Assembly: GCA_054600435.1 (NCBI GenBank) | Contig: BAAIJX010000001.1 | Coordinates: 310,001 to 374,000, forward strand | Origin: Neophaeotheca triangularis | Lineage: Eukaryota | Direction: 5' to 3' | DNA: 64,000 nucleotides | Part shown: one piece after another, positions 1-64,000 of the stretch | Layout: each line of letters starts with the position of its first letter | Position numbering within the stretch: the stretch's first letter is position 1 | Made by a program: the position numbers and the translations under genes | Notes under the pieces: model-generated | Told to the model about the DNA's origin: nothing | Databases searched by the model: none | The model's input: only the letters and a program-made list of their open reading frames with translations

Positions 1-6
1 ACTTAC

Positions 7-302
7 TAAGGCTGCTGTTGGTTTTGCTGGTAGCCTCCGTAGCCTTGGGGCTGCTCGATGCCCTGCTGGAAGCCGCCTGTGTTGGGGGCACCGTATGGTT
101 GCTGTTGTGGCGGTTGGCCGCCGTATTGAGGTGTGGGAGGTCCGCCGTAGCCTGGTTGTTGTGGGTATCCTTGTTGCTGGTATCCTTGTTGCTGGTTGTA
201 GCCCTGCTGCTGGCCGTATTGCTGAGGGTAGCCACTCTGCTGCTGGCCGTAGCCTTGGTTGTAACCGCCCTGTTGGGGGTATTGATTGTATGGGTCGGAC
301 AT
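7..302 (-). CDS. First exon of a gene running off the window; Q/G/Y/P-rich low-complexity N-terminus, product unknown
   Basis: ATG at 302 ([14 protein letters not shown]...). The apparent TAG stop overlaps a GTAAGT donor at 6-1, so the gene probably continues after an intron. Confidence 0.75.
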
Positions 303-2025
303 GTTGAGAGAAGCTACTTTTATCGAGACTCAATAAGGTGAATGGGTAAAGTGCCGATGGGGTAGGAAGGGTAGGTAAGATAGTAGGGTAAAGGGTGCAG
401 GTGAGGTGTTGTCTTCTTGTTGAAGAGACGCTGCCCGCATCATACCCCAGCCCCGCCAGATTCGTCAGGGTCCAGTGCTGAGCCAGTGAGCATCCATGGT
501 TCCAAGTATGACTACCTCCACTACTAAGGTATTGTGTACATAGTGAAGATCAAGTGGGCAGGGCAGTGAAAGCGGCAAAGATGGCATCAGGCGAGTACAA
601 TTCGAAGGTGGCGACGTCTAATAAAGACAAGTACCTACATGTAAGAGATGAGCCGCAGCCACAGATGCACTGCCTCGAGGCTTTCGTCACTTGCAGACGG
701 GACTCCAGACACAAGTCGAGCCTCCTTACCTCCTGGTTACATACCTAGTACCTAACCTCCTACAAGGCACAAGGTACGTAAGGAGGTAAGTTACCTAGAG
801 GTTAGGAGGCGAGGGAGGCTAGGTAGTTGGTAGGTAACATGGCCTGCCTGCACCGTATGCTCCGAGTCTCGACCAAATTTCTCACATGACTTCGACTTTC
901 TTCAGCCTCATCTCAGCGGCACAATATAGATATTCCCTTCTACTAGTCGACCACGAAGGTATCAATGCACACGCTGTTCGTAAATTGGTCAAAGCCTCCA
1001 ACCCGGAACAAATTGCTCCCATGGGCCGGCCATTGCCTCCTAGGCTCCTACCACCCCTTACTACCTCCTACTTCGTAGTAATTATAATTATTCGTCATGG
1101 TGCGCTCCATGTTGACGAGACCTATTACTTTTCTAAATTGCCTACTACTACCATATACCAGGGGCCATGGCCATGGGAATCTGGCCCACCATAACACACA
1201 GTTACACACTTCAGTATTCATCGCCGGGCTGTCAACAATCGCGTACGAGGCTGTCGCTCTGTCCGGAACAGCTGTTTCACCTCTGAAACTGCCGTCCACG
1301 ATGCTAAAACTCTCTACCGCTGCACATTCAATCGATACTTTCGTTCCGGTCATGAATGTGCAACGTCTCCCGCTCGGTATCTACGCGGCCCAAAAGCATC
1401 GGCGCTTGAGATGATGCCCGGGCTGTCAACTGTCACACGAAACCGCCAATCCGGCCAGCATGGTCGTGCATGGGCCTTCCAACCACTAGTACTTACTACG
1501 AGCTGGTAATATCGCGGCGGTGATCTCCCAACCTGTTGGTATATGGGTAACCCTGCTCATACGGCCAAAAAACTCATCAGCCTCACCCGCCCCGCCCATG
1601 CCCGCTCTCCGGTCATACTTCAAGGAGCAACTCGCCCTTGGGCTGTCAAACTTGCACCGTGGTCCATGCAATGTGTAAAGCCTCGACACGAACTCGACGA
1701 GTCGCCTTTCTTTTTCTTACACAACAGGTAGCTGGCACTACCCTCTGGGCCCTTGCCCACTTTCACCACAAAATCTACATTTCTTTCCCCCTCTTTTCCT
1801 GTCTATCCTTTGTGCAGTTAGAAACTCCTTGTGTGTCGACTTTTCGGATTATTCCATCTGCGTTTTGGGTTAACCTTTGGACTCTGGGCCTTCGGACTCA
1901 TGCATTGATCCGTTTGCTACTCTCTACCCTGGTACTAATAGTTCTTTACTACTTCGCTGAAAGCTCTCGAGTCAGAATCAGCGCAGCCTCTGCGTTCTCA
2001 GTTCCACATCGGCTTGAATCTGATC

Positions 2026-3368
2026 ATGTCTACCACTCAAGACTTGGGGTTGGCATCATATCTGTGGCACGGCGTCAAGCCGACAACTGAAGTCCTCGAT
2101 ACTTCTGCGGTCACTAACCCTACAGACGAGCTCCGAACAACAACACAATCGTCCATGGAGTCGCAACCACCATCGAGCAGTGCGACCTTCCCTCAAGGAT
2201 CGATCAACAATTTTCCGACAACCTTTTCCACTGTCACGGCAACAATCGAACCCTTGGAGACTGCAAGTGGTATAGAGTGGGGACCTGCCATCACGGCTTC
2301 TCCCTACCTCGCCACTGCCAAAGCTGTCGGTCCAGAGTCTGATCCCCCAAAGAGCGACAGTGGACTTTCACATCGCGAGAAGCAAGGGATTATCGCTGCC
2401 TCGGTATTAGGTGTGTGTTCTCTACGTCCCTTGACATGTGCTCATCTAACAATCAAACGGGAGGTACCCTGCTACTAGCTTTGATGGCGTTCGCGTTGTA
2501 TCTTAAGCGACGGGGCGCCACTGTCTCGGAGATTCTGTGCTGCAGAAGAAGAAAGCAGCCCAGCAATGGCTTCACCCCGATTACGGAAAAGTCGAAACAG
2601 CTGCCCATCCGCAAGAACCTACGCTTTTCTGTGCACTCATCCAGAGGCCCTTCGGTGGTTTCTTCGCCGCCTCATGGATCAATACCTTCAGTACCAGGGA
2701 CGGTAGCTACCCGCTTCCATGCCCAGAATCCATACATCAAAGGCCAATGGAAAACAAATGTCGTCAAAGACAGCCCGACTCAGCGCGCGAGCGCACTCTT
2801 TTTCGATCCAAAGATGGTCAACGGAAATACCTCGGCTTCACACGTTCATGTCACGGTGCGCCGATCTTCGCAAAATTCCCTCCTTCGAGTAGCCTCGAAT
2901 AGCAGTTTAAAATCGGACAAGGAGGAATCAGGGAAAAACAAAGCCGGGATGGATGCTGCTTCACTGCCAGTCCCTACCACGCCGAGCGAGCCAGATCGAC
3001 AGGATCGTTGGAGCTGGACGAACACGGATGCACCCCCGACACCTCGAACTAAAGCTACTTCTAGCAGACCACCATCCGTAGCGTCATCTGCAGCGAGCCG
3101 CCTCCGTAACATGACTTCAAGAGCCAGCGTACAAATACAAAAGCGACGTGACAAGGAGCGGCAATCGGGTGGCAAGGCGAAGAAGCCGGTGCTCAAGAAT
3201 CAAGCCTCGAAGCCAACACTCGCACCGCAGAATCTAGCCAGGAAGCTGTCGATCAAAGCCCCCTCCTCTCGCAACCAGGACCCTTCTCTACCATTACAGG
3301 GCACCCCCGAGCCCACACGCTCCAGCTCAATGTCGTCGCCTGTGGAGATGAAAAAGTACTCTCATTGA
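2026..3368 (+). CDS. Hypothetical single-pass membrane protein (S/T-rich N-region, one TM, basic disordered tail); 2 exons, intron about 2411-2463
   Basis: GTGTGT donor at 2411, CTAAC branch near 2446 and AG at 2463 join GIIAASVL-G-TLLLALMAFALYL into one hydrophobic helix followed by KRR. Confidence 0.65.
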
Positions 3369-4397
3369 TCTACCTTCATTCTGCTCTCAGCTTTCTGCTG
3401 CGTTCTTGCGATCATACACTGTGCAATAATAGAAGCCACGCTGGTCATCTAACGCTTCGGTATGGGTGGGAAACTGGCTCTGTGTTTGCGGCTGGATCGT
3501 GTGTCGTGGCTCCGAGTTACGTTGCTTTCTCTTTAACACTTTCTTTTTTTATGATACCCTATGTAGTTAGCGAAGTGGCTCTTTGAGTGCCGCGAAGGTT
3601 GATTTAGCGAGCCTGAACTGAGAGAGATGTATTCTTGCTTGCATTTCCTCTTCGATATCCGTTCACGGACCAGGGTAGGCTCTGTCGTCTGTTGCATGCG
3701 CTATGGGTTTGTATGGATGGATACTGTTCAGCTCCTTCCGCAACGGCCGCGGCATACTGTGTTCGTGGTGAAAGCGAAGAGGTAGTTTAGGTATAGCCTG
3801 GTGAGTCTCCCATCGTCTGAGACTCACTGACACTTGGGACTTTCCTTGTCCTAACGGTGACTTGGACTACCTAGCTTGTGGCCATGTTAAGCTACCTACA
3901 GTAAAGTGCCTCCTCTTGTCGTCTCTCATCTACTAGTCATCGGTTATGACCTTCGAAAAGCATATCTAGTCCCGGTTTCATATTCAGATTGTTGCCCCTC
4001 ACCCTCGTTGACTTTACATCAAACCCCACAAATCACCCCACTATCGATCAAACAATGACCAACACATGGAACCGTTTCAAAGACAACCTGCGATATCATA
4101 CCCCAACTTAGTATACTTCAAGAAAATACCAATATCAAGAGCCGAGACCGCGTCTCGCGAGATCCAAAAGCTTCGAGGCCAAACGGCATTTCACCATCGA
4201 GACGAGCCGTCCCCCGGCCCCTCGAGAACCTTCAGGTTACGGTCCTTACGGAGCTCCACAAGCCGCAGCCGCTCCCTCTCAAGCTTTCCTCCTCCTTGAC
4301 TCGAAACAGAGTCAATAATACTTCCTACCAAGCCATACCTGCAGTCTACCTCCCAAGCCACCCGGTCCGACGAGTCCACACCAGAAACTTCAACGAG

Positions 4398-5441
4398 ATG
4401 CCCGCCACCATCGGCGTAGCCCTAATCGGCAGCGGCATCTTCGTCAAAGAACAACACTACCCGGCGGTGCAAGCCAGCGACGCCCTCAGCCTCAAAGCCA
4501 TCTACTCGCGCTCGCTCAAATCCGCACAATCCGTCTCCCCAGACGACGATGACCAGGACGACGTGGCCCTCTACAGCGACGACAGCGACCAAAACTACGC
4601 CGACCTGCTCCAGCGCGACGACGTCCACGCCGTCATCATCGCCCTGCCTATCCTCGTGCAACCGGCGTTTGTCAAGCAGGCTCTGAGCGCGGGCAAACAC
4701 GTGCTGGCTGAGAAGCCCATTGCCAAGGACGTGGCGACGGCGAGGGAGCTGATCGCGTGGTACCATGGCAACACGGACACGACAAAGGTCTACTTTGGCG
4801 TTGCGGAACAGTTCAGATACCTCAACGCCTTTGTAGCGGGCGCAAAGCAAGTGCGAGATTTCGGCAATGTCGTCGGGTTGCGGTTGCGCATGCAGACGCT
4901 CCTGACGGGCGGCAAGTACTTTGAGACGCCCTGGCGCAAGAAGCCCGAGTACCAGGGCGGTTTCCTGCTGGATGGCGGGGTGCATTTTATCGCGGGCATG
5001 CGGTTGTTGTTGGGGCGTGAGGCGAGGGTGCAGAGGGTTAGTGCTTTCACTGCGCAGTTGCAGCCGCATCTCCCGCCGGTTGATACCGTGGATGCGACTT
5101 TTAGGCTCGCCAATGGGAGCTGTGGGGTTTTTAGCGTGAGCTTTGGGACTACGTTTACTGGGTCTGAGTGGAGTGTGGCATGTGAGGGTGGGAGTGTGAG
5201 GGTTGAGGGGAAGAATGTTGTGATTAAGCGGAAGGGAGAGGATGAGGTGACGGAAGAATACCCAGATGAGTTGGGGGGAGTAAAGCAAGAGGTCTTCGCT
5301 TGGGCGAACGGATTGGTCAACGGGAAGCAAGAAGCTCAGCAGAAGCCCGAAGAGGCGCTGGCGGATTTGGAGATTTTGGAAGCCATGATACAGAGTGGAG
5401 AGAGGGATGGCGCGCCGATTGAGCTGAAACACCAGCTTTGA
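4398..5441 (+). CDS. Gfo/Idh/MocA-family NAD(P)-dependent oxidoreductase
   Basis: VALIGSGIF Rossmann start, AGKHVLAEKP motif, GGFLLDGGVH motif; intronless. Confidence 0.9.
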   Translation: MPATIGVALIGSGIFVKEQHYPAVQASDALSLKAIYSRSLKSAQSVSPDDDDQDDVALYSDDSDQNYADLLQRDDVHAVIIALPILVQPAFVKQALSAGKHVLAEKPIAKDVATARELIAWYHGNTDTTKVYFGVAEQFRYLNAFVAGAKQVRDFGNVVGLRLRMQTLLTGGKYFETPWRKKPEYQGGFLLDGGVHFIAGMRLLLGREARVQRVSAFTAQLQPHLPPVDTVDATFRLANGSCGVFSVSFGTTFTGSEWSVACEGGSVRVEGKNVVIKRKGEDEVTEEYPDELGGVKQEVFAWANGLVNGKQEAQQKPEEALADLEILEAMIQSGERDGAPIELKHQL

Positions 5442-5859
5442 GCTTGCATGGGTACAGAAGGTGACTGTTCAGTATACCGTTGGTCTACGCTGAAGCCGTC
5501 GGACAGCGATGGAGGCTCCTGGTGAGTACTACGCCAAGAGTCCTTCAAAGGATGAATACCTCGAGTAGCTGGCGTAACTCGATTTGTCTTCGTCTCTCCA
5601 CGGAGCTACCATCGCGAGAGAGCTACTGGGGATCCATTCGACTCACACGATTGCCTCATACCACTACTCACTCCAGCTTCCGGCAGTAGCTGAAATATTG
5701 TGTTGCCGTGCGAGTTTGCCCTTCTCGGGATGATGAACTCGCCCGCTTATGATTCTGATAGCAGCAGAATGAGCCTGCGCTAAACTCGGGCGCACACGCA
5801 ATACCTGCACACACGATTGGAATACGGAATATAGTCTTGCCCTCTCAGCTCGAATGCGC

Positions 5860-7305
5860 TCAGCTCACTTGCTGCGAAGGCGAGCCTTGCTTTACGCTAA
5901 GGTCGGCTTTGGCTTCATGGCTAATCGCCAGCTTCTGCAGGTCTACCGCCAGGGGATCGCTGTCCGCAGTAGCTTCCAAGGGTCCATCGTACCCTGGTGG
6001 TGGCAATGCCCACTCCGGCAGCGACGTCTCGTAGCTCCAGCTGCCCTCGGCATCCGCGTACTTTTTGGCGTGCAAGTATATGCCCAGCTCGTGCGCGCCA
6101 GGGTCGCTGTAGAGATCGGTACCACAGACTTCACATTTCTCTCCAGTCATCTTTTCCGCCTTCTTCTTGTTGTACTCGTCGACCAGCTCGTCGTGGTAGG
6201 CTTCTGCTTCGGCGACTTCGCTCTTACCCATCTTGCCCAGCCGCGTCATGATATCCTCATCGTCGTCCGAATCAGCGGCATCCTTGCCGAGATTGGGCCC
6301 GAAAACGCGCTGGTTGCTGTAGATTGGGTCGTTTATGATGGGGTGACCCAGGAACTGTAGGTGAACACGCAGCTGGTGTGTGCGGCCAGTCAGCGGCAGA
6401 CACCGGACGATGCTATAGCCCAACTTCCCCATCCCGTTTGTCGGTCCATTGTTGGCGAGCGGTGGATAGTAGGCCATTTTCTTGAAGACGGTCCTCGCGC
6501 TTTTACCATTGGCTCTGACTCTGTTCAACCCCAGCTTTGGACTGATCTGAAGAATCGGCTGCTCGCAGACAATATCGCCTTCTGGAAAATCCCCTCTCAC
6601 ACGCGCAACATACTCCTTTTTGATGGTCCGTCCCATGATCTGCTCGGTGAGCTTTTCCGCCGCTTTCTTGTGCTTGCCAATGAACATCACGCCGCTTGTC
6701 AGTCTATCCAGCCTGTTGCACGGCAGAGGGTTCCATTGGTGGCCGCGCTCGGCGCGCATAATTTCAATGACGCTGTTATAGTTATATCGGCCTGAAGGGT
6801 GCACGGGCACGCCCGCGGGCTTGTTGATGACAATCATATCGTCGTCCTCGTGAACTATGCCAATCGATTGGGCAGTAACTGGCGGCTCGTGACGGTGGAG
6901 GGTATGGCTGATTACATCCCCGTTCTTGATGGTCATGTTGGTAGACAATGCCGGCTTGCCATTGACATAGATGGCCCCCTCTTCTATAGCGCCTTTCTGG
7001 AAACGTCAGTCAAAAGTCCTGCAAGCAAATTTCTTCGCCGCATCCGTATAGCCACATACATAGTACTCAGCCGACCGATCTCTGAACTCGTCTGTGAAGA
7101 TCTCCAGTAGCTCTCTTCCCCTCCATCGTTGCTTGCAGTTGGTGTTGTATGTGAAGTGGTATGGTGCGACTCTCCGTAGACCATCTTCGAGGTAGTACGG
7201 TCGAGGCCACGGGTCGGCAGGCGTAGTGACGACGGGCGGCGGAGGTGCTATGTGCTCGGCGGGTTCGGGAGCGATAGTCGCTGGCGCTGTAGGGGTGAGT
7301 GCCAT
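5860..7305 (-). CDS. RluA-family pseudouridine synthase (Rib2/Pus9-like); intron 6997-7059
   Basis: INKPAGVPVHP, NRLDRLTSG (catalytic Asp), TGRTHQLRVHL, PIINDPIY and IYLHA motifs. The GTATGT...CTGAC...CAG intron restores the frame (EYY|KGAIEEG). Confidence 0.9.
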
Positions 7306-7854
7306 AGTGCGCACGCGTCGCGCCAGGTAGGCGGCGATGCGAGGTGACGGAGCCACGAGGAGAGATTGTGACGAGGTCTGAGTCGTTCGAAGCAAACGTA
7401 TCGGAGTTGATTGATTTTCTTCATTTGAGCACGAAAGAGGAAGTCAGGAAGCATCACAAGGCTCGGCAGACTTGCCGCTACTGAGTATAAAGCAAAGAGA
7501 CATTTCACAGGGACACCTATGCATGTGCTGATGATGACGCTTTGCCCTGAGAAATGTGAAGACCAGCACTTGGAAGTGTACAAGCCATTGAACACACACA
7601 AGACAAGTTTACTGGTATCTGACAAGGAGAATGGACATTGAAAATTCGATCGTTGGGTGGCACAATGAAGCCCATAGTTGTCGTTCTATCTGTACACTGA
7701 GTACGATAAGAAATCCGAACGACACTAGCCAAGGGGCTAACAGGATATTTCAAAAACACCACGCAATGCTCCCATCCACCGTTTGCGCCGTAGAAACGAC
7801 TTTTCGTCGTGGTTAAAGGTAAGAAACAACCACCTTTTTAGACGAGCTTGCCTC

Positions 7855-9338
7855 TTACAAGAGCATGAACGCGAAGGTGATGGCGCCGACGAGACCAATG
7901 CCAGCACCAAACTTGGGCGCAGCACCCTCAGAGTCCGAAGAATCGTCCTCGTCGTCATCATCGTCATCGCTGGAGCTGGAGCTGCCAGAAGAAGAGTCGT
8001 TGGCGCCGTCAGATCCAGCGCTGTTGCCATCGCCAGTTGTCTCGGACTCAGTCACACCATCGCCAAGATCAGGGTCGGTCTGGCTGAGCTCGCCAGCTCC
8101 AGCGAACTGAGATCCGGGGCCGTCCAACCCTGGTGCATCGTCGACACCATCCTGAATCATCTCCTCAGCCTCCTCAGGAATCTCGGGGAGATTGTCGGTG
8201 CTGACTTTCCACTCGTCCGACTGGCTTGGGCATTCGGGCCATGACCCATTAGTGCTCAGACGAGCGCCACCGTCGCCGCTAGGGTTGTCGACAGCCGCGA
8301 AGGCCTCAGCAAGACGGTCAAAGTCATCGTTGGTCACGACTTCGCCATCCTCTACGTCGACCAGGCCGTATCCGTTGGGCTCGACAGTGTATTCGTAGGC
8401 CAAGCCACCGGAGTAGACGCCAGTCATGTTTGGGTGGTAGAGAGATGCGACCTCGCCCCACTCACGAGTGTTGGTGATGCAACCAAATTCGGAAAGGAAA
8501 AGAGGGACGGGGTAGTCGCTGTAGGTCTCGACCTTCTGGTTCCAGCCAGACTCTTCGAAGCTAGAGGGGTCACACCAGGAGTAATCGTTCAGGGCGAAAA
8601 AATCGGCACGGGCGTTGTCGTCGTCACCGCAGATGAAGTACTGAGCCTGCAACTCGGTGAGGTCATCGGCTGCAGAGTAACCAACAGGAATCTGGCGATC
8701 TGATTGCGCGCCGATGTATCGCTTCATATCGCGCTGAACAGCCTTGACGTAGGGGGCAGTGTTGGAGTTGTTTGCGGCGTTGATAACCTCGTTACCCGAA
8801 AAGAACAGCGCAAGGTTGCCTGTTGAATTTGATTAGCGGGAAACGGGACGGTGAAGGGACAAAGGGGTAATCGGTACTCACTGTAACCCGCGAACGCATC
8901 AATCGTTGCGAAAACGTTCTCGAGATAGCCGCTGTTGTATGACGTGTGAACCTCGTCGTTGTCACCGCGCAACAGCGAATAGTCGGGGGTGTTGGCGTCG
9001 AGAGCGAGGTAGATGCCGGCCTCGTCGAGCATCTGCATTGCCTCGTCGTGGTCTCCGCTGTTGTCGATGGTGTAGATACGGATTGTGTTGACGCCCAGCT
9101 CTTGGAAATTCTCAATGTCCCTCCTCAGAGACGGCATATCGAGCAGAGGGTCGGCGGCGTCGGCAGCTCCACCAGGCTGGTAGGCGACACCACGCATGTA
9201 GAAGCGCTCGCCGCCGGCATAGAAAGCGTTGCCTCTGGTGGTGACGGGGGGCAGGCTGCCCTGTTGCCTCTTTTTGATCTTGCCGAAGGCGCCTGAGGCG
9301 GCGGTCAAGGCCGTGGCCAGGACGGCCGTAGTCTTCAT
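7855..9338 (-). CDS. GH72 1,3-beta-glucanosyltransferase (Gas/Gel family), GPI-anchored; intron 8820-8881
   Basis: Signal peptide, RFYMRGVAYQ, NTIRIY, FSGNEVIN, YSWC, FLSEFGC and YSGGLAYEY motifs, S/D-rich stalk and hydrophobic GPI tail. Confidence 0.95.
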
Positions 9339-10360
9339 ACTGCGGGTTGTCGTTGAAAATTAATCGGATTGAAGTTCAGTAGTAAAGGGCCAAAAGAACG
9401 TGAGGTGTTGTTTGGAAAAGAAGAAGCAGTAAATTAGTAGTGTGAGAAGAAAGGACGGCAACGACTGTGTTGGAGGTAAGAGGGTGAAGGGAAATGTGGA
9501 AGGGGAAGATGAAGATGAAAAGTCGCAAGAGCAGACCAAGGGATGTGGTGAATTATTATGATGGAGCGCTTGTCAAGGAGTCTAGGTACAGTACAGTACG
9601 TTGCTTGGGAAGGGGTTGGTCGTACTTGTCCCGATGTTTTTTGGCTGAGGGTCGCCGAGCAGGCCAAGGCATTGGCGCTGCAGAGGACGCGTCGCCGGTG
9701 CTTGTCGCTGAGGTGTTACATCCTACCTACCTACCTTACCTATTGTTTGCCCAGCACGGCGGGAGATTGAGTGTATATCAGTCGAGAGACAAGCCTGAGT
9801 CGCTCCAAGACGATTGTTTTTGTTGAAAACGCCGAGAGCACTGCGCCTCTCCGCCATGCCACCAACGCCCGTCCATGACCGTCAACTCGCGGGTTGGCAA
9901 TCAGTGGCAAATATCATCATCGTTATAGCTGCAGCTGCAGCTGTCTTGTCGCCGCTCCTGTTGATATCGCTAAGGTTAGGTTAGGTTGTTTGTACATGTG
10001 TGGGTAGGAGTAGTAGTTAGGTAGATAATAATAATGCAGACAGCCTTGATGATCCTCCCGCCTCCCCCGAGACCCTGAGACGTACAGTATGCTACCTTAG
10101 CTAAGTACTACCTTAGCTACCTATAGCTCTTGGCAAGCCCCTTACAGCCCGACGGGAGTCTCGGAGTACTCGATTTCCCCGACATCTTTGGAATAACGTT
10201 CATAATACGGGGTGGGCCGTCCATCACCTGGCAACCTGGCTACATACAGATAAAGTACTCATGTATGTACACTCCCCAGGTGTCTTATCACTAGTGATGG
10301 TCGCGCGGCAACCATTATTATTATTGTCTATGGCCGGGACTAGTACAGATGAGGTCCAAC

Positions 10361-10395
10361 ACTTGGAGAGAAATAGACACTTGGAGAGAAGTAGA
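10361..10395. repeat. Short tandem duplication, unit about 18 bp (CACTTGGAGAGAA(A/G)TAGA x2)
   Basis: Read directly: acacttggagagaaatagacacttggagagaagtaga; coordinates approximate. Confidence 0.7.
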
Positions 10396-10720
10396 GACTA
10401 CTGTACTTACAGTATGTAGATAAGTATACTAGCTCTACGATGCGCTCGAGATGCGTCTCGCCAATCGGCTGCTGGAATGTACCTACTTGGGTAGGTACTC
10501 ACCACCGAATGGCAGCTGGTCCGCTGGAGCTCCAACCATCTTCATGCTTCATCACCTCAGCTCACGTACTCGCTCAAATTCATTCACGCAGCATCAAATC
10601 GTCACAGTAGAAACGGCATGGTAAGGCTGTAATGATCCACAAACTTCCATTGATGCCATTCACAAAGCTCCTCCCGTACCCACGTATCCAACCATCGCAG
10701 TCCCGGCCACAGCTAGAAAC

Positions 10721-11392
10721 ATGTCTGCAGCTCCGGCACCCCAATCCTCTGCATCAGACCCCCCAGTCAGCCGCCTCCTCGCACTGCCAGCAGAGCTACG
10801 CAACAGCATCTGGAGCTACCTGCTAGTCCGACCAGCCAGCGTCACCTCCGACGACCACGCCATCCACTGCCGGATCCTGCAGGTCTCGCGCCAGATCAAC
10901 GACGAAGCAACCCCAATCCTCTACGGCGAGAACAGATTCAACGCCCACCCCTCCCTGCTGGCCACGCTACCCTCTCTGCGACCCGGGCGGGCGGACTTGG
11001 GCAACGAGCGAGGCGTGAGCAAACGCTACCAGCCTGTCAAGCACCCCCGCCCGCTCGCACTGATCAGGCGTTTCTGTCTGTACCTTCGCCTCGACACGGA
11101 TCCACGCTTCACGGCGGCCCAAGTCGAAGCTTCTTTTACCGGCGCCGAAGAGCTGGATATTGAGGTTTTCCAGTCAGTGTACGGGGCTTGTGATTTTACT
11201 AAGCTACGGTTGTTTGAGGGCGTCCGGGGGGTCAAGAAAGCTGTAGTGGATGGTAGTGTTGGAGATGGAAAGTACGCTAGCTGGTTGGCGCATACGATGA
11301 TGCTTCCAGAGGGGGCGGGAGTGCAGCCTTACACTGAAGAATACGTCGGTGGACACCGAGCTTGGGATGCTTGGTCTCGTGGGAATCGATGA
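10721..11392 (+). CDS. Hypothetical protein with F-box-like N-terminal motif
   Basis: LLALPAELRNSIWSYLL and ILQVSRQINDEATPILYGENRF are typical of ascomycete F-box-like proteins. Confidence 0.75.
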   Translation: MSAAPAPQSSASDPPVSRLLALPAELRNSIWSYLLVRPASVTSDDHAIHCRILQVSRQINDEATPILYGENRFNAHPSLLATLPSLRPGRADLGNERGVSKRYQPVKHPRPLALIRRFCLYLRLDTDPRFTAAQVEASFTGAEELDIEVFQSVYGACDFTKLRLFEGVRGVKKAVVDGSVGDGKYASWLAHTMMLPEGAGVQPYTEEYVGGHRAWDAWSRGNR

Positions 11393-12539
11393 GTTATTGT
11401 AGGAGTGCACATCCAGGGGCATGGCTCGTAGCGCGGACCTTGCGTCCTGCAGAGATGTCGAGTATAAGCTGTGACGGCGTGGTGAAGACTTTGTCACGTC
11501 GACGAGTCTTGCATTACGAGATAACGACTGTACACGAAAGAGGATCGCATTCCGCGCGCGAAATGACGAAAGTAGAAAATATCATGAGCGCTACAGAACA
11601 TAGGTAATCAACGGCTTCTGTATTTTGTCAGCTTCATCTTCAAAACGGAAAGGGCAGAGAAGACAATGTGTGACATGGCCATCGGCTCTGCGTCCACTGG
11701 CCTACAAGGAGCACCTACGCCTGGCCGCCGCCGCCACCATCACCGCTCTACCACGTCGTGTCACGTGATGCTGGATGCAACGAGGCTGAGTAGGAGGCTG
11801 TCACCGGGCACTCGCAGCTTCAACTGCCTCTTCTCGCATTCAGTGGGTCAAAGGGCCGAGTACGCAAATACCCGCCAGCCCTACATCTACTCTTATATGT
11901 AGACAGGGAAGACCAAAGTAACTTGGTCGGATGCAGATGTGTCTTGTTTCGGTGGCGCCTCGAGATACATGTATCGTTTTTGCCGCGGCTCGGACATCGA
12001 TGCTTCACTGATTACACTGAGCTCTCTCGATGACTGGTTTTGTGATTTGCATCGTCGAGCATGAATGCATTTCAGCTTGCGCGGTAAATACTCATTTGAT
12101 CACCAGTCAATAGTCTCAAAAGAAAATATAAAAGACCAGAGTATTGCACTTTCTATAATGTTGTCTATGATCAACGCCTTCTCCAACTCTCACCCTGATA
12201 TCAAAGTCGTGCCACAAACAACTATCAGCCTGATCAATTCGGAAAATCTGCCCCAACCAGCCAGCACAGGGGACGTGCTCAAGTAGGCGAAGGCCCAAAA
12301 GCCAAGCCAGTCCCAATAGTCATGTCCTGAGTGACGGTGATTTTGGTCGACGGTGATCCTGGAAGGGCCAACTCGCTCACAGTCTCAGTTTCGAAAATGC
12401 TGATAATCTCAACTTGCTGGATGCGCTGCGTGACCACGGCCGTCTCCAGAACCATAACGGCAATCTGCTGGCTTTCCTCGACACCAACTTCGGCAGTGAC
12501 TATTTCCTCGTAACATGGCTCCGACGGAGAGCAGGCATT

Positions 12540-13024
12540 CTATCGCCCATTCGGACCCGCGACACCGGTCTTCACTGCTGCTTCTGTCGTCGGCGACGCT
12601 TCTCGCTTGTCTTTGTGCTGCCGTGTGCCGTAGCCGATCTGTCCGGAAAAGGGCGAGGGCCATTGATCTGGGACGCTCGCGAATGTCTGGGTGTAGATGA
12701 ACTCGATCCAGGTCTCGGAACCGCCGGGTAAGTTCGAAGGAAGCCATTGCGTGGTGACGGAGGGGTGCTGGCTTTGGGGAGTGGTGTTTGCGTCACCGGC
12801 GCCGCCGCCGCCCCCGGGGATTTGGCGGATTCTGGGCGCAGATGTAAGTCTGGGAGGCGTTTGTTAGTAGGATCGAAGGGGGCTTACTCTAAAGCTTGAC
12901 TATGCGAGTCCGGGGCTACTTCGTTAGGAAGAGGTTGGCCGTCAGGGCGAGATGGCGATGGGTCGAGCGCGATCGCGCAGGCGCAGAAGGCTGCGAAGAA
13001 ACAGGAAGTCGACAGTAGTCTCAT
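12540..13024 (-). CDS. Secreted KRE1-domain-like cell-wall protein; 2 exons, intron 12850-12887; not represented in the ORF track
   Basis: ATG at 13024 gives signal peptide MRLLSTSCFFAAFCACAIA. After a GTAAGC...CTAAC...CAG intron the frame reads TWIEFIYTQTFASVPDQWPSPFSGQIGYGT, resembling the Kre1 core. TAG at 12542-12540. Confidence 0.7.
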
Positions 13025-14243
13025 CGTGGATGTCGTCGGTCTGAGGGTGTTTGCGGCCGAGTGACAACTAATGCGATTGGTATGCTTTGATGTTCTTTTG
13101 CTGGTATGTGATCGGTTAGTTGACTTCTAATGCTTCGACCTGGCACTGCGTATACCTTGTAGATTGCTGAAGGCTGTAGCAAGGCTAATCTATCTGTCGG
13201 ATGTATGCGCGGTGAAGAGCATTGAGCGTTTGGGTTGATGGCAGGAAAGGCGCAAAGATATCGACACCAACCGGTAACCCAAGAAGCAACTGAAAAGAAG
13301 CAGGTGCACGTCGTCGCGCGGCAATGGCGTCCTTGAGGTGGTTGTAGGCGTAACTCTAGGAGATGGACAGGCAATTGTTCTTGCCAACTTCCAGTATACT
13401 ATCCCCAGCTGTATGCTTCGAATTGTCGGACAATACCTACCTTGTCGAAAAGCAATTGAAACGCCTACAAGCAGGGTGAGAGATATGATCCTGGGCCCCT
13501 ACATACCTTCTGCCCGTGTCGGTCAGGAGGGATTTGCCGACACGACGGACATTGTCCATCTCGGTGGAGTCTTGGTGGAGTAAGTCGTCGAGTCTGGTAC
13601 CTGCACGTAGGGCAAGATCGCAGAATCTGTTCTGATTGGATATTTGCAACAAAGTGCAAAGCTTGGCGAGACTTGAGAAGCCGAGGGTTCGACAGCAGGG
13701 GGAAAAGTACGAGGCTTGATAACATTTAGCTATCATTGGCGCCACTATCAAGCTCCAGAGGTTGCAGTGCCAGTCAGCTTTAGGTAGGTTGCAAGATTAT
13801 ACATAAAAGTTATTGACGTTTTGCTTGTCCTTATGGGCGAGCTTCTGGCATGGTGACATCGAATAAGGTATACAGCCAGTTGTATGCGTCATGCCTCGTA
13901 CGCAACCTCAATTGCATGCTATCACGCTTATCTCCAGCTACCTCAAGTCTCTCAGCTCCGAACCCTCGTCCCGTCCCAGCAACATTTGAGCGCCGAGCAA
14001 AAAGCTAGAGCCGAGGGCCGAATCCAAGAGATGCCTGCCGTGCCCTCGTATTATCCGTAGCGTTTCAGTGGGCGAGCAAGATGTAGTACTGCAATGGTCG
14101 GATGCAGCGTACGTCCTTCGCTGTACTCTGTAGCTGTGCAAATGTTGCTTAGAGCAGCCATGGCTTTTAGAGCTCGTAGGTTCTTGCGTAGTAGTAAACT
14201 CGCGGTCTCCGTCATATTGGTGTGATGATCCGCGTTGACCTCT

Positions 14244-14845
14244 TCAGGTAGCGACCTCGAAATCATCATCCACCTTCGGTTCGGCCGCCTCTTTACTCGC
14301 ACCCACTGCAGCCTGAATCTGCCTCTCAGGTACCGGCATAGTCGCATCTCTAACCTCCACATCTTCCATAGCTTTGACGTCTTTTTCAGGTTCATCGCCC
14401 TCGCCTTCTTCCGTCACCACTTCATCCTTATGCACGCCATCTTTACTCGAAGCAACGCCGGCCTCCTCGTTCAAATCTTCCCATGCCGCCCGTCTAGCAA
14501 AGACCTTGCCCGCCCGTCGCTTGCTGTCTAGCACTTTCTTCTCCAACTTGTCGACATTCGCATCCGCCTTCTCCATGGCTCTCTGACGTCGCAATTTTTG
14601 CTGGCTGCTTTCTTGCTTTCCCTTCTTCTTCTTGCCAACTCCAGCGTTTTGTGCATTATGGAGCCATGGTTTATAGTCCGTTTCCTGCGCAGGGGGTTTC
14701 ACCGCAACGTCTGAGGAGGGATCTGCACCTTTGCGAGCGGCGCGGGAGTGAATCGAGACCTCTGAGAGATGTTTAGCATTTTCCCCGCTACGCTACTGCT
14801 GGATGAATAATTACCTCGCTTCTTTACCTTTGGTGTCTTGCCCAT
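14244..14845 (-). CDS. ALB1: Alb1-family 60S ribosome biogenesis factor; intron 14762-14814
   Basis: MGKTPKVKKR-EVSIHSRAAR N-terminus, QQKLRRQRAMEKA...DKLEKKV...RRAAWEDLN core and acidic tail. Confidence 0.8.
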
Positions 14846-15093
14846 TGCGCTTGATTGACGGTGTAGGCAGAAGTGATAACTCGACGGACGAGATTTATTT
14901 CACATGCAGAAAGCTACCGTTCAGCGAAGACAGTGCCAAGATTCCAACTCCCGGATTGGCATATGCTCGCTTTCCGTCATCCGTTTGCGCCTTCACCCAA
15001 ACATCGTCGGCGACACACAACACTGGCTTTACCTTTTCCTCGCCCCCTCTCGTTCTCAGATGAGACGAGCAGCTCCCGCTTCCCGCGACAGTT

Positions 15094-17220
15094 ATGGATC
15101 TTAACTACCTCACGGGCATTAACGACCAGGACAACACCATCCGCGCAGCCACCAAGCTAGCCGGCTTCATCTTCGCCTCCATCTACTGCCTCTACCAGCT
15201 AGCTGTCTATTTTGATTTCTCACTACTTGCGCCGCAAGAATTACTCTGGAATGGTCTCGTGCGCGCTCTGCCCGCGCGCCTCCTACTGGACTCTTCCAAG
15301 CGACAAGAGCTGCAAGCGAACGACATGCTGAGCCAAATTCACGCAGCAAAGAGCGAGGCCTTGAGAAAAGCGTTTGGGATCGGCGGCAACTCCTTCTTCC
15401 AGAGCTTGCCCAACATTCCGGGCGAGGGAATCATGCGGCGCGCGAGCATGCTTGCGCCAAAGAAGATTACTAGTGATGCGCCGCCTGGCCTGGGAAACTG
15501 GGACAACTCCTGCTATCAGAATAGCGTGCTCCAAGGCCTAGCTGCGTTGGACTCTCTTCCTCAGTTTCTGACGCGTGGTAGTGAATCGTTGGATGATGGG
15601 ACGGGACGGAACTTGTCAGAGCTGGTCGCAAAGCTACAGAACCCGGAGAACAATGGAAGGCATATCTGGACCCCTGCGAAGCTCAAGAATATGAGCAGCT
15701 GGCAGCAGCAAGACGCGCAGGAGTATTTCTCGAAGGTTATGGATGAGTTGGACAAGGAGGTGGCCAAAAGCGCAGCTGCAGAAGGAGAAGACGCGGGATT
15801 GGAGGACGCAGTCAACGAGCGCCGATCAGAGGAAGATGAGAGCGATGCAATTGCGGAAGAAGGAGAACATACGAAGAAAAGGAACCCTTTGGAAGGCCTG
15901 CTAGCGCAAAGGGTGGCTTGCACAAGATGCGGATTCACGGAGGGCTTGTCGATGATTCCCTTCAATTGTTTGACGGTACCTCTGGGGTCTGCTGCATCCT
16001 ATGATGTTGGTGATTGTCTGGACGAGTACACTGGGCTCGAAGAGATCAGTGACGTTGAATGCGCCAAGTGCACGCTATTGAAGACGGACAGCCATTTGAA
16101 GAAGATGCTGGCCCAGCCACAAATTGCGCCTGCGGAGAATCCTGAGACCCCGTCGCAACCCGAGAAGATGTCGTCCTTACCACCTGAGCTCCGGGAGATG
16201 GTTGCGAAGCGTTTGCACGCCGTTGAGAGCGCGATCGAGAACGATGACTTTGCGGACAAAACCTTGAGCGAAGCTTGCCAGATAAGTAAGAAGGCCCACG
16301 TTTCCAGCACCAAAACAAGGCAAGCTGTCATTGGTCGCGCGCCCCGGAGCCTCGCCATTCACGTCAATCGAAGCGTATTCGATGAGATGACGGGAGCGCA
16401 AAGGAAGAATTATGCATCCGTTAGATACCCAGCGGTGCTAGATCTACGACCTTGGATGCTAGGTGGAGGCCAACAAATGAATAGTCGTGGCGAGGCTTTG
16501 GAGGCGTGGCGGACAGATGCGAAAACGTCGATGCTCAGTGCTGTTGATTCGAGTGCGCAAGACCACCATTTCCGATACCACTTGAAGGCAGTAGTGACAC
16601 ACTACGGCCGGCATGAGAATGGGCATTACATTTGCTACCGGAAGCACGTCGTACACTCGCCGCTCAAGGAAGACACACGAGAGCCCGAGCCCGAGGACGA
16701 CAGTCCTGATGTTCCTGGACAGGAAGTTGCGGAAAGATGGTGGAGACTAAGCGATGAGGACGTGAGCCCAGTTTCGGAAACGGATGTGCTCGGGCAAGGC
16801 GGAGTCTTCATGTTATTCTATGAGCGGACAATACCCGGGCGGCCACAACCGAGCCAAGGAGAACCCGTTGCGGTGGGCGAGGGAGAGACCAACAGCCTGG
16901 GCGAGCGCGAAAGAGAATCGATTCCACTGGATCAAACTGATGAGAAGTCGCAGACAGCTTCACAGGCCCCTCACCCAGTATCAGCTGTCAAATTTGCTGA
17001 GCCAATTAGCAGTGCGTCTTCGGGCAATAGCATTCCGACACCTGAAACAACTACTGACGGCGAGTCTGAGCTGGATGAGCAAACAACTGAGCCCTCAAAA
17101 CCAGTACCTGCGCCGGTCATGCGGACGTCGAGTCACGAAACAGGAACCAACGGAAAGGCAAAAGGCAGGAGTGGCAGCAGTAGCTTTGCAGGAGGCTTTA
17201 GGCCGATGGCAGCGACGTAA
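15094..17220 (+). CDS. USP (C19) ubiquitin C-terminal hydrolase with N-terminal membrane anchor (Ubp1/Ubp16/USP30-like)
   Basis: Cys box GLGNWDNSCYQNSVLQ, QQQDAQEY, His box VVTHYGRHENGHYICY, WWRLSDEDV and MLFYE. Confidence 0.93.
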   Translation: MDLNYLTGINDQDNTIRAATKLAGFIFASIYCLYQLAVYFDFSLLAPQELLWNGLVRALPARLLLDSSKRQELQANDMLSQIHAAKSEALRKAFGIGGNSFFQSLPNIPGEGIMRRASMLAPKKITSDAPPGLGNWDNSCYQNSVLQGLAALDSLPQFLTRGSESLDDGTGRNLSELVAKLQNPENNGRHIWTPAKLKNMSSWQQQDAQEYFSKVMDELDKEVAKSAAAEGEDAGLEDAVNERRSEEDESDAIAEEGEHTKKRNPLEGLLAQRVACTRCGFTEGLSMIPFNCLTVPLGSAASYDVGDCLDEYTGLEEISDVECAKCTLLKTDSHLKKMLAQPQIAPAENPETPSQPEKMSSLPPELREMVAKRLHAVESAIENDDFADKTLSEACQISKKAHVSSTKTRQAVIGRAPRSLAIHVNRSVFDEMTGAQRKNYASVRYPAVLDLRPWMLGGGQQMNSRGEALEAWRTDAKTSMLSAVDSSAQDHHFRYHLKAVVTHYGRHENGHYICYRKHVVHSPLKEDTREPEPEDDSPDVPGQEVAERWWRLSDEDVSPVSETDVLGQGGVFMLFYERTIPGRPQPSQGEPVAVGEGETNSLGERERESIPLDQTDEKSQTASQAPHPVSAVKFAEPISSASSGNSIPTPETTTDGESELDEQTTEPSKPVPAPVMRTSSHETGTNGKAKGRSGSSSFAGGFRPMAAT

Positions 17221-17596
17221 TGAGTGAATGAGCAGAAGATGATCGACCGTGTGATAATTGAATACAGCTCGTACATCTTTGTGATTCACGGTTACTGCAC
17301 GCCTGCGCGATTCTCCTCGTTGCTGACGAATGAAGCGATTGACTGGCTTCATTCCATCTGTACGAGGTACTACGAACCAACAAGCCTGGTCCTCAACATC
17401 TCAAAAGCGTGTTATCCCCTACGTAAATAGTATGAGCTTCTTTTTCCATTCTACTATTTTGACACTGATAGTACAATGGTATCCCCTGATAGCAATCTTC
17501 CCTTTAACGCCGCCCAAATGCACGAATTCTAGGGGGCTTTTGGCGCTTCGCCGCAAAGTCTTCCCCTGTCTTCATGTCAAATGCATCTCTCGGACA

Positions 17597-18062
17597 TCAG
17601 ACTTTGAAAGGCGTTCCATGGAACCCATCCCAGATACCTCTCACACTCTCGTTCGAGCTCTTGACCGGCTTTGTGACCCTCTTGAGCTTCTCGCCACTAG
17701 CCTCCTTCAGCAACACTGCCTTGCCCAGAATCTCGTTTGCCTCCATATTCCTCACGCATATCGCCTTTTCCCTGCCGTTCATGTATTTGCCGCGGATGAC
17801 AGGGTGCTTGCCGGGTCGAGGCGAGACTGTGATTTCGATGCCCGGGTTGCGTTTCGCGAAGGTTTTCAGGTGCGAGGTGAGAAAGGCGTTCATGCCCCTG
17901 CTGCTACCGGCCCAGTCGCAGTAGTGGAAGTCGAGGCGGCGGCATTGTAGGATGAAGGCGCCTACGCCGTTCTTTTGGACATTAGCTGTGATCGGAGATA
18001 ATGGGCGGATGCTGTGTACACACCTGAGGCTGTGCTATCGTCCGGAGCGCTTGCAAAGGCAT
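17597..18062 (-). CDS. MRPL51: Mitochondrial large ribosomal subunit protein mL43/L51; intron 17972-18023
   Basis: MPLQALRTIAQPQ|NGVGAFILQCRRLDFHYCDWAGSSRGMNAF ... SVRGIW; canonical intron. Confidence 0.9.
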
Positions 18063-18484
18063 CTTGACATGCTCGGATGAAGTCCTGTCGGTGCGCCGCG
18101 CTTGAGAGTCTGTCTGGACAGTCGGACATGTTCCAGGGTTAGGGCTGTTCACCGCACGGACCACGAGCGCTTTCCGCCATTGCGACTTCTCCCTGACCTC
18201 GACTTACACTCTCTCTACTACCTCCACCTTATCCACTCCACCACCGATACACACTCACGTGTCCACACTCACTTCATCCACAACTCTGTTGAGTGAATCT
18301 CAACAACCGCCACGAGTAACGAATACTGCTACCACCAGACCGCGGGCATCGCAACGCGCCGAACAGGGTCGCACTCGCGCCCGCAATACTAGCTCCATAC
18401 TAATCTGCTTTATTCACTTCAGTGGCTGGTCGTCCCGACAGATCTACTATCCCAAGCGCCCTCATCAACGGGAGATTCGCCAAT

Positions 18485-19691
18485 ATGACGGACAAGCTAC
18501 CGCACAACCTGCTGCAGCTCTTTGCGCCGCGCCCGGCCCTCCGTTACCTGCCTAACGGCGACTTCGATACCTCGTCGCGCAAGACTGCCCACATCAGCGG
18601 CGTCGCGCAATTTCTACCTGCTGCCGAGGAGAATGCCCAAGTCCCCTACAATCCCGCTGAGTCCTGGCTCGAAGCGCGCGACCGCAAAATGCTCGAGAAG
18701 AAGGAGCACCAGGAATACCTACAGAATGATGGTTTCGCCAAGGAGTTCAAACCTTCCCAAGATCCCAAGATCCGTGGCGACGCCTTCCGCACTCTCTTCG
18801 TCAGCCGTCTAGACTACAAGACCGATACAGCGGATCTGCAGCACGAGTTTGGCAAATATGGCCCCATTGAGCGCATCCGCATCGTCACCAACACGGGCGA
18901 GTCCGAAACCAAGAAGAAGGGTAAGCCGCGCGGCTACGCGTTTGTTGTGTACGAGAACGAGAAAGACATGAAGGGTAAGATATGACCCCCTCTTTTTACC
19001 TCCAATTAAAGGTAAGCCCTGCTTACACTAATCCTCTCTGGTCACAGAGGCGTACAAGCACACCGACAACCTCAAAATAAGGAACCGCAACGTCCTTGTG
19101 GATGTCGAACGTGGCCGTACGGTAGCTGGCTGGCGTCCTCGTCGCTTCGGTGGTGGGCTTGGCGGCCGTCACTACACAAAGGCGCCAAGCGCCAAGCCAG
19201 GCTTCGGTGGGCCTCCTATGGGTCCAGGTGGCTTCCGTGGCGGCTTCGGTGGTGGCTTCCGTGGGCGAGGTGGCTTCGACGGTGGTTTCCGTGGTGGTAG
19301 AGGCGGCTTCCGTGGCGGTGATCGTGGCGGATATGGTGGACGTGGTGGGCACGGCGGTGATCGTGGGGGCTATGGTGGTGGCCGGGGCGGTATTGGTTAC
19401 CAGAGCGGCGATGGTCCGCCTGGCCCGCGTGGCCCGCCTGGTGGCGGTTACGGTGGAGGTGGCCGCGGCGGGTATGGCGGTGGAGGAGGCTCGCGCTACG
19501 ATGACCGCGGCTACGGCGGAGGCGGTGGAAGATCCAACGCCAACATGGAACCACTGCCACCACGAGGCGGAGGCTACCGTGATCGCGACGCTGGTGGCAT
19601 GGGTGGTGGGTATCAACCTGGATCAAAGCGCTCCTACGACGGTGACGGACCAGGTGGGTATGACGACAGCAGGTCTCGCAGACGCTACTAG
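18485..19691 (+). CDS. SNP1: U1 snRNP 70K protein; intron 18975-19047
   Basis: [18 protein letters not shown]-terminus, RRM ([16 protein letters not shown]), [23 protein letters not shown] and RGG tail. Splicing gives MK-EAYK. Confidence 0.95.
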
Positions 19692-21481
19692 CGTGCTGTG
19701 ATCTATACTCGGCTACAAACGGCGATGACTTTCTCGAAGACACAAGGAAAACCGGACGTCAACATGGGCCGGAGCCTCGAGAAAACGGCAAGAAAGTCTA
19801 AAATGAAAGACCCCGGCAGCACCCGGACACCATTCTACGGTAGCCAGCCCCCTACCCAACCCAACCGCTGGATTATTGAACCCGGCCAAATAGCGAAAGG
19901 AAACCTCGCGTTGAGAGAATAAGATAGAGCAAGCACAACGGTGAGTCGGACTACCTCCTAAGGGTAAGCACCGGCTCTACGGCAACTGCAAGCGATCACG
20001 AAGGCTTTCGGAGGCGGTATGGGTCAGAGAGCTATGGGAGGCTCCGTGTTTTTCTTTGCTGCGTGCGTACTGTATTATTAGGTATGGACCGAGCGTGGCG
20101 TTTACGCGCTGTTGCTAGGGTAAGTGTGTAGCCTTACTGATGTTCTCCCTTCAGTGCACTTGTTCTTGAGTTACAGAGTGTTCAGGCAGAATAGTGGGAG
20201 TGGGCAAGGGAGGGGGGCCTTTATCCCGCGCGTCCTCTGTTGCCGATACCAATACTAGTTTGCGAGCATTACTGTGTAACAGCGTAGCCACGATGTCATT
20301 CTTCACCTCGACGTCAACAGTTGCTGCATGTCGCTACCAATCTCCTCTGGCGAGAAAGATGCAACGAATTTTGCCCCACGGCAGATATGACCATGCGTGA
20401 CCTTCCCTCACATGCCGTACCTCAAGATCGGTGTCGATCAGAAAATGTCCACGTCGATGGCTGGTGGAGAACGTCACGTGATAAGCCAACGCATCTGTCT
20501 AGTCAAAAGACCCGCGATCAGCATCCCCCGTACATGCTTTGTGCTGCGGCTTTAGCCCAGCTCTTAGTGCCCAAGTGCCCATGCAACCAATAATCGAATA
20601 GCTCTCGTGTCAGTGCGCCAGGTTTCTCAACGGAGGGGTCGTTTGCTGCCGGTGGAAGACTTACACCTCTTTGACAGTGTTTCGATGTAGGACCGGAGTC
20701 GCGGACTACTGAAAGTTTCTAATAATCAACAGAGTGGGCTGCTTCTACATGAAGCAAGCGCAATAATACAACAGTTGTCCGGCAGCTATAGGGAGTTAAT
20801 TACTCAGGCGGCGGCCTTGATTTACAGTGCGTATGAGAGGTAGTTTGCTCACGCCACCCAGAGAACGATCAACGGAAGAGGGAGGGAGGGGCAGAAGTCT
20901 TCTATGCTTGAATTTTCGAAGACGTACATCTATGGTTATTTTGAGAGTACAAGCAAGAACAAGAAATGGCTGTATAGTTGGTAGTATGCAAGGCGAAGTA
21001 TCGGTCTTGTTATTGAGAGTCACCTTCAATTTTTTGTTCACACGCATTGACATGAAGAAAGCTGTCGAGAAAGCGGGTACTTTCTTTGCTTGCTCAACCC
21101 TTCTTGCGTACAGAAGAGCCCAAGACTTGTACAGCCTTCCCCTGAGGCACAGAAGCGTGATGATCGAACGGTCATGGCGTGGGGTCTGTAGTCAGGGCGG
21201 GCAGACATCAGCCGTGCGGAAATTGGGACAAGACATTGTCAAATGTGTCGAATACTGCTACATAAAGGCATTCGTTCAACTATGGGCTGCTCGAGCAAGA
21301 TTCGCGTTGAGAGCGAGCATGGCTTTGCAGACCCAAGCATACAAGAAAACCGCAGCCTCAGTCAATGCACCCACGTACGCCGCTCCATTGCCGTTCGTGA
21401 CGATCGTGTGTGGTATCGCTCCCTCCGTGTGAAAAACTCCGATGTGAAACATAGCCATACGCCTTATGTGAGTTGTCGTGC

Positions 21482-23341
21482 CTAGACAAGCCCCTTGCCC
21501 TTCTTCTGACCCTCCTTCTTTGTCACTTTCACTGACGTCTTCAACGTGGGCTTAGGAGAGTGGGCCTTCTTTGCTTGCGGATCGACGACATCGTTGCGGT
21601 TGGAGGCGCGTTTGCTGTCCTGCTCTTTCCTACTAGAGATGATGCGGCGGCGCAGATCGTTCTTCCACTCCTGCTCGGACATTACGGACTTCTTGGACGT
21701 TGGCGGCTGCCCGACGAATTTCTTGCGACACTCGGAGTAGAAGTTGGACACACCGTCCTGCATTCGGACTGAAAGGTCCTTGCGATTAGTGACAGATTTG
21801 GTACGCTTCGGTGTGGTCTTCAAGCCCATCAGCGAAACCAGGGCTTGAGCGCGCTTAGTGGATCGCTTGAACTTCTCCCGTCCGTTGTTGGCAGCTCGGC
21901 TGCCCAAGTTTCGGTTGTATTCTGAAACGTCGCGGCCGATGCGGGCCAGCTTGTCAGCGATGAGCGAAAGGGACTTTGAACCGGCTTGGGAAGTACTGCG
22001 AACCGCGCCCGCTGCAATCATGGCCGCGTCGGACAAGCCGCTACCAGCGTGTTGAAACATGGCCCTCGTAACGCTCGTGGTAGCGAGCATGACCGCGGTA
22101 ACTTCGTTGAGAATTGTGTCCCGCATGCCAAACATAAAAGCAACATCCTTAGCCATGTGAGTGGATAGTTCAGTGCTGGCCTGTTGGTAAACCTGGCGGT
22201 ATATCATATGAGTACCGAAGTTGTGCTCCAGCGTGGAGTTAAAGGTAGGGTTCTTCATAGTGAGATCAACTTTGACGCGGCCATGGCAATCTTTCTTGTC
22301 AAGCGTCAAGGCGTAAACTCCATCAATCAGTTTCGTCGAATTGATCGGAATTTGCGACACGCCCCTGTGAGCATTGACAGTGAGAGGAGTTGGGTACCAC
22401 ATTCGAGACATCTGTGGGAGAGACATGAAGAACGAGCAATCCGCTGCCTCGTACGTCACCTCCTTAGGCGTTGAAGTGTTTTGACCGTAGGCATTCATCG
22501 TTAGGTGAGTGACGTTCAAAATGTCAGCGAGCTCGGGGTTGTCTCCAAAGTCGTTGAGCGACGACGTCAGATCGTAGGCACGATTCGTTTGACCGAAGGC
22601 AATCATAGGAAAGAGACTGAAAGTGAGAGACACGGCCAGGGAGACGAAGAGCAGGACAGCGCCGATGATGGATGGATAACCCACGCCGTAGCTCAAGCTA
22701 CCCTTGTTGACCTTGCTATGGGTCTCAGTGTTGGCGAGCTTATTGGAGGATGGCTGGGAAAGCGTAAGTCGGTGGAACATGGATTGACGGGGTGTCTCGA
22801 GGTCATCCGAGTCCATGCTGCGGACCAGGCCCTTGTCACCTTCATCGTTGGTAGGCGAAGTCGCAGCACTCCTAGCCTGGATGGCAGCAAGAGAGCCGTG
22901 GAAGTCGAATGCGAGCTTATCGGCACTCTCCTGGCCAGCTTCTTCCTCATCTGGAGTGTTGATGCCCTCAGTCTCGTGCTCGGTTGACGTCAAGCTGATG
23001 GTGTCTTGATCGTCGTCGACGTCGCTCCCGACTTCAGAGTGGACATCATCAACCATGTCGTACTCGCTCTCGATGGGGCTAGTGACCGCCATGCTGATCG
23101 AGGCACGCCTTGCGGCGGGCAGGCGAACAACGTTGACGTAGTCAGCGTCTTTGACAGCTTCGTCGATGGTGCCGACGGAGACTGGTGGAGCAGGGAACTT
23201 GAAGTTCTGGTCGAGCGAAGGGGTGGACTTGTGCGCCTTGTGAAGGCTGTTTGCGGTTAGCGCGGGTGTGGGTATGGGATCGACCTCGTCGGTGTTGTCG
23301 TTGCTCCCACCGTAACCGGCTTGGTTCTTGTCGGAGTGCAT
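21482..23341 (-). CDS. Hypothetical single-pass membrane protein with acidic N-terminal half
   Basis: Open frame of about 620 codons from ATG at 23341; TM IIGAVLLFVSLAVSLTFSLF; N-glycosylation sequons after the TM; basic C-terminus. Confidence 0.75.
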   Translation of the reverse strand: MHSDKNQAGYGGSNDNTDEVDPIPTPALTANSLHKAHKSTPSLDQNFKFPAPPVSVGTIDEAVKDADYVNVVRLPAARRASISMAVTSPIESEYDMVDDVHSEVGSDVDDDQDTISLTSTEHETEGINTPDEEEAGQESADKLAFDFHGSLAAIQARSAATSPTNDEGDKGLVRSMDSDDLETPRQSMFHRLTLSQPSSNKLANTETHSKVNKGSLSYGVGYPSIIGAVLLFVSLAVSLTFSLFPMIAFGQTNRAYDLTSSLNDFGDNPELADILNVTHLTMNAYGQNTSTPKEVTYEAADCSFFMSLPQMSRMWYPTPLTVNAHRGVSQIPINSTKLIDGVYALTLDKKDCHGRVKVDLTMKNPTFNSTLEHNFGTHMIYRQVYQQASTELSTHMAKDVAFMFGMRDTILNEVTAVMLATTSVTRAMFQHAGSGLSDAAMIAAGAVRSTSQAGSKSLSLIADKLARIGRDVSEYNRNLGSRAANNGREKFKRSTKRAQALVSLMGLKTTPKRTKSVTNRKDLSVRMQDGVSNFYSECRKKFVGQPPTSKKSVMSEQEWKNDLRRRIISSRKEQDSKRASNRNDVVDPQAKKAHSPKPTLKTSVKVTKKEGQKKGKGLV

Positions 23342-23999
23342 GGCGACGAAGTGAGGTGGGTGAGAGATGCTTGATGTGGATGCTTGAATAGAGGCGAGAA
23401 GACGTGTCAAGCGCCAGAGCGATTTCCCAGGCTCGACACGTGTCGCGAGTGTGTTGTAGAGGTGAGGAGGTGAAGGAGGGTGTCGAGTAGGAGGAGGTAG
23501 GACAGGAGAGAGCTCTGGCTTTCAGGCAACGACAGCTGCGGGGCAGGGAGACGACTTACGCAGATGTGGCCTCAGGCAGGAAGCTGGTGGGAAGCGTGAT
23601 AGCTGGGGTAGAAGTGAAGCATGAGAAGTGAAGACAGAAGAAGAAGAAACGAGACGAGAGGTTGGTGAGGTGAAGTTGCTGACGAGGTATCCGTCCATCA
23701 ATTATAGGGCAGGCAGTCTAGTGAGGTAAAGGTAGAAGGTGGTGGGGTTTACCCCAGACGGTCACCGATAAGCTCCCGTCATTGTCGGGAGATAAGCGTG
23801 GGCGGCCTGTGCCTTGCCGAAAGTAACCCGTCACCACCTAACACTACCTAGGTACCTTCGATTACAAGTAGTAGTACCTCCTGCCTCGAGCTCGACAAGT
23901 TGCCTACAACTACAACCTGTAGTCGTTAATAACACGCGCCGACTCTCGCAAGAACTAGCACGCATATCCGAATCCATTTCTCTGTCGTACGATGGATGG

Positions 24000-26639
24000 A
24001 TGGCCGACCGACGAGGTGTGATCGTGCCTTTGCTCTTCCTGGCCTTCTTCTTCCTTCAACCGGGACCCAGAGCAGCACCCAACCATTTCGAGCATATCAA
24101 GCGCTTCGAAGATGTTGTCAATGAAGAAGAGCAATCATTGGAGCTGCTCAACAACTCCACCTGGAATGGTGGGACTGCGATACAAGATGGTAGTCTCAAC
24201 TTGACCGGTTTCGAACCTGAGAGGTCGTACTCTTGGAACACTCTGCCAGAGATCAAAGATCGAGCAAAGGATCTATTACGATATGCGCTACCGGACACCG
24301 GAGAGCAACTTTTGATCGGTCAGGATCCCGGACCGAAACCATACCCAATCTATCACAATGTCACTAGCTTGCTACATGGCGAATGGGTCCACTCTAGGCT
24401 TCAAGACAATATCTCCGTTCCCCGGCTGAACCTTTCCGAATACACACCAGAAGGGCCATTGGGCCCGAGGCGGGCTTGGCACTTCAGTCGCAATATCACG
24501 GGCGACGGAGGGTCTATGACTGTCCGTTTTAACGAGAAGGCAGCTTCACCCGAGCTGAACGGTGGGAAGGGGGTGGTTAACTACACAGAGATGAGTGTAG
24601 ACTTGAAGCTCTCGACAGATGACACTTATGAGGAATGGGATACGCGTCTGCGAGGCGTATACTTTACCCAATTCGGTCAAGCTATCTTGACAACTACCTC
24701 TGACAAGTTCGCTGGTATCTTTGCGCTGCCACATTTAACGCTCTCGGAGCCCAGTTTCGACATGGCAAGAGCTACTCTGAATGAATCTTTATCAAAGGTA
24801 ATCGAGATGCAGAGAAGCGGCTACCTCGACTCGCGACATCCATGGACCTCGAATACAGACGGTACTCCCGAGACGCAGTTTTCACCACCCCGCTGTGAGC
24901 TTGTTGTGTACTTACAACAACTTCCTCCTCAGGCCGCCCAACCTGAATACTCGACATGGTTGACTTTCCTTGAGCGCGAACTCCGATTCCCTACTGGTGC
25001 TTTTCTGCCGACAGCGCCGCCAGTACGCTTTTCGATGTTAGCCTTCTCCCCAGACTGTGGCTATGTGCTTGAATCCAAAGGAGAGCCTGAATATGCTCCG
25101 CAGCAAGGCGAGCACTTGGTAGGGCCCAAGATCGAGGCTCTTTACCAACGTGGCCGTCATCATCTCTTGCTGTTAGTACTAGCACTCGGACTGCAACTAG
25201 TCTTGTTAATGAGGCAAATGAGCGAGGCCAGTACGCCTTCTACCAGAAGTCGCATCAGCTTCTATACCGTTGCCGGACTGGCTCTAGGTGACGGCTTCAC
25301 CACCATGGCGTTTTGCTTGCTAAGCATGTTTCTTCCGGGTCTGTGGCTCAACTTGATTGCGGCCGCCTTCCTAGCATTTATGAGCGTGAGCTTCTTTGGC
25401 ATGCGGTTCTTATTAGATATTTGGACAGTGCAGGCGCCGGAAAGAGAGGCGGCTCAACGAGAAGAAGATGCCGAAGAACAGAGAAGGCAGGAGCGACTTC
25501 AGGCAGTGATAGATCGCCTACGGGCGCAGCGAAACGAAAGACTTGCTGCTATTCGTAACGCCCATTCCCCCGAGAACGAGGCTTCCGCTGGCGAGCAACA
25601 GGATCAAGACGCGAGCCAACCGCAACCTCCGACAGATAGTGCCGAGACCGAGATTCCTCAAGCTCCGACGCCTCGGAGTGGGGATGAGCCGCCCGCACCA
25701 GTAATAGCTCAACCCACGACAGATACAGGAGCGGCCCCCGTCTTCATTCCATCGGATCAGGAGGGGTTCGAGCCAGCCGCCACTGACACTACGCCCACTC
25801 GACCTGGCACCACTGGTACTGCTGCAGTTCGCACCGTCACCTCTCGCCAAGCCAGCTTCGGCTCTCTTTATACACGCTTTTATTTGCTCCTCCTTGGAAC
25901 ATTGTTTATCAGTCTGAATGCTGCTGGGTGGCCAGCCGGACTCCGCCGGTTTTACTTCACAGCCCTGGCACTTGCATATCTCTCCTTCTGGCTTCCCCAG
26001 ATCAACCGCAACACGCAGCGAAATTGCCGTCACGCTTTCAATTGGGAGTTCGTGATTGGCCAGAGTATACTCCGGCTTCTGCCATTTGCGTACTTTTACG
26101 GGTACCCAGACAATGTGCTGTTTGCCAAGCAAGATTACGTTGGTCTAGCTCTACTAGGCAGCTGGGTTTGGCTTCAGATACTAATACTAGCGTCGCAAGA
26201 GCTGATAGGACCGAGATGGTTTGTCAAAAGTGCGTGGGTGCCACCAGCCTATGACTACCACCCGGTTTTGCGCGAAGATGCAGAAGGCGCCACGCTCCCT
26301 GTTGGTTTCACTGCCGCGACGGCCTCGTCGGAGCCACCGTCATCTCCAACTGCGAGGCGTGCATCTACGTCTTCAGGCTCTCCACTCGCGCGCCGTGGGT
26401 CTTTGGGAAAGAAAGAAGCAGTGGAGAAAGGGAAACGTGTCTTTGACTGTGCGATCTGTATGCAGGAGCTTGAGGTGCCGGTAGTCGAGGAGGACGGCAC
26501 TTCAGGGGCGGGCGTTCTCGCGCGCAGGATGTACATGGTGACACCCTGTCGACATATATTTCACTCATCTTGTTTGGAGGGGTGGATGAAGTACAGGTTG
26601 CAGTGTCCTGTGTGCAGAGAAGGCTTGCCCCCACTGTAA
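24000..26639 (+). CDS. TUL1: Transmembrane RING-H2 E3 ubiquitin ligase (Tul1/Dsc1)
   Basis: Signal anchor, luminal domain (TTTSDKFAGIFALP, FSPDCG), multi-TM region with TPSTRSRISFY and SFWLPQI, C-terminal CAIC...TPCRHIFHSSCLEGW...CPVCR. Confidence 0.92.
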   Translation: MADRRGVIVPLLFLAFFFLQPGPRAAPNHFEHIKRFEDVVNEEEQSLELLNNSTWNGGTAIQDGSLNLTGFEPERSYSWNTLPEIKDRAKDLLRYALPDTGEQLLIGQDPGPKPYPIYHNVTSLLHGEWVHSRLQDNISVPRLNLSEYTPEGPLGPRRAWHFSRNITGDGGSMTVRFNEKAASPELNGGKGVVNYTEMSVDLKLSTDDTYEEWDTRLRGVYFTQFGQAILTTTSDKFAGIFALPHLTLSEPSFDMARATLNESLSKVIEMQRSGYLDSRHPWTSNTDGTPETQFSPPRCELVVYLQQLPPQAAQPEYSTWLTFLERELRFPTGAFLPTAPPVRFSMLAFSPDCGYVLESKGEPEYAPQQGEHLVGPKIEALYQRGRHHLLLLVLALGLQLVLLMRQMSEASTPSTRSRISFYTVAGLALGDGFTTMAFCLLSMFLPGLWLNLIAAAFLAFMSVSFFGMRFLLDIWTVQAPEREAAQREEDAEEQRRQERLQAVIDRLRAQRNERLAAIRNAHSPENEASAGEQQDQDASQPQPPTDSAETEIPQAPTPRSGDEPPAPVIAQPTTDTGAAPVFIPSDQEGFEPAATDTTPTRPGTTGTAAVRTVTSRQASFGSLYTRFYLLLLGTLFISLNAAGWPAGLRRFYFTALALAYLSFWLPQINRNTQRNCRHAFNWEFVIGQSILRLLPFAYFYGYPDNVLFAKQDYVGLALLGSWVWLQILILASQELIGPRWFVKSAWVPPAYDYHPVLREDAEGATLPVGFTAATASSEPPSSPTARRASTSSGSPLARRGSLGKKEAVEKGKRVFDCAICMQELEVPVVEEDGTSGAGVLARRMYMVTPCRHIFHSSCLEGWMKYRLQCPVCREGLPPL

Positions 26640-26960
26640 CAGTATCGCGGTAGATCTAGGTTTACTAGCATTTCACAACCGTGCATGCGAGGATAGTGAC
26701 ACAACAGTCTATTGCCAGACAGCCCCAAACTAGCGTGGAATTGATCCAAGCCAATCAACGGCCAGGTTGCGCAGCTTCCATCCCGGGCTAAGCGTGACCG
26801 AACTTCGATCAACCTAGGTAGGTATTAACCCCACACACATTGTTGATGTCGTAGAAGTGCGACGACAACAACATCATCAACTTACTCACCTCCCCTTTAA
26901 CCGTGAAGGTAGGCCAGGCACCAACCTCTGTTTCTCTCCTTCCTTTTTACCTTCTCCATC

Positions 26961-29018
26961 ATGTCTACTGAAAGCTCAAACGCCAATGGCTCGTCAGCTG
27001 CCGAGCTGCTCTGGCAGCATCGAGCCCCAAAAGAGACCAAAATGTGGGATTTCATGCAGAGGGTCAATAAAAAGCACAGCAAAGCATTTGAGGCGTACGA
27101 TGATCTGTACCGATGGAGCATTCAGGACGTTGCAACGAGCTGGGCTGAGATTTGGGAATACTGCGGTATCCGAGCCTCTCAACCGTACGAGACCGTCGTC
27201 ACCGATACCAACACGATGTTCCCCCGACCAATATGGTTCCAAGGCGCACGTCTCAACTTCGCGGAAAACCTGCTCTATCCTGTACAAGAGGTGGACGAAG
27301 ACACCGCGGCCGTGCTAGCTGCAACGGAGACGACGAGAGAGTCGGTGACTTGGAAAGAACTCAGGGAAAGAGTCCGTCAGTGTCAAGCAGGCATGTCAGC
27401 CTTGAAGCTTCAGGCTGGTGATAGAGTAGCTGGATATGTTGCGAATCACACCAATGCGCTGGTTGCAATGCTCGCTGCGACATCCCTCGGAGCTGTTTGG
27501 ACCGCAGTGAGCCCCGACACTGGTGTCACGGCGGTGCTCGACCGCATGCAGCAGATTGAGCCGACCTTGTTGTTCACTGATAACGCTGTTATGTACAATG
27601 GCAAGACACATGCGGTTTTGCCCAAGGTGCACGAAGTGGCTGCTGGACTGCCATCCTTGCGCGGAGTCGTGGTTTTCGAAACGGTCAAGGAGTTTGGCGC
27701 GGGTCTTGATTCGGTGGAGTTGGCAGAGAAGGTTTTCACATACGAGTCCTTCTGCACGATGCAGCAGTCTGCGGCCAAGTTACGTTTCGAGCAGCTCTCG
27801 CCGGATCATCCTGTATACATCCTGTACTCCTCTGGGACAACGGGGGCACCGAAGTGTATCGTTCATGGAGCAGTAGGAACCTTGTTACAACATAAAAAGG
27901 AACACATTATACAAAGCGATATTCGTCCGAGGGATCGTCTGTTTTATTTCACCACTTGCACTTGGATGATGTGGCATTGGCTCATCTCAGGCCTAGCTTC
28001 AGGCGCCACTCTGGTCCTTTATGATGGGTCGCCGTTCCAATATCGCTCTCCAAATGGTGAATCTGTCAAGGACGATCTGGCCATGCCTCGCCTGATCGAG
28101 GAGCTGAGAATCAGTCAGTTTGGCACATCTGCCAAGTATCTCTCCGTTTTGGAGCAAAAGAACATCCTTCCCAAAGAGCAATCCTTGCCCATGCAGTCGC
28201 TTAAGGCGATATACTCAACAGGGTCCCCCCTTGCACCTTCGACCTTTGACTACGTTTACCGTGCTTTTGGCCCCGACATCAACCTTGGTTCCATCACGGG
28301 AGGCACGGACATCATCTCGCTCTTCGGCGCGCCGTGTCCACTGCATCCAGTGTACAAGGGCGAAGTCCAGGTACTTGGTCTAGGCATGGCCGTTGAAGCC
28401 TGGGATTTTGAGGGTAAGAATGTCTCGACAACTGGGGAGCCAGGAGATCTGGTCTGCGTCAAACCGTTCCCATGCCAGCCCGTGGGCTTCTGGGGCCCGA
28501 CAGGAGAGTCCAAGTACAAGAGCAGTTATTTCGAAACCTTCGAAGGCGTATGGCATCACGGGGATTTCATACGCTTCAACCCCGAGACAGGCGGGTTGTA
28601 CATGCTCGGCCGCTCGGATGGTATCCTCAAACCAAGTGGGGTTCGGTTTGGCAGCGCAGAGATATACAACATTCTATTGAAGCACTTCCCCAATCAGGTC
28701 GAGGACGCGCTCTGCATTGGTAGAAGGAGGGAGACAGACGCGGACGAGACTGTGGTCCTTTTCGTCAAGATGAAGGAAGGCGTTGCCTTTGGCCCGCAAC
28801 TTGTTCAAGGCATCCAGTCGGTGGTGAGGAAAGAGCTCAGTGCGAGGCATGTACCGGGTGTAGTAGACGAGTGCCCGGACATTCCTGTTACCGTCAATGG
28901 CAAGAAAGTCGAAGGAGCAGTGAAGCAGATTCTCTCCGGGACAAATGTCAAGACTAGCGCTAGTGTTGCGAATGTTGGCGTACTGGAGTGGTATAGAGAC
29001 TGGGCGAAGACTCATTGA
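26961..29018 (+). CDS. Acetoacetyl-CoA synthetase
   Basis: WFQGARLNFAENLL, YSSGTTGAPKCIVH, WMMWHW, SITGGTD, WHHGD, GRSDGILKPSGVRFGSAEIY and NGKKVE. Confidence 0.95.
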   Translation: MSTESSNANGSSAAELLWQHRAPKETKMWDFMQRVNKKHSKAFEAYDDLYRWSIQDVATSWAEIWEYCGIRASQPYETVVTDTNTMFPRPIWFQGARLNFAENLLYPVQEVDEDTAAVLAATETTRESVTWKELRERVRQCQAGMSALKLQAGDRVAGYVANHTNALVAMLAATSLGAVWTAVSPDTGVTAVLDRMQQIEPTLLFTDNAVMYNGKTHAVLPKVHEVAAGLPSLRGVVVFETVKEFGAGLDSVELAEKVFTYESFCTMQQSAAKLRFEQLSPDHPVYILYSSGTTGAPKCIVHGAVGTLLQHKKEHIIQSDIRPRDRLFYFTTCTWMMWHWLISGLASGATLVLYDGSPFQYRSPNGESVKDDLAMPRLIEELRISQFGTSAKYLSVLEQKNILPKEQSLPMQSLKAIYSTGSPLAPSTFDYVYRAFGPDINLGSITGGTDIISLFGAPCPLHPVYKGEVQVLGLGMAVEAWDFEGKNVSTTGEPGDLVCVKPFPCQPVGFWGPTGESKYKSSYFETFEGVWHHGDFIRFNPETGGLYMLGRSDGILKPSGVRFGSAEIYNILLKHFPNQVEDALCIGRRRETDADETVVLFVKMKEGVAFGPQLVQGIQSVVRKELSARHVPGVVDECPDIPVTVNGKKVEGAVKQILSGTNVKTSASVANVGVLEWYRDWAKTH

Positions 29019-30143
29019 TGATCGAGGGGGCTCATGCTCGACAGACAGCTACGAATTGAAACAGCAAGATGGAGATGCCCGAGGGCCTGCCAACACGCAA
29101 CAAGTACACCTACAGTATTATTACCCAGGTCAATTGTACACGCTCTGGTGCATTCGCTCCTCGCAATTATAATGATGAGCACGCAAGTCAAGATCTGGAG
29201 GTGCGTGCAGTGGCCGTGGCCCATGCCTGCGCAGGGGTGGGCCGTGGCAGTCGGTTTGGCCCAAACGCCGCCCAGGGATGATGGTCCGCGGAGCCAAGCG
29301 AGCTAAGCCGCTAGCTTTCAGCCTTTGTCGCTAGTTCTCAGCCCTGCAAGGCAGATGATGGTAATCCGTACCTACATAAGTACCTTTTGTACTAGCAAGT
29401 ATCGTCTTAAATTCGGAGTCTCGGTAACTCCTGAAGCCGAGAAAAAGCTTACATGGACATCGACTTTTTCCCATGCCCCCCTAGTCTTAACCCCCTAACG
29501 TAACTATCAACTAGTGCTCACGTCAGCCCTGCGTGAAGAGGCTGTTACCTCAGTTGTCACTGTTCAGCCGAGCCATACCGGCCAGTGCGACTGGTCCCAG
29601 GGATGACGGCCGGCAAGCCATGGAGTGCTCCAAGAAGAACACACACATACCACACCACCTGGTTGCGACTGCTAAGCTAAGGTATTACGCCTGGTTGACG
29701 ACATAGCAGCCATCTCAAAACCGTTGCCACACAGTAATCTGGAACCTCCTGCAAATAATAATAACATGGATACCATACATCTTGGCGGGGACTATGATGG
29801 TACTACCCTGGCAAAACTTAGGTTCACGAGCCTGCCCTGTTACATTGCTAATCATTACGTGCACAAGTGAGCCTTTGGCGCCTTCGCTCGTTGCTTGCCA
29901 ACAACTCTGGCCACTACTACCTTACCGTTAAGTTACTCCTGCCGAGTCCCGGGTGGACTCTTTGTTTTGTCCTTGGTATCTTTCTCTCAAGAAGACAGTT
30001 GCGTTCTGCTGTCGCGTGCCCCCCTCGACCTCCTTCTTTTTCTTCTTTCTTTCGTTCCGGTTAACTCTTCACACAAGGAAGTCAGCCTGTATCATTAGAC
30101 TTCTGGATTTAGCAACTACCATCCAAGGCAGCATTGCGCAAAC

Positions 30144-31487
30144 ATGGGCGTTGGCGCCTTCGCAGAACCCCTGGTGGTAATCTCGCTACTCGTCGGCGGT
30201 ACTCTTATCAATAGGGAGCGCAGAGATCTTTCGTCCACGGGCTCGAAACCATGGGGCTGGGCCAAGCGCAACGAATCCAACAGCAGCTTAGAGGGGAGTT
30301 CAGGGCTAGGGACGCCTACAGACGAGGACGGCCTGATCAGCCCACGAGCATCATCCCCAGGACTTCTAGCGCAAGAGCAGACACACGGTTGGAAAAGACG
30401 CAGCGTTGGCATTTTTGGGTGGAGCACACATGTCAGGAGTCCGGATACAAAGCGGTTTGAGGACAGGCTGTTGAGCCGCGTGCTTCGCCGCTTACCGTTT
30501 CTGGTGGAAGTCTGGTACTGGGCTTTGATATACTGGGTGTACCAGCTGGGTCGGGCTTTCACGGCCGTAACTCTTCTTCAAGGGACAGTGGACATTGCCC
30601 GCAGGCATGCGCTTCAAGTCATCCATATGGAGCAGAGCCTGGGATTATTCGTGGAACTGCCAATCCAACAATACTTTTTGCAATTCCCTACCACGATGCA
30701 CTGGATCAATCGCATCTATTCATTCATCCACATCCCAGGCACAATCCTCTTCCTGATCTGGCTTTACTACTCCACCATTACCTCCAATCGGTTGTCCTCA
30801 GCAGATCCGCCTCGCAGTCCCCGTACCGACATTAGCGGCTCGCCTGAAGGCCCAGCTCTCTACCAAGCCCGCAGACGTACAATGGCAATGTGCAACCTCA
30901 TCGCCTTTGTCATTTTCACCGCCTGGCCATGTATGCCTCCACGTTTGCTCTCGGACCCAAACTACAACGGACCTGAAAATGTAGAAGCAAAGAGCTACGG
31001 CTTCGTAGACACCGTCCACGGTGCAACCGGCGAGAGCAGCGTCTGGACGCAGAACAAGTTTTGCAACCAGTACGCCGCCATGCCCAGCTTGCATTTCGGA
31101 TACAGCTTGCTCATCGGCTTGACCATCATCACGATCCCTCTCGCCCCCCAGCAGAGGAGGAGCTCCGCCGTCAGGGTTGGAGGTATCAGTTTGCGTCTGC
31201 CGTCTACGAAGAGAATGATGTGCGTCATCCTTGGCGCGGCTTACCCGACCATCATCCTGACTGCCATTGTCGCAACGGCGAACCACTTTGTCCTTGATGC
31301 TGTCGCGGGAGCCATTGTTTGCGGAATCGCGTGGAAGGCGAACAAGTTCTTGTTGAACTTCTGCCCCTTGGAAGATTGGTTCTTGTGGTGCTTGCGAATG
31401 CACAAGCCGCCGGTTGATACCGTTGATGTGTTGGAAGGCGGCGATATTGATGAAAAGGTCGCCGCAAAAGGCGTTCTACCAAAGTGA
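30144..31487 (+). CDS. PAP2-superfamily integral membrane protein (Aur1/Ipt1-like phosphotransferase fold)
   Basis: WPCMPPRL, YAAMPSLHFGYS and TANHFVLDAVAG motifs; multiple TMs. Confidence 0.88.
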   Translation: MGVGAFAEPLVVISLLVGGTLINRERRDLSSTGSKPWGWAKRNESNSSLEGSSGLGTPTDEDGLISPRASSPGLLAQEQTHGWKRRSVGIFGWSTHVRSPDTKRFEDRLLSRVLRRLPFLVEVWYWALIYWVYQLGRAFTAVTLLQGTVDIARRHALQVIHMEQSLGLFVELPIQQYFLQFPTTMHWINRIYSFIHIPGTILFLIWLYYSTITSNRLSSADPPRSPRTDISGSPEGPALYQARRRTMAMCNLIAFVIFTAWPCMPPRLLSDPNYNGPENVEAKSYGFVDTVHGATGESSVWTQNKFCNQYAAMPSLHFGYSLLIGLTIITIPLAPQQRRSSAVRVGGISLRLPSTKRMMCVILGAAYPTIILTAIVATANHFVLDAVAGAIVCGIAWKANKFLLNFCPLEDWFLWCLRMHKPPVDTVDVLEGGDIDEKVAAKGVLPK

Positions 31488-31798
31488 GGAAGGCGACGTT
31501 GTGTGACACCTGCATGCCCCCCTATTCGTGCATTGAATGTTTTCTGCCCGGGTTGGCAGAGCATTCCTACTGTAGCTATATGATTAATAATACTTTTTTC
31601 GTTCCTTGCATGGACGATAATCTTTCCTCGAGAAATTACAGCATCAGACGAGTGCGGGAGATTGCGAATGTGTTGTGAGTGTCACGCTGCAGTACGAGAT
31701 CCATTTCGAATCGATGCTTCAATCATATCTCAATTTTTGTCGACTACTCGCAAGATACTGTTTTCACAACCCACAGCCACATTATATTATCCGCCTCA

Positions 31799-32996
31799 TT
31801 ACATGACAAAGGCCGCTAGAGCAACAATGCCAAACAACCCAGCAAAGATCCCCTGAGATTTCACATCCGCAGCACCAGAAACAGCGCTAAAAGTCATGCT
31901 GGGCTCGAAGGGGTTGGTAGGCGAGGGAAGACCAGAGGTCAAAGCTGGAACCTCGGCATTCTCGACGTCTTCGAAAGCGGGCACGCCCTCACCATCGTCT
32001 CCGAGATCGTACTCGTACTCGTCCGAAGGGTTCAGGACCTGGTCGATCAGGTGCGCAACGCCGTTCTCCAGCAGGATGTTGGGGGTGATGATGCGGGCGT
32101 TGTTGACGTAGACGGCGCCGTCGGACTCGTCGACGGTGAAGTCGAGATCGTCGCCGGAGAGCGTTTCGAAGCTGCTGCCGTCGGAGATGTTGAGCGAGTA
32201 GGCGACATCACCCACGACGACGTGGTATTGAATCAGGGTGTTGAGCTCGCTGGTGGAAAGGTCGGGGATTGCGCCGCCGACTTCTGCAAAGGCCGAGTCC
32301 ATTGGGATGAATAGGGTGACTTGGTCGGCTGTCACGACGTCTGCGGTCAGATCGAGCGTGTCGACGGCGCCGGCGAAGTAGAGAAAGCCCATGTCCTAGG
32401 CCGTCTCGTTTGCCGGGGTAGGCGGAAGCATGACTTCGTCGATGATGTGGATGACGCCGTTGTCATATTCGAGGTCCTGAGTCATGGTCGTTAGCTCATG
32501 CCATGTTCGGTTGAAAAGCGACTCTGATACTAACGGCCTGTCCAATAGTCGACAGCCGCTTCTCAGCGGAATAAACGCCAGATCCCTCGACGTCACCATA
32601 GTAGGGGTTGACGACCAGGTCATTGTACGAGGTTGGGAGGAAGTTGCCCGGATACTCTAGTAGATCGGTGGACAAGTAAGCACCTCCGGGTACCACATGA
32701 TACTGCAAGATGTTCTGGAGCACTTGAGGCACGCTGTCGCTATTGTCGTCGACATCGACATCGTCTTCGTCGTCATTGTCGATCAAACCGAGTTCCTGCA
32801 GCGCTTCCTCAAAAGCAGAGTTTGTAGGGGCGAAGATCGTGATGCCGTCAAGGTCGGCCACGGTGTCGAGTAAACCAGAGTTCTGAAGGTAGGTCGCCAG
32901 CGTCGACAAGTCAGACTCCCCCGAGATGGCATCCGAAAGGCTTTGTCCGGAGACTGCGGCCGCAAGGGCTGAAAGGATCGCAATTGAGGCGTACAT
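31799..32996 (-). CDS. Two-fasciclin (FAS1) GPI-anchored cell-surface protein; intron 32477-32534; interrupted by an in-frame TAG at 32398-32396 (possible pseudogene allele)
   Basis: Signal peptide. Domain 1: TIFAPTNSAF, YHVV, NGVIHIID. Domain 2: TLFIPMDSAF, YHVV, NGVAHLIDQVL. GPI tail. The stop lies between the domains. Confidence 0.85.
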
Positions 32997-34487
32997 GGTG
33001 AATCTTGTGAGGGTATGTGAGTGGTATGATGAGGATACTGATGCTGCATTCTCAGTCAAGGGGAAGATCACACAACTTATATACCTTAATTGTGCTGCTC
33101 TATTGAACGGAGACCGCTCCTCTGGTCGATACCGTCCATGTCTTCGGCGTCATCATAACAGTACTGCTCCGTGGGCTGTTCAACCACGCCCCAACATCAT
33201 TGGAGGGAGTGGACAGTGCTCGAGAGGCCCTCCGCGCAGAGCAGGAATCTGGTAATCCATTGTAGAGGCGCAGTCACTGCGGTGATGGCAGTGCCAGGCA
33301 TCTCGTACCGATTCTCAGATCGTGTATGTCAGCCAAGATGGGGTAGGAGTGCCAGACTCAGACTTGTTGAAGCATGAGAAAGGCTTCTGTACAGATTGGG
33401 TAGTTCCGACGGATGTCGATCAATTGCGGGATAGCTTAAACCTTGCACGTAGTATTCGAGCTTTCCCACCATCATCACGTCTTGGCTGAAGAAGATAGGT
33501 AGAATGTGTGTTTGTTCTTTGCAACGTGCTTCTCAATCGAAGATTCTCATGCTAACGGAGAGAATGTACCTCTCGTCTCATGTTGAGGCGCGGGGATTGC
33601 GAGCATCTTGTGCTAGGAACGGAGAGGATTTCAGTAACCTACCTCAGGGGTCACGAGACCGCAGAATCCAAGTCACATACGCGCCGCGGATAAAGAGTCG
33701 CTGCCATGGATTGCTTAGGTCACAGCCTCAAGCGGTTCGAACTGCTGCGTTTGGCAACTAGTAAAGTAAGTGCCGGGCCTTCGCCTAAGAAGGCACACGC
33801 ACTTGAGGCTCTGACGCCTTGACAACGGTTCAGCCGAGACCGTTGAATGGGCGATTAGAGAAGACCATGATCTATAACCAATTATGGCGCCGTCCAGGTA
33901 GCGATGTACTGTCAAGCAGGACATTTTTGCCCGGGGGTGATACCTTGATCGATGTCCTGCAGGTTAGAGCTGGACAAGGAAAGGGAATGGACATCGGGCG
34001 GTCTTGTCTTTGCACTCCATCGACGACTGTTACCTTCTTTTCTAGGAACTCGTGAAAGTCTATTGTGCAAGAAAATCGTGTCTAAGAGTCCAGCAGATGC
34101 GAGAAGTGCTTCACTCGCTTGAAGAGCGTCTCGAGAGTCGTTGCATCCATTCCGCTGTATCTTCCGCGCTCACGGACAGGGAGAGCCTCTGGGTATCTAG
34201 CGTGCCGGTGCCGCCCAGATCCAAGATCTGCGCGACTATCGTTAGTCATCTGCCATCGTAATTCGATCGACAAGACTCAAAGAAGTCTGTAATCCTGCGT
34301 TAGAGGTAGTCGTCGCCAGAGCGGATTAGTATAATAGAGAGCGAGTGCAAAAAGAGCGGACAGGGCAGGGGAAGTCCAGAAACCTTGATGCTGGGACGGT
34401 AGCATATTGTTGTGCTCAAGGATAAAATTCAATTCACGTTATTTGAAGGCATACCCATTTCCACCAAGCGTGACATTCATCAACGCT

Positions 34488-35231
34488 CTAAGCCTTGGAG
34501 TTGATGATGTCCACGAAAGCCGGCTTCAAGCTTGCGCCGCCGACAAGGAAGCCATCGATGTCCTTCTCCTTTGCCAAGTCCTTGCAGTTCTTCTCGCTCA
34601 CAGAGCCACCGTAGATGATTCTCGTCTTCTCGGCGGCGTCGTTGCCGAGCTCCTTGCCCATCCACTCGCGGAGGGCGGCGTGCACCTCTTGGGCCTGCTC
34701 GGTCGTGGCCACCTTGCCGGTGCCAATGGCCCAGATGGGCTCGTAGGCGACGACGATCTTGCTCCAGTCCTTGACCTCCTTGGCGACGGCGGCCAGCTGG
34801 GCCATGACGACCTCGTTGGTCTTGCCGCTCTCCCTCTGCTCGAGGGTCTCACCGCAGCAGAGGATGACGCCAACGCCGCCGTCAATGGCAGCCTTAGTCT
34901 TGGTGGCGATGAAGCTGTCCTGCTCCTGCAGCACGGTGCGGCGCTCGCTGTGGCCGAGGAGGGTCCAGGTGATGTTGGAGTCCTTGAGCTGGTCGACGGA
35001 GATCTCGCCGGTGAAGGCACCGTTGGGCTTGTCGAAGACGTTCTGGGCGGCGACCTCGATGCCGGGACGCAGGTGCTCACGGGTCAAGAGGAGGTAGAGG
35101 GCTGGGGGCGCGACGACGACCTCGGTGTTGGAGTCGACCTTGGCGTCGTTGAGGTTCTTGACAATCGACTTGATGCTGTCGATGGTGCCGTTCATCTTGA
35201 AGTTGCCGCCGACGAAGAATTGGCGTGCCAT
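34488..35231 (-). CDS. TPI1: Triosephosphate isomerase, intronless
   Basis: FVGGNFKMN, LGHSERR, AYEPIWAIGTG, IYGGSV and GFLVGGASLKP; strong codon bias. Confidence 0.98.
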   Translation of the reverse strand: MARQFFVGGNFKMNGTIDSIKSIVKNLNDAKVDSNTEVVVAPPALYLLLTREHLRPGIEVAAQNVFDKPNGAFTGEISVDQLKDSNITWTLLGHSERRTVLQEQDSFIATKTKAAIDGGVGVILCCGETLEQRESGKTNEVVMAQLAAVAKEVKDWSKIVVAYEPIWAIGTGKVATTEQAQEVHAALREWMGKELGNDAAEKTRIIYGGSVSEKNCKDLAKEKDIDGFLVGGASLKPAFVDIINSKA

Positions 35232-35267
35232 GTTTGCGGTATCTGGAGTGTGTGATCCGATTGAGCC

Positions 35268-35311
35268 GTGTCGAAAGAAGAGGTTGTCGTGTCGAAAGAG
35301 GATGTTGTCGT
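35268..35311. repeat. Imperfect tandem repeat (GTTGTCGTGTCGAAAGA-like) in the TPI1 5' leader
   Basis: gtgtcgaaagaagaggttgtcgtgtcgaaagaggatgttgtcgtg read directly. Confidence 0.6.
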
Positions 35312-36303
35312 GCGGCTTTGAATTGTTGTATAAGGTATAGAGATTTTGATAGTTGTGAAGCTTTGCTCACTTTTGACTGCGACTTCGAGGAACCCCACAT
35401 TGCGCTCAACGTGAGCCCCGCCGACGTCAGGCAGTGAAAAAAAGTCGACTTCCCGTCACTCCTCTAGCCCTCGCATATGGACCCGTCATGGGCCGTGTCT
35501 GGTCGTCGACATATCATGCCCGAAAAACAACATGGAACACATGCGGCCATGCCACTTACGCCTACGTACATTATGCATCTCTCCTAGCTACCTAAGCTAC
35601 CTTCCTTACCCATACTGAGCACGTCGATTTCAAAAGGAACATCGGCGAAACTTTAAGCTGCAAAAATGCAATTCATACAGCCGCGACCAGCGCTGTATCT
35701 AAAAGGCGAGAGCCCCTTTATGCGCCCATTACCGGAATGGCGTGGGCCTACGGATCGTAGTTACTCTCAAACAATGATGAGCTGAACCCTTCTGAGGTCC
35801 CATGACTCAACAAAAGATAGACCCATCGCTGAACACCCGCCCGCCCCATTAAAACAATCCTAGAAACCGGGCAAGCAAGACTCCAGCACTGGCTCGATCA
35901 GACGGGTATCACACCTCTCCCCTCCCTTCAACAAGAGCGCCTCCCAACCAGTCTGTATTATCCGCCACGCCTTGTTTCCCACCGTCCCAGCCCCATATCC
36001 CTGGAACCTCAGGGGTGTAGAGCTCAACCCACAACCCATCGGACCGTGTTCGAGATGTCCCGTGTCACATTCTGAGGGTCGAGGGCAAACAATGCTAAGA
36101 AATCAGAGCCTTGTCCTGAAACCCCGGGCCTGCGTTGCCGATTGTGCCGGCTTCGAGTGTAGATGTATCTGAGCTGCTATTGAAGCAGCCAATAAAAAAA
36201 AAAAGAAAGAAAGGGGGTATATTAGAAGATAAAGTTCGTAGGCAGCTCTTGTGCTGTCTCGAGAGCAATGCTGTTGCGTGGATCTCAGCTTGAGAACCAA
36301 TCC

Positions 36304-38608
36304 TCACTGCTGCTGCTGGTGCGTCTGTCGGTGCTGACCAAGATTGTTCGGATCGACGGTACCATACATTCCCATGTTTTGTAAATCAACGTCTTCTCGG
36401 TTCGTGGAACCGTGGGCGAGAGGGCTGTTGTGGTACATTTGCTGATCGTCAGACAAGTGCTGCATCTGGCCTGGACTCTGGTACATTTTCGAGTCCTGGT
36501 AAAGCATGCCGCTATCGCTCGGTGTATTGTACATTGCGGACTTGTGCTCAGAGATGTGTGGTGGTGTCGAGAAAGAGACGCCGCTGTCTTGATGCATTTG
36601 TATGGCATGCTCGGGGTTAGAGGGACTCTGAAAAGCTGCAGAACCATCTTGCACAGGGTTTGAAGTGTGCTGGAAATTCATCTGGTCCTGATTGCTGAAC
36701 ACCTGCCCGCCGTGAGCCTCGGACATCCCTCCTGGCGGAGAGTGAAGATAACCGTCCAAGCTTCCGTGAGGCATGGGCGACTGGAAGGATTCATCGCTCA
36801 TGGGACTTCGGAAAGGAATGCCTATCTGTTTGTTGAACGACTCAGAAAGGAAGAGGCTATCGTCGCCGAACTGAGAGCTGTCTCCTGGTGTTCCAAACAC
36901 GTCATTGCCGTGGCTGTTGAGGGGAGGTGAATGATCGGCGATTATGGGGTCGCCATGACTACCCGCCATTGACAGCGGCGTGTTGCTAGTTCCTATCATG
37001 GCAGCTTGATCAACGGACAGGAAACCGTGGTTGAAGCCGTGCTGGAATTGTGGGGTCTGCAACGTCTCACCGGATGGGGCAGAGGTGAAAAAAGCAGGGG
37101 TCCCGAACTCGCTAGGTGAATTGGCTGTTGTCGCCGACATTGGGCCGTTAAAATGCCTGAGATCCATGCCGTAGCTTGCCGATGTGTCGATGCTTAGACC
37201 AGGGCCCATTGCATCTGGGTTAAAGTTATTTTGATGCTGGTGCTGCGGAACTGGGGCGAATATATTGGGATTCTGGACATGAGCTTGCGGTTGCTGATGC
37301 GACGGAGCCGGCATGCCGTCGTGTTGGATAAGGAATGAGGGCATGGGGTGTTGGAACATCGAAAAGTCGATGGCAGCGGGCACAGAGCGACTGCGTTGAC
37401 GCTTGTGGCCCCTGGGTCCTGGTGGGCCCATCAAGCCAGGCGCGTTTTGCTGGAAGAGCTCGTGCCCGCTGTACGGGTGCGCTACATGGTTCGGCTGGCT
37501 TGCAGGTCGATGGCCGACGGGCGAGACTGGTGCCGATACAGCGAATTGCGCAGGATCGAACATGCTATGGCGATGCTGGTAGGACTCGAGGGAGACGAGC
37601 TTGGCAAGCTGACCACTCAGAACTTTCGAGGGTCCCCCGAGGTGGTGTACCATGATTTTGCTGGCTTGCTGATCTTCCGTAAAGTCACCGCACTCGTAGA
37701 ATCCACCGCTTCCGGAGCTGTCCATGAAGAACTTGGGTGGCCTGTTCAACTCAACCACAAGCCCACCGGATCTTTGCGATGCACCTTCAGCCGCTGCTAG
37801 CACATCGCCTTGCTCCAAAGAGATGTTCTTGATCGCCGCAAAAGGGTACTCAATCTTGTAACCCGCGGCATCATTGTTAATGTAGTATGTGATACACCCT
37901 TTCTCAGGCGAGTAGAAGATGACCAAGTCCATCGTGCTTTGACCCACGCGCCGCCAGGAGCCAATGGAGAGTGAGCGACAGTGGAAGTGTTGGATGACTA
38001 GAGTGGTGTTAGCCGCGCAAGTAAGCATGTCACTCCTTAGATGTCCTACCCGTCTTGCCAGAAGCGGCATCTGCGTTCATTGCCAGCCCATTGGGTCCGT
38101 AAGAACCCATTCCGGGTCCGCGACCGAACATACTCGCGCTCAGGCCTTTACCCGGCGAGTACGATTGCATTGCGAGGTATTGGCGCATTGAATCGGGAAT
38201 GCTGTCACAGTCCTCTCCGCTCTCAATACTGCGCTTCGCTATGTTCTTGATTTTGGCGCGTCTGGGGATGATCAGTAAGGTCCAAAAGACCAGATGAATG
38301 CGCTATGCCTACCTGTTCTGGAACCAAATCTGAACAGAGCGCTCTGTCATATTGATATCTGAGGCTATGCGCTCTCGCACAAGAGCCGTGGGAGTTGGAT
38401 TCTTGTTAAATTCGATCTCGAGTGTCATGAGTTGATCCTGCGTTGCTCTTTGCCGCTTTTGGTTCTTTTGTTGTTGCGTAAGCGTGCTCTTTCTCGGTGG
38501 TCGGCGCGAAGACGACGCGCTCACGGGGGTCGAGGAGGTCGAGGGAGGTAGCTTCGGCTTGATGTCCTGGTGCGAATGCGCCTGTGGCGGTCCCATCACG
38601 TCCGCCAT
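36304..38608 (-). CDS. Homeobox transcription factor (Pho2/Phx1-like); introns 38262-38312 and 37998-38049
   Basis: [10 protein letters not shown]...EFNKNPTP...RERIA...[18 protein letters not shown] homeodomain, a conserved [10 protein letters not shown]...YKIEYPF domain and a long low-complexity C-terminus. The start codon is tentative. Confidence 0.9.
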
Positions 38609-39257
38609 ATTGCCTTGCGCTAGGTGTGTTTGTGTAACCAATGCGCTCTTTTACCGCCGGATCCAGGTGGATGCTTCTAGAGTGTCGCGGGTGTGTGTGC
38701 CACGAAGAGCGATGTTTCCGCGGCTAATATATAGCACTAGCTGGCCTCGGAGAGGTAAGGGATGAAGGTGTAAGCTGTGGATGTTCACAGACTCGGCAAC
38801 CAGGCGAGTTATGAGAAGGGTATCGCCGCAGGCAGTATCGTGATCGTAGAAGGGATGTAATTCGTATCAGGCGACAAGGGCCGTAGTAGAGTCGTCGATG
38901 ACGCCGAGGGTGGGATAAAAGAAAAGGTACGGGGATGCCTAGGGAGTGACTAGGTCGCCGGAAAGAGTGACAGCGACCGGAATGGCAAGTAATGAAAGAA
39001 GAGGGAGGGGGTCAGTCAAGGAAGGTAACGGAGACAGATCACCAAAGAGAGTGGTGGTGATCAGCACCAGATGGATAGTACAGCAATGATGGGCAGAGAA
39101 GAGAGGTGAAGGAGCGTGGTGCGTGGTGTGTGGGCGGCGGGCGGTGGAGGTGGAACCCAGGCAATCAATCTCGGCGAGAGACAGAAGAGTCGTGAGCAAT
39201 GAGCAGTCTTGAGCAGCGGTCGGGTGCCGCCAGGGGAGGGGGGACAGTAGTCGTCTG

Positions 39258-39278
39258 CAGCAGCAGCAGCAGCAGCAG
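39258..39278. repeat. (CAG)7 microsatellite
   Basis: Read directly. Confidence 0.85.
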
Positions 39279-39512
39279 TAGTGCTGAGAGCGGCACGCAC
39301 CCAAGACTTTACCCCTGAGAAAAGGCCGGATGCGGGAAAGCGGGCAAAACGGGCTGCCGGTTCCTGTCGCTCAATCAGCCGACGTTTTTACCGCCCGCGC
39401 AAATGTTACATAAGGTACCTAGGCTAGCAGGCTAGGTACGTGGACTTACACCTGCATCGCTACCCGACAACTTCCACGCACCGCATCGACAGCAGCAACA
39501 TCGCAACAAGCC

Positions 39513-39555
<43 letters not shown>

Positions 39556-39569
39556 ATAGTGGTAGTAGT
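39513..39569. repeat. (AGT)n microsatellite, imperfect at its right end
   Basis: Read directly. Confidence 0.9.
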
Positions 39570-40323
39570 CGTCTTTGCCCTCGGGTTACCGACAAGCTGT
39601 TACGGACGTCGCTACTACCTCCGGAGGTATCCATCCCCTGAAACAGGTTACAACCCTAAGGCACAGTACCTACCTACCTAGGTACCTTAGGTACTGTATC
39701 TAACAACTCCGTAGGTACCTCGTAACCTCACCCAGCACGGCGGCAAGCGCACGTTGCCAGCACGAGCCCGACGGCCTCGAACTCGGTGCAGCACGGCCGG
39801 TTCTTGATACAGCCACAGCTTCAGGCCCACGAGCGTCTCCGAGTCGGAGCAATTATAATCCACAGATGTGCAACAGGGCAGACACCTGCATCCTAATCAG
39901 TTGAACAGGGCACCCGCAGGATCGGCGCCTAATCTTTTTCGCTACTCGCCCTTCTGTGCTTTTTAACAGTAAGCGCCAGGAACAGCCGCTAAAATTAGGC
40001 CACCCCGTCACGACTCACAAACAACCAGTTCGACGACATAGGGCCTGGTTTTTGAATCGTGCCGCTTTTCCTTAGATCGTTTGCATCGTTCTATTGAGTA
40101 TTTTGAAGACGATGACGAGAGGTGCGACGCGCTAAAGCTGACAACGGGCCACCGTACCGTCATGCACCAAACATGTCGACAGCCTCGATGCGAAGACGGA
40201 AAGCAGTTGGTTTGACGTGTCTCACTTGGCTAGCTATGTGCTGATAACCATGACCAGCTAGTTGTTTCTTGCTTCTACAATGCTAGTCGAACAAACGTTG
40301 CGAACATGCCAACTTCAGCCCCT

Positions 40324-43300
40324 TCACCAAAGCGTCGCATCTTTGTCAAATCTCCCTAGCTCCTTGCCACCGTCTTCAACGTCCTTCTTCGCCTTCATGC
40401 GCATGTAGAAAATGGGGCAATCGCGGCTCGAGCAAATCACCTCGTTGTGCATGCTCCCTTGGCAACGTTGACATTGCGTCCAAAGCCTTGCGAACCTGAC
40501 TTCCAACTCGCTGACCTTGCTCAGCGTCTTTTGGTACAGCTCGCCGAAGCGATGCCTGCACTCCTCGCCCACAGCCCCGCCTTTCTCTTCGTGCGAAACG
40601 AGCGGCTTCTTGCATCCCAGACAGGTCTCTGTCTTCTTGGCAAATTTCATGAGGCCACCCATGGTCGGAGCTGCGACTTGAATGCTGCGTGTATGCTCGC
40701 CCGTGAGGAGAGATGCCGCCTTCTTCTCTCCCAGGATGGGCTCGAAAATACGGCCCAAAGGTTTCGCAAGTTGGTTGTCGAGGTAGTACTTTGTGTCGAT
40801 GGGCAGGTTGTTCTCGAGCACAAATATGGGGTCTTCGGACTTTTCGTAGCCTTTTGAACCTGCTGCACCTTTGATCATCACATAGGCGACTCGATCACCA
40901 AGTGCTGGGGCCGAGCCAGCGTCGCGCTTGCGCATTCGCTCGGCCAACTCGGTATGTGCTTGCTTGCCGGCGTAGTCCACCTTGGCCAACGCCTTTGTAA
41001 TGACGAGGTTAGACATATCAACCTTGTTTTGCAACAGCTCCGAGATGGTCTCTTTGACGTAACTGCAATGTGATTAGCATGTCGTCGTGGATTGGTAGTG
41101 ATGGGACCCCTTACTCCTGAGCGCCTTGGACGTCCTGATCAATCAGCAGCATGCGCAAGCTCGTCTCAATAACCGTTTGAACAAGTCGACAATTGTCTCT
41201 TCGCACCGTCTCAATGCCCTTGGTGTCCATCTTGTCCCATTTCTTGGTATTCGTCCAGTACAAACCAGCATAACGCTTCTTGTTGATGAGCAGATACGGG
41301 AAGTATACCTTTTCGAACTCCAGCTTGATGGGTTTGATGAACTTGTCAGAGACGTAAGTGGCGGCTTCTTCTCCCAACTCCATGGCTTTGGCCAGGTCAT
41401 TGGGTCCGAACTTGACCATCACCGAGTCGGTATCACCATAGATGACTTGGGCATCGTGCGAGTATCCGTTGGCAATAGTGTAGCGCTTCTCGACTTCCTC
41501 CTTTGTCTTTTCGATCATTTGCCGTCCATACGAGGTCGTGGAACTAGCGATCGCCAGACACGGCAATTTGCCGTTGGTGGCACCCGTGAGGCCGTAGACC
41601 GAGTTGGCACTGATCTTCAACGCCAGTTGACGACCGTTCAAGACGGCCTTCTTGAAAGCGTCCGTCTCGATACCAAGCTCTTTCTTCGCACGCTTACGAG
41701 CGCCCAACAACTCTTCCAAGATCTGTGTCAGTAAACCTTTCCGTACCTTTGAGGTGCAGAACATGTCTCCGTTCGGCGTGACTATGTAGTCTTCATCCTT
41801 CTTCAAACCGAGCTTTTCGACGGAGGTTTTGTTGAGCAGAGTCGTGTAGCAAAGGTTGTGTGCTTGGATGATGGAAGGGTACAGAGATGCAAAATCCAGC
41901 GTTGCCACAGGCACATCGTAGTAGCCCCTGGTAGGTTCGATGACTGTGGCACCTTCGTACTGTTCATCGGTGCCTTCGGCTCTCAGGTTGGGGATGACCA
42001 GCTGTTGGTCGAGCGCTTTGCGGAACAGCTGGGAGATGAATTTGACTTGTTGGCCACGAGAAAGCAGGTAGTTGAAGGGCACTCCAGTGACACGAGCCAT
42101 CTCAGTATAGTTGATCAAGCACATCAGCTTGTCCATCAGTCGCTGAGGAAGATAAGCGTCCTTCAAGCAGTAGACAGCAAGACGTCGCCGGGACTCCGGT
42201 GTACCGTTGAAGAGCTCCGTGATCATGGTGTGGTGGACATCTTCTTTCTGTTCGTTGAGGAAGTGAGCGCACACAGAGTTGAGGGTATAACTACGCAATT
42301 GGTGATCACGCTGTACCAACTGAAGCAGGTCCAGTTGCAGTCTGCCGTTGGTGTTGGTTGATTTTGTATCCCGGTTACCCATTTGCTTGCTCGAGAAATT
42401 TGTGTCCCTTGCACTCGACTGAATGTTCCTCAACCGGGTCCAGTATGGAAACTTTGTCGCTTTGAGATGTTTCGCTCTGTCAAGTAGGTAGGGGAAATCG
42501 AAATTGGCAATATTGTAGCCAATGATGACATCGGGGTCTACTTCTTCGAGAAAGTCTCTCCACGCCATCAACATCTTCTCCTCTTGTCCGAATTCGAATA
42601 TCTGCGTGTTGACGATCAGACTGCACGTATCTAGACAAAAGACGTTTCGCACAAAAGGCTTCTCCTCTCCGTATCTGGTGACCACGTTGGCGATTTGGAT
42701 GACAGGATCAACATTGGCTTCCGGGAACACTCCTTTGCGCCCAGCACACTCAATATCAAAGGACAAGATGCGTAAAGGTGCCATCTTGGCCCATTCGCCA
42801 TCCACCGGGTGTGCAATCAAGTCTCGATAGTGCGTATAGGCTTCTATCTGACAGTTCGAATGCCGATCTCTGGAAGGAATCATGTGATACTTGTCGGCAT
42901 TGACCGACACCCATGACATGCCCGAGATCTTGGTATCAATCATGAAGCGCAGTACATACTGTATGCTGTCGAAGGTGAGGATGCCACCGTCAACGCCCTT
43001 CCACATGCCCTTGTAATTTGCGCTTCCGCCCTCGATGGTGGTCCGCAGCTTGTTGATATACTTCGGATCAGTCACGGTGATTTTGAGGTAGGGACTTTTC
43101 TGGTTGCCCTGGAAGCCGAAGACGTTCTCGCGGAGGACCATCTGCACCGAATAGATGGAGGTCGCATGTTGAGCCATTGTCGTCTCCAGGTACTGCTTGA
43201 AGGGTTCGCAATCGCTCTTCGCAAAGGATACGGGAGCGGCGACGTATAGATAGTGCAGAAAGTCTGTAACGTGCAGAAGAACTGAATGGCCAGTCTCCGT

Positions 43301-43696
43301 CACACCAAACAGCTTGAGCGCAGCTTTGCCGCCATGCAGCGTGCCTTCTTCTACCTCAATTGATTGGAAGCATAATGTGTCTGTCTTCTCATCAAAGTCG
43401 TCGAGACTCGGCCTTGCCCAATGCTGGTCCTTCTCCGAGTTCTTGTGCTTGAGAGCGTCGATGTCCTGCGTGAGTCTCTCCAGGACCTCAGACTCGAACT
43501 GGCTCTTGGGTTGACTAGATCCGATGAGGCCATTCTGAGCTGACTGTGCCGGCGTCTTGAACATGCGAGGGTTACCACTGTCAAGCTTGCGTTTCTTCGA
43601 AGGCGAGGTTTGATGGGTTCGTGTGTTGGCGGTTGTGTCCTGCAGAACTCGCTTAGTTGGCGCCGTTGCAGGCTTCTGGGCCAATACGCCAGGCAT
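40324..43696 (-). CDS. POL3: DNA polymerase delta catalytic subunit; intron 41063-41114
   Basis: Exo[39 protein letters not shown] and C-terminal CysB CQRC...CSSRDC. Confidence 0.98.
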
Positions 43697-43875
43697 TTTG
43701 AATTGTTGTATGTTTGCCTTGGCGGATGTAAGAGGGGATGTTACGAGGGTATCGGTGCCATCGAGGTGTATGCGAGTGGAGATGAGCCCCCCCCAAGGAA
43801 TCGTCTCGAGAGTAACCGCGACGCGTCCACGCGCTCGTCATTTACGGCGAAACACCGGCAGGACATGGCGCGCCT

Positions 43876-43911
43876 GCCCGCCCGCCCAGCCAGCCAGCCA
43901 GCCAGCCAGCC
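43876..43911. repeat. (GCCC)/(CCAG)n tetranucleotide repeat upstream of POL3
   Basis: Read directly. Confidence 0.75.
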
Positions 43912-44239
43912 CCACCACCACTCGTTAAATCATGCCCAGTGTCATCCAACCAGACCTGATATGTATACCTAGGTACCTTACTACTACTGTGTAAGAGGGA
44001 TTGCCACTTCTACAGGCGGCATCCACCAGACAGGGGGCTTCGAAAAAAATGAATCGATCACCTGGATGGAAGCGGCATTTTAATCAAATACCTTAGTACA
44101 CTGCTAGCACGCGGTAATGCATAAGTCACCAGGCACGACAGCATCTACATCTACACAACGCCACACACTGCTCGCTTCACATTGCATGGGATTCGCCCTA
44201 GGAGGGCTACGTACAAATCATTTCCAACTTTGCCCTCAA

Positions 44240-45093
44240 TCACCTCTGTTTGGTCAATGTGCCAATGATATGCGGCACTGTGTCAAACTTGCCCTCACCT
44301 TCTCCGGCCCTCAAATTGACTTCCTCCCACGGTCCAGCCTGCAGCAGCCACTCGTCTGTGGGCCGGCAGATGTCGCAGCCATTAAAGAAATGCGGCCATA
44401 CCAGGTTGATGATTTCTGTTCCAAAGTCAATACATACCTCGCACCACCATCCGACAACACGCTAGACTTACGTTGCCAATATGCCACAAAGTCGCCACTG
44501 TACTTCGTCCTCACGTGTTCGTAAACCAGCCACTTGCCTCCAGGCTTCAATAAAGGGTACAGATCTTTCACGATCCTCTCCGGTCCAGGGACACTGCAAA
44601 GGCATTGTACAGTGATGATCGTGTCGACACTTCCCTTGCCCAGTATTCCCTTAGCACCCAACTCCTCCGCACCCGCTCCCACAATCTCGTAGACGTCGCC
44701 CAGGCCGGCCTTGACAGCACTCGCTCGCAACAAGGGGTGTAAGTCTCGGTTAGGCTCCACGCCGTAGATTTTGGTGATGCTCGGATTCTTCGATCTCGCG
44801 AAGAGGTCGAGCCATTGTCCGGAACCGGGGCCAATGTCTAGGCAGATTCCGGAAGCCGAGTCTTGGATCAGAGGTACGACGACGGGCTCAGCAACCATTC
44901 TCGATCTGGGTCCAAAGAAGGCCCAGAAACGCGCGAACCATGCATCTTTGAAGTCGTCTGGTGATAGGAATGTCCTCCATTGAAAGGTTACGAGCAGATG
45001 CCAGATCGTGGGGATCACGTAAAAGGCGCTGTAAGAGAGAAGTAGGATAGGCCGGAGAAGATTCGAGGGCGCCTGTTCCTGAAATTTAGGCAT
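44240..45093 (-). CDS. Class I SAM-dependent methyltransferase (METTL7/TMT1-like); intron 44416-44471
   Basis: LDIGPGSG motif I, YGVEPN, DTIITVQCLCSV and LKPGGKWLVYEH. Splicing yields WPHFFNGCDICRPT and a TGA at 44242-44240. Confidence 0.88.
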
Positions 45094-45504
45094 TTTGAAA
45101 AGTATTTCACCTGTCTAAATTGTTACAATCGGTGTGTTTGAAGATGGAGGCTGAGGCATGAAGAACGAGGTGTTGTTCAACTGTTAGCCGGGCCATCCCC
45201 ACACAGCGCAGAGTTACCGAAATCGTTAAATAGCGCCAGAACTAGTTAGTCTCTCATCCTGGGTGACTAGCTACTACAGTAGTATCTTTGACATCCTATG
45301 ACCGAGGATTGTGTGGTCAATATGAAACAAGAGAATATTGAGATCTGGTAAAGCACGGCACAAAACTTTCGCAATAGAGGTGGCATAACTACTCATTCTC
45401 TTCCGCTCCCATGCGTCGTTAACATCCCAATCATTCTCACTTTGAGTCGTCACTGATGTGCAGTATCAACATGCCGCTTGCCCTCGTGGTGTTTTCTGAT
45501 CATT

Positions 45505-47206
45505 CTAAGCCGATGGGTTGACATTTGGTTGCCTGAGAGGCAAGACGCCTCCCTCTCTGTTTTCAGGCGTGGCCGTGCCAGTTCCACCACCGGCAGGGGA
45601 GCCAACTCCGCTGTAGGGCGAGATGGCGCCGCTTGGAGGTACCGGAATCTGCAAGCCCTCCGGACTTCCAGGAATGAGGCTCTGAGGAAGGCCTGGGATC
45701 TGGATTCGTTTAGCAGAGTTGTTATAGGAAGCCGGAATGATCTCTATGATCTCGTTGCGTGGAAACTCGAGCGCGGGGATATCTGTTGCAGAACATGCCA
45801 TCAGATAACCGTAAAGAACACGGAGGACAGACTCGTGAGCGATGATAAGTAGATCGTTTTGCTCTCGCTCGAGCTCGAGGATGATCGGCTCGAGGCGGAC
45901 GGCCAGATCATGGTAGGACTGGGTCATTCGTTAGCATATGAAAAGAGTGCGCATATAGCCAATGCAATTTACATACCTCGGCCCGTGGGTAGCGATGATG
46001 GTAGGGATCCTGCTCGTGCTTTGCAACTTCGTCCGGGTACTGCTCCCTGATCTTTTGCTCGCTCATCCTCTCGCATACGCCCGGATTAAGTTGGCTCATT
46101 TGACTACGCTGTCTCACCCTATAGCCCTTGCGTTCTAGGTCGTGAGAAGTCTCTACGGTCCTGCGCCTGGTGCTCGTCCACACTGTCAACGGTTTGAGGG
46201 CTGTGCTTTCCGGTGCTCCGAGCTCGACCAATTTTCGCCTTTCAGCCTCGCGATGGGCTACCAAAGTGTCAGACATTTTCGATGCGTAGTCTTGACCCTC
46301 CGAGGACAGGGAAGCATCTGCCTTGTAGCTGTCTTCATCCCTGGTGGTGCCAGCGCGGCAAAAGTACGTCTGCCTGCTTCGGATGTGCAAGTTAAGTAGA
46401 TAGAAAACTATCCGCTGCGAAAGGTAACCGAAGGCGCAGTTGTTGACAATCACCCGTTGGCCAGCGTTCACCATTTTGACGTAATGAAGGTCACTTTCTT
46501 CCATAGTCTCGTAATGGGGGATGCGCGCATTGATACGCTTGAGATAGTCTTGCACAGCGTCCTCGGCCTTCCAGTCGACATAGTCCGGCGAGCTTATCTT
46601 GACAGAGCGGACGTTCTCCTCGATTATGCGCTCATCAGTACAATGGCTCTCGATGAAAAGGGTCTGGACATTGTGCTTCTCAAACTCCTTCGCGAGAGCT
46701 CGGCGGCCAGTGGCGAGCGGGTTGACAGCATCATAGATGGCGATTTGCCCGTTTTCATGGTTCAAGAAATGATAGATATCTTCTCTGCATTTCTTGAGGA
46801 TCTTGTTGCGCATCAGGACAGAGGATGTGCTGGCATTGACGTGGAAATAGTCTTCCGGAACATCACCATCTTTGCCTACGTGTGCCCTGCGATAGTCACC
46901 CAAGTGAAAGACGTGTGTCTTGACGCCTAACCAACGAAGGTAGCGCGCCAAAGCAACACTTGTGTGCGTCTTTCCTCGTGCAGGCAGACCGACAGTTGCA
47001 ATTACCATACGCCCCGAATGGAAGAGGCGGCCGGATTCGGTGGAGTACAGCTGGGCTGGGGCCATTGACTCCCTCTCAGGGAGATCGTGGATTGCGTCGA
47101 CATACGTGCTAGATCTGCGGCGAAAGTTCATGGAGTTTGATGCCACATCGGCGGTGCTGAAAGAGTTAGCATGATCGACTTGCATTGTTGGGAAATCTTC
47201 CAACAT
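45505..47206 (-). CDS. 6-phosphofructo-2-kinase/fructose-2,6-bisphosphatase family protein (YLR345W-like); intron 45919-45976
   Basis: Walker A VGLPARGKT, LGDYRR, KISSPDY, RYPRAE|SYHDL...RLEP and IIAHESVLR. The start codon is uncertain (47206 or 47185). Confidence 0.9.
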
Positions 47207-47976
47207 CCGGTTTGGAAGCGATCGAACGGATGAGGCGTCGGGTAAGTAGAGGCTTACAGCAAAGTGTCCATGGCTGAAGGATTCTTTTTGCTTCTCAAGT
47301 AGCAATCTGTATTGTCAAAGAGCCTAGATCGCAGATTTCTGGGAAAGCAGTCCTTCCGGGCAGATGTTTGCAAGAGCAATCAAGAAGTGCAGAGGCCTTT
47401 CGTGGGGCGTCCAACGCTTGGTTACTTGTCAAGCCTGGGAATCGACGTCTTCCAACAAAACCTAGGGATTGTTATCGCGCGGATTCCCGAGGTCAGACCC
47501 ACGTCCTTCACCTGGAGGCTGTAGGAGGTATGGGCTGATGGCGAACTTGGCGCTTGATTAGCAATCCTCGATCGACTGGGAATATTTGTCGGAGAGGCTG
47601 GAGGGAGAGCGAAGAGAGTTCAGTCTGTATAGGACAAGGTAGGGAGGTATCGGAGCTGATATGGATCTGCGTAAGGTAGTGAGGAAGTTGGTCATGGTGC
47701 AGATGCGGCTGACGAGAGCAAGCGCCAAGGAATTGCGGAAGAGACCGACGGCGCGCTCGGGCAAAGCAGCTCGAAGGACGAACTTTTGGCCTGCAACTTG
47801 CAAGCACTCGCCTCGCCCGTCAAACACCATTCATTACCTACCTACCTCCACCCTCCGTCCCCATCTCGCCCGCCCCGTACACACCTCGTCCGCATCTGGT
47901 ATCGACGGAACCGCTGCTGCGCGAGCGAAAGAACCAAGACCGCAAACCCATTCAGGAGATATAACCCCGACACATC

Positions 47977-49272
47977 ATGGCTGCTCCAGCACCCCCTTTG
48001 GAAGAGAAGGTGGCCCCTGTAGTGCCCGTCGCACCTCTTGATGTCACGGTGCCGGCAACACTCCCGCCCACACAATCAAATGGCATGTTGGACAGCATAC
48101 TGGATGTGTACCGCAGCTTTCAGGAAAAGCGAGCTTCCCTCGGCCTCCCGCAGCCTGGTACCGTTGATGGCATTGCGAGAGAGGTGCAGCGCGACGTCCT
48201 CCTCACCAACCAGACCTTCAGTGGTCTGCGCGCTGAGTTGAACAAGAGCTTCAGCATATCCCCACTGTGAGTTCTTGAGGCGCCGAGAGGTCCATGGAAT
48301 TAGTTGCTAACGAATATAGCTTCCAAATCTCGCACGCTTTCTCATCCGGATCCCAAATGCTCTCGCCCTACACTTTCCTTGCGCTCTACGGTACCAACAA
48401 CGTAAGTACTCTGACGGCTAGCTGTAGTAGCGCAATTGGGCTGACAGCCATCAGATTTTGTGCCAGGGTCAGGTAGACTCCGATTTCTCTTTTAGCGGAC
48501 GCTTCAACGGCCGTATCCTCAACAACCTCATCGCCAAAGCCGCTGTACAGATTCAGCCAGGCTCCATGGCGGGACCTGGTCAATCCCAAGTCTCCCTCGA
48601 GCAAGACTACACCGGCGCAGATTTTACCGCAAGCCTTAAGAGCATAAACCCCAGCGTTCTCGAGGGCAGTCTGACTGGAATGTTCATAGGAAGCTACATG
48701 CAAAGCGTGACTCCCCGCCTTGCGCTCGGACTGGAGGGTATCTTGCAGGCTCCCGGACAGGGCATGGGACCCGAGGCAGCGCTCAGCTATGCCGCGCGGT
48801 ACAAGGGTGACGACTGGATAGGGTCTATGCAGCTTCTCACACAAGGCGGCCTGCAAACATCATACTGGAGGAAACTCACAGAGAAGGTCGAGACTGGTGT
48901 GGATTTGAACCTACAGTTCACGGGCCTCAATCAAGCAAATGCGATGATGGGCGGTGCGCGCAAGGAAGGAACTGCTGTTCTAGGTGCCAAATACGAGTTC
49001 AGCCGGTCTATCTTCAGGGCGCAGGTCGACAGCAACGGCAAGATTGGATGCTTGTTGGAGAAAGTGGTGGCACCTCCCGTCCGCTTGACATTTGCCGGCG
49101 AGATGGACCACGCAAAGGTAAGCACTGAAACAGTACAATTGTCGTCGCTGAGCACACGCTGACAAAAGCACAGAACACCGCCAAGCTCGGTCTTGCGGTA
49201 TCAATCGAAGCCTCCGGCGAAGAATTGATGGAGCAACAGGACAAGGTCTCGCCGCCAACTCCCCCTTTCTAA
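47977..49272 (+). CDS. TOM40: Mitochondrial import channel Tom40; introns 48267-48319, 48402-48454, 49118-49173
   Basis: [65 protein letters not shown] and terminal PPF; three canonical introns. Confidence 0.95.
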
Positions 49273-49730
49273 ACACAACAGCCCTGCTTTGAGTCTGCAG
49301 CTCATGCCGCGGGCTCTGCAAACCCACTTTGTACACTAGATGCGACTTCAGGTCAGGTGTTGTGTGAGGTCGTCGAGGAAAACGACATGGCCGTAGGCCA
49401 CAGCAACATATAGAGGGCCGGCTACTGCTCTGACGCATAGCGCGGTGCTTGGCTTGTAATACCAGGTGAAGCGCTCTCCTGTATGTTAGTTAGCATGGCA
49501 TGGCGCGGCGTGACAATAGCTTCGTGTAGATATAGTGTGCGCAACGAGCGCTGTACCAATGTTTTCCACTGATTCGGGCCGGCAAGCGTTGTGTGTGGTA
49601 TAGAACTTCACTTGAGGGTGCCCCTTTGACCTAGCCTAATTCAGCTAGTGTGGTTCCTCCACCATCAAACTCCATGCTACACTAACCGCTCCTTATCGCG
49701 GACGACAGTTCACCCTTTGTCCCAACTACA

Positions 49731-50794
49731 ATGGCGACCATAATTCCAGTCATAGACATCAACCAGCCCGACGCTGCCACCAAGCTACTAGCGGCAGCAT
49801 CCCAACATGGTTTTGTGTACATCGAGAATAACGAGGCCACCGGCGTACCACCAGGCGAGATATCAAAAATGTTCTATCTGTCGCGAGACTTCTTCACAGC
49901 GCCCGAAGCCATCAAAGAAGCCGTCTCAATCTCCTCATCGGAAGCGGGCAAGAACGTAGGATACCTCAAAAGAGGCGTCGAGAAACTTGATTCCCACAAC
50001 CAACCACGAGCAGACGTCAAAGAGTAAGCTAGAACAACCCCATCCCGAGCCTTCTCCCACCGTTGAACCTCTAACGCCCCAACAGAGCCTTCAACATGGG
50101 CGAACCCCTGAACAACACCCTCCAGCAACCGCTCCCCAAACCCCTAGCGCCGCACGCCGAAACGCTCCTGCGCTTCCAAAACTCCTGCCACGAGCTCTCG
50201 CAAAAACTACTCAAGCTCTTCGCCACGGCGCTCGAGCTTCCTTCAAACTGGTTCCAACTCCGACACGACCGCTCCCAAGGCCCTTCGGGAACCGTCTTCC
50301 GCCTGCTCTACTACCCGCAAGTCGGAGATGCGCAGCAGGGCGTCGACATCCGCGCGGGAGCCCATAGCGATTATGGCAGTTTGACGCTCTTGTTTCAATT
50401 GCCTGGGCAGCCGGGGTTGGAGATCAGGACGCCTGGCGGGGAATGGATGGCCGTGGCTGTGGATCCTTTGGCTAATGGGGAGGAGGGGTCCGCAAGGCCG
50501 CTGCCGATTCTCGTTAACATTGGCGATTTGCTCGAGGATTGGACGGGGGGACTACTCAAGTCGACGGTGCATAGGGTTGTCTTTCCCGCTGCTGGGGAGG
50601 CGGGAGTGGACCGCTATTCCATGGCTTATTTCTGTCATCCTTTGGATGATGCTGAGTTGGTCCCGGTGCCTAGTAAGATTGTCGAAGAACACGCGAAGAA
50701 GAGTGTTGCGCAGCCCGGCAGAGACGGGGGCAAAGCCATCACGGCGAAGGAGCACTTGATGAATCGACTGGCTGCTTCGTATACAGTCAAGTGA
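49731..50794 (+). CDS. 2-oxoglutarate/Fe(II)-dependent dioxygenase (IPNS/DIOX family); intron 50024-50085
   Basis: IPVID, GFVY, RLLYYP, HSDYGSLTLL (HxD), VNIGDLL, STVHRV and RYS. Confidence 0.92.
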
Positions 50795-51098
50795 AATTCT
50801 AGTTCATAGGGGTATGATGCGCCATCTCGACACGACTTCTATTTACGTCTGCCAGGGTATCTACAACAAGTTCCCAGCCCAGTTTCTCGGCCTGCCTGTG
50901 CAGCGGCCATGTTTCCAGTCATGTAATAACGCCAATGCGAAGTGCCGGTTTACACTCTTCCCTAGTATCGTAAAGTCGTCAAAGTACATCCGCCCAGATG
51001 CTTTTATGGATATGTTGCTACCCCGTGCGAGACAAGATCTGACCAACGCCTTCGCTTCAAAAGACAATCGCGCAAAACCATCCAAGTCCCCGACGCTA

Positions 51099-53546
51099 TT
51101 ACCCTTCGTCCCGGTGCCCATTATTATGGTGACTTGTGGTCGGGCTGGACTCCGAGTCTTGCAGGGTTGTCGAGCCCCCGCTTTCAGACAAGTCGTTGTC
51201 CGCCCGACTAGCCTCATTGGCGTTAGTCGAGGCTCGGAGCGGTGAAGGAGCTTGCGCAGACGAATTTCGCTGTCGGTCCGAGTCGTGTTGTTGATTTATA
51301 CGGGCTGGCGCAGGAATAACAGTGGGTGTATCGGAAGGTCCAGCGCCCCGAGAACTAATCTCATGGGCTCTGGGGGGTGGTGCCTGAGTGGAGCTGCCTC
51401 GATGTAAGAAGGCACCAGGACCACTGCTACTACTTGCGAGTGTGGTAGAGCCGGTTGCTCCAGATTGCTGACTCGGCTCATGGTTCTGCAAAGCCCCCGA
51501 AATCGTAGGCGTGTCCTCTCTTCTCGCTACATCAGGACTCCAAGTACGTCCACTGCCTCGTGGCTGCGCCGGTATAACAGTGACGGGAATGTCGGTTTGC
51601 GCTTGGTCGCTGCGCCGATTCACACGGTCGCGCACCCTATCACCAGTTTCCGCAGCCAAAACACCCAAACGATTCTTGACGTCCCATGGCTTGAAGTTGT
51701 GTGCTGGCGTAGCGGCTCGAGTCTTCTCTCCAGAAAGAGGGTCACTGGCTTGTTGCACTTCCAATGGAGGTGACGCTCGCTTCCGTTTGAACGGATTGGG
51801 TACCGCCAACCACTTGTGGTTGTCCTTGGGCCGTGAGCGATGGGCTTGACCTTCGTCAGTTCCTTCTTTCTCAGGATCTCTAGCGCGACCTAGTCGCTCT
51901 GCTGCCGCGGTGTTGTTGTTGCGAGCTTCTTGTCGCCTGCGTACGGGTTGCGACACTTCATCTACAGGATGATAGTGCATGACGTATACCGTGCTCGCCG
52001 CACTCGTGGTGTCTGCCCGGCTGACGGGGCTGGCAACTTGCGGCGGCGGAGTGGGTCCGCCAACCATGGCTTCCCCTTGTCGTCGTCCGTGGGATGGCCT
52101 TGGCAGATTGCCGAAGGCGACGTTGCCGTTGCCGGGGCCATTTCCATGCGGGCCACCAGTGTTGGCATTGTCTGGCGTTAGGGTAGTGGCGTGGGAATGT
52201 GCCCTGCCGAGCGGGAAATGATGTTGGCGGTTTTTCTTCTGGTGACGAAGGCGCTGCGCCATGTTGTTGATGCCGCTTTCCAGAGCGCTCGAGCCCATAA
52301 GGCCGCCCGAGCCGCCTCCACCATCGTTGTCGTCCTCGTCATTTCCAGAATCGCCAAAGGGGTTTCGACCGCGCCGGTTCCGGCTCCATACCACAGCATC
52401 GCTATGCGTCACGTCTAGCATGTCGTCTCCGTCGAAGATTTCGCGTCCAAGTATGCCATCCTTTTTCTCGTCTCTCTCCAACGCCTCTATTCTCTCCACC
52501 CATTCCCAGACGACGACGGCTGCTGCGGCGGCACCAACCCAACGGAAATAATCTCCCCAGGCAGCAACGTCCGGCTTGCTGACATCCGTGATGAAAAAGA
52601 CGCATGGAGTTAGCACGGCAATGACGGATAGAACCCCAACCAACATGATATTGCGCATCTTGGAATGGTAGAAAGCATAGCGCCGCTTGGTCATGGCGTA
52701 GTAGAGAACCCAGGCGGCATACAGCAGTCCAAGCGAAAGTTCGAATAGGTAACTCAAGGCTGGTATGGCGTCAACAAATTGCCGCGGCCGCCGTGAATTG
52801 TCAACCAGGAAACTGTTCAGACAGGCAAAAGTTGTATCCAGTATAATCAAACAGAAACCAATCCATTTGATCAGGACCTTCTCCTTGTGCCGCGGAAAGA
52901 GCCGTATAAGCGTTTGCACTTGAGCTAGCCAGAGGAATATGTCGCTGATGATCCTCGTCACACGAATTTCGAGAGAGCCCAAGACACCGTCCGCAAGGGC
53001 ATCGGCATCCATATAACCATTGTGATACTGCCCTCTGGAGACTTTGAACGTGTCGTACGTGGCGATGGTAAGCGAGATGGCCACGGTGAGTGCGGCGACT
53101 TTCTGCAGCCAAGGTCGCGATCCTACGCCTATCATATTGGTGCCTCCTCCTGTCGCGCCGCCTATTAAGCCCCTGCCACTACTGAAGTTGGGCGCAGTAC
53201 CTGGATGGCCTAAATACGACGTCCTCGGCGTAATGATGAGCATGATGACCAAGATCCAGGCTATAACGGTCGCGGCGGCCACGACGTAGACTTGGGGTAT
53301 GGTGGACGCGTAGAATGGGTCCTGAAGATCGGCGACGGACGAAGGATCCCCGATATGAGGCGACCAGTCGCCCGTACATGCGGGCTGGAAGATGACGTTC
53401 TCGGTAAGGGTGATGGCCTGGTTTTCGAAAGTGATGACACCGCCGGATGGGAGTGCGAAGGGGGTACATTGCGAGGTGATAGTGTTGGTAGAGGTGGGTG
53501 GTATGTCCCAGAGTTGGCGCCGGACCGCTTCAAAGTCATGATGCAT
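51099..53546 (-). CDS. palH: Ambient pH sensor PalH (7-TM)
   Basis: DPFYASTIPQ, RPWLQK, WLAQVQTLIRLFPRHKEK and VWEWVERIEALER...GILGREIF, then a long cytosolic tail. Confidence 0.92.
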   Translation of the reverse strand: MHHDFEAVRRQLWDIPPTSTNTITSQCTPFALPSGGVITFENQAITLTENVIFQPACTGDWSPHIGDPSSVADLQDPFYASTIPQVYVVAAATVIAWILVIMLIITPRTSYLGHPGTAPNFSSGRGLIGGATGGGTNMIGVGSRPWLQKVAALTVAISLTIATYDTFKVSRGQYHNGYMDADALADGVLGSLEIRVTRIISDIFLWLAQVQTLIRLFPRHKEKVLIKWIGFCLIILDTTFACLNSFLVDNSRRPRQFVDAIPALSYLFELSLGLLYAAWVLYYAMTKRRYAFYHSKMRNIMLVGVLSVIAVLTPCVFFITDVSKPDVAAWGDYFRWVGAAAAAVVVWEWVERIEALERDEKKDGILGREIFDGDDMLDVTHSDAVVWSRNRRGRNPFGDSGNDEDDNDGGGGSGGLMGSSALESGINNMAQRLRHQKKNRQHHFPLGRAHSHATTLTPDNANTGGPHGNGPGNGNVAFGNLPRPSHGRRQGEAMVGGPTPPPQVASPVSRADTTSAASTVYVMHYHPVDEVSQPVRRRQEARNNNTAAAERLGRARDPEKEGTDEGQAHRSRPKDNHKWLAVPNPFKRKRASPPLEVQQASDPLSGEKTRAATPAHNFKPWDVKNRLGVLAAETGDRVRDRVNRRSDQAQTDIPVTVIPAQPRGSGRTWSPDVARREDTPTISGALQNHEPSQQSGATGSTTLASSSSGPGAFLHRGSSTQAPPPRAHEISSRGAGPSDTPTVIPAPARINQQHDSDRQRNSSAQAPSPLRASTNANEASRADNDLSESGGSTTLQDSESSPTTSHHNNGHRDEG

Positions 53547-53747
53547 TGCCTTGCGCGGTGGACGAACGCGGTTTTATTGTCCACAAGGCGCGCGGGTGTC
53601 TCTTAGACTCGAGGGTCAATCGGGTGGGCGCAGCATTGAAAGGATGAGCGGTAGGCGCAGTTTGGGGATGAGCAGCGCGATGATGGCGGCGAGGGTGGGG
53701 GGCGAGGCAGCGATGAAGGGTCGGGCGATGGGTCGGTGGCGGCGGAG

Positions 53748-53830
53748 GTGGTGGTTGTGGTGGTGGTGGTGGTTGTGGTGGTGGTGGTGGTTGTGGTGGT
53801 GGTTGTGGTGGTGGTGGTGGTTGTGGTGGT
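53748..53830. repeat. Compound (TGG/TTG)n trinucleotide repeat upstream of palH
   Basis: About 27 GT-rich triplets read directly. Confidence 0.9.
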
Positions 53831-54396
53831 GCAAGGCGATGTAAGGTTGGCCGACGTGTGTTCTGGCCTGGGCTGGGCTAGGCGGAAGCGTGAGTGGGTA
53901 GTTTAAGTTGGGTCGTCTGGTGCAGGGCAGCGATGGCGCGGATGGGTGAGGAGAAGCGTGTGAGGTTGTCTTGGCTTGGCCCCCAGGTGTCAGCCCTAAG
54001 TCAGTAAAGAGTTAGCGTGGGTGTGCTAGTACTGATTCGGAAAACGTGGGACATCCTCGCGGCCAGTGCACCAACAAGACTTTGTGAGAAGCTGCACATC
54101 TTGCACACGATCTTGCCGAGCTTGCTTGCCTTTTGCTTATCGCCCACGTGATGCTGCCTCCCCACCGCTCCGGTCGTCGCTCCCGTCCGGGTCCGTTGGT
54201 CTTGATGCCGTCACGTGAGACCACATGTTGTGCACGTGGTGATAACGTTAGCCTAGGTTAAGCAGACTGTCACCTCCTCTCTCGACCATCTGTTACCGAC
54301 CGTGCGTGCAACTACCACTCATTATTTAAAAACAAAACACGTTCAGACTTCTAAGAGTAGGTTGTAGAAGCAAACATCACCCCTACTCCAACTACC

Positions 54397-55463
54397 ATGA
54401 CAGCCTCATTGAAATCACTACATCCATTCCTGGAATCTCATTCCACCCAGACCAGCTCTGGATGTACCGTCAAAAGCTACTCATTCCATCATGCCTCAGG
54501 CCCAGTATTGCTCATGGTACATGGCTACCCTCAAAGTAGTTATAGTAAGTGTGACCACCAGGCCCGCCGAGACTTGGAAAATAGCGATACTGATCTCTAT
54601 ACAGTGTAAGCATCGCCCACCATGTTCCACTTCGACAAAGTGTTGATCAACCCAGGTGGCGCCACATGATCCCCGACGTGAAGGACAAATTCTCTCTCTT
54701 CATTCCTGAACTCCCTGGCTACGGTATTTCCTCGCTACCTCCGCAGCATGACAAACGCACCGTTGGCCGCATCATAATTGAAGCGTGCAAGAAGGTGCTC
54801 GGTCAGGATCGACCCATCATATGGTGCGGACACGACAGAGGGGCTCGCGTGGGGCACCGCCTGCTCGTAGACGCCGACCCTGCGCACAAACTCCGCGCTG
54901 CCATTCTAATGGACATTGTCCCTACCATAGAGCAATGGCGCTGCTTCTCGAATCCGGCGGCCAGCATGGGGTACTTCCACTGGCCGTTCCTAGCCCTGCC
55001 GACTGCTCCCGACATGATTGATGCCATGGGTGGCGATTTCTTTTGCCGCCAGATTCTGAACAAGGGCGCTTCGGCCAACGAGGCGGGCGCGAACTCTATC
55101 CAGGCTGATGGCGCGTACGAACTTTACTGCGAGCAATTCAAGAAGCGCGAAACCATCGAGGGGAGTTGTGCTGATTATGCTTCGGCCTCTGCGGCAGGCG
55201 CTGAGTTGGAGGAGCAGAAGAAGGACCAGGCTGAGGGGAGAAAGGTCTCGCAGCCCATGATGGTGATTTACTCTGCTGGTAGCTTGGGGAGAATGCACGA
55301 TGTGGAGAGCATCTGGCCGCTGTGGGCGGATGGTGAATTGAAGCAAGTAGGTATTGGAGAGGGCCACGGGCACTACTTGCCCGAGAGCTGTCCTGAGGCG
55401 ATTACGGACCTAGTGCTCAAGTGGACAAGCAAGGTACAACAATCCGCTGGATGGCGTCTTTGA
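54397..55463 (+). CDS. Alpha/beta-hydrolase, fluoroacetate/haloacetate dehalogenase-like; exons 54397-54544, 54605, 54656-55463
   Basis: HGYPQ, PGYG, GHDRGAR, LMDIVPT, YFHWPF, CADY and GHYLPE motifs. Confidence 0.88.
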
Positions 55464-55499
55464 ATTGCAAGAAAGCTTTCTCCAGTGAGCGTTACAACG

Positions 55500-56984
55500 C
55501 TAGAATGGTTTGTCTATGTATCCAGTCCTGCAAACCGGCTGTGACCAGCCCGCACTCCATCGCACACCTCCCATGATCGCAATCAAAAGACACAGTCCAC
55601 CCGCCGTACTCGCAATAGCGTAGAAATACGCATGCTTCAGCCTTAACCCGTTAATCTCCGCAACCCAAGTGGAAACAGTGGTAAGACAACCGCAAAAACC
55701 ATCCTCAATTCCTTGCAACACCTGGCAGCCCACTCGGCCGCCACCAGGCATACCCCCGACGCCGACGCCAACGTGCTGAATATCGTAGCACATGCCAAGA
55801 ATCGCCGTGCCCAGCATGTTGACAGCAAAGGTCCCCAATGGGAACCAAGGCACAAGACCGTTTAACTCCCGCGATGCATAGAACCGAAGCAGGCACCCCA
55901 GCGGTGCGAAAACGAGCGCGAAGAGTACCTCGCCTCGCCAAGTATCGGATGGAGGCCAAATGGAAAGAAAGACTGCTCCAAGCCATGAGCCGAACCCAAG
56001 AAATACGGCAATGGGGTTAATAATGCGACGGACGACGCTTTTGCTGAAATTAGGCGTCACGCTGTCGAGGAAGACGGCGACGTGTGCGCCTACTTTGAGC
56101 GCACCTATGCACAAGGCAATTGTGAGGAGTATGACAGCCAGCACGGCCTCGACTGAGTAGCCGTTGTGGCGGCTTCTAGTGGAATTTGGAAGGATATCGC
56201 TACCGGCTGGTGTAGGGTGGTTGAGAGGAGTCGGAAGGTCATTGGACAAGGCCAGGAAAACGTCGCGCTCAAAAGACGAAAAGGAGGTGAAGCTGCCACA
56301 AAAGCCGGTTGCGAGGCCGATGTATAGCGATATCGTTTTCTTCCGTTTGGAACTCTCTGCTTTTTGCTCGGCCGCCAAGTCGGCTGAATGCTGTGATTGC
56401 CTGTGGTGATGCTTCATTTCCAGTGCCGTATTTGCTTCGTCGTCTCTGAAAAGATTTTGGTCTTCCGCCAGGAAGCCCATGAGGAAGGACCCAGCAACAT
56501 TTGCCCAAAGAACCGGCGTGACTGCAGGGGCTCCCGCGTAGAATGTCAGCCATTGCAGTCCGAGTCTTGCAAGTGTCCCGAATATGGAGAAGAGGACGAG
56601 GTACGCCGCGGCGTATAACTCTGTCAACCATCGTGGTAGTCTATCGACCGGCTCCGTCGGCAGGTAACTCGCTGGCTGTCTCTGGTGAAAGGCGGGCGGC
56701 TGAGCGCTATCGGAAGATTCTGAAAAGTCCCCTTGACTGGTTCCGGCACCGCTTTGTTGGCGATTCTCATCGTCTCGCTCATCCTCCAGGGTGTGTTCTC
56801 GGCGACCGTCCTCAAATTTTCGGTCAACGGGCGGCGGGACTGCCACTTCGTCTAGGCCTTCGAATTCTGAGGTTTGTTGAGTGCTAGTGCGCTTTCCCTT
56901 GCCACGATCGCTCTCATGGCTGATGCCCTGGTTTCCCGGCGTGACGAGCGACTTGGGTTCCTGTGAGGACGATGCTTCCGGCAT
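55500..56984 (-). CDS. FEX1: Fluoride exporter FEX (two fused CrcB/Fluc domains)
   Basis: Domain 1: GTLARL, ANVAGSFLMG, GFCGSFTSFSSF. Domain 2: GCLLRF, GTFAVNMLG, GFCGCLTTVST. First in-frame ATG at 56984. Confidence 0.93.
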   Translation of the reverse strand: MPEASSSQEPKSLVTPGNQGISHESDRGKGKRTSTQQTSEFEGLDEVAVPPPVDRKFEDGRREHTLEDERDDENRQQSGAGTSQGDFSESSDSAQPPAFHQRQPASYLPTEPVDRLPRWLTELYAAAYLVLFSIFGTLARLGLQWLTFYAGAPAVTPVLWANVAGSFLMGFLAEDQNLFRDDEANTALEMKHHHRQSQHSADLAAEQKAESSKRKKTISLYIGLATGFCGSFTSFSSFERDVFLALSNDLPTPLNHPTPAGSDILPNSTRSRHNGYSVEAVLAVILLTIALCIGALKVGAHVAVFLDSVTPNFSKSVVRRIINPIAVFLGFGSWLGAVFLSIWPPSDTWRGEVLFALVFAPLGCLLRFYASRELNGLVPWFPLGTFAVNMLGTAILGMCYDIQHVGVGVGGMPGGGRVGCQVLQGIEDGFCGCLTTVSTWVAEINGLRLKHAYFYAIASTAGGLCLLIAIMGGVRWSAGWSQPVCRTGYIDKPF

Positions 56985-57812
56985 CGAGGCAGTGTAGCAG
57001 TGGAATGCTTTCAATGAGCGCTCCCAACTTGAAAATACAGCGCCGACTATGTCATAGTCACAGCCCCTGAAAAACGCTCGATGGCGATCACGGCAGAGGT
57101 GTTGATCCGGATGGCAGAACACAGAAACAAAAACCTCCAGGGGGCAGCGGACAAATGATAATAAGAATCGAGGTATGTCAATAGAGTTACGGCTATCGGA
57201 TCAACAGGCCCGGTGTTCGAACATTCTGTGCCGACGACAATGATGATAATAATAATGGCATCTTCGGGAGGTGATGACGATGCCAGGGATGTTTACGGTT
57301 TGCACTCCCGTTCTGCAGAGGTGGTGGCCCTGGTGGAGGTTGCGCACTGTGGCACTACTAGGAGGTACTGGCAAGTGGCAACTCAGATCAGGTGCTCACC
57401 TGCAGTGCCTCCACGACTCGGACGGATTGAGTTTTCGAGGGCCGGAAAGTTGAAAGCTCAAGGTATGAAGCCGCTTCGCTCTTCCGCTCGCCGCTTCCGA
57501 CTTAGCTTGGCCGTGATAGCGCAAGGTCGTAGTACTAACCGCCCATCTGCCGTAACTAACGCTTGCTAAGGTCGAGCGGCTCTTGCTTACCTTATCAGCC
57601 TTATCGTCGTTATCTCTGGGCCCCGCGTTCACGTGTCAAGCACAAGATAAGACGTCAACAACGACGTCTATGGTCGTACCCAGGTCGTCTACGTTGTTGT
57701 GACCGCCGAGATAAACAATCTCGACATATATCTGTACTGTCAATACATAGTATCAAACAACCATCTACTCCCCAACGAGCCCCTTCTTACTACCTTCGCG
57801 CAAATCAACGAC

Positions 57813-58597
57813 ATGTCGTCAAACGTACACATCTCCCAGCACCCTTGCCTTGTAGCGAAACTCAGTCAACTTCGTTCTGCCTCAACAAACGCTCGCGACA
57901 CCAAAGCCCTTGTTCATGAGATATCCTCGATAGTAGCCTGTGAGGCGCTGTCCCATGGCTTGCAAACCGTAGAGACAGGCACCGTAAGCTCCCTCCACCC
58001 CTTCCCCAATTCAGCCGTCCCAGGCTGACAACTTCCGCAGGCCGAGCAGTAGTAGTAAATCGCTGACACAATCCACCGTTTTTCGTGATGTAGGACCAAA
58101 GCCCGCTAGGCTACGAGTACAAGACCAAAGGTATTTCGCCAGCCCGGCTCAGCATAGTACCTATCCTCCGTTCCGGCCTGTCGATGCTCGAAGCTGTCCA
58201 AGCCCTCTTACCAGGCCCCGTCCCCGTCCACCACTTGGGCATGTACCGAGAGAAGAGTACGCTCCAACCGGTAGAATACTACAACAACCTGCCATATCAC
58301 AAAGCTGGAGATCAGTCTCGGGGAGTGTCGGACCTGGCTATCATCGTTGACCCCATCATTGCGACTGGTTCGACGGTATGCGCGGCCATAGATACGCTGA
58401 GGGACTGGGGTGTCTCGCGCATCATTGCAATTTCAGTGCTAGCGAGCAAGGACGGGTTGCAGCGAGCTGCCGAGGCTTGGCCTGAAGGTGCCGAGCTTTG
58501 GGTAGGAGGCATGGACGGGGAAACAGACGGAAAGGGCATGATCAAGCCTGGTCTCGGGGATATTGGTGACAGACTGTATCTTACGGTCGGCAAGTGA
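57813..58597 (+). CDS. Uracil phosphoribosyltransferase; intron 57984-58093
   Basis: HPCLVAKLSQLR, VPILRSGL, PVEYY, DPIIATGST and IKPGLGDIGDRLY. Confidence 0.92.
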
Positions 58598-59678
58598 AGA
58601 AGTTGTGAGGAGAAATGGACATTACTCTTGGAGCTATGGCATGGTTGTGTCCGTGTCAGCTCATATCAGAATCTCAAACTTATCCTTTTCAATCCTCTTG
58701 TCCTTCAAGAAAATGATAGCAATCGAGGCTAGGTCTCAATTAGTTGTTCAAAATATGCCTTCTAACCCTTCAATGGAATAGCCGCTGTTGAAAACCTCTG
58801 TCCGAAGTTGGTTTTGTCCTCTGTATTGGCTACCTTGTTGCCCCAAGCCGCATGATTAGACAGCATACCAATGCAACCGGTTGCTTGCGAGGCCGGGGGC
58901 AAGGATGTTGGCTTCAAAAGTATAAATGGGCAGCTCGCAAAATTGTTGATAAATCGCCGAGAGCATTCTACTTGCGTTGACAAGGAATTTTTGTTGCCAA
59001 CCTTTGTCTTTCTGGCATTAGGATATCAGCTCCAGAGATGCTCCCAGCGTCTATTGCCGTTGTAATATCGTGCACAGTAATTCTCTGAGGGTTGAACCAA
59101 GTAGGAATTGCAGCGGGTAGGCATGAACAGGCAATTTGTAAAGGCCCTTGATTGGCGCCGGGACGACGATGTTCAGCATCCTTTTGCCCGGGCGAAATCT
59201 CCACGCGCTTCTTGTTGTCAACTAGGAGCAGTTCTCGATTGCTCGTGGCGGTCTAAAAGGGTTATGTACCCGTGTCCATTTTTTCCTTGAGGCAATGGTT
59301 GAGGTGCTCAATAGAGAACTGGCCCTATTGGTGTGTGTCCAGATATGTTGAATTGGCGCGCGGGAATGATAATGTCTTTAGTGATGCTGAAGTCCAGGAA
59401 TCTTCGCCTCACTTCCAGAATCCTGCTTGTGCTTGCCTACAGAACCTCACCGGTAACTTCACTCAAAAGAACTGGAACTCTCACGTACTCGGCCTCAAGT
59501 CGTCGTCCAAAGTACCTTCCGGTCCATCACCAAGTCTACAGCTACGCTCAACTCGGCATCCTCCCACAGCCACGACCTTGCCAGTCACGCTATCAACTAG
59601 CCGCGACACTGCTACACGAACCTAAAACAGCGTAAACCCAACCAAGACCCCACTACAACAGGCCATCAGCTAACATCG

Positions 59679-59858
59679 ATGGACTTCCAAGACCTAGACA
59701 ACTTCGTGGTCGCCGCCTTCTTTGCTGGACTCCTTTTTCTGGGGCTCATGGTGGGCGATGCAGTGGGCTTCTTCTTCCTCCTCCAGCAGATCACTCTCTA
59801 CATCATTGTAGGTTATCTCTTCGAGTACCTCCTAGACATCAGGTTGGCTGTGGAGTGA
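59679..59858 (+). CDS. Putative 59-aa hydrophobic membrane microprotein (below the ORF-track cutoff)
   Basis: MDFQDLDNFVVAAFFAGLLFLGLMVGDAVGFFFLLQQITLYIIVGYLFEYLLDIRLAVE; C-ending codon bias; similar to the next ORF. Confidence 0.5.
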   Translation: MDFQDLDNFVVAAFFAGLLFLGLMVGDAVGFFFLLQQITLYIIVGYLFEYLLDIRLAVE

Positions 59859-60086
59859 GAGCGCGCGGTTGACTGAACGAGCAGGCCATAAAGAGAGCCA
59901 AGCTGGGGCAAAGAGGCAAGAGATCGGCAAAGACCAGTTGGAAATCATCTCCACGATTACAATACGAGTCTGAAAGACTACCCGAGACGAAAGAGCAGCA
60001 TCTCTGTCAGCCTACCTTTGCGTCTTCTATTCCACGCCCTCTGCATTGCCTACAAACCCTCGCGACACGCCAACCTACCTGACGAG

Positions 60087-60287
60087 ATGGGGCGGGTGGA
60101 TTTCTTGATTGTCGCCTGCCTTGTTGGCCTCCTGGTCTTGTACCAAGTTGTGGGCCTCGGTGCTCTGTTCCTAATGGAGAGAGCGTTGCTTTACTTTGTC
60201 GTGTCGGTTATCTTCCGCCTAATACTGACGTGGGGATTTCGATGGGACAGGGAGATGATTCCGGAAGAGGAAGAGGAAGAGGATTAA
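60087..60287 (+). CDS. Putative 66-aa hydrophobic membrane microprotein with acidic tail
   Basis: MGRVDFLIVACLVGLLVLYQVVGLGALFLMERALLYFVVSVIFRLILTWGFRWDREMIPEEEEED; aligns with 59679-59858. Confidence 0.5.
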   Translation: MGRVDFLIVACLVGLLVLYQVVGLGALFLMERALLYFVVSVIFRLILTWGFRWDREMIPEEEEEED

Positions 60288-60634
60288 GGTGACGACGGAG
60301 AAAAGGCGCATGGAATATGAGAGCTGTGTACTGTTCTCATCAGGTAGCACGATAACGCGAGATGCCATAATGATGGTGATACCTTATGCTCGAATGTGGA
60401 CATCGGTAACACTAGGTAGGTATCTGGCGTGTCGTTCAGTGGAACGCCTTGATGGCCCGTGCGTATATATGTAGCTGCGACCTCTACTTTCCGAATCGGG
60501 CACGCGTTTGTACGCGTTTTCTTCCACACCACCGACTTCACCATACTTGTAGCTGCGCCCAAATAACCGAGACTGGCGATCGCAAGCTATGAGAAAGCGG
60601 CGCAGGGTGAACTGGTTGCAAAGCGGGCTTGGAG

Positions 60635-62717
60635 ATGGTGACAAAAGTGCTATGCGTGGCTGAGAAGCCCTCGATTGCGAAAGCCGTGGCAAACCATTTG
60701 GCCCCTGGACAGGTTCAGATTGTGAGTATACATATCATCTCCAGACGGTACCAATTTCTGCTAACAGTGCCTTCAGCGCCATCCCCCAGGATGCACCTAC
60801 CAGAAGAATTACGAGTTCCACTACAACTTCCAGACTTGGGGCCAATGCGATGTTACCATGACCTCCGTCAGCGGCCATCTCCTGGGCCAAGATTTTGCTT
60901 CTCAGTACCGCGGATGGCGAAGCTGCGATCCATCGGTACTCTTCGAGGCCACCATCGTTCCCACTCTGGACGAAAGCCGCAAGCCCATCGCCAAGAACAT
61001 CGAGCAGCAGGCCCGCCATGCACAGATCCTATACATCTGGACCGACTGTGACCGAGAAGGCGAGCACATTGGCACCGAGATCCGCGAGGTCGCTTCCAAG
61101 GTCAATCCTCGCTTGAGGCAGGCTGGGAAGACTGTTCGTGCACGTTTTTCGAACATTGAACGAGCGCACATCGTTAACGCTGCACGCTACCCCGTGCCAC
61201 TCGACGAAGCGCAGGCCAACGCCGTCGCTTCACGTATGGAGCTTGACCTGAGAATAGGAGCCAGTTTCACCAGGAACCTGACGTTCACTGTCCAGCCGCT
61301 GCTCCAGTCTAGGGACATCGATTGCCCTCTCGTCAGTTATGGCAGTTGCCAATTTCCCACCTTAGGGTTCGTTGTTGAACGATACTTTCGAGTCCGAAAC
61401 TTCGTGGCTGAGCCCTTCTGGGGCATCAAAGTCATGCACCAGAAGGATGGCGTCAAAGTCAACTTCAACTGGACTAGAGGGCACCTCTTTGACCGAATGG
61501 CAGTGATTGTGCTTTTCGAGAGGTGCATCCTGGCAAAGACGGCGACGATCACGAAAGTACTGACAAAGCCGACAAGCAAGTGGAAGCCACTTCCACTGAC
61601 TACGGTCGAGTTGCAAAAATGCGGTAGCAGGTTCTTGCGTATGGACAGTCATCGTGTCATGGCGCATGCCGAAAAGCTGTACCAGAACGGATGGATCAGC
61701 TACCCCCGTACTGAAACGGACCAGTTCGACAAAGCGATTGACCTTCGAGCGCTCGTACAGAAGCAGACAAACGGCCAAGCCTGGGGTCAGTATGCTCAAG
61801 GCCTTTTGAACGGTGGATTCAAATCGCCGCGCGACGGTCGAAACAACGACAAGGCGCATCCGCCTATCCATCCAGTCAACTTCGTGGCGTCTACGCAGCT
61901 CAATCAAGAAGAGGCGCGTGTTTATGAATTCGTTGTGAGACGCTTCCTTGCCTGCTGTAGCGAGGACGCCAAAGGCTCCAAGACAGAAATCGGGCTCCAG
62001 TACGGCTCGGAGACGTTCAATGCTTCCGGTCTCACGGTCCTCGAACGCAACTACCTAGACGTGTACCCCTACGATAAGTGGACAAGTAGCCAAGAACTCC
62101 CCCATTTCCATCAAGGCGAAACCTTTGAGCCTATGGAAGCACGCATGTACGAAAGCAAGACTTCGCCTCCCGCATATCTGACTGAGCCGGAACTCATTGG
62201 TTTAATGGACGCCAATGGCATCGGCACCGACGCTACCATGGCTGAACACATCACTAAGATCAAGGAACGACAATACGTCATGACGCAAGCTCGAGGACGT
62301 CAACCACGCCAAGAAGGCGATGACGCACCATCTTCCGACGACGAACCTGCGCCAGCAGCAGGAACAAGAGGTCGTGGCCGTGGTCGAGGAGGCAGGGGCC
62401 GAGGGCGGGGAGGGCGGGGAGGGGCCAACGCCGGAGGAAACAGCACCAGTGGAGTACAAGAATTCATACCGACGACGCTGGGCATGGCGCTTGTGCAAGG
62501 CTACGAAGCCATGAATCATGAGACGAGTCTCACCAAGCCCTTCTTACGCAAGGAGATGGAGTTGCGGATGAAGGCTATTTGTGACGGAGAAAAGACGAAG
62601 TTGCAAGTGGTGCAGGAGAGTATCGATCAGTATCGGCACGTCTACCTCTTAAGCCAGCATAGGCTAGGGGAGCTGAAAAAGGCGGTCAGGAAGTATTGCT
62701 TTGGTGAGGATGTTTGA
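60635..62717 (+). CDS. TOP3: DNA topoisomerase III; intron 60722-60776
   Basis: VLCVAEKPS, TSVSGH, WTDCDREGE, SYGSCQFPTLG, ISYPRTET (catalytic Tyr), AHPPIHP and GIGTDAT. Confidence 0.97.
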
Positions 62718-63679
62718 GGGAGACAAAAAGCAAAACGACCGGCTCAGGGGCAAACGCCAAGTCCAACTATCCAAAACCTTGATGCTATCCAAATTCTGTT
62801 CACTGCGTTTCCGACCTCAAGTATGCCATTGTGGAAGGAATGATATCCTGTGCTCTGTGAATATCATCAAGCTGATCGTACTCTTCCCCAAAGTGTCTCA
62901 TCCAGACTTCTTCTTTCACATGGCGTGTTGGCGCGTTCTTCCGTGCTGACTTGCGAGCTGTCTGCTTCTGTCTGGCCATGATGGGATGTTCGAGGGCAGA
63001 AATTGGTAGACGGGGTTGGATATGTTACGTTGAATATAGGGACGATCTTAACGCACACGTTGTGCGGTATTTATTAGTAAATGTCTTGGCCTTGTAGCCC
63101 TCTCAGCTATGTATCCCTGGCTGCTGTAATTCGGCCCAGACTCCGGGGAAGAAACAGAGTATGAGTAGTAATCAACCAAACCCTCTAGCAAGGTCACCTT
63201 CGACTGAAGTAGGTGGATATGGTGAAATTAGTGTGAATGGCAAAGGCGCAAAGTCCTGGAATTTGAGAAGATGTCCGCCAACGCTGCTGGTAGGGCGGTT
63301 CTCCTCTCCTGTCATGACCTCGGGAGCTTCTGAAGTCTGACTGGGCCTCCGGCAGTAAAGACCTGGACGGTATCGATCTCCCATATCTGATGTCTAAAAG
63401 TAGTAGTGTGCCTCTCGATGGCCGTGCTAATGTCTTCCCCCAAGTGGCTACAAGCTGTACCTACCGTACCTTAGGTGGGAGGTAGCTGTGACGTAGAGGC
63501 GCGTTCTAGCGCGAGGCAGGTGAATAGAAGTGCAGGGTCAGGCGCTATGTACCTTTTAGGTAGTACAATCAGTACCACGTGCGAGCGACCTAGAAAGACT
63601 CCCCAACATGGCAGCATAACGATCGCTCCCTCAATCACCACCGGTAGAACCCCAAGCACCTTCGCAGTCCTCTCCCATC

Positions 63680-64000
63680 ATGGCACCGGCTCTCGAGATC
63701 TCTATCCCAACAACTTCCACTGCAAACCCCCAAGACAGCAAAGCCTACACCCTCTACCACATAACCCTCCGTCTCCCACTCCGCACCCAAGAAGTCAAGA
63801 AACGCTACTCGGACTTCGAAAAGCTCCACTCGTCCCTCGAAAGCGAAACCAATGCCTCCCCGCCCTCTCCTCTCCCGGCCAAATCCTGGTTCAGACGAAC
63901 AGTCAACAACGAATCCCTAACGGAAGAGCGCCGCCAAGGATTAGAAAAGTACATCAAAGCCATAATAGCCGCCGAGGATGCTCGATGGCGATCTTCTAGT
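63680..64000 (+). CDS. VAM7: PX-domain protein, probably vacuolar SNARE Vam7 (5' part only; not in the ORF track)
   Basis: MAPALEISIPTT...YTLYHITLRLPLR...KKRYSDFEKLH...PLPAKSWF...EERRQGLEKY, open to the window end. Confidence 0.8.
   Translation, partial: MAPALEISIPTTSTANPQDSKAYTLYHITLRLPLRTQEVKKRYSDFEKLHSSLESETNASPPSPLPAKSWFRRTVNNESLTEERRQGLEKYIKAIIAAEDARWRSSS

Follow-up and report, generated by a model that had tools for sequence, protein, structure and literature searches.

To our knowledge, what is understood in molecular terms about defluorination and about survival of the released fluoride is nearly all bacterial, and enzymes that cut C-F bonds, together with fluoride survival, are central to work on the biodegradation of organofluorines and PFAS. 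Three bacterial fluoroacetate dehalogenases (FAcDs), namely RPA1163 of Rhodopseudomonas palustris (3r3u and other entries), Daro3835 (8sdc), and the enzyme of Delftia D4B (9c9f), share an alpha/beta fold with a cap. The closest described arrangement of such an enzyme with an exporter is found in Caballeronia sp. S22, where a 172-kb plasmid (PMC11812338) carries a FAcD homologue directly beside a CrcB-family exporter gene, the product of which is read by the authors as clearing the fluoride set free by dehalogenation; genes for fluoroacetyl-CoA thioesterase and aconitate methyltransferase belong to the same cluster, and the host grows on fluoroacetate. The functional logic of the pairing therefore has a precedent. 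Fungi that defluorinate fluoroacetate are known as well, and the gene for the Fusarium solani enzyme is tabled as N.D. (not determined) in a 2017 review (PMC5485738). On the side of export, the Candida albicans FEX, solved by cryo-EM, and the Saccharomyces cerevisiae Fex1p share an architecture of two CrcB domains.

The window, i.e., the whole 64,000-nucleotide stretch of Neophaeotheca triangularis DNA analysed here, holds a FAcD-like hydrolase gene that converges with a FEX gene of the same two-domain architecture (Table 1). Differently from the plasmid-borne cluster of Caballeronia, the two genes have PalH and UPRT as neighbours, are convergent, and have no known fluoroacetate phenotype. In agreement with the initial annotation, the literature search brought up no account of such a pair from a fungus. 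We favour, with a probability of about 0.6, the reading that these are two independently useful genes kept together by inherited compact microsynteny; the evidence does not establish the hydrolase and FEX as a functional unit.

Layout of the convergent genes

The initial annotation had described a fluoroacetate-dehalogenase-like hydrolase and a FEX exporter that converge, with a short gap between their stop codons and with palH and UPRT on either side, and this layout is borne out by the sequence and its translations and, for the two flanking genes, by domain matches, which for UPRT fall on 57651-58028 and 58094-58594 (PF14681). The divergent intergenic regions measure 850 bp between PalH and the hydrolase and about 828 bp between FEX and UPRT. 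The minus-strand frame of FEX runs for 494 codons, from an ATG at 56984-56982 to a TAG (CTA on the plus strand) at 55500-55502. The hydrolase gene, which is eukaryotic, probably differs from those of the bacterial FAcDs in having an intron: the frame of its first exon hits a stop at about 54606, that of the second opens upstream of WRHMIP, and 54549/54655 is the sole in-phase GT/AG pair. The predicted splice reads YSKW, one residue longer than the Y-M-W of the orthologues, which share the motif ...HGYPQS.YMWRH in the area of the exon junction. Both stop codons are bridged by a contig of a second strain, diverged by about 2% (run X2, record 5, 55267-56198), and no second copy of either gene occurs within the window.

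Table 1. Positions of the gene pair and of the adjoining features, numbered from the first letter of the window
Feature	Position	Strand	Details
PalH/RIM21 pH-sensor gene	51099..53546	-	PF08733, E 5e-116; head-to-head with the hydrolase
(GGT)32 microsatellite	53735..53831	.	within the PalH-hydrolase divergent intergenic region
Hydrolase (FAcD-like), exon 1	54397..54548	+	encodes MTASLK...HGYPQSSYSK; ATG at 54397; end predicted from the frame, donor GTGTGA
Putative hydrolase intron	54549..54655	+	107 nt, GTGTGA...CAG; predicted from the frame and orthologues
Hydrolase, exon 2	54656..55463	+	in frame from 54656; stop TGA at 55461-55463
Spacer between convergent stop codons	55464..55499	.	36 bp
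FEX fluoride export channel	55500..56984	-	494 aa, single exon, two CrcB domains
UPRT (uracil phosphoribosyltransferase) gene	57813..58597	+	at least 2 exons; head-to-head with FEX; start and intron approximate

Active site of the hydrolase and pore of FEX

The hydrolase matches Pfam Abhydrolase_1, and its best solved relative is RPA1163 (3r3u, E 4.2e-29), which aligns with residues 1-258 of the 268 encoded by exon 2 at about 30% identity, the N-terminal 51 residues lying outside the aligned part. An AlphaFold model of the exon-2 residues (pLDDT 85, pTM 0.85), to which the same 51 residues are likewise external, predicts an alpha/beta-hydrolase core with a helical cap, and the best Foldseek matches of this model are FAcD structures (TM 0.80, rmsd about 2.9 A), including the three bacterial enzymes named above. 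Eight key residues (D60, R61, R64, D86, H108, W109, Y174, and H239 in exon-2 numbering) are identical in the alignment to D110, R111, R114, D134, H155, W156, Y219, and H280, in the residue numbering of RPA1163, as confirmed on the chain alignment. All eight positions are invariant across 65 fungal rows, save five rows with alignment gaps there. Specifically, the nucleophile D60, the base H239, and the acid D86, the last within (L/M)DI(L/V)PT, align to D110, H280, and D134; the carboxylate-binding R61 and R64 share with the nucleophile an identical HDRGARV motif and are invariant in 65 of the 65 rows; and the halide pocket retains H108 and W109 in 64 rows (one gap) and Y174 in all 65.

By sequence and predicted fold, the protein is a member of the FAcD family, as had been proposed in the initial annotation. 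It would most likely be a cytosolic alpha/beta-hydrolase in which the nucleophilic Asp performs an SN2 attack on a carboxylate of the alpha-halo- or alpha-fluoroacetate type; judging from the conserved residues and the fold, the two arginines would hold the carboxylate of the substrate, the His-Trp-Tyr pocket would accommodate the leaving halide, and hydrolysis of the ester intermediate would fall to the His/Asp pair. A peroxisomal location was considered and rejected, as the C-terminus (...GWRL) is a non-canonical PTS1 and the orthologues end differently.

Conserved residues alone are no proof of defluorination, because a relative from Pseudomonas aeruginosa deposited as a putative epoxide hydrolase has been crystallised with bound monofluoroacetate (4b9a, 4b9e, 4bb0). 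The physiological substrate may then be another small alpha-substituted carboxylate, such as chloro- or bromoacetate or an epoxide or ester carboxylate, in which case the neighbourhood of FEX would be functionally meaningless. Natural organofluorines are rare, further close structural relatives are of unassigned function (3qyj, 4nvr), and the family is widespread and conserved across many Dothideomycetes (572 matches at E<=1e-10), all of which suits such a substrate. Conversely, the residues that bind fluoroacetate and stabilise the halide in RPA1163 are those kept throughout the fungal rows, gaps aside, and the deposited FAcDs RPA1163, Daro3835, and D4B are the best matches in both sequence and fold, so that an enzyme with no physiological role in defluorination is possible, if on the unlikely side. 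The bacterial matches of the fungal clade are only 26-35% identical to it, the clade is well separated, and the literature search found no characterised fungal member. Even if the synteny is merely inherited, the family is a candidate for the reported fungal degradation of fluoroacetate, for which the 2017 review lists no gene (PMC5485738).

As for the channel, the initial annotation as a fluoride exporter holds. FEX matches Pfam CRCB in two stretches (E 5.4e-33), and both of its halves align with 11wr_C, a Fluoride export protein 1 chain of solved structure (E 1.2e-32), while a long low-complexity extension precedes them at the N-terminus. By our mapping on motif and spacing, the pore residues correspond to F235, T385, F386, N389, E443, and Y455. 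Mapped by motif onto the residues described for the C. albicans channel (PMC12808221), the selectivity triad (Thr/Glu/Tyr), the Asn of the polar track, and the Phe of the N-domain Phe-box are kept, whereas at the second Phe-box position, in the C-domain, a Trp (W440) stands where C. albicans FEX has F349; among the listed FEX homologues, STWVxE occurs in 103 of 119 and STFVxE in 2 of 119. The channel would guard the cytosol from fluoride.

Persistence and loss of the pair

Adjacency was scored by locus tags in assemblies and by the flanks of metagenome loci, with PalH-hydrolase as the control junction. The hydrolase and FEX are adjacent in three of the seven tag-comparable assemblies and in three of the 19 scoreable fungal metagenome loci, the corresponding values for the control being 8/11 and 4/11. 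Consecutive locus tags are found in Saxophila and Vermiconidia (Mycosphaerellales) and in Cladosporium fusiforme (Cladosporiales), in which the block bears the tags 001998, 001997, and 001996, and the metagenome loci with the pair are L002, L004, and L019. The adjacency is more than a coincidence of a single genome. In L004 and L019, moreover, PalH, the hydrolase, FEX, and UPRT follow each other in this order, and the arrangement is PalH<->hydrolase><FEX<->UPRT wherever both sides can be scored (L004, L019, and C. fusiforme).

The pair is split, with both genes kept, in one subclade that contains Teratosphaeriaceae. PalH and the hydrolase carry consecutive tags in M. frigidus LTR62 (000247 and 000248), where FEX (000204) stands 44 tags away from the hydrolase, and in LTR36 (008381 and 008382; FEX, 001931); in LTR08, in which PalH is 001490, the hydrolase (001419) and FEX (001504) are 85 tags apart. 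In M. frigidus LTR62 and LTR08 the separated genes still lie on one contig; in Oleoguttula and Recurvomyces they are on different contigs, and in LTR86 on separate contigs of differing size. Among the metagenome loci, genes other than FEX lie downstream of the hydrolase in L001, L003, and L005. In the more distant hydrolase clade, L013 and L017 retain PalH, and the hydrolase is followed there by a PPPDE/PUL or a Hobbit gene. In Zasmidium, Lecanosticta, T. nubilosa, Polychaeton, Elasticomyces, and Baudoinia, the hydrolase and FEX are found on equally long contigs, which is no proof of adjacency.

On the raw counts, the hydrolase-FEX junction seemed to be lost more often than the control; this reading was dropped after placing the losses on the tree, because a single subclade accounts for six of the seven losses within the Capnodiales-type clade. 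The minimum number of state changes on the 65-row hydrolase tree is two for hydrolase-FEX (33 scored rows) and five for PalH-hydrolase (25 rows), so by events the former junction is the steadier one, and the FEX-adjacent rows are distributed over four subclades and at least two orders. Among the seven paired scorings with at least one junction intact, both are intact in three, PalH-hydrolase only in four, and hydrolase-FEX only in none.

The initial annotation had called for a survey of synteny extending to distant fungi: the pair recurs in Mycosphaerellales and Cladosporiales, and in the more distant fungal clade FEX lies beside the hydrolase in none of the 13 scoreable loci. Similarly, no CrcB was detected within the fetched flanks of 136 bacterial-like loci with FAcD homologues, a set that includes same-contig duplicates (e.g., L048 and L130) and many flanks shorter than 10 kb, and for which CrcB, rather than CLC-F, was the exporter family considered; a phmmer search with the two FEX domains against the 14,117 ORFs of these loci gave no match at E<=10, and Pfam found no CRCB among the 121 ORFs of 95-300 aa that ranked as most hydrophobic. 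Across these two sets the pairing thus does not recur independently, the one such case that we know of being the Caballeronia plasmid.

Inherited order, linked function, and the 3' ends

Under the favoured reading of inherited microsynteny, the hydrolase and FEX would have become neighbours once, in an ancestor of Mycosphaerellales, Cladosporiales, and the lineage of the window, within a block formed by two head-to-head pairs joined tail-to-tail, and where the junction broke both genes would have persisted unlinked. The junction may have survived mainly on account of its short spacer (from 12 to about 330 bp in the relatives with the pair), in which breakpoints are rarely harmless. PalH and the hydrolase, for which no link to fluoride is conceivable, are nevertheless adjacent at the frequencies given above for the control, indicating that adjacency at such depth needs no functional cause. 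Small gene blocks conserved amid shuffled gene order are known in Dothideomycetes as mesosynteny, and the locus resembles it in the intact block with rearranged flanks of L019 compared with the window, and in the separated genes that stay on one contig in LTR62 and LTR08. Some observations count against this reading: the Dothideomycetes are prone to intrachromosomal shuffling; in L019 the block is intact while the outside genes are rearranged, with the window genes of 45.5-50 kb lying downstream of UPRT; and the steadiness of the junction by events, its spread over subclades and orders, and the Caballeronia precedent point the same way.

The same observations would suit a selected unit of defluorination and export, in which cytosolic C-F cleavage by the hydrolase would release fluoride for removal by the adjoining FEX, the linkage being maintained through co-inheritance or shared chromatin. 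The full FAcD active-site set, the age of the adjacency on the tree in comparison with the control, its presence in two orders, the bacterial precedent, and the existence of fluoroacetate-defluorinating fungi all argue for it. Of the linked unit that the initial annotation put forward, the identities of the two genes and their recurrent adjacency stand. Conversely, the pair has a single origin and is therefore, statistically, one event; the conserved block also holds the unrelated PalH and UPRT; one subclade separates the genes and retains both; and the pairing is absent from the distant fungal and the bacterial-like loci. Moreover, the convergent orientation leaves no room for a shared promoter, overlapping transcripts would tend to interfere if both genes were induced, and yeast FEX is reportedly expressed constitutively. 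Such a unit is hence rather improbable, and it is equally doubtful that selection has kept the pair since ancient times as a two-gene unit for organofluorine detoxification in the Dothideomycetidae, with a genuine dehalogenase of fluoroacetate (or of an alpha-fluorocarboxylate) beside the exporter of its toxic product. Were it true, it would be the first eukaryotic counterpart of the bacterial FAcD-crcB clusters and would supply a fungal fluoroacetate dehalogenase gene of the kind tabled as N.D. for F. solani in the 2017 review (PMC5485738); should selection maintain the linkage, the pair would be of a kind rare in eukaryotes, a two-gene detoxification unit. In either case, a group of Dothideomycetes carries a hydrolase with every active-site residue of the bacterial FAcDs, in many of them beside a fluoride channel gene.

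Lastly, the tail-to-tail arrangement could be regulatory, with read-through antisense RNA imposing reciprocal expression, as in a toggle rather than a module. Contigs from an RNA library (run X3, metatranscriptome) cover parts of both genes, namely 55160-55362 and 55568-55718, both at 100% identity and with DNA carry-over possible; none crosses the junction or the intron. Two other runs are uninformative on synteny: a 110-kb contig of run X8 matched only two short conserved pieces of FEX at 90-95% identity, and run X7 gave one 196-nt FEX piece. The toggle is very improbable, since the RNA-library contigs stop short of the junction, the length of the spacer varies among relatives, and the pair is broken in several genomes with neither gene lost; it draws on the closeness of the stop codons, which are separated by 36 bp in the window and, as estimated from the ends of tblastn matches, by roughly 12, 130, and 330 bp in L019, L002, and L004, respectively. 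At the shorter of these spacings, any ordinary 3' UTR would have to enter the coding region of the partner, and an overlap of the 3' UTRs of the hydrolase and FEX is plausible.

Gene order and gene identities

The initial annotation had placed the stop codons of the hydrolase and of FEX (a fluoride export channel gene with two CrcB domains) 36 bp apart in convergent orientation, which the sequence and the open frames bear out; one contig of run X2, from a second strain diverged by about 2%, spans both stops. PalH and the hydrolase lie head-to-head with 850 bp between them, as do FEX and UPRT with about 828 bp, and the gene order is therefore that of two divergent pairs meeting tail-to-tail, PalH<->hydrolase><FEX<->UPRT. 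At the predicted splice junction of the hydrolase, the orthologues read Y-M-W versus Y-S-K-W in our model: the in-phase donor GTGTGA at 54549 gives one residue more than the orthologues have, and the GTAAGT at 54546, which resembles a consensus donor, does not match the sole usable acceptor in phase. Strain-to-strain length variation of the (GGT)32 microsatellite could alter the PalH or the hydrolase promoter.

Features of the hydrolase and FEX locus (window positions)
Feature	Position	Strand or orientation	Remarks
PalH/RIM21	51099-53546	-	PF08733, E 5e-116
(GGT)32 microsatellite	53735-53831		86% matches; inside the PalH-hydrolase intergenic region
Hydrolase exon 1	from ATG 54397, intron starting 54549	+	MTASLK...HGYPQSSYSK
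Hydrolase intron (predicted), 107 nt	54549-54655	+	GTGTGA...CAG; from frame and orthologues only
Hydrolase exon 2	54656 to TGA 55461-55463	+	in-frame continuation WRHMIPDV...
FEX	56984 to TAG 55500-55502	-	single open frame, 494 codons
UPRT	about 57813-58597	head-to-head with FEX	PF14681

The Pfam match of the hydrolase is the generic alpha/beta-hydrolase only. Its closest solved relative is the fluoroacetate dehalogenase (FAcD) RPA1163 of Rhodopseudomonas palustris (E 4.2e-29, residues 1-258 of 268), and the next FAcD relatives, Daro3835, Delftia D4B, and Burkholderia FA1, are interleaved with Alr0039, a P. aeruginosa "probable epoxide hydrolase", and a "putative acyltransferase". All eight active-site residues of RPA1163 (D110, R111, R114, D134, H155, W156, Y219, and H280, in what we take to be its numbering, counted along the printed chain with an offset of 2) are identical in the aligned hydrolase and invariant across 65 fungal homologues, save alignment gaps there in five rows. 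When the exon-2 protein is modelled with AlphaFold (pLDDT 85), FAcD structures again come first among the fold matches (TM 0.80). Monofluoroacetate is bound in the crystal structure of one relative whose deposited name is putative epoxide hydrolase, and the residues alone are therefore no proof of turnover.

FEX matches Pfam CRCB in two stretches (E 5.4e-33) and the solved "Fluoride export protein 1" chain at 1.2e-32, versus about 1e-4 for bacterial Flucs. The annotated identities of both genes hold. For the Candida albicans channel, PMC12808221 names the pore residues; when motif and spacing are used to place them on the HMMER alignment, they map to F235, T385, F386, N389, E443, and Y455 of FEX. 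Whereas the Candida channel has F349 at the C-domain Phe-box position, the window protein has a Trp (W440, codon 55663-55665); among 119 listed Dothideomycete-type homologues, STWVxE occurs in 103, against just 2 with the Phe form, and the Trp may be a lineage-wide change of a pore-lining residue.

In one review, Fusarium, Aspergillus, and Penicillium are fungal fluoroacetate degraders, and the gene of the 62-kDa F. solani enzyme is entered in its table as N.D., not determined (PMC5485738). No characterised fungal FAcD gene and, in agreement with the initial annotation, no description of a fungal FAcD-FEX neighbourhood was found in full-text searches, whose scope leaves out subscription-only papers. 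The most useful product of the locus is a concrete, testable candidate for a fungal fluoroacetate dehalogenase gene.

Distribution and history of the pairing

Adjacency was judged by three indirect routes: metagenome contigs, assembly locus tags, and shared longest-contig size. Nineteen aligned fungal homologues, used as the query of a metagenome scan, returned 80 loci, 24 of them fungal (38.5-65% identity, with eukaryotic neighbours wherever Pfam matched any) and 56 bacterial-looking (26-35%). The downstream neighbour was scoreable in 19 fungal loci, 18 with at least 600 nt of flank plus L002, scored on a FEX tail within its 249 nt; FEX lies downstream and convergent in three (L002, L004, and L019). 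PalH lies upstream in 4 of the 11 loci with at least 2.5 kb upstream (L004, L013, L017, and L019), and L004 and L019 hold all four genes in order.

Locus tags, taken from three homologue lists with consecutive tags assumed to mark neighbouring annotated genes, place the hydrolase and FEX side by side in 3/7 assemblies: Saxophila tyrrhenica (007485/007484), Vermiconidia calcicola (014137/014138), and Cladosporium fusiforme (001997/001996). The two genes are 44 and 85 tags apart on the same contig in Meristemomyces frigidus LTR62 and LTR08, and on different contigs in Oleoguttula mirabilis and Recurvomyces mirabilis. The control pair, PalH-hydrolase, is adjacent in 8/11 assemblies (LTR85, LTR62, LTR36, Q7P37, AMS68, CKM354, B0A50, and MBLNU459; not in LTR08, Acrodontium, or Rachicladosporium). 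On 16 contigs, the hydrolase and FEX clusters share one longest-contig size, and for the six below 10 kb (3829, 4296, 4704, 8054, 8661, and 9534) we infer adjacency from size only.

Sixty-five hydrolase rows went into a quick maximum-likelihood tree: the window, every one of the 24 fungal loci, and, from 120 listed homologues, 34 that are named or on a long contig plus the six on short contigs, which bias the set toward adjacency. The tree has two well-supported clades, each with an SH-aLRT of 99. The first (22 rows: Aureobasidium, Dothideomycete NU459, and other distant fungal loci) has no FEX adjacency in its 13 scoreable rows. PalH is kept beside the hydrolase in its members L013, L017, and NU459, FEX not being adjacent, and thus the PalH-hydrolase pair occurs in both main clades; with L014, these carry the head-to-head pair to Dothideales-type sequences at 42-46% identity. 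The second clade (43 rows: the window, Cladosporium, Mycosphaerellaceae, Extremaceae, Teratosphaeriaceae, and Polychaeton) has FEX-adjacent rows spread over four subclades, and 6 of its 7 non-adjacent rows (L001, L003, LTR08, LTR36, LTR62, and LTR86) fall in one 13-row subclade with a support of 83. The seventh, L005, which has no FEX downstream, groups with a divergent Cercospora beticola sequence, P0084 (support 100, stem 0.47), beside main orthologues that include two other Cercospora species; this placement suggests a second hydrolase paralogue in some Mycosphaerellaceae.

Raw counts could be read as FEX being lost more readily than PalH, a reading overturned by the minimum state changes on the tree, 2 for hydrolase-FEX (33 rows scored) versus 5 for PalH-hydrolase (25 rows), also without the six short-contig rows. 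The hydrolase-FEX pairing is most likely an old one, with a single origin and one or two losses.

Probable inherited synteny and a possible defluorination module

The best explanation, with a probability of about 0.6, is that an FAcD-family hydrolase and a housekeeping FEX are neighbours by neutral microsynteny. The initial annotation had proposed a defluorination-and-export unit, and the gene identities and the old, widespread adjacency speak for it, while the tests cannot tell selected linkage from compact inherited synteny. Fluoride export is stressed as necessary for defluorination in two reviews (PMC11139923, PMC11777429), and in the fluoroacetate-utilising Caballeronia sp. S22 a plasmid FAcD homologue directly adjoins crcB, in a cluster that also holds a fluoroacetyl-CoA thioesterase and an aconitate methyltransferase (PMC11812338). 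A selected unit is nonetheless unlikely: a single origin is one event, whatever the number of descendants; the convergent genes have no possible shared promoter; and in the pair-splitting subclade both genes persist, the hydrolase with all eight residues. The synteny survey extends the adjacency beyond one genome, but no second instance of the pairing occurs in the 13 distant fungal loci or in 136 bacterial-like loci (56 from the fungal-alignment scan and 80 from a further scan), where phmmer matched no FEX-type partner among 14,117 ORFs and none of the 121 small ORFs with the highest hydrophobicity matched Pfam CRCB, CLC-F exporters lying outside this search.

Moreover, in every case with both flanks in view (L004, L019, and C. 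fusiforme), what is conserved is all four genes as a block, and since PalH and UPRT have no fluoride link, the survival of the block says nothing specific about the hydrolase-FEX junction. In L019, genes found upstream of PalH in the window (45500-50100) sit downstream of UPRT (L019:16000-20800); the block thus stands intact amid rearranged surroundings. Under neutral microsynteny, fewer surviving breaks would be expected at the 36-bp junction than in divergent promoter regions of about 830-850 bp, because any breakpoint there would disrupt at least one of the two 3' ends, and selection for co-location would not be needed. Estimated from the ends of tblastn matches, the spacer measures roughly 12 bp in L019, 130 bp in L002, and 330 bp in L004.

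Follow-up and report, generated by a model that had tools for sequence, protein, structure and literature searches.

Can a single nucleotide act as an exon in a fungal hydrolase gene? The question is raised by a locus on the forward strand of a 64-kb stretch of DNA, referred to throughout as the window, in which the initial annotation described two introns lying back to back around one T and proposed that this base is needed to build the hydrolase frame. One-base exons represent the lower limit of what a spliceosome can keep, and the locus also exposes a class of annotation error, in that the deposited model of an identical gene has Ser-Lys in place of a conserved Met, within the loop that follows the oxyanion motif. 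We analyze here the splice signals, the fit of each possible product to its protein family, the intron positions in orthologous loci and the contigs available from RNA libraries, and conclude, with a probability of a little under four in five, that T 54605 is a real one-base exon completing the conserved Met codon.

Materials and methods

Splice patterns were enumerated over positions 54480-54720 by considering all GT/GC..AG combinations of one or two introns, with a minimum length of 35 nt per intron and an uninterrupted frame between the ATG at 54397 and the stop codon. Fit to the protein family was scored with a profile built from 52 homologues. Intron positions were compared at four fungal-type orthologous loci (L001 to L004) from metagenome contigs. 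Intron-like segments were sought on both strands of the window with a strict pattern (GTAAGT start, a branch motif of the CTRAY/TTRAY type, YAG end, 45-85 nt). A crude set of introns bridging open reading frames (ORFs) in the window comprises 16 unverified candidates of 50-196 nt, with a median of 82 nt and 9 of the 16 at 50-68 nt.

Structure of the locus

The segments of the gene are listed in Table 1. The letters, coordinates and segment lengths given for this region at the outset (60 nt, a single T, 50 nt) match the sequence in every instance. Exon 1 opens with a start codon at 54397-54399, encodes MTAS..LMVHGYPQSSY and reads ..AGT AGT TAT A at its 3′ end. The branch-like motif of intron 1 places its A 11 nt from the 3′ end of the intron, which terminates in ..TATACAG at 54604; that of intron 2 places its A 9 nt from an end reading ..AACCCAG. 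On either side of the T at 54605 there is thus a complete intron with its own GT donor, branch motif and AG acceptor, and both introns pass the intron-pattern filter.

Table 1. Segments of the hydrolase gene and the alternative donor, in window coordinates
Feature	Position	Strand	Description
Exon 1	54397..54544	+	ATG to ..TAT A; 49 codons plus A, first base of the Met codon
Intron 1	54545..54604	+	60 nt; GTAAGT .. CTGAT (54590-54594) .. ACAG
One-nucleotide exon	54605..54605	+	T, middle base of the Met codon (A, T, G)
Intron 2	54606..54655	+	50 nt; GTAAGC .. TTGAT (54643-54647) .. CCCAG; phase 2
Exon 3	54656..55463	+	G (third base of the Met codon), then TGG CGC CAC ..; 268 codons; stop TGA at 55461-55463
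Alternative donor GTGTGA	54549..54554	+	with acceptor 54655, 107-nt intron, YSKW, 319 aa

Excision of both segments yields HGYPQSSYMWRH and a protein of 318 aa; as originally described, A, T and G join into ATG and the family motif is restored. Removal of 54545-54655 as a single piece was likewise confirmed to shift the frame, with a stop after ..YSGAT. The claim that the one-base exon is needed to build the frame proved overstated, in that two other in-frame readings exist. Joining donor 54549 to acceptor 54655 leaves the frame open through ..YSKWRH.. (319 aa), and excising intron 2 while retaining intron 1 also does so, the 60 nt being a multiple of three without a stop, giving a product of 338 aa in which the 21 residues SKCDHQARRDLENSDTDLYTV stand in place of the Met.

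Gene product and protein family

Judged by homology, the gene is a fluoroacetate-dehalogenase-type alpha/beta hydrolase of a Dothideomycete (marine) black yeast. Exon 3 alone matches Pfam Abhydrolase_1 with 26.5 bits (cut-off 25.8), and a homologue search gave 575 matches, the nearest named ones being Dothideomycetes with 53-61% identity; homologues cover exon 3 to 97-99%. Exon 1 is identical to the N-terminus of the orthologue P0005 at 31 of 47 residues (66%), and the match stops exactly at the Tyr that precedes Met-Trp. The same orthologue aligns over its full length with fluoroacetate dehalogenases of known structure (PDB 5k3d, 3r3u and others; E 7e-40) and has the motifs HGxPxxxxMW, GHDRGxR, HW and GH..LPEE in common with them, although identity is about 30-35% as judged by eye in the alignment and the activity of the fungal enzyme is putative.

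The columns GHDRGxR, DIVPT, HW, DY and GH are invariant in an alignment that includes the window's protein. Following the fluoroacetate dehalogenase literature, we take HGxP to form the oxyanion loop in this protein, the Asp in GHDRG to be the nucleophile, and the HW, Y and His motifs to play their corresponding roles. With these catalytic-type residues kept, the gene looks intact apart from the splice question. Translation from the ATG at 54666 without exon 1, which would lose the HGxP loop, is unlikely because exon 1 matches the orthologue (66%), carries HGxP and is covered by a contig from an RNA library.

Genomic surroundings

The hydrolase gene is convergent with a CrcB-like (FEX-type) putative fluoride exporter on the reverse strand (55503-57200), which contains two CrcB stretches (Pfam PF02537, E 1.2e-32). 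About 40 nt separate the end of the CrcB-like ORF from the hydrolase stop codon, so that the 3′ ends of the two genes have to lie very close to each other or overlap. The putatively defluorinating enzyme and the putative fluoride exporter may form a functional pair, a suggestion and nothing firmer; CrcB was found in none of the 80 loci for which flanks of 1.5 kb were searched.

On the other side, a long reverse-strand ORF (51102-53573) carries a PalH/RIM21 domain, typical of a pH-signalling receptor (E 5e-116), and a (GGT/GGC)n low-complexity stretch (53682-53851) lies between it and the hydrolase promoter. Further upstream, a forward-strand ORF at 50024-50791 encodes a 2OG-Fe(II) oxygenase (Pfam PF03171, E 2e-16), in which the crude ORF-bridging scan placed a candidate 62-nt GTAAGC intron at 50024-50085. 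Elsewhere, the window contains tandem GGTGGCTTCCGTGGC-type repeats with a period of 9-12 (19221-19499), which code for a Gly/Arg/Phe-rich, RGG-like stretch, and an (AGT)n microsatellite (39516-39572).

Splice patterns and family spacing

The enumeration returned 210 open splice combinations. The spacing of the family, HG.P followed by five residues and W/F/Y(-R-H), appears in only one of them, the pair 54545-54604 and 54606-54655. The phases of exons 1 and 3 are incompatible; one extra base reconciles them with the motif kept, and the other in-frame readings break it.

The spacing itself is nearly constant. The full motif is present in 53 of the 120 homologues listed, and among these matches 52 of the 53 have exactly five residues between the P and the aromatic residue, and at the fifth of them M occurs 29 times, E 12 times, I 8 times and L, V and T once each. 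A gap-free alignment of this stretch is also obtained with the bacterial fluoroacetate dehalogenase 5k3d (HGFPQTHVMW). The single exception, a Baudoinia panamericana gene model (P0012), has 15 more residues between Met and Trp, reading HGYPQSSYM-YILSFSQPARAERSR-WRH. These residues resemble an in-frame retention of the family's 45-nt phase-2 intron, another likely annotation error at this site. On the family profile, the product of the one-base exon scores 482.6 bits, against 474.2 for the YSKW product and 459.5 for the product that retains intron 1.

The HGxP motif is missing in 64 of 122 proteins, a set made up of the gene's own two pieces and the 120 matches listed. Many of the homologues without it measure 242-280 aa and begin right after the W-R-H site or are read from the 3′ end of the intron. 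These are ORF-caller products cut at the conserved intron and not genuine short forms, and many public homologues are truncated at this site.

Intron positions in orthologous loci

The initial annotation had proposed comparing intron positions in orthologues. Three of the four orthologous loci (L001, L002 and L003) read TAC AT, then an intron that starts GT(A/G)AG and ends in AG, then (G/C) TGG CG; each has a single intron, in phase 2 of the codon preceding Trp, with lengths of 54, 58 and 68 nt, respectively, as counted by hand on the sequence. The fourth (L004) is intronless at the site. The P0012 model and two ORF-type matches, P0024 (..CR before WRH) and P0034 (..KR before WRH), indicate the same intron site as in the three loci. 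The position of intron 2 is therefore that of the orthologues' single intron, whereas the phase-1 site one base upstream, occupied by intron 1 in the window, has no intron in L001-L003. The layout with a one-base exon was found in none of the three loci that carry an intron here. L001 also matches intron 2 in its GTAAGC start and in a GTGTTGA branch region.

These positions argue that intron 2 is the family's old intron and intron 1 a feature specific to the lineage of the window; by the same comparison, intron 1 is probably young. Since the layout is missing from the orthologues, conservation cannot vouch for the one-base exon, unlike in the published cases.

Intron positions near the W-R-R/H motif differ among lineages in other respects as well. 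L002 (1170-1270) and L003 (818-945) each have an extra intron right after the W-R-R/H codons, starting GTGAGT.. and GTACGG.., respectively, which is missing in the window.

Contigs from RNA libraries

Three metatranscriptome runs from one sample contain small shares of the gene (0.16, 0.08 and 0.04). Their contigs cover only 54408-54677 (with a skip), 54684-54836, 55160-55362 and the sequence from 55568 onward, with exonic contigs over exon 3 in runs X1 and X3. Within this partial coverage, the doubly spliced junction that would join 54544, 54605 and 54656 does not occur among the contigs of the three runs, and protein searches with exon 1 alone found no spliced, near-identical product.

The informative contig comes from run X2 and is 210 nt long at a depth of 3.4. 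It runs from 54408 to 54542, continues with CA and resumes at 54605-54677, with intron 2 kept. With mismatches to the window at about 5 of its 210 positions (about 2%), it derives from a close relative and not from this genome. The window has TA at 54543-54544 where the contig has CA, so that the contig is most simply read as carrying a T-to-C change at 54543 (TAC, as in L001-L003) together with the absence of exactly 54545-54604. The joint is not movable: zero bases can be assigned to both of its sides, and T 54605 directly follows the A of 54544.

Two origins of this contig may be considered. The relative's DNA may lack intron 1, with the contig representing pre-mRNA or contaminating DNA, and the 60 nt would then be a precise GT..AG indel, the signature of intron gain or loss. 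Alternatively, the relative may have intron 1, with the contig representing an RNA at an intermediate stage of splicing, intron 1 having been excised ahead of intron 2, and this would show splicing of 54544 to 54605 directly and fix the order of removal. Either origin speaks against the use of donor 54549.

Properties of intron 1

The strict intron pattern found 9 segment ends in the window, against a mean of 3.85 (range 0-8) in 20 first-order Markov simulations, in which such ends arise at a rate of about 3e-5 per position. A looser donor pattern showed no enrichment (50 real ends, simulated mean 70.5); it does not discriminate and carries no weight.

Within the 64-kb window there is no second copy of intron 1, the longest blastn-short match being 11 nt, or of intron 2, for which it is 15 nt. 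The repeat search of the window returned only Gly-rich and low-complexity families and no dispersed family of intron size. The fold of intron 1 is not unusual, its minimum free energy being -7.7 kcal/mol where shuffled sequences average -9.41 (z +0.70); the z-scores obtained in the stability test (+0.70, +0.23 and -0.32) are all ordinary. The ends of the 60-nt intron show no target-site duplication. Within the window, nothing marks intron 1 as an introner-like element: it is short (60 nt), its fold is ordinary and no second copy was found there. An origin as a tandem copy of intron 2 was also dropped: the two introns have short words in common (CCACCAxG, TGATC) and, judged by eye, are clearly unlike overall.

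Alternative readings of the locus

Among the explanations that compete with a functional one-base exon, the one that survives best, while still unlikely, holds that the 60-nt insertion damaged the gene, so that donor 54545 is mostly joined to acceptor 54655, T 54605 is skipped and the allele is dying or of low output. The skipped product is indeed frameshifted, with its stop following ..YSGAT, and the insertion is missing in the orthologues and possibly in the close relative. Both large exons are nevertheless intact, and the 318-aa reading keeps the invariant residues of the family. Short fungal introns, moreover, are paired by intron definition, the model put forward for the Arabidopsis case discussed below, and the nearest branch site and acceptor are thereby preferred. 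Published experience falls on both sides: in potato invertase, 33% of transcripts skipped an artificial exon of 1 nt (cited in PMC4674806), whereas natural one-base exons are accurately spliced in Arabidopsis and Fusarium (PMC4674806, PMC12940212).

The public gene model embodies a second alternative. The NCBI entry GAB7357973.1 (P0123), annotated as Neophaeotheca triangularis and found in the 90% cluster of the nearest match, is identical to exon 1 at 49 of 49 residues and to exon 3 at 268 of 268, with Ser-Lys between them; it equals the product of donor 54549 letter for letter (..SSYSKWRH..). If this model were correct, one 107-nt intron would run from 54549 to 54655, T 54605 would be intronic and the protein would have YSKW and 319 aa. 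The frame is open, the model has been deposited for a gene identical in both large exons, donors of the GTGTG type occur in 2 of the 16 crude intron candidates of the window, and these candidates reach 196 nt. Intron length was dropped as an argument against the 107-nt intron, the crude set of 16 candidates being too weak for this purpose.

Several lines of evidence nonetheless make the public model improbable, and more so than a damaged allele. It places six residues between P and W, a spacing found in none of the 53 motif-bearing homologues listed, loses the Met, and scores 8.4 bits below the one-base-exon product on the family profile. It must bypass a consensus GTAAGT donor that lies 4 nt upstream in favor of GTGTGA, a weaker one, and it leaves unexplained why the relative's contig misses exactly 54545-54604. 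Gene predictors cannot model a one-base exon, and an in-frame workaround is what would be expected from them; a term search of the accessible text of the genome announcement (PMC13064199) found no mention of RNA-seq, gene prediction, BRAKER or AUGUSTUS, which also counts against the model. GAB7357973.1 is thus probably an automatic in-frame workaround, a mis-annotation caused by the one-base exon.

The least probable alternative, to which we give very little credence, is that only intron 2 is spliced and the 60 nt stay as an in-frame insert in a main product or sizeable isoform of 338 aa: the segment can be read through and intron retention is common in fungi, yet 20 codons remain open by chance about 38% of the time, (61/64)^20, the insert would fall right after the HGxP loop and lower the profile score by 23 bits, and the stretch has full intron signals with exact GT..AG ends relative to the relative's contig.

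A one-nucleotide exon completing A, T, G is therefore the best-supported reading of the locus, as the initial annotation had proposed, and the support comes from the splice enumeration, the profile fit, the position of intron 2 and the relative's contig.

Proposed splicing route and origin

Under a functional one-base exon, the Met codon that follows HGYPQSSY would be split across three exons as A, T and G. Intron 2 would be the old phase-2 intron, and intron 1, complete, canonical and 60 nt long, a later addition one base upstream of it that would have left T 54605 as an exon of one nucleotide. We infer that both introns are excised from the same transcript. With one base between them there would be no room for two spliceosomes at once, and removal would hence be successive, by intron definition. 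If intron 1 is removed first, the intermediate would read ..TATA-T followed by GTAAGC.. and so offer the next reaction an ordinary 5′ splice site. The opposite order would also be conceivable, with removal of intron 2 leaving ..ACAG followed by T-GTGG.., an ordinary 3′ splice site. A splice from donor 54545 to acceptor 54655 would leave out the T and produce a frameshifted mRNA; the idea in the initial annotation that such skipping could act as an off-switch gained no support from the analysis. The predicted product of the complete route is a 318-aa protein with the family spacing HGxPxxxxMW.

The sequence comparisons are consistent with intron 1 being a recent gain, and a more specific scenario can be put forward at somewhat less than even odds. 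The one-base exon may be young, created when a new intron was inserted, without a target-site duplication, one base 5′ of an ancient one, in which case relatives without intron 1 would represent a presence/absence polymorphism. If so, one-base exons would have a birth route unlike that proposed in print, and the locus would offer a natural intermediate for one-nucleotide intron "sliding", in which a neighbor is gained and the old intron is lost, so that the position changes from phase 2 to phase 1. An intron polymorphic among strains would also let the locus serve as a natural experiment on how costly and how efficient it is to splice around a one-base exon.

Comparison with known systems

Our literature search found no nuclear one-base exons beyond two published examples. 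In the APC11 gene of Arabidopsis, two introns enclose a constitutive exon of one base (Guo and Liu 2015, PMC4674806), and the authors of that study propose intron definition with successive, recursive-like removal of both introns, there being no room for two spliceosomes (PMC4674806). The window gene resembles APC11 in having one base between two introns and in the mechanism proposed here; it differs in that APC11 is a plant gene, was tested with GFP fusions and does not have a young or lineage-specific layout.

The closer parallel is the P450 gene CYP621A of Fusarium, which its authors present as the second example overall and the first in fungi (Nelson and Syed 2026, PMC12940212). As in the window, the gene belongs to a filamentous ascomycete, an exon ending in phase 1 and one starting in phase 2 are joined through a single base between complete, short introns, a conserved motif depends on that base, and the exon escapes annotation pipelines (PMC12940212). 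The base is G in CYP621A, set as AG-G-GT, and T in the window, set as AG-T-GT. According to the same source, the Fusarium exon is conserved in at least 20 Fusarium orthologues and SRA reads cross the joint (PMC12940212), whereas the window's layout is missing in orthologues and no contig of the three runs showed its doubly spliced junction. Its authors propose base loss and adoption of a cryptic exon, while the evidence from the window points to a new intron beside an old one.

Stwintrons of Pezizomycotina provide another point of comparison. They have in common with the window a complex intervening sequence that is removed by two consecutive standard reactions, and the 1-nt intron shift model likewise concerns introns whose positions lie one nucleotide from each other within one codon region (PMC5587772). 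In a stwintron, however, the internal intron splits a donor, branch site or acceptor of the external one, which becomes functional only once the first has been excised, and nothing is left between them, whereas each intron of the window is complete and a base is kept in the predicted mRNA. A stwintron reading was therefore rejected: no splice signal is interrupted, and the signals of both introns are intact in the unspliced sequence. One-base exons are not mentioned in the accessible part of PMC5639578, and that of PMC5587772 mentions only 1-nt intron shifts.

A background for intron gain is available in the Dothideomycetes. Rapid intron turnover between conspecific strains has been reported in Zymoseptoria, a genus of this class (PMC5647799), and accounts of intron gain in Mycosphaerellales-type Dothideomycetes describe new canonical introns at new positions that can differ between close strains (PMC5647799, PMC3609843, PMC4457414), much as suggested here. 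The introner-like elements described there are present as numerous similar copies, exceed regular introns in length and form stable folds; intron 1, in contrast, has 60 nt and an ordinary fold and is single in the window.

Set beside these systems, the window gene adds another fungal class, another gene and another base, T, to the one-base exons described so far. What is apparently new with respect to the published cases, as far as the compared sequences indicate, is a layout that is not conserved and seems young, in which a new intron has come to lie beside an old one.
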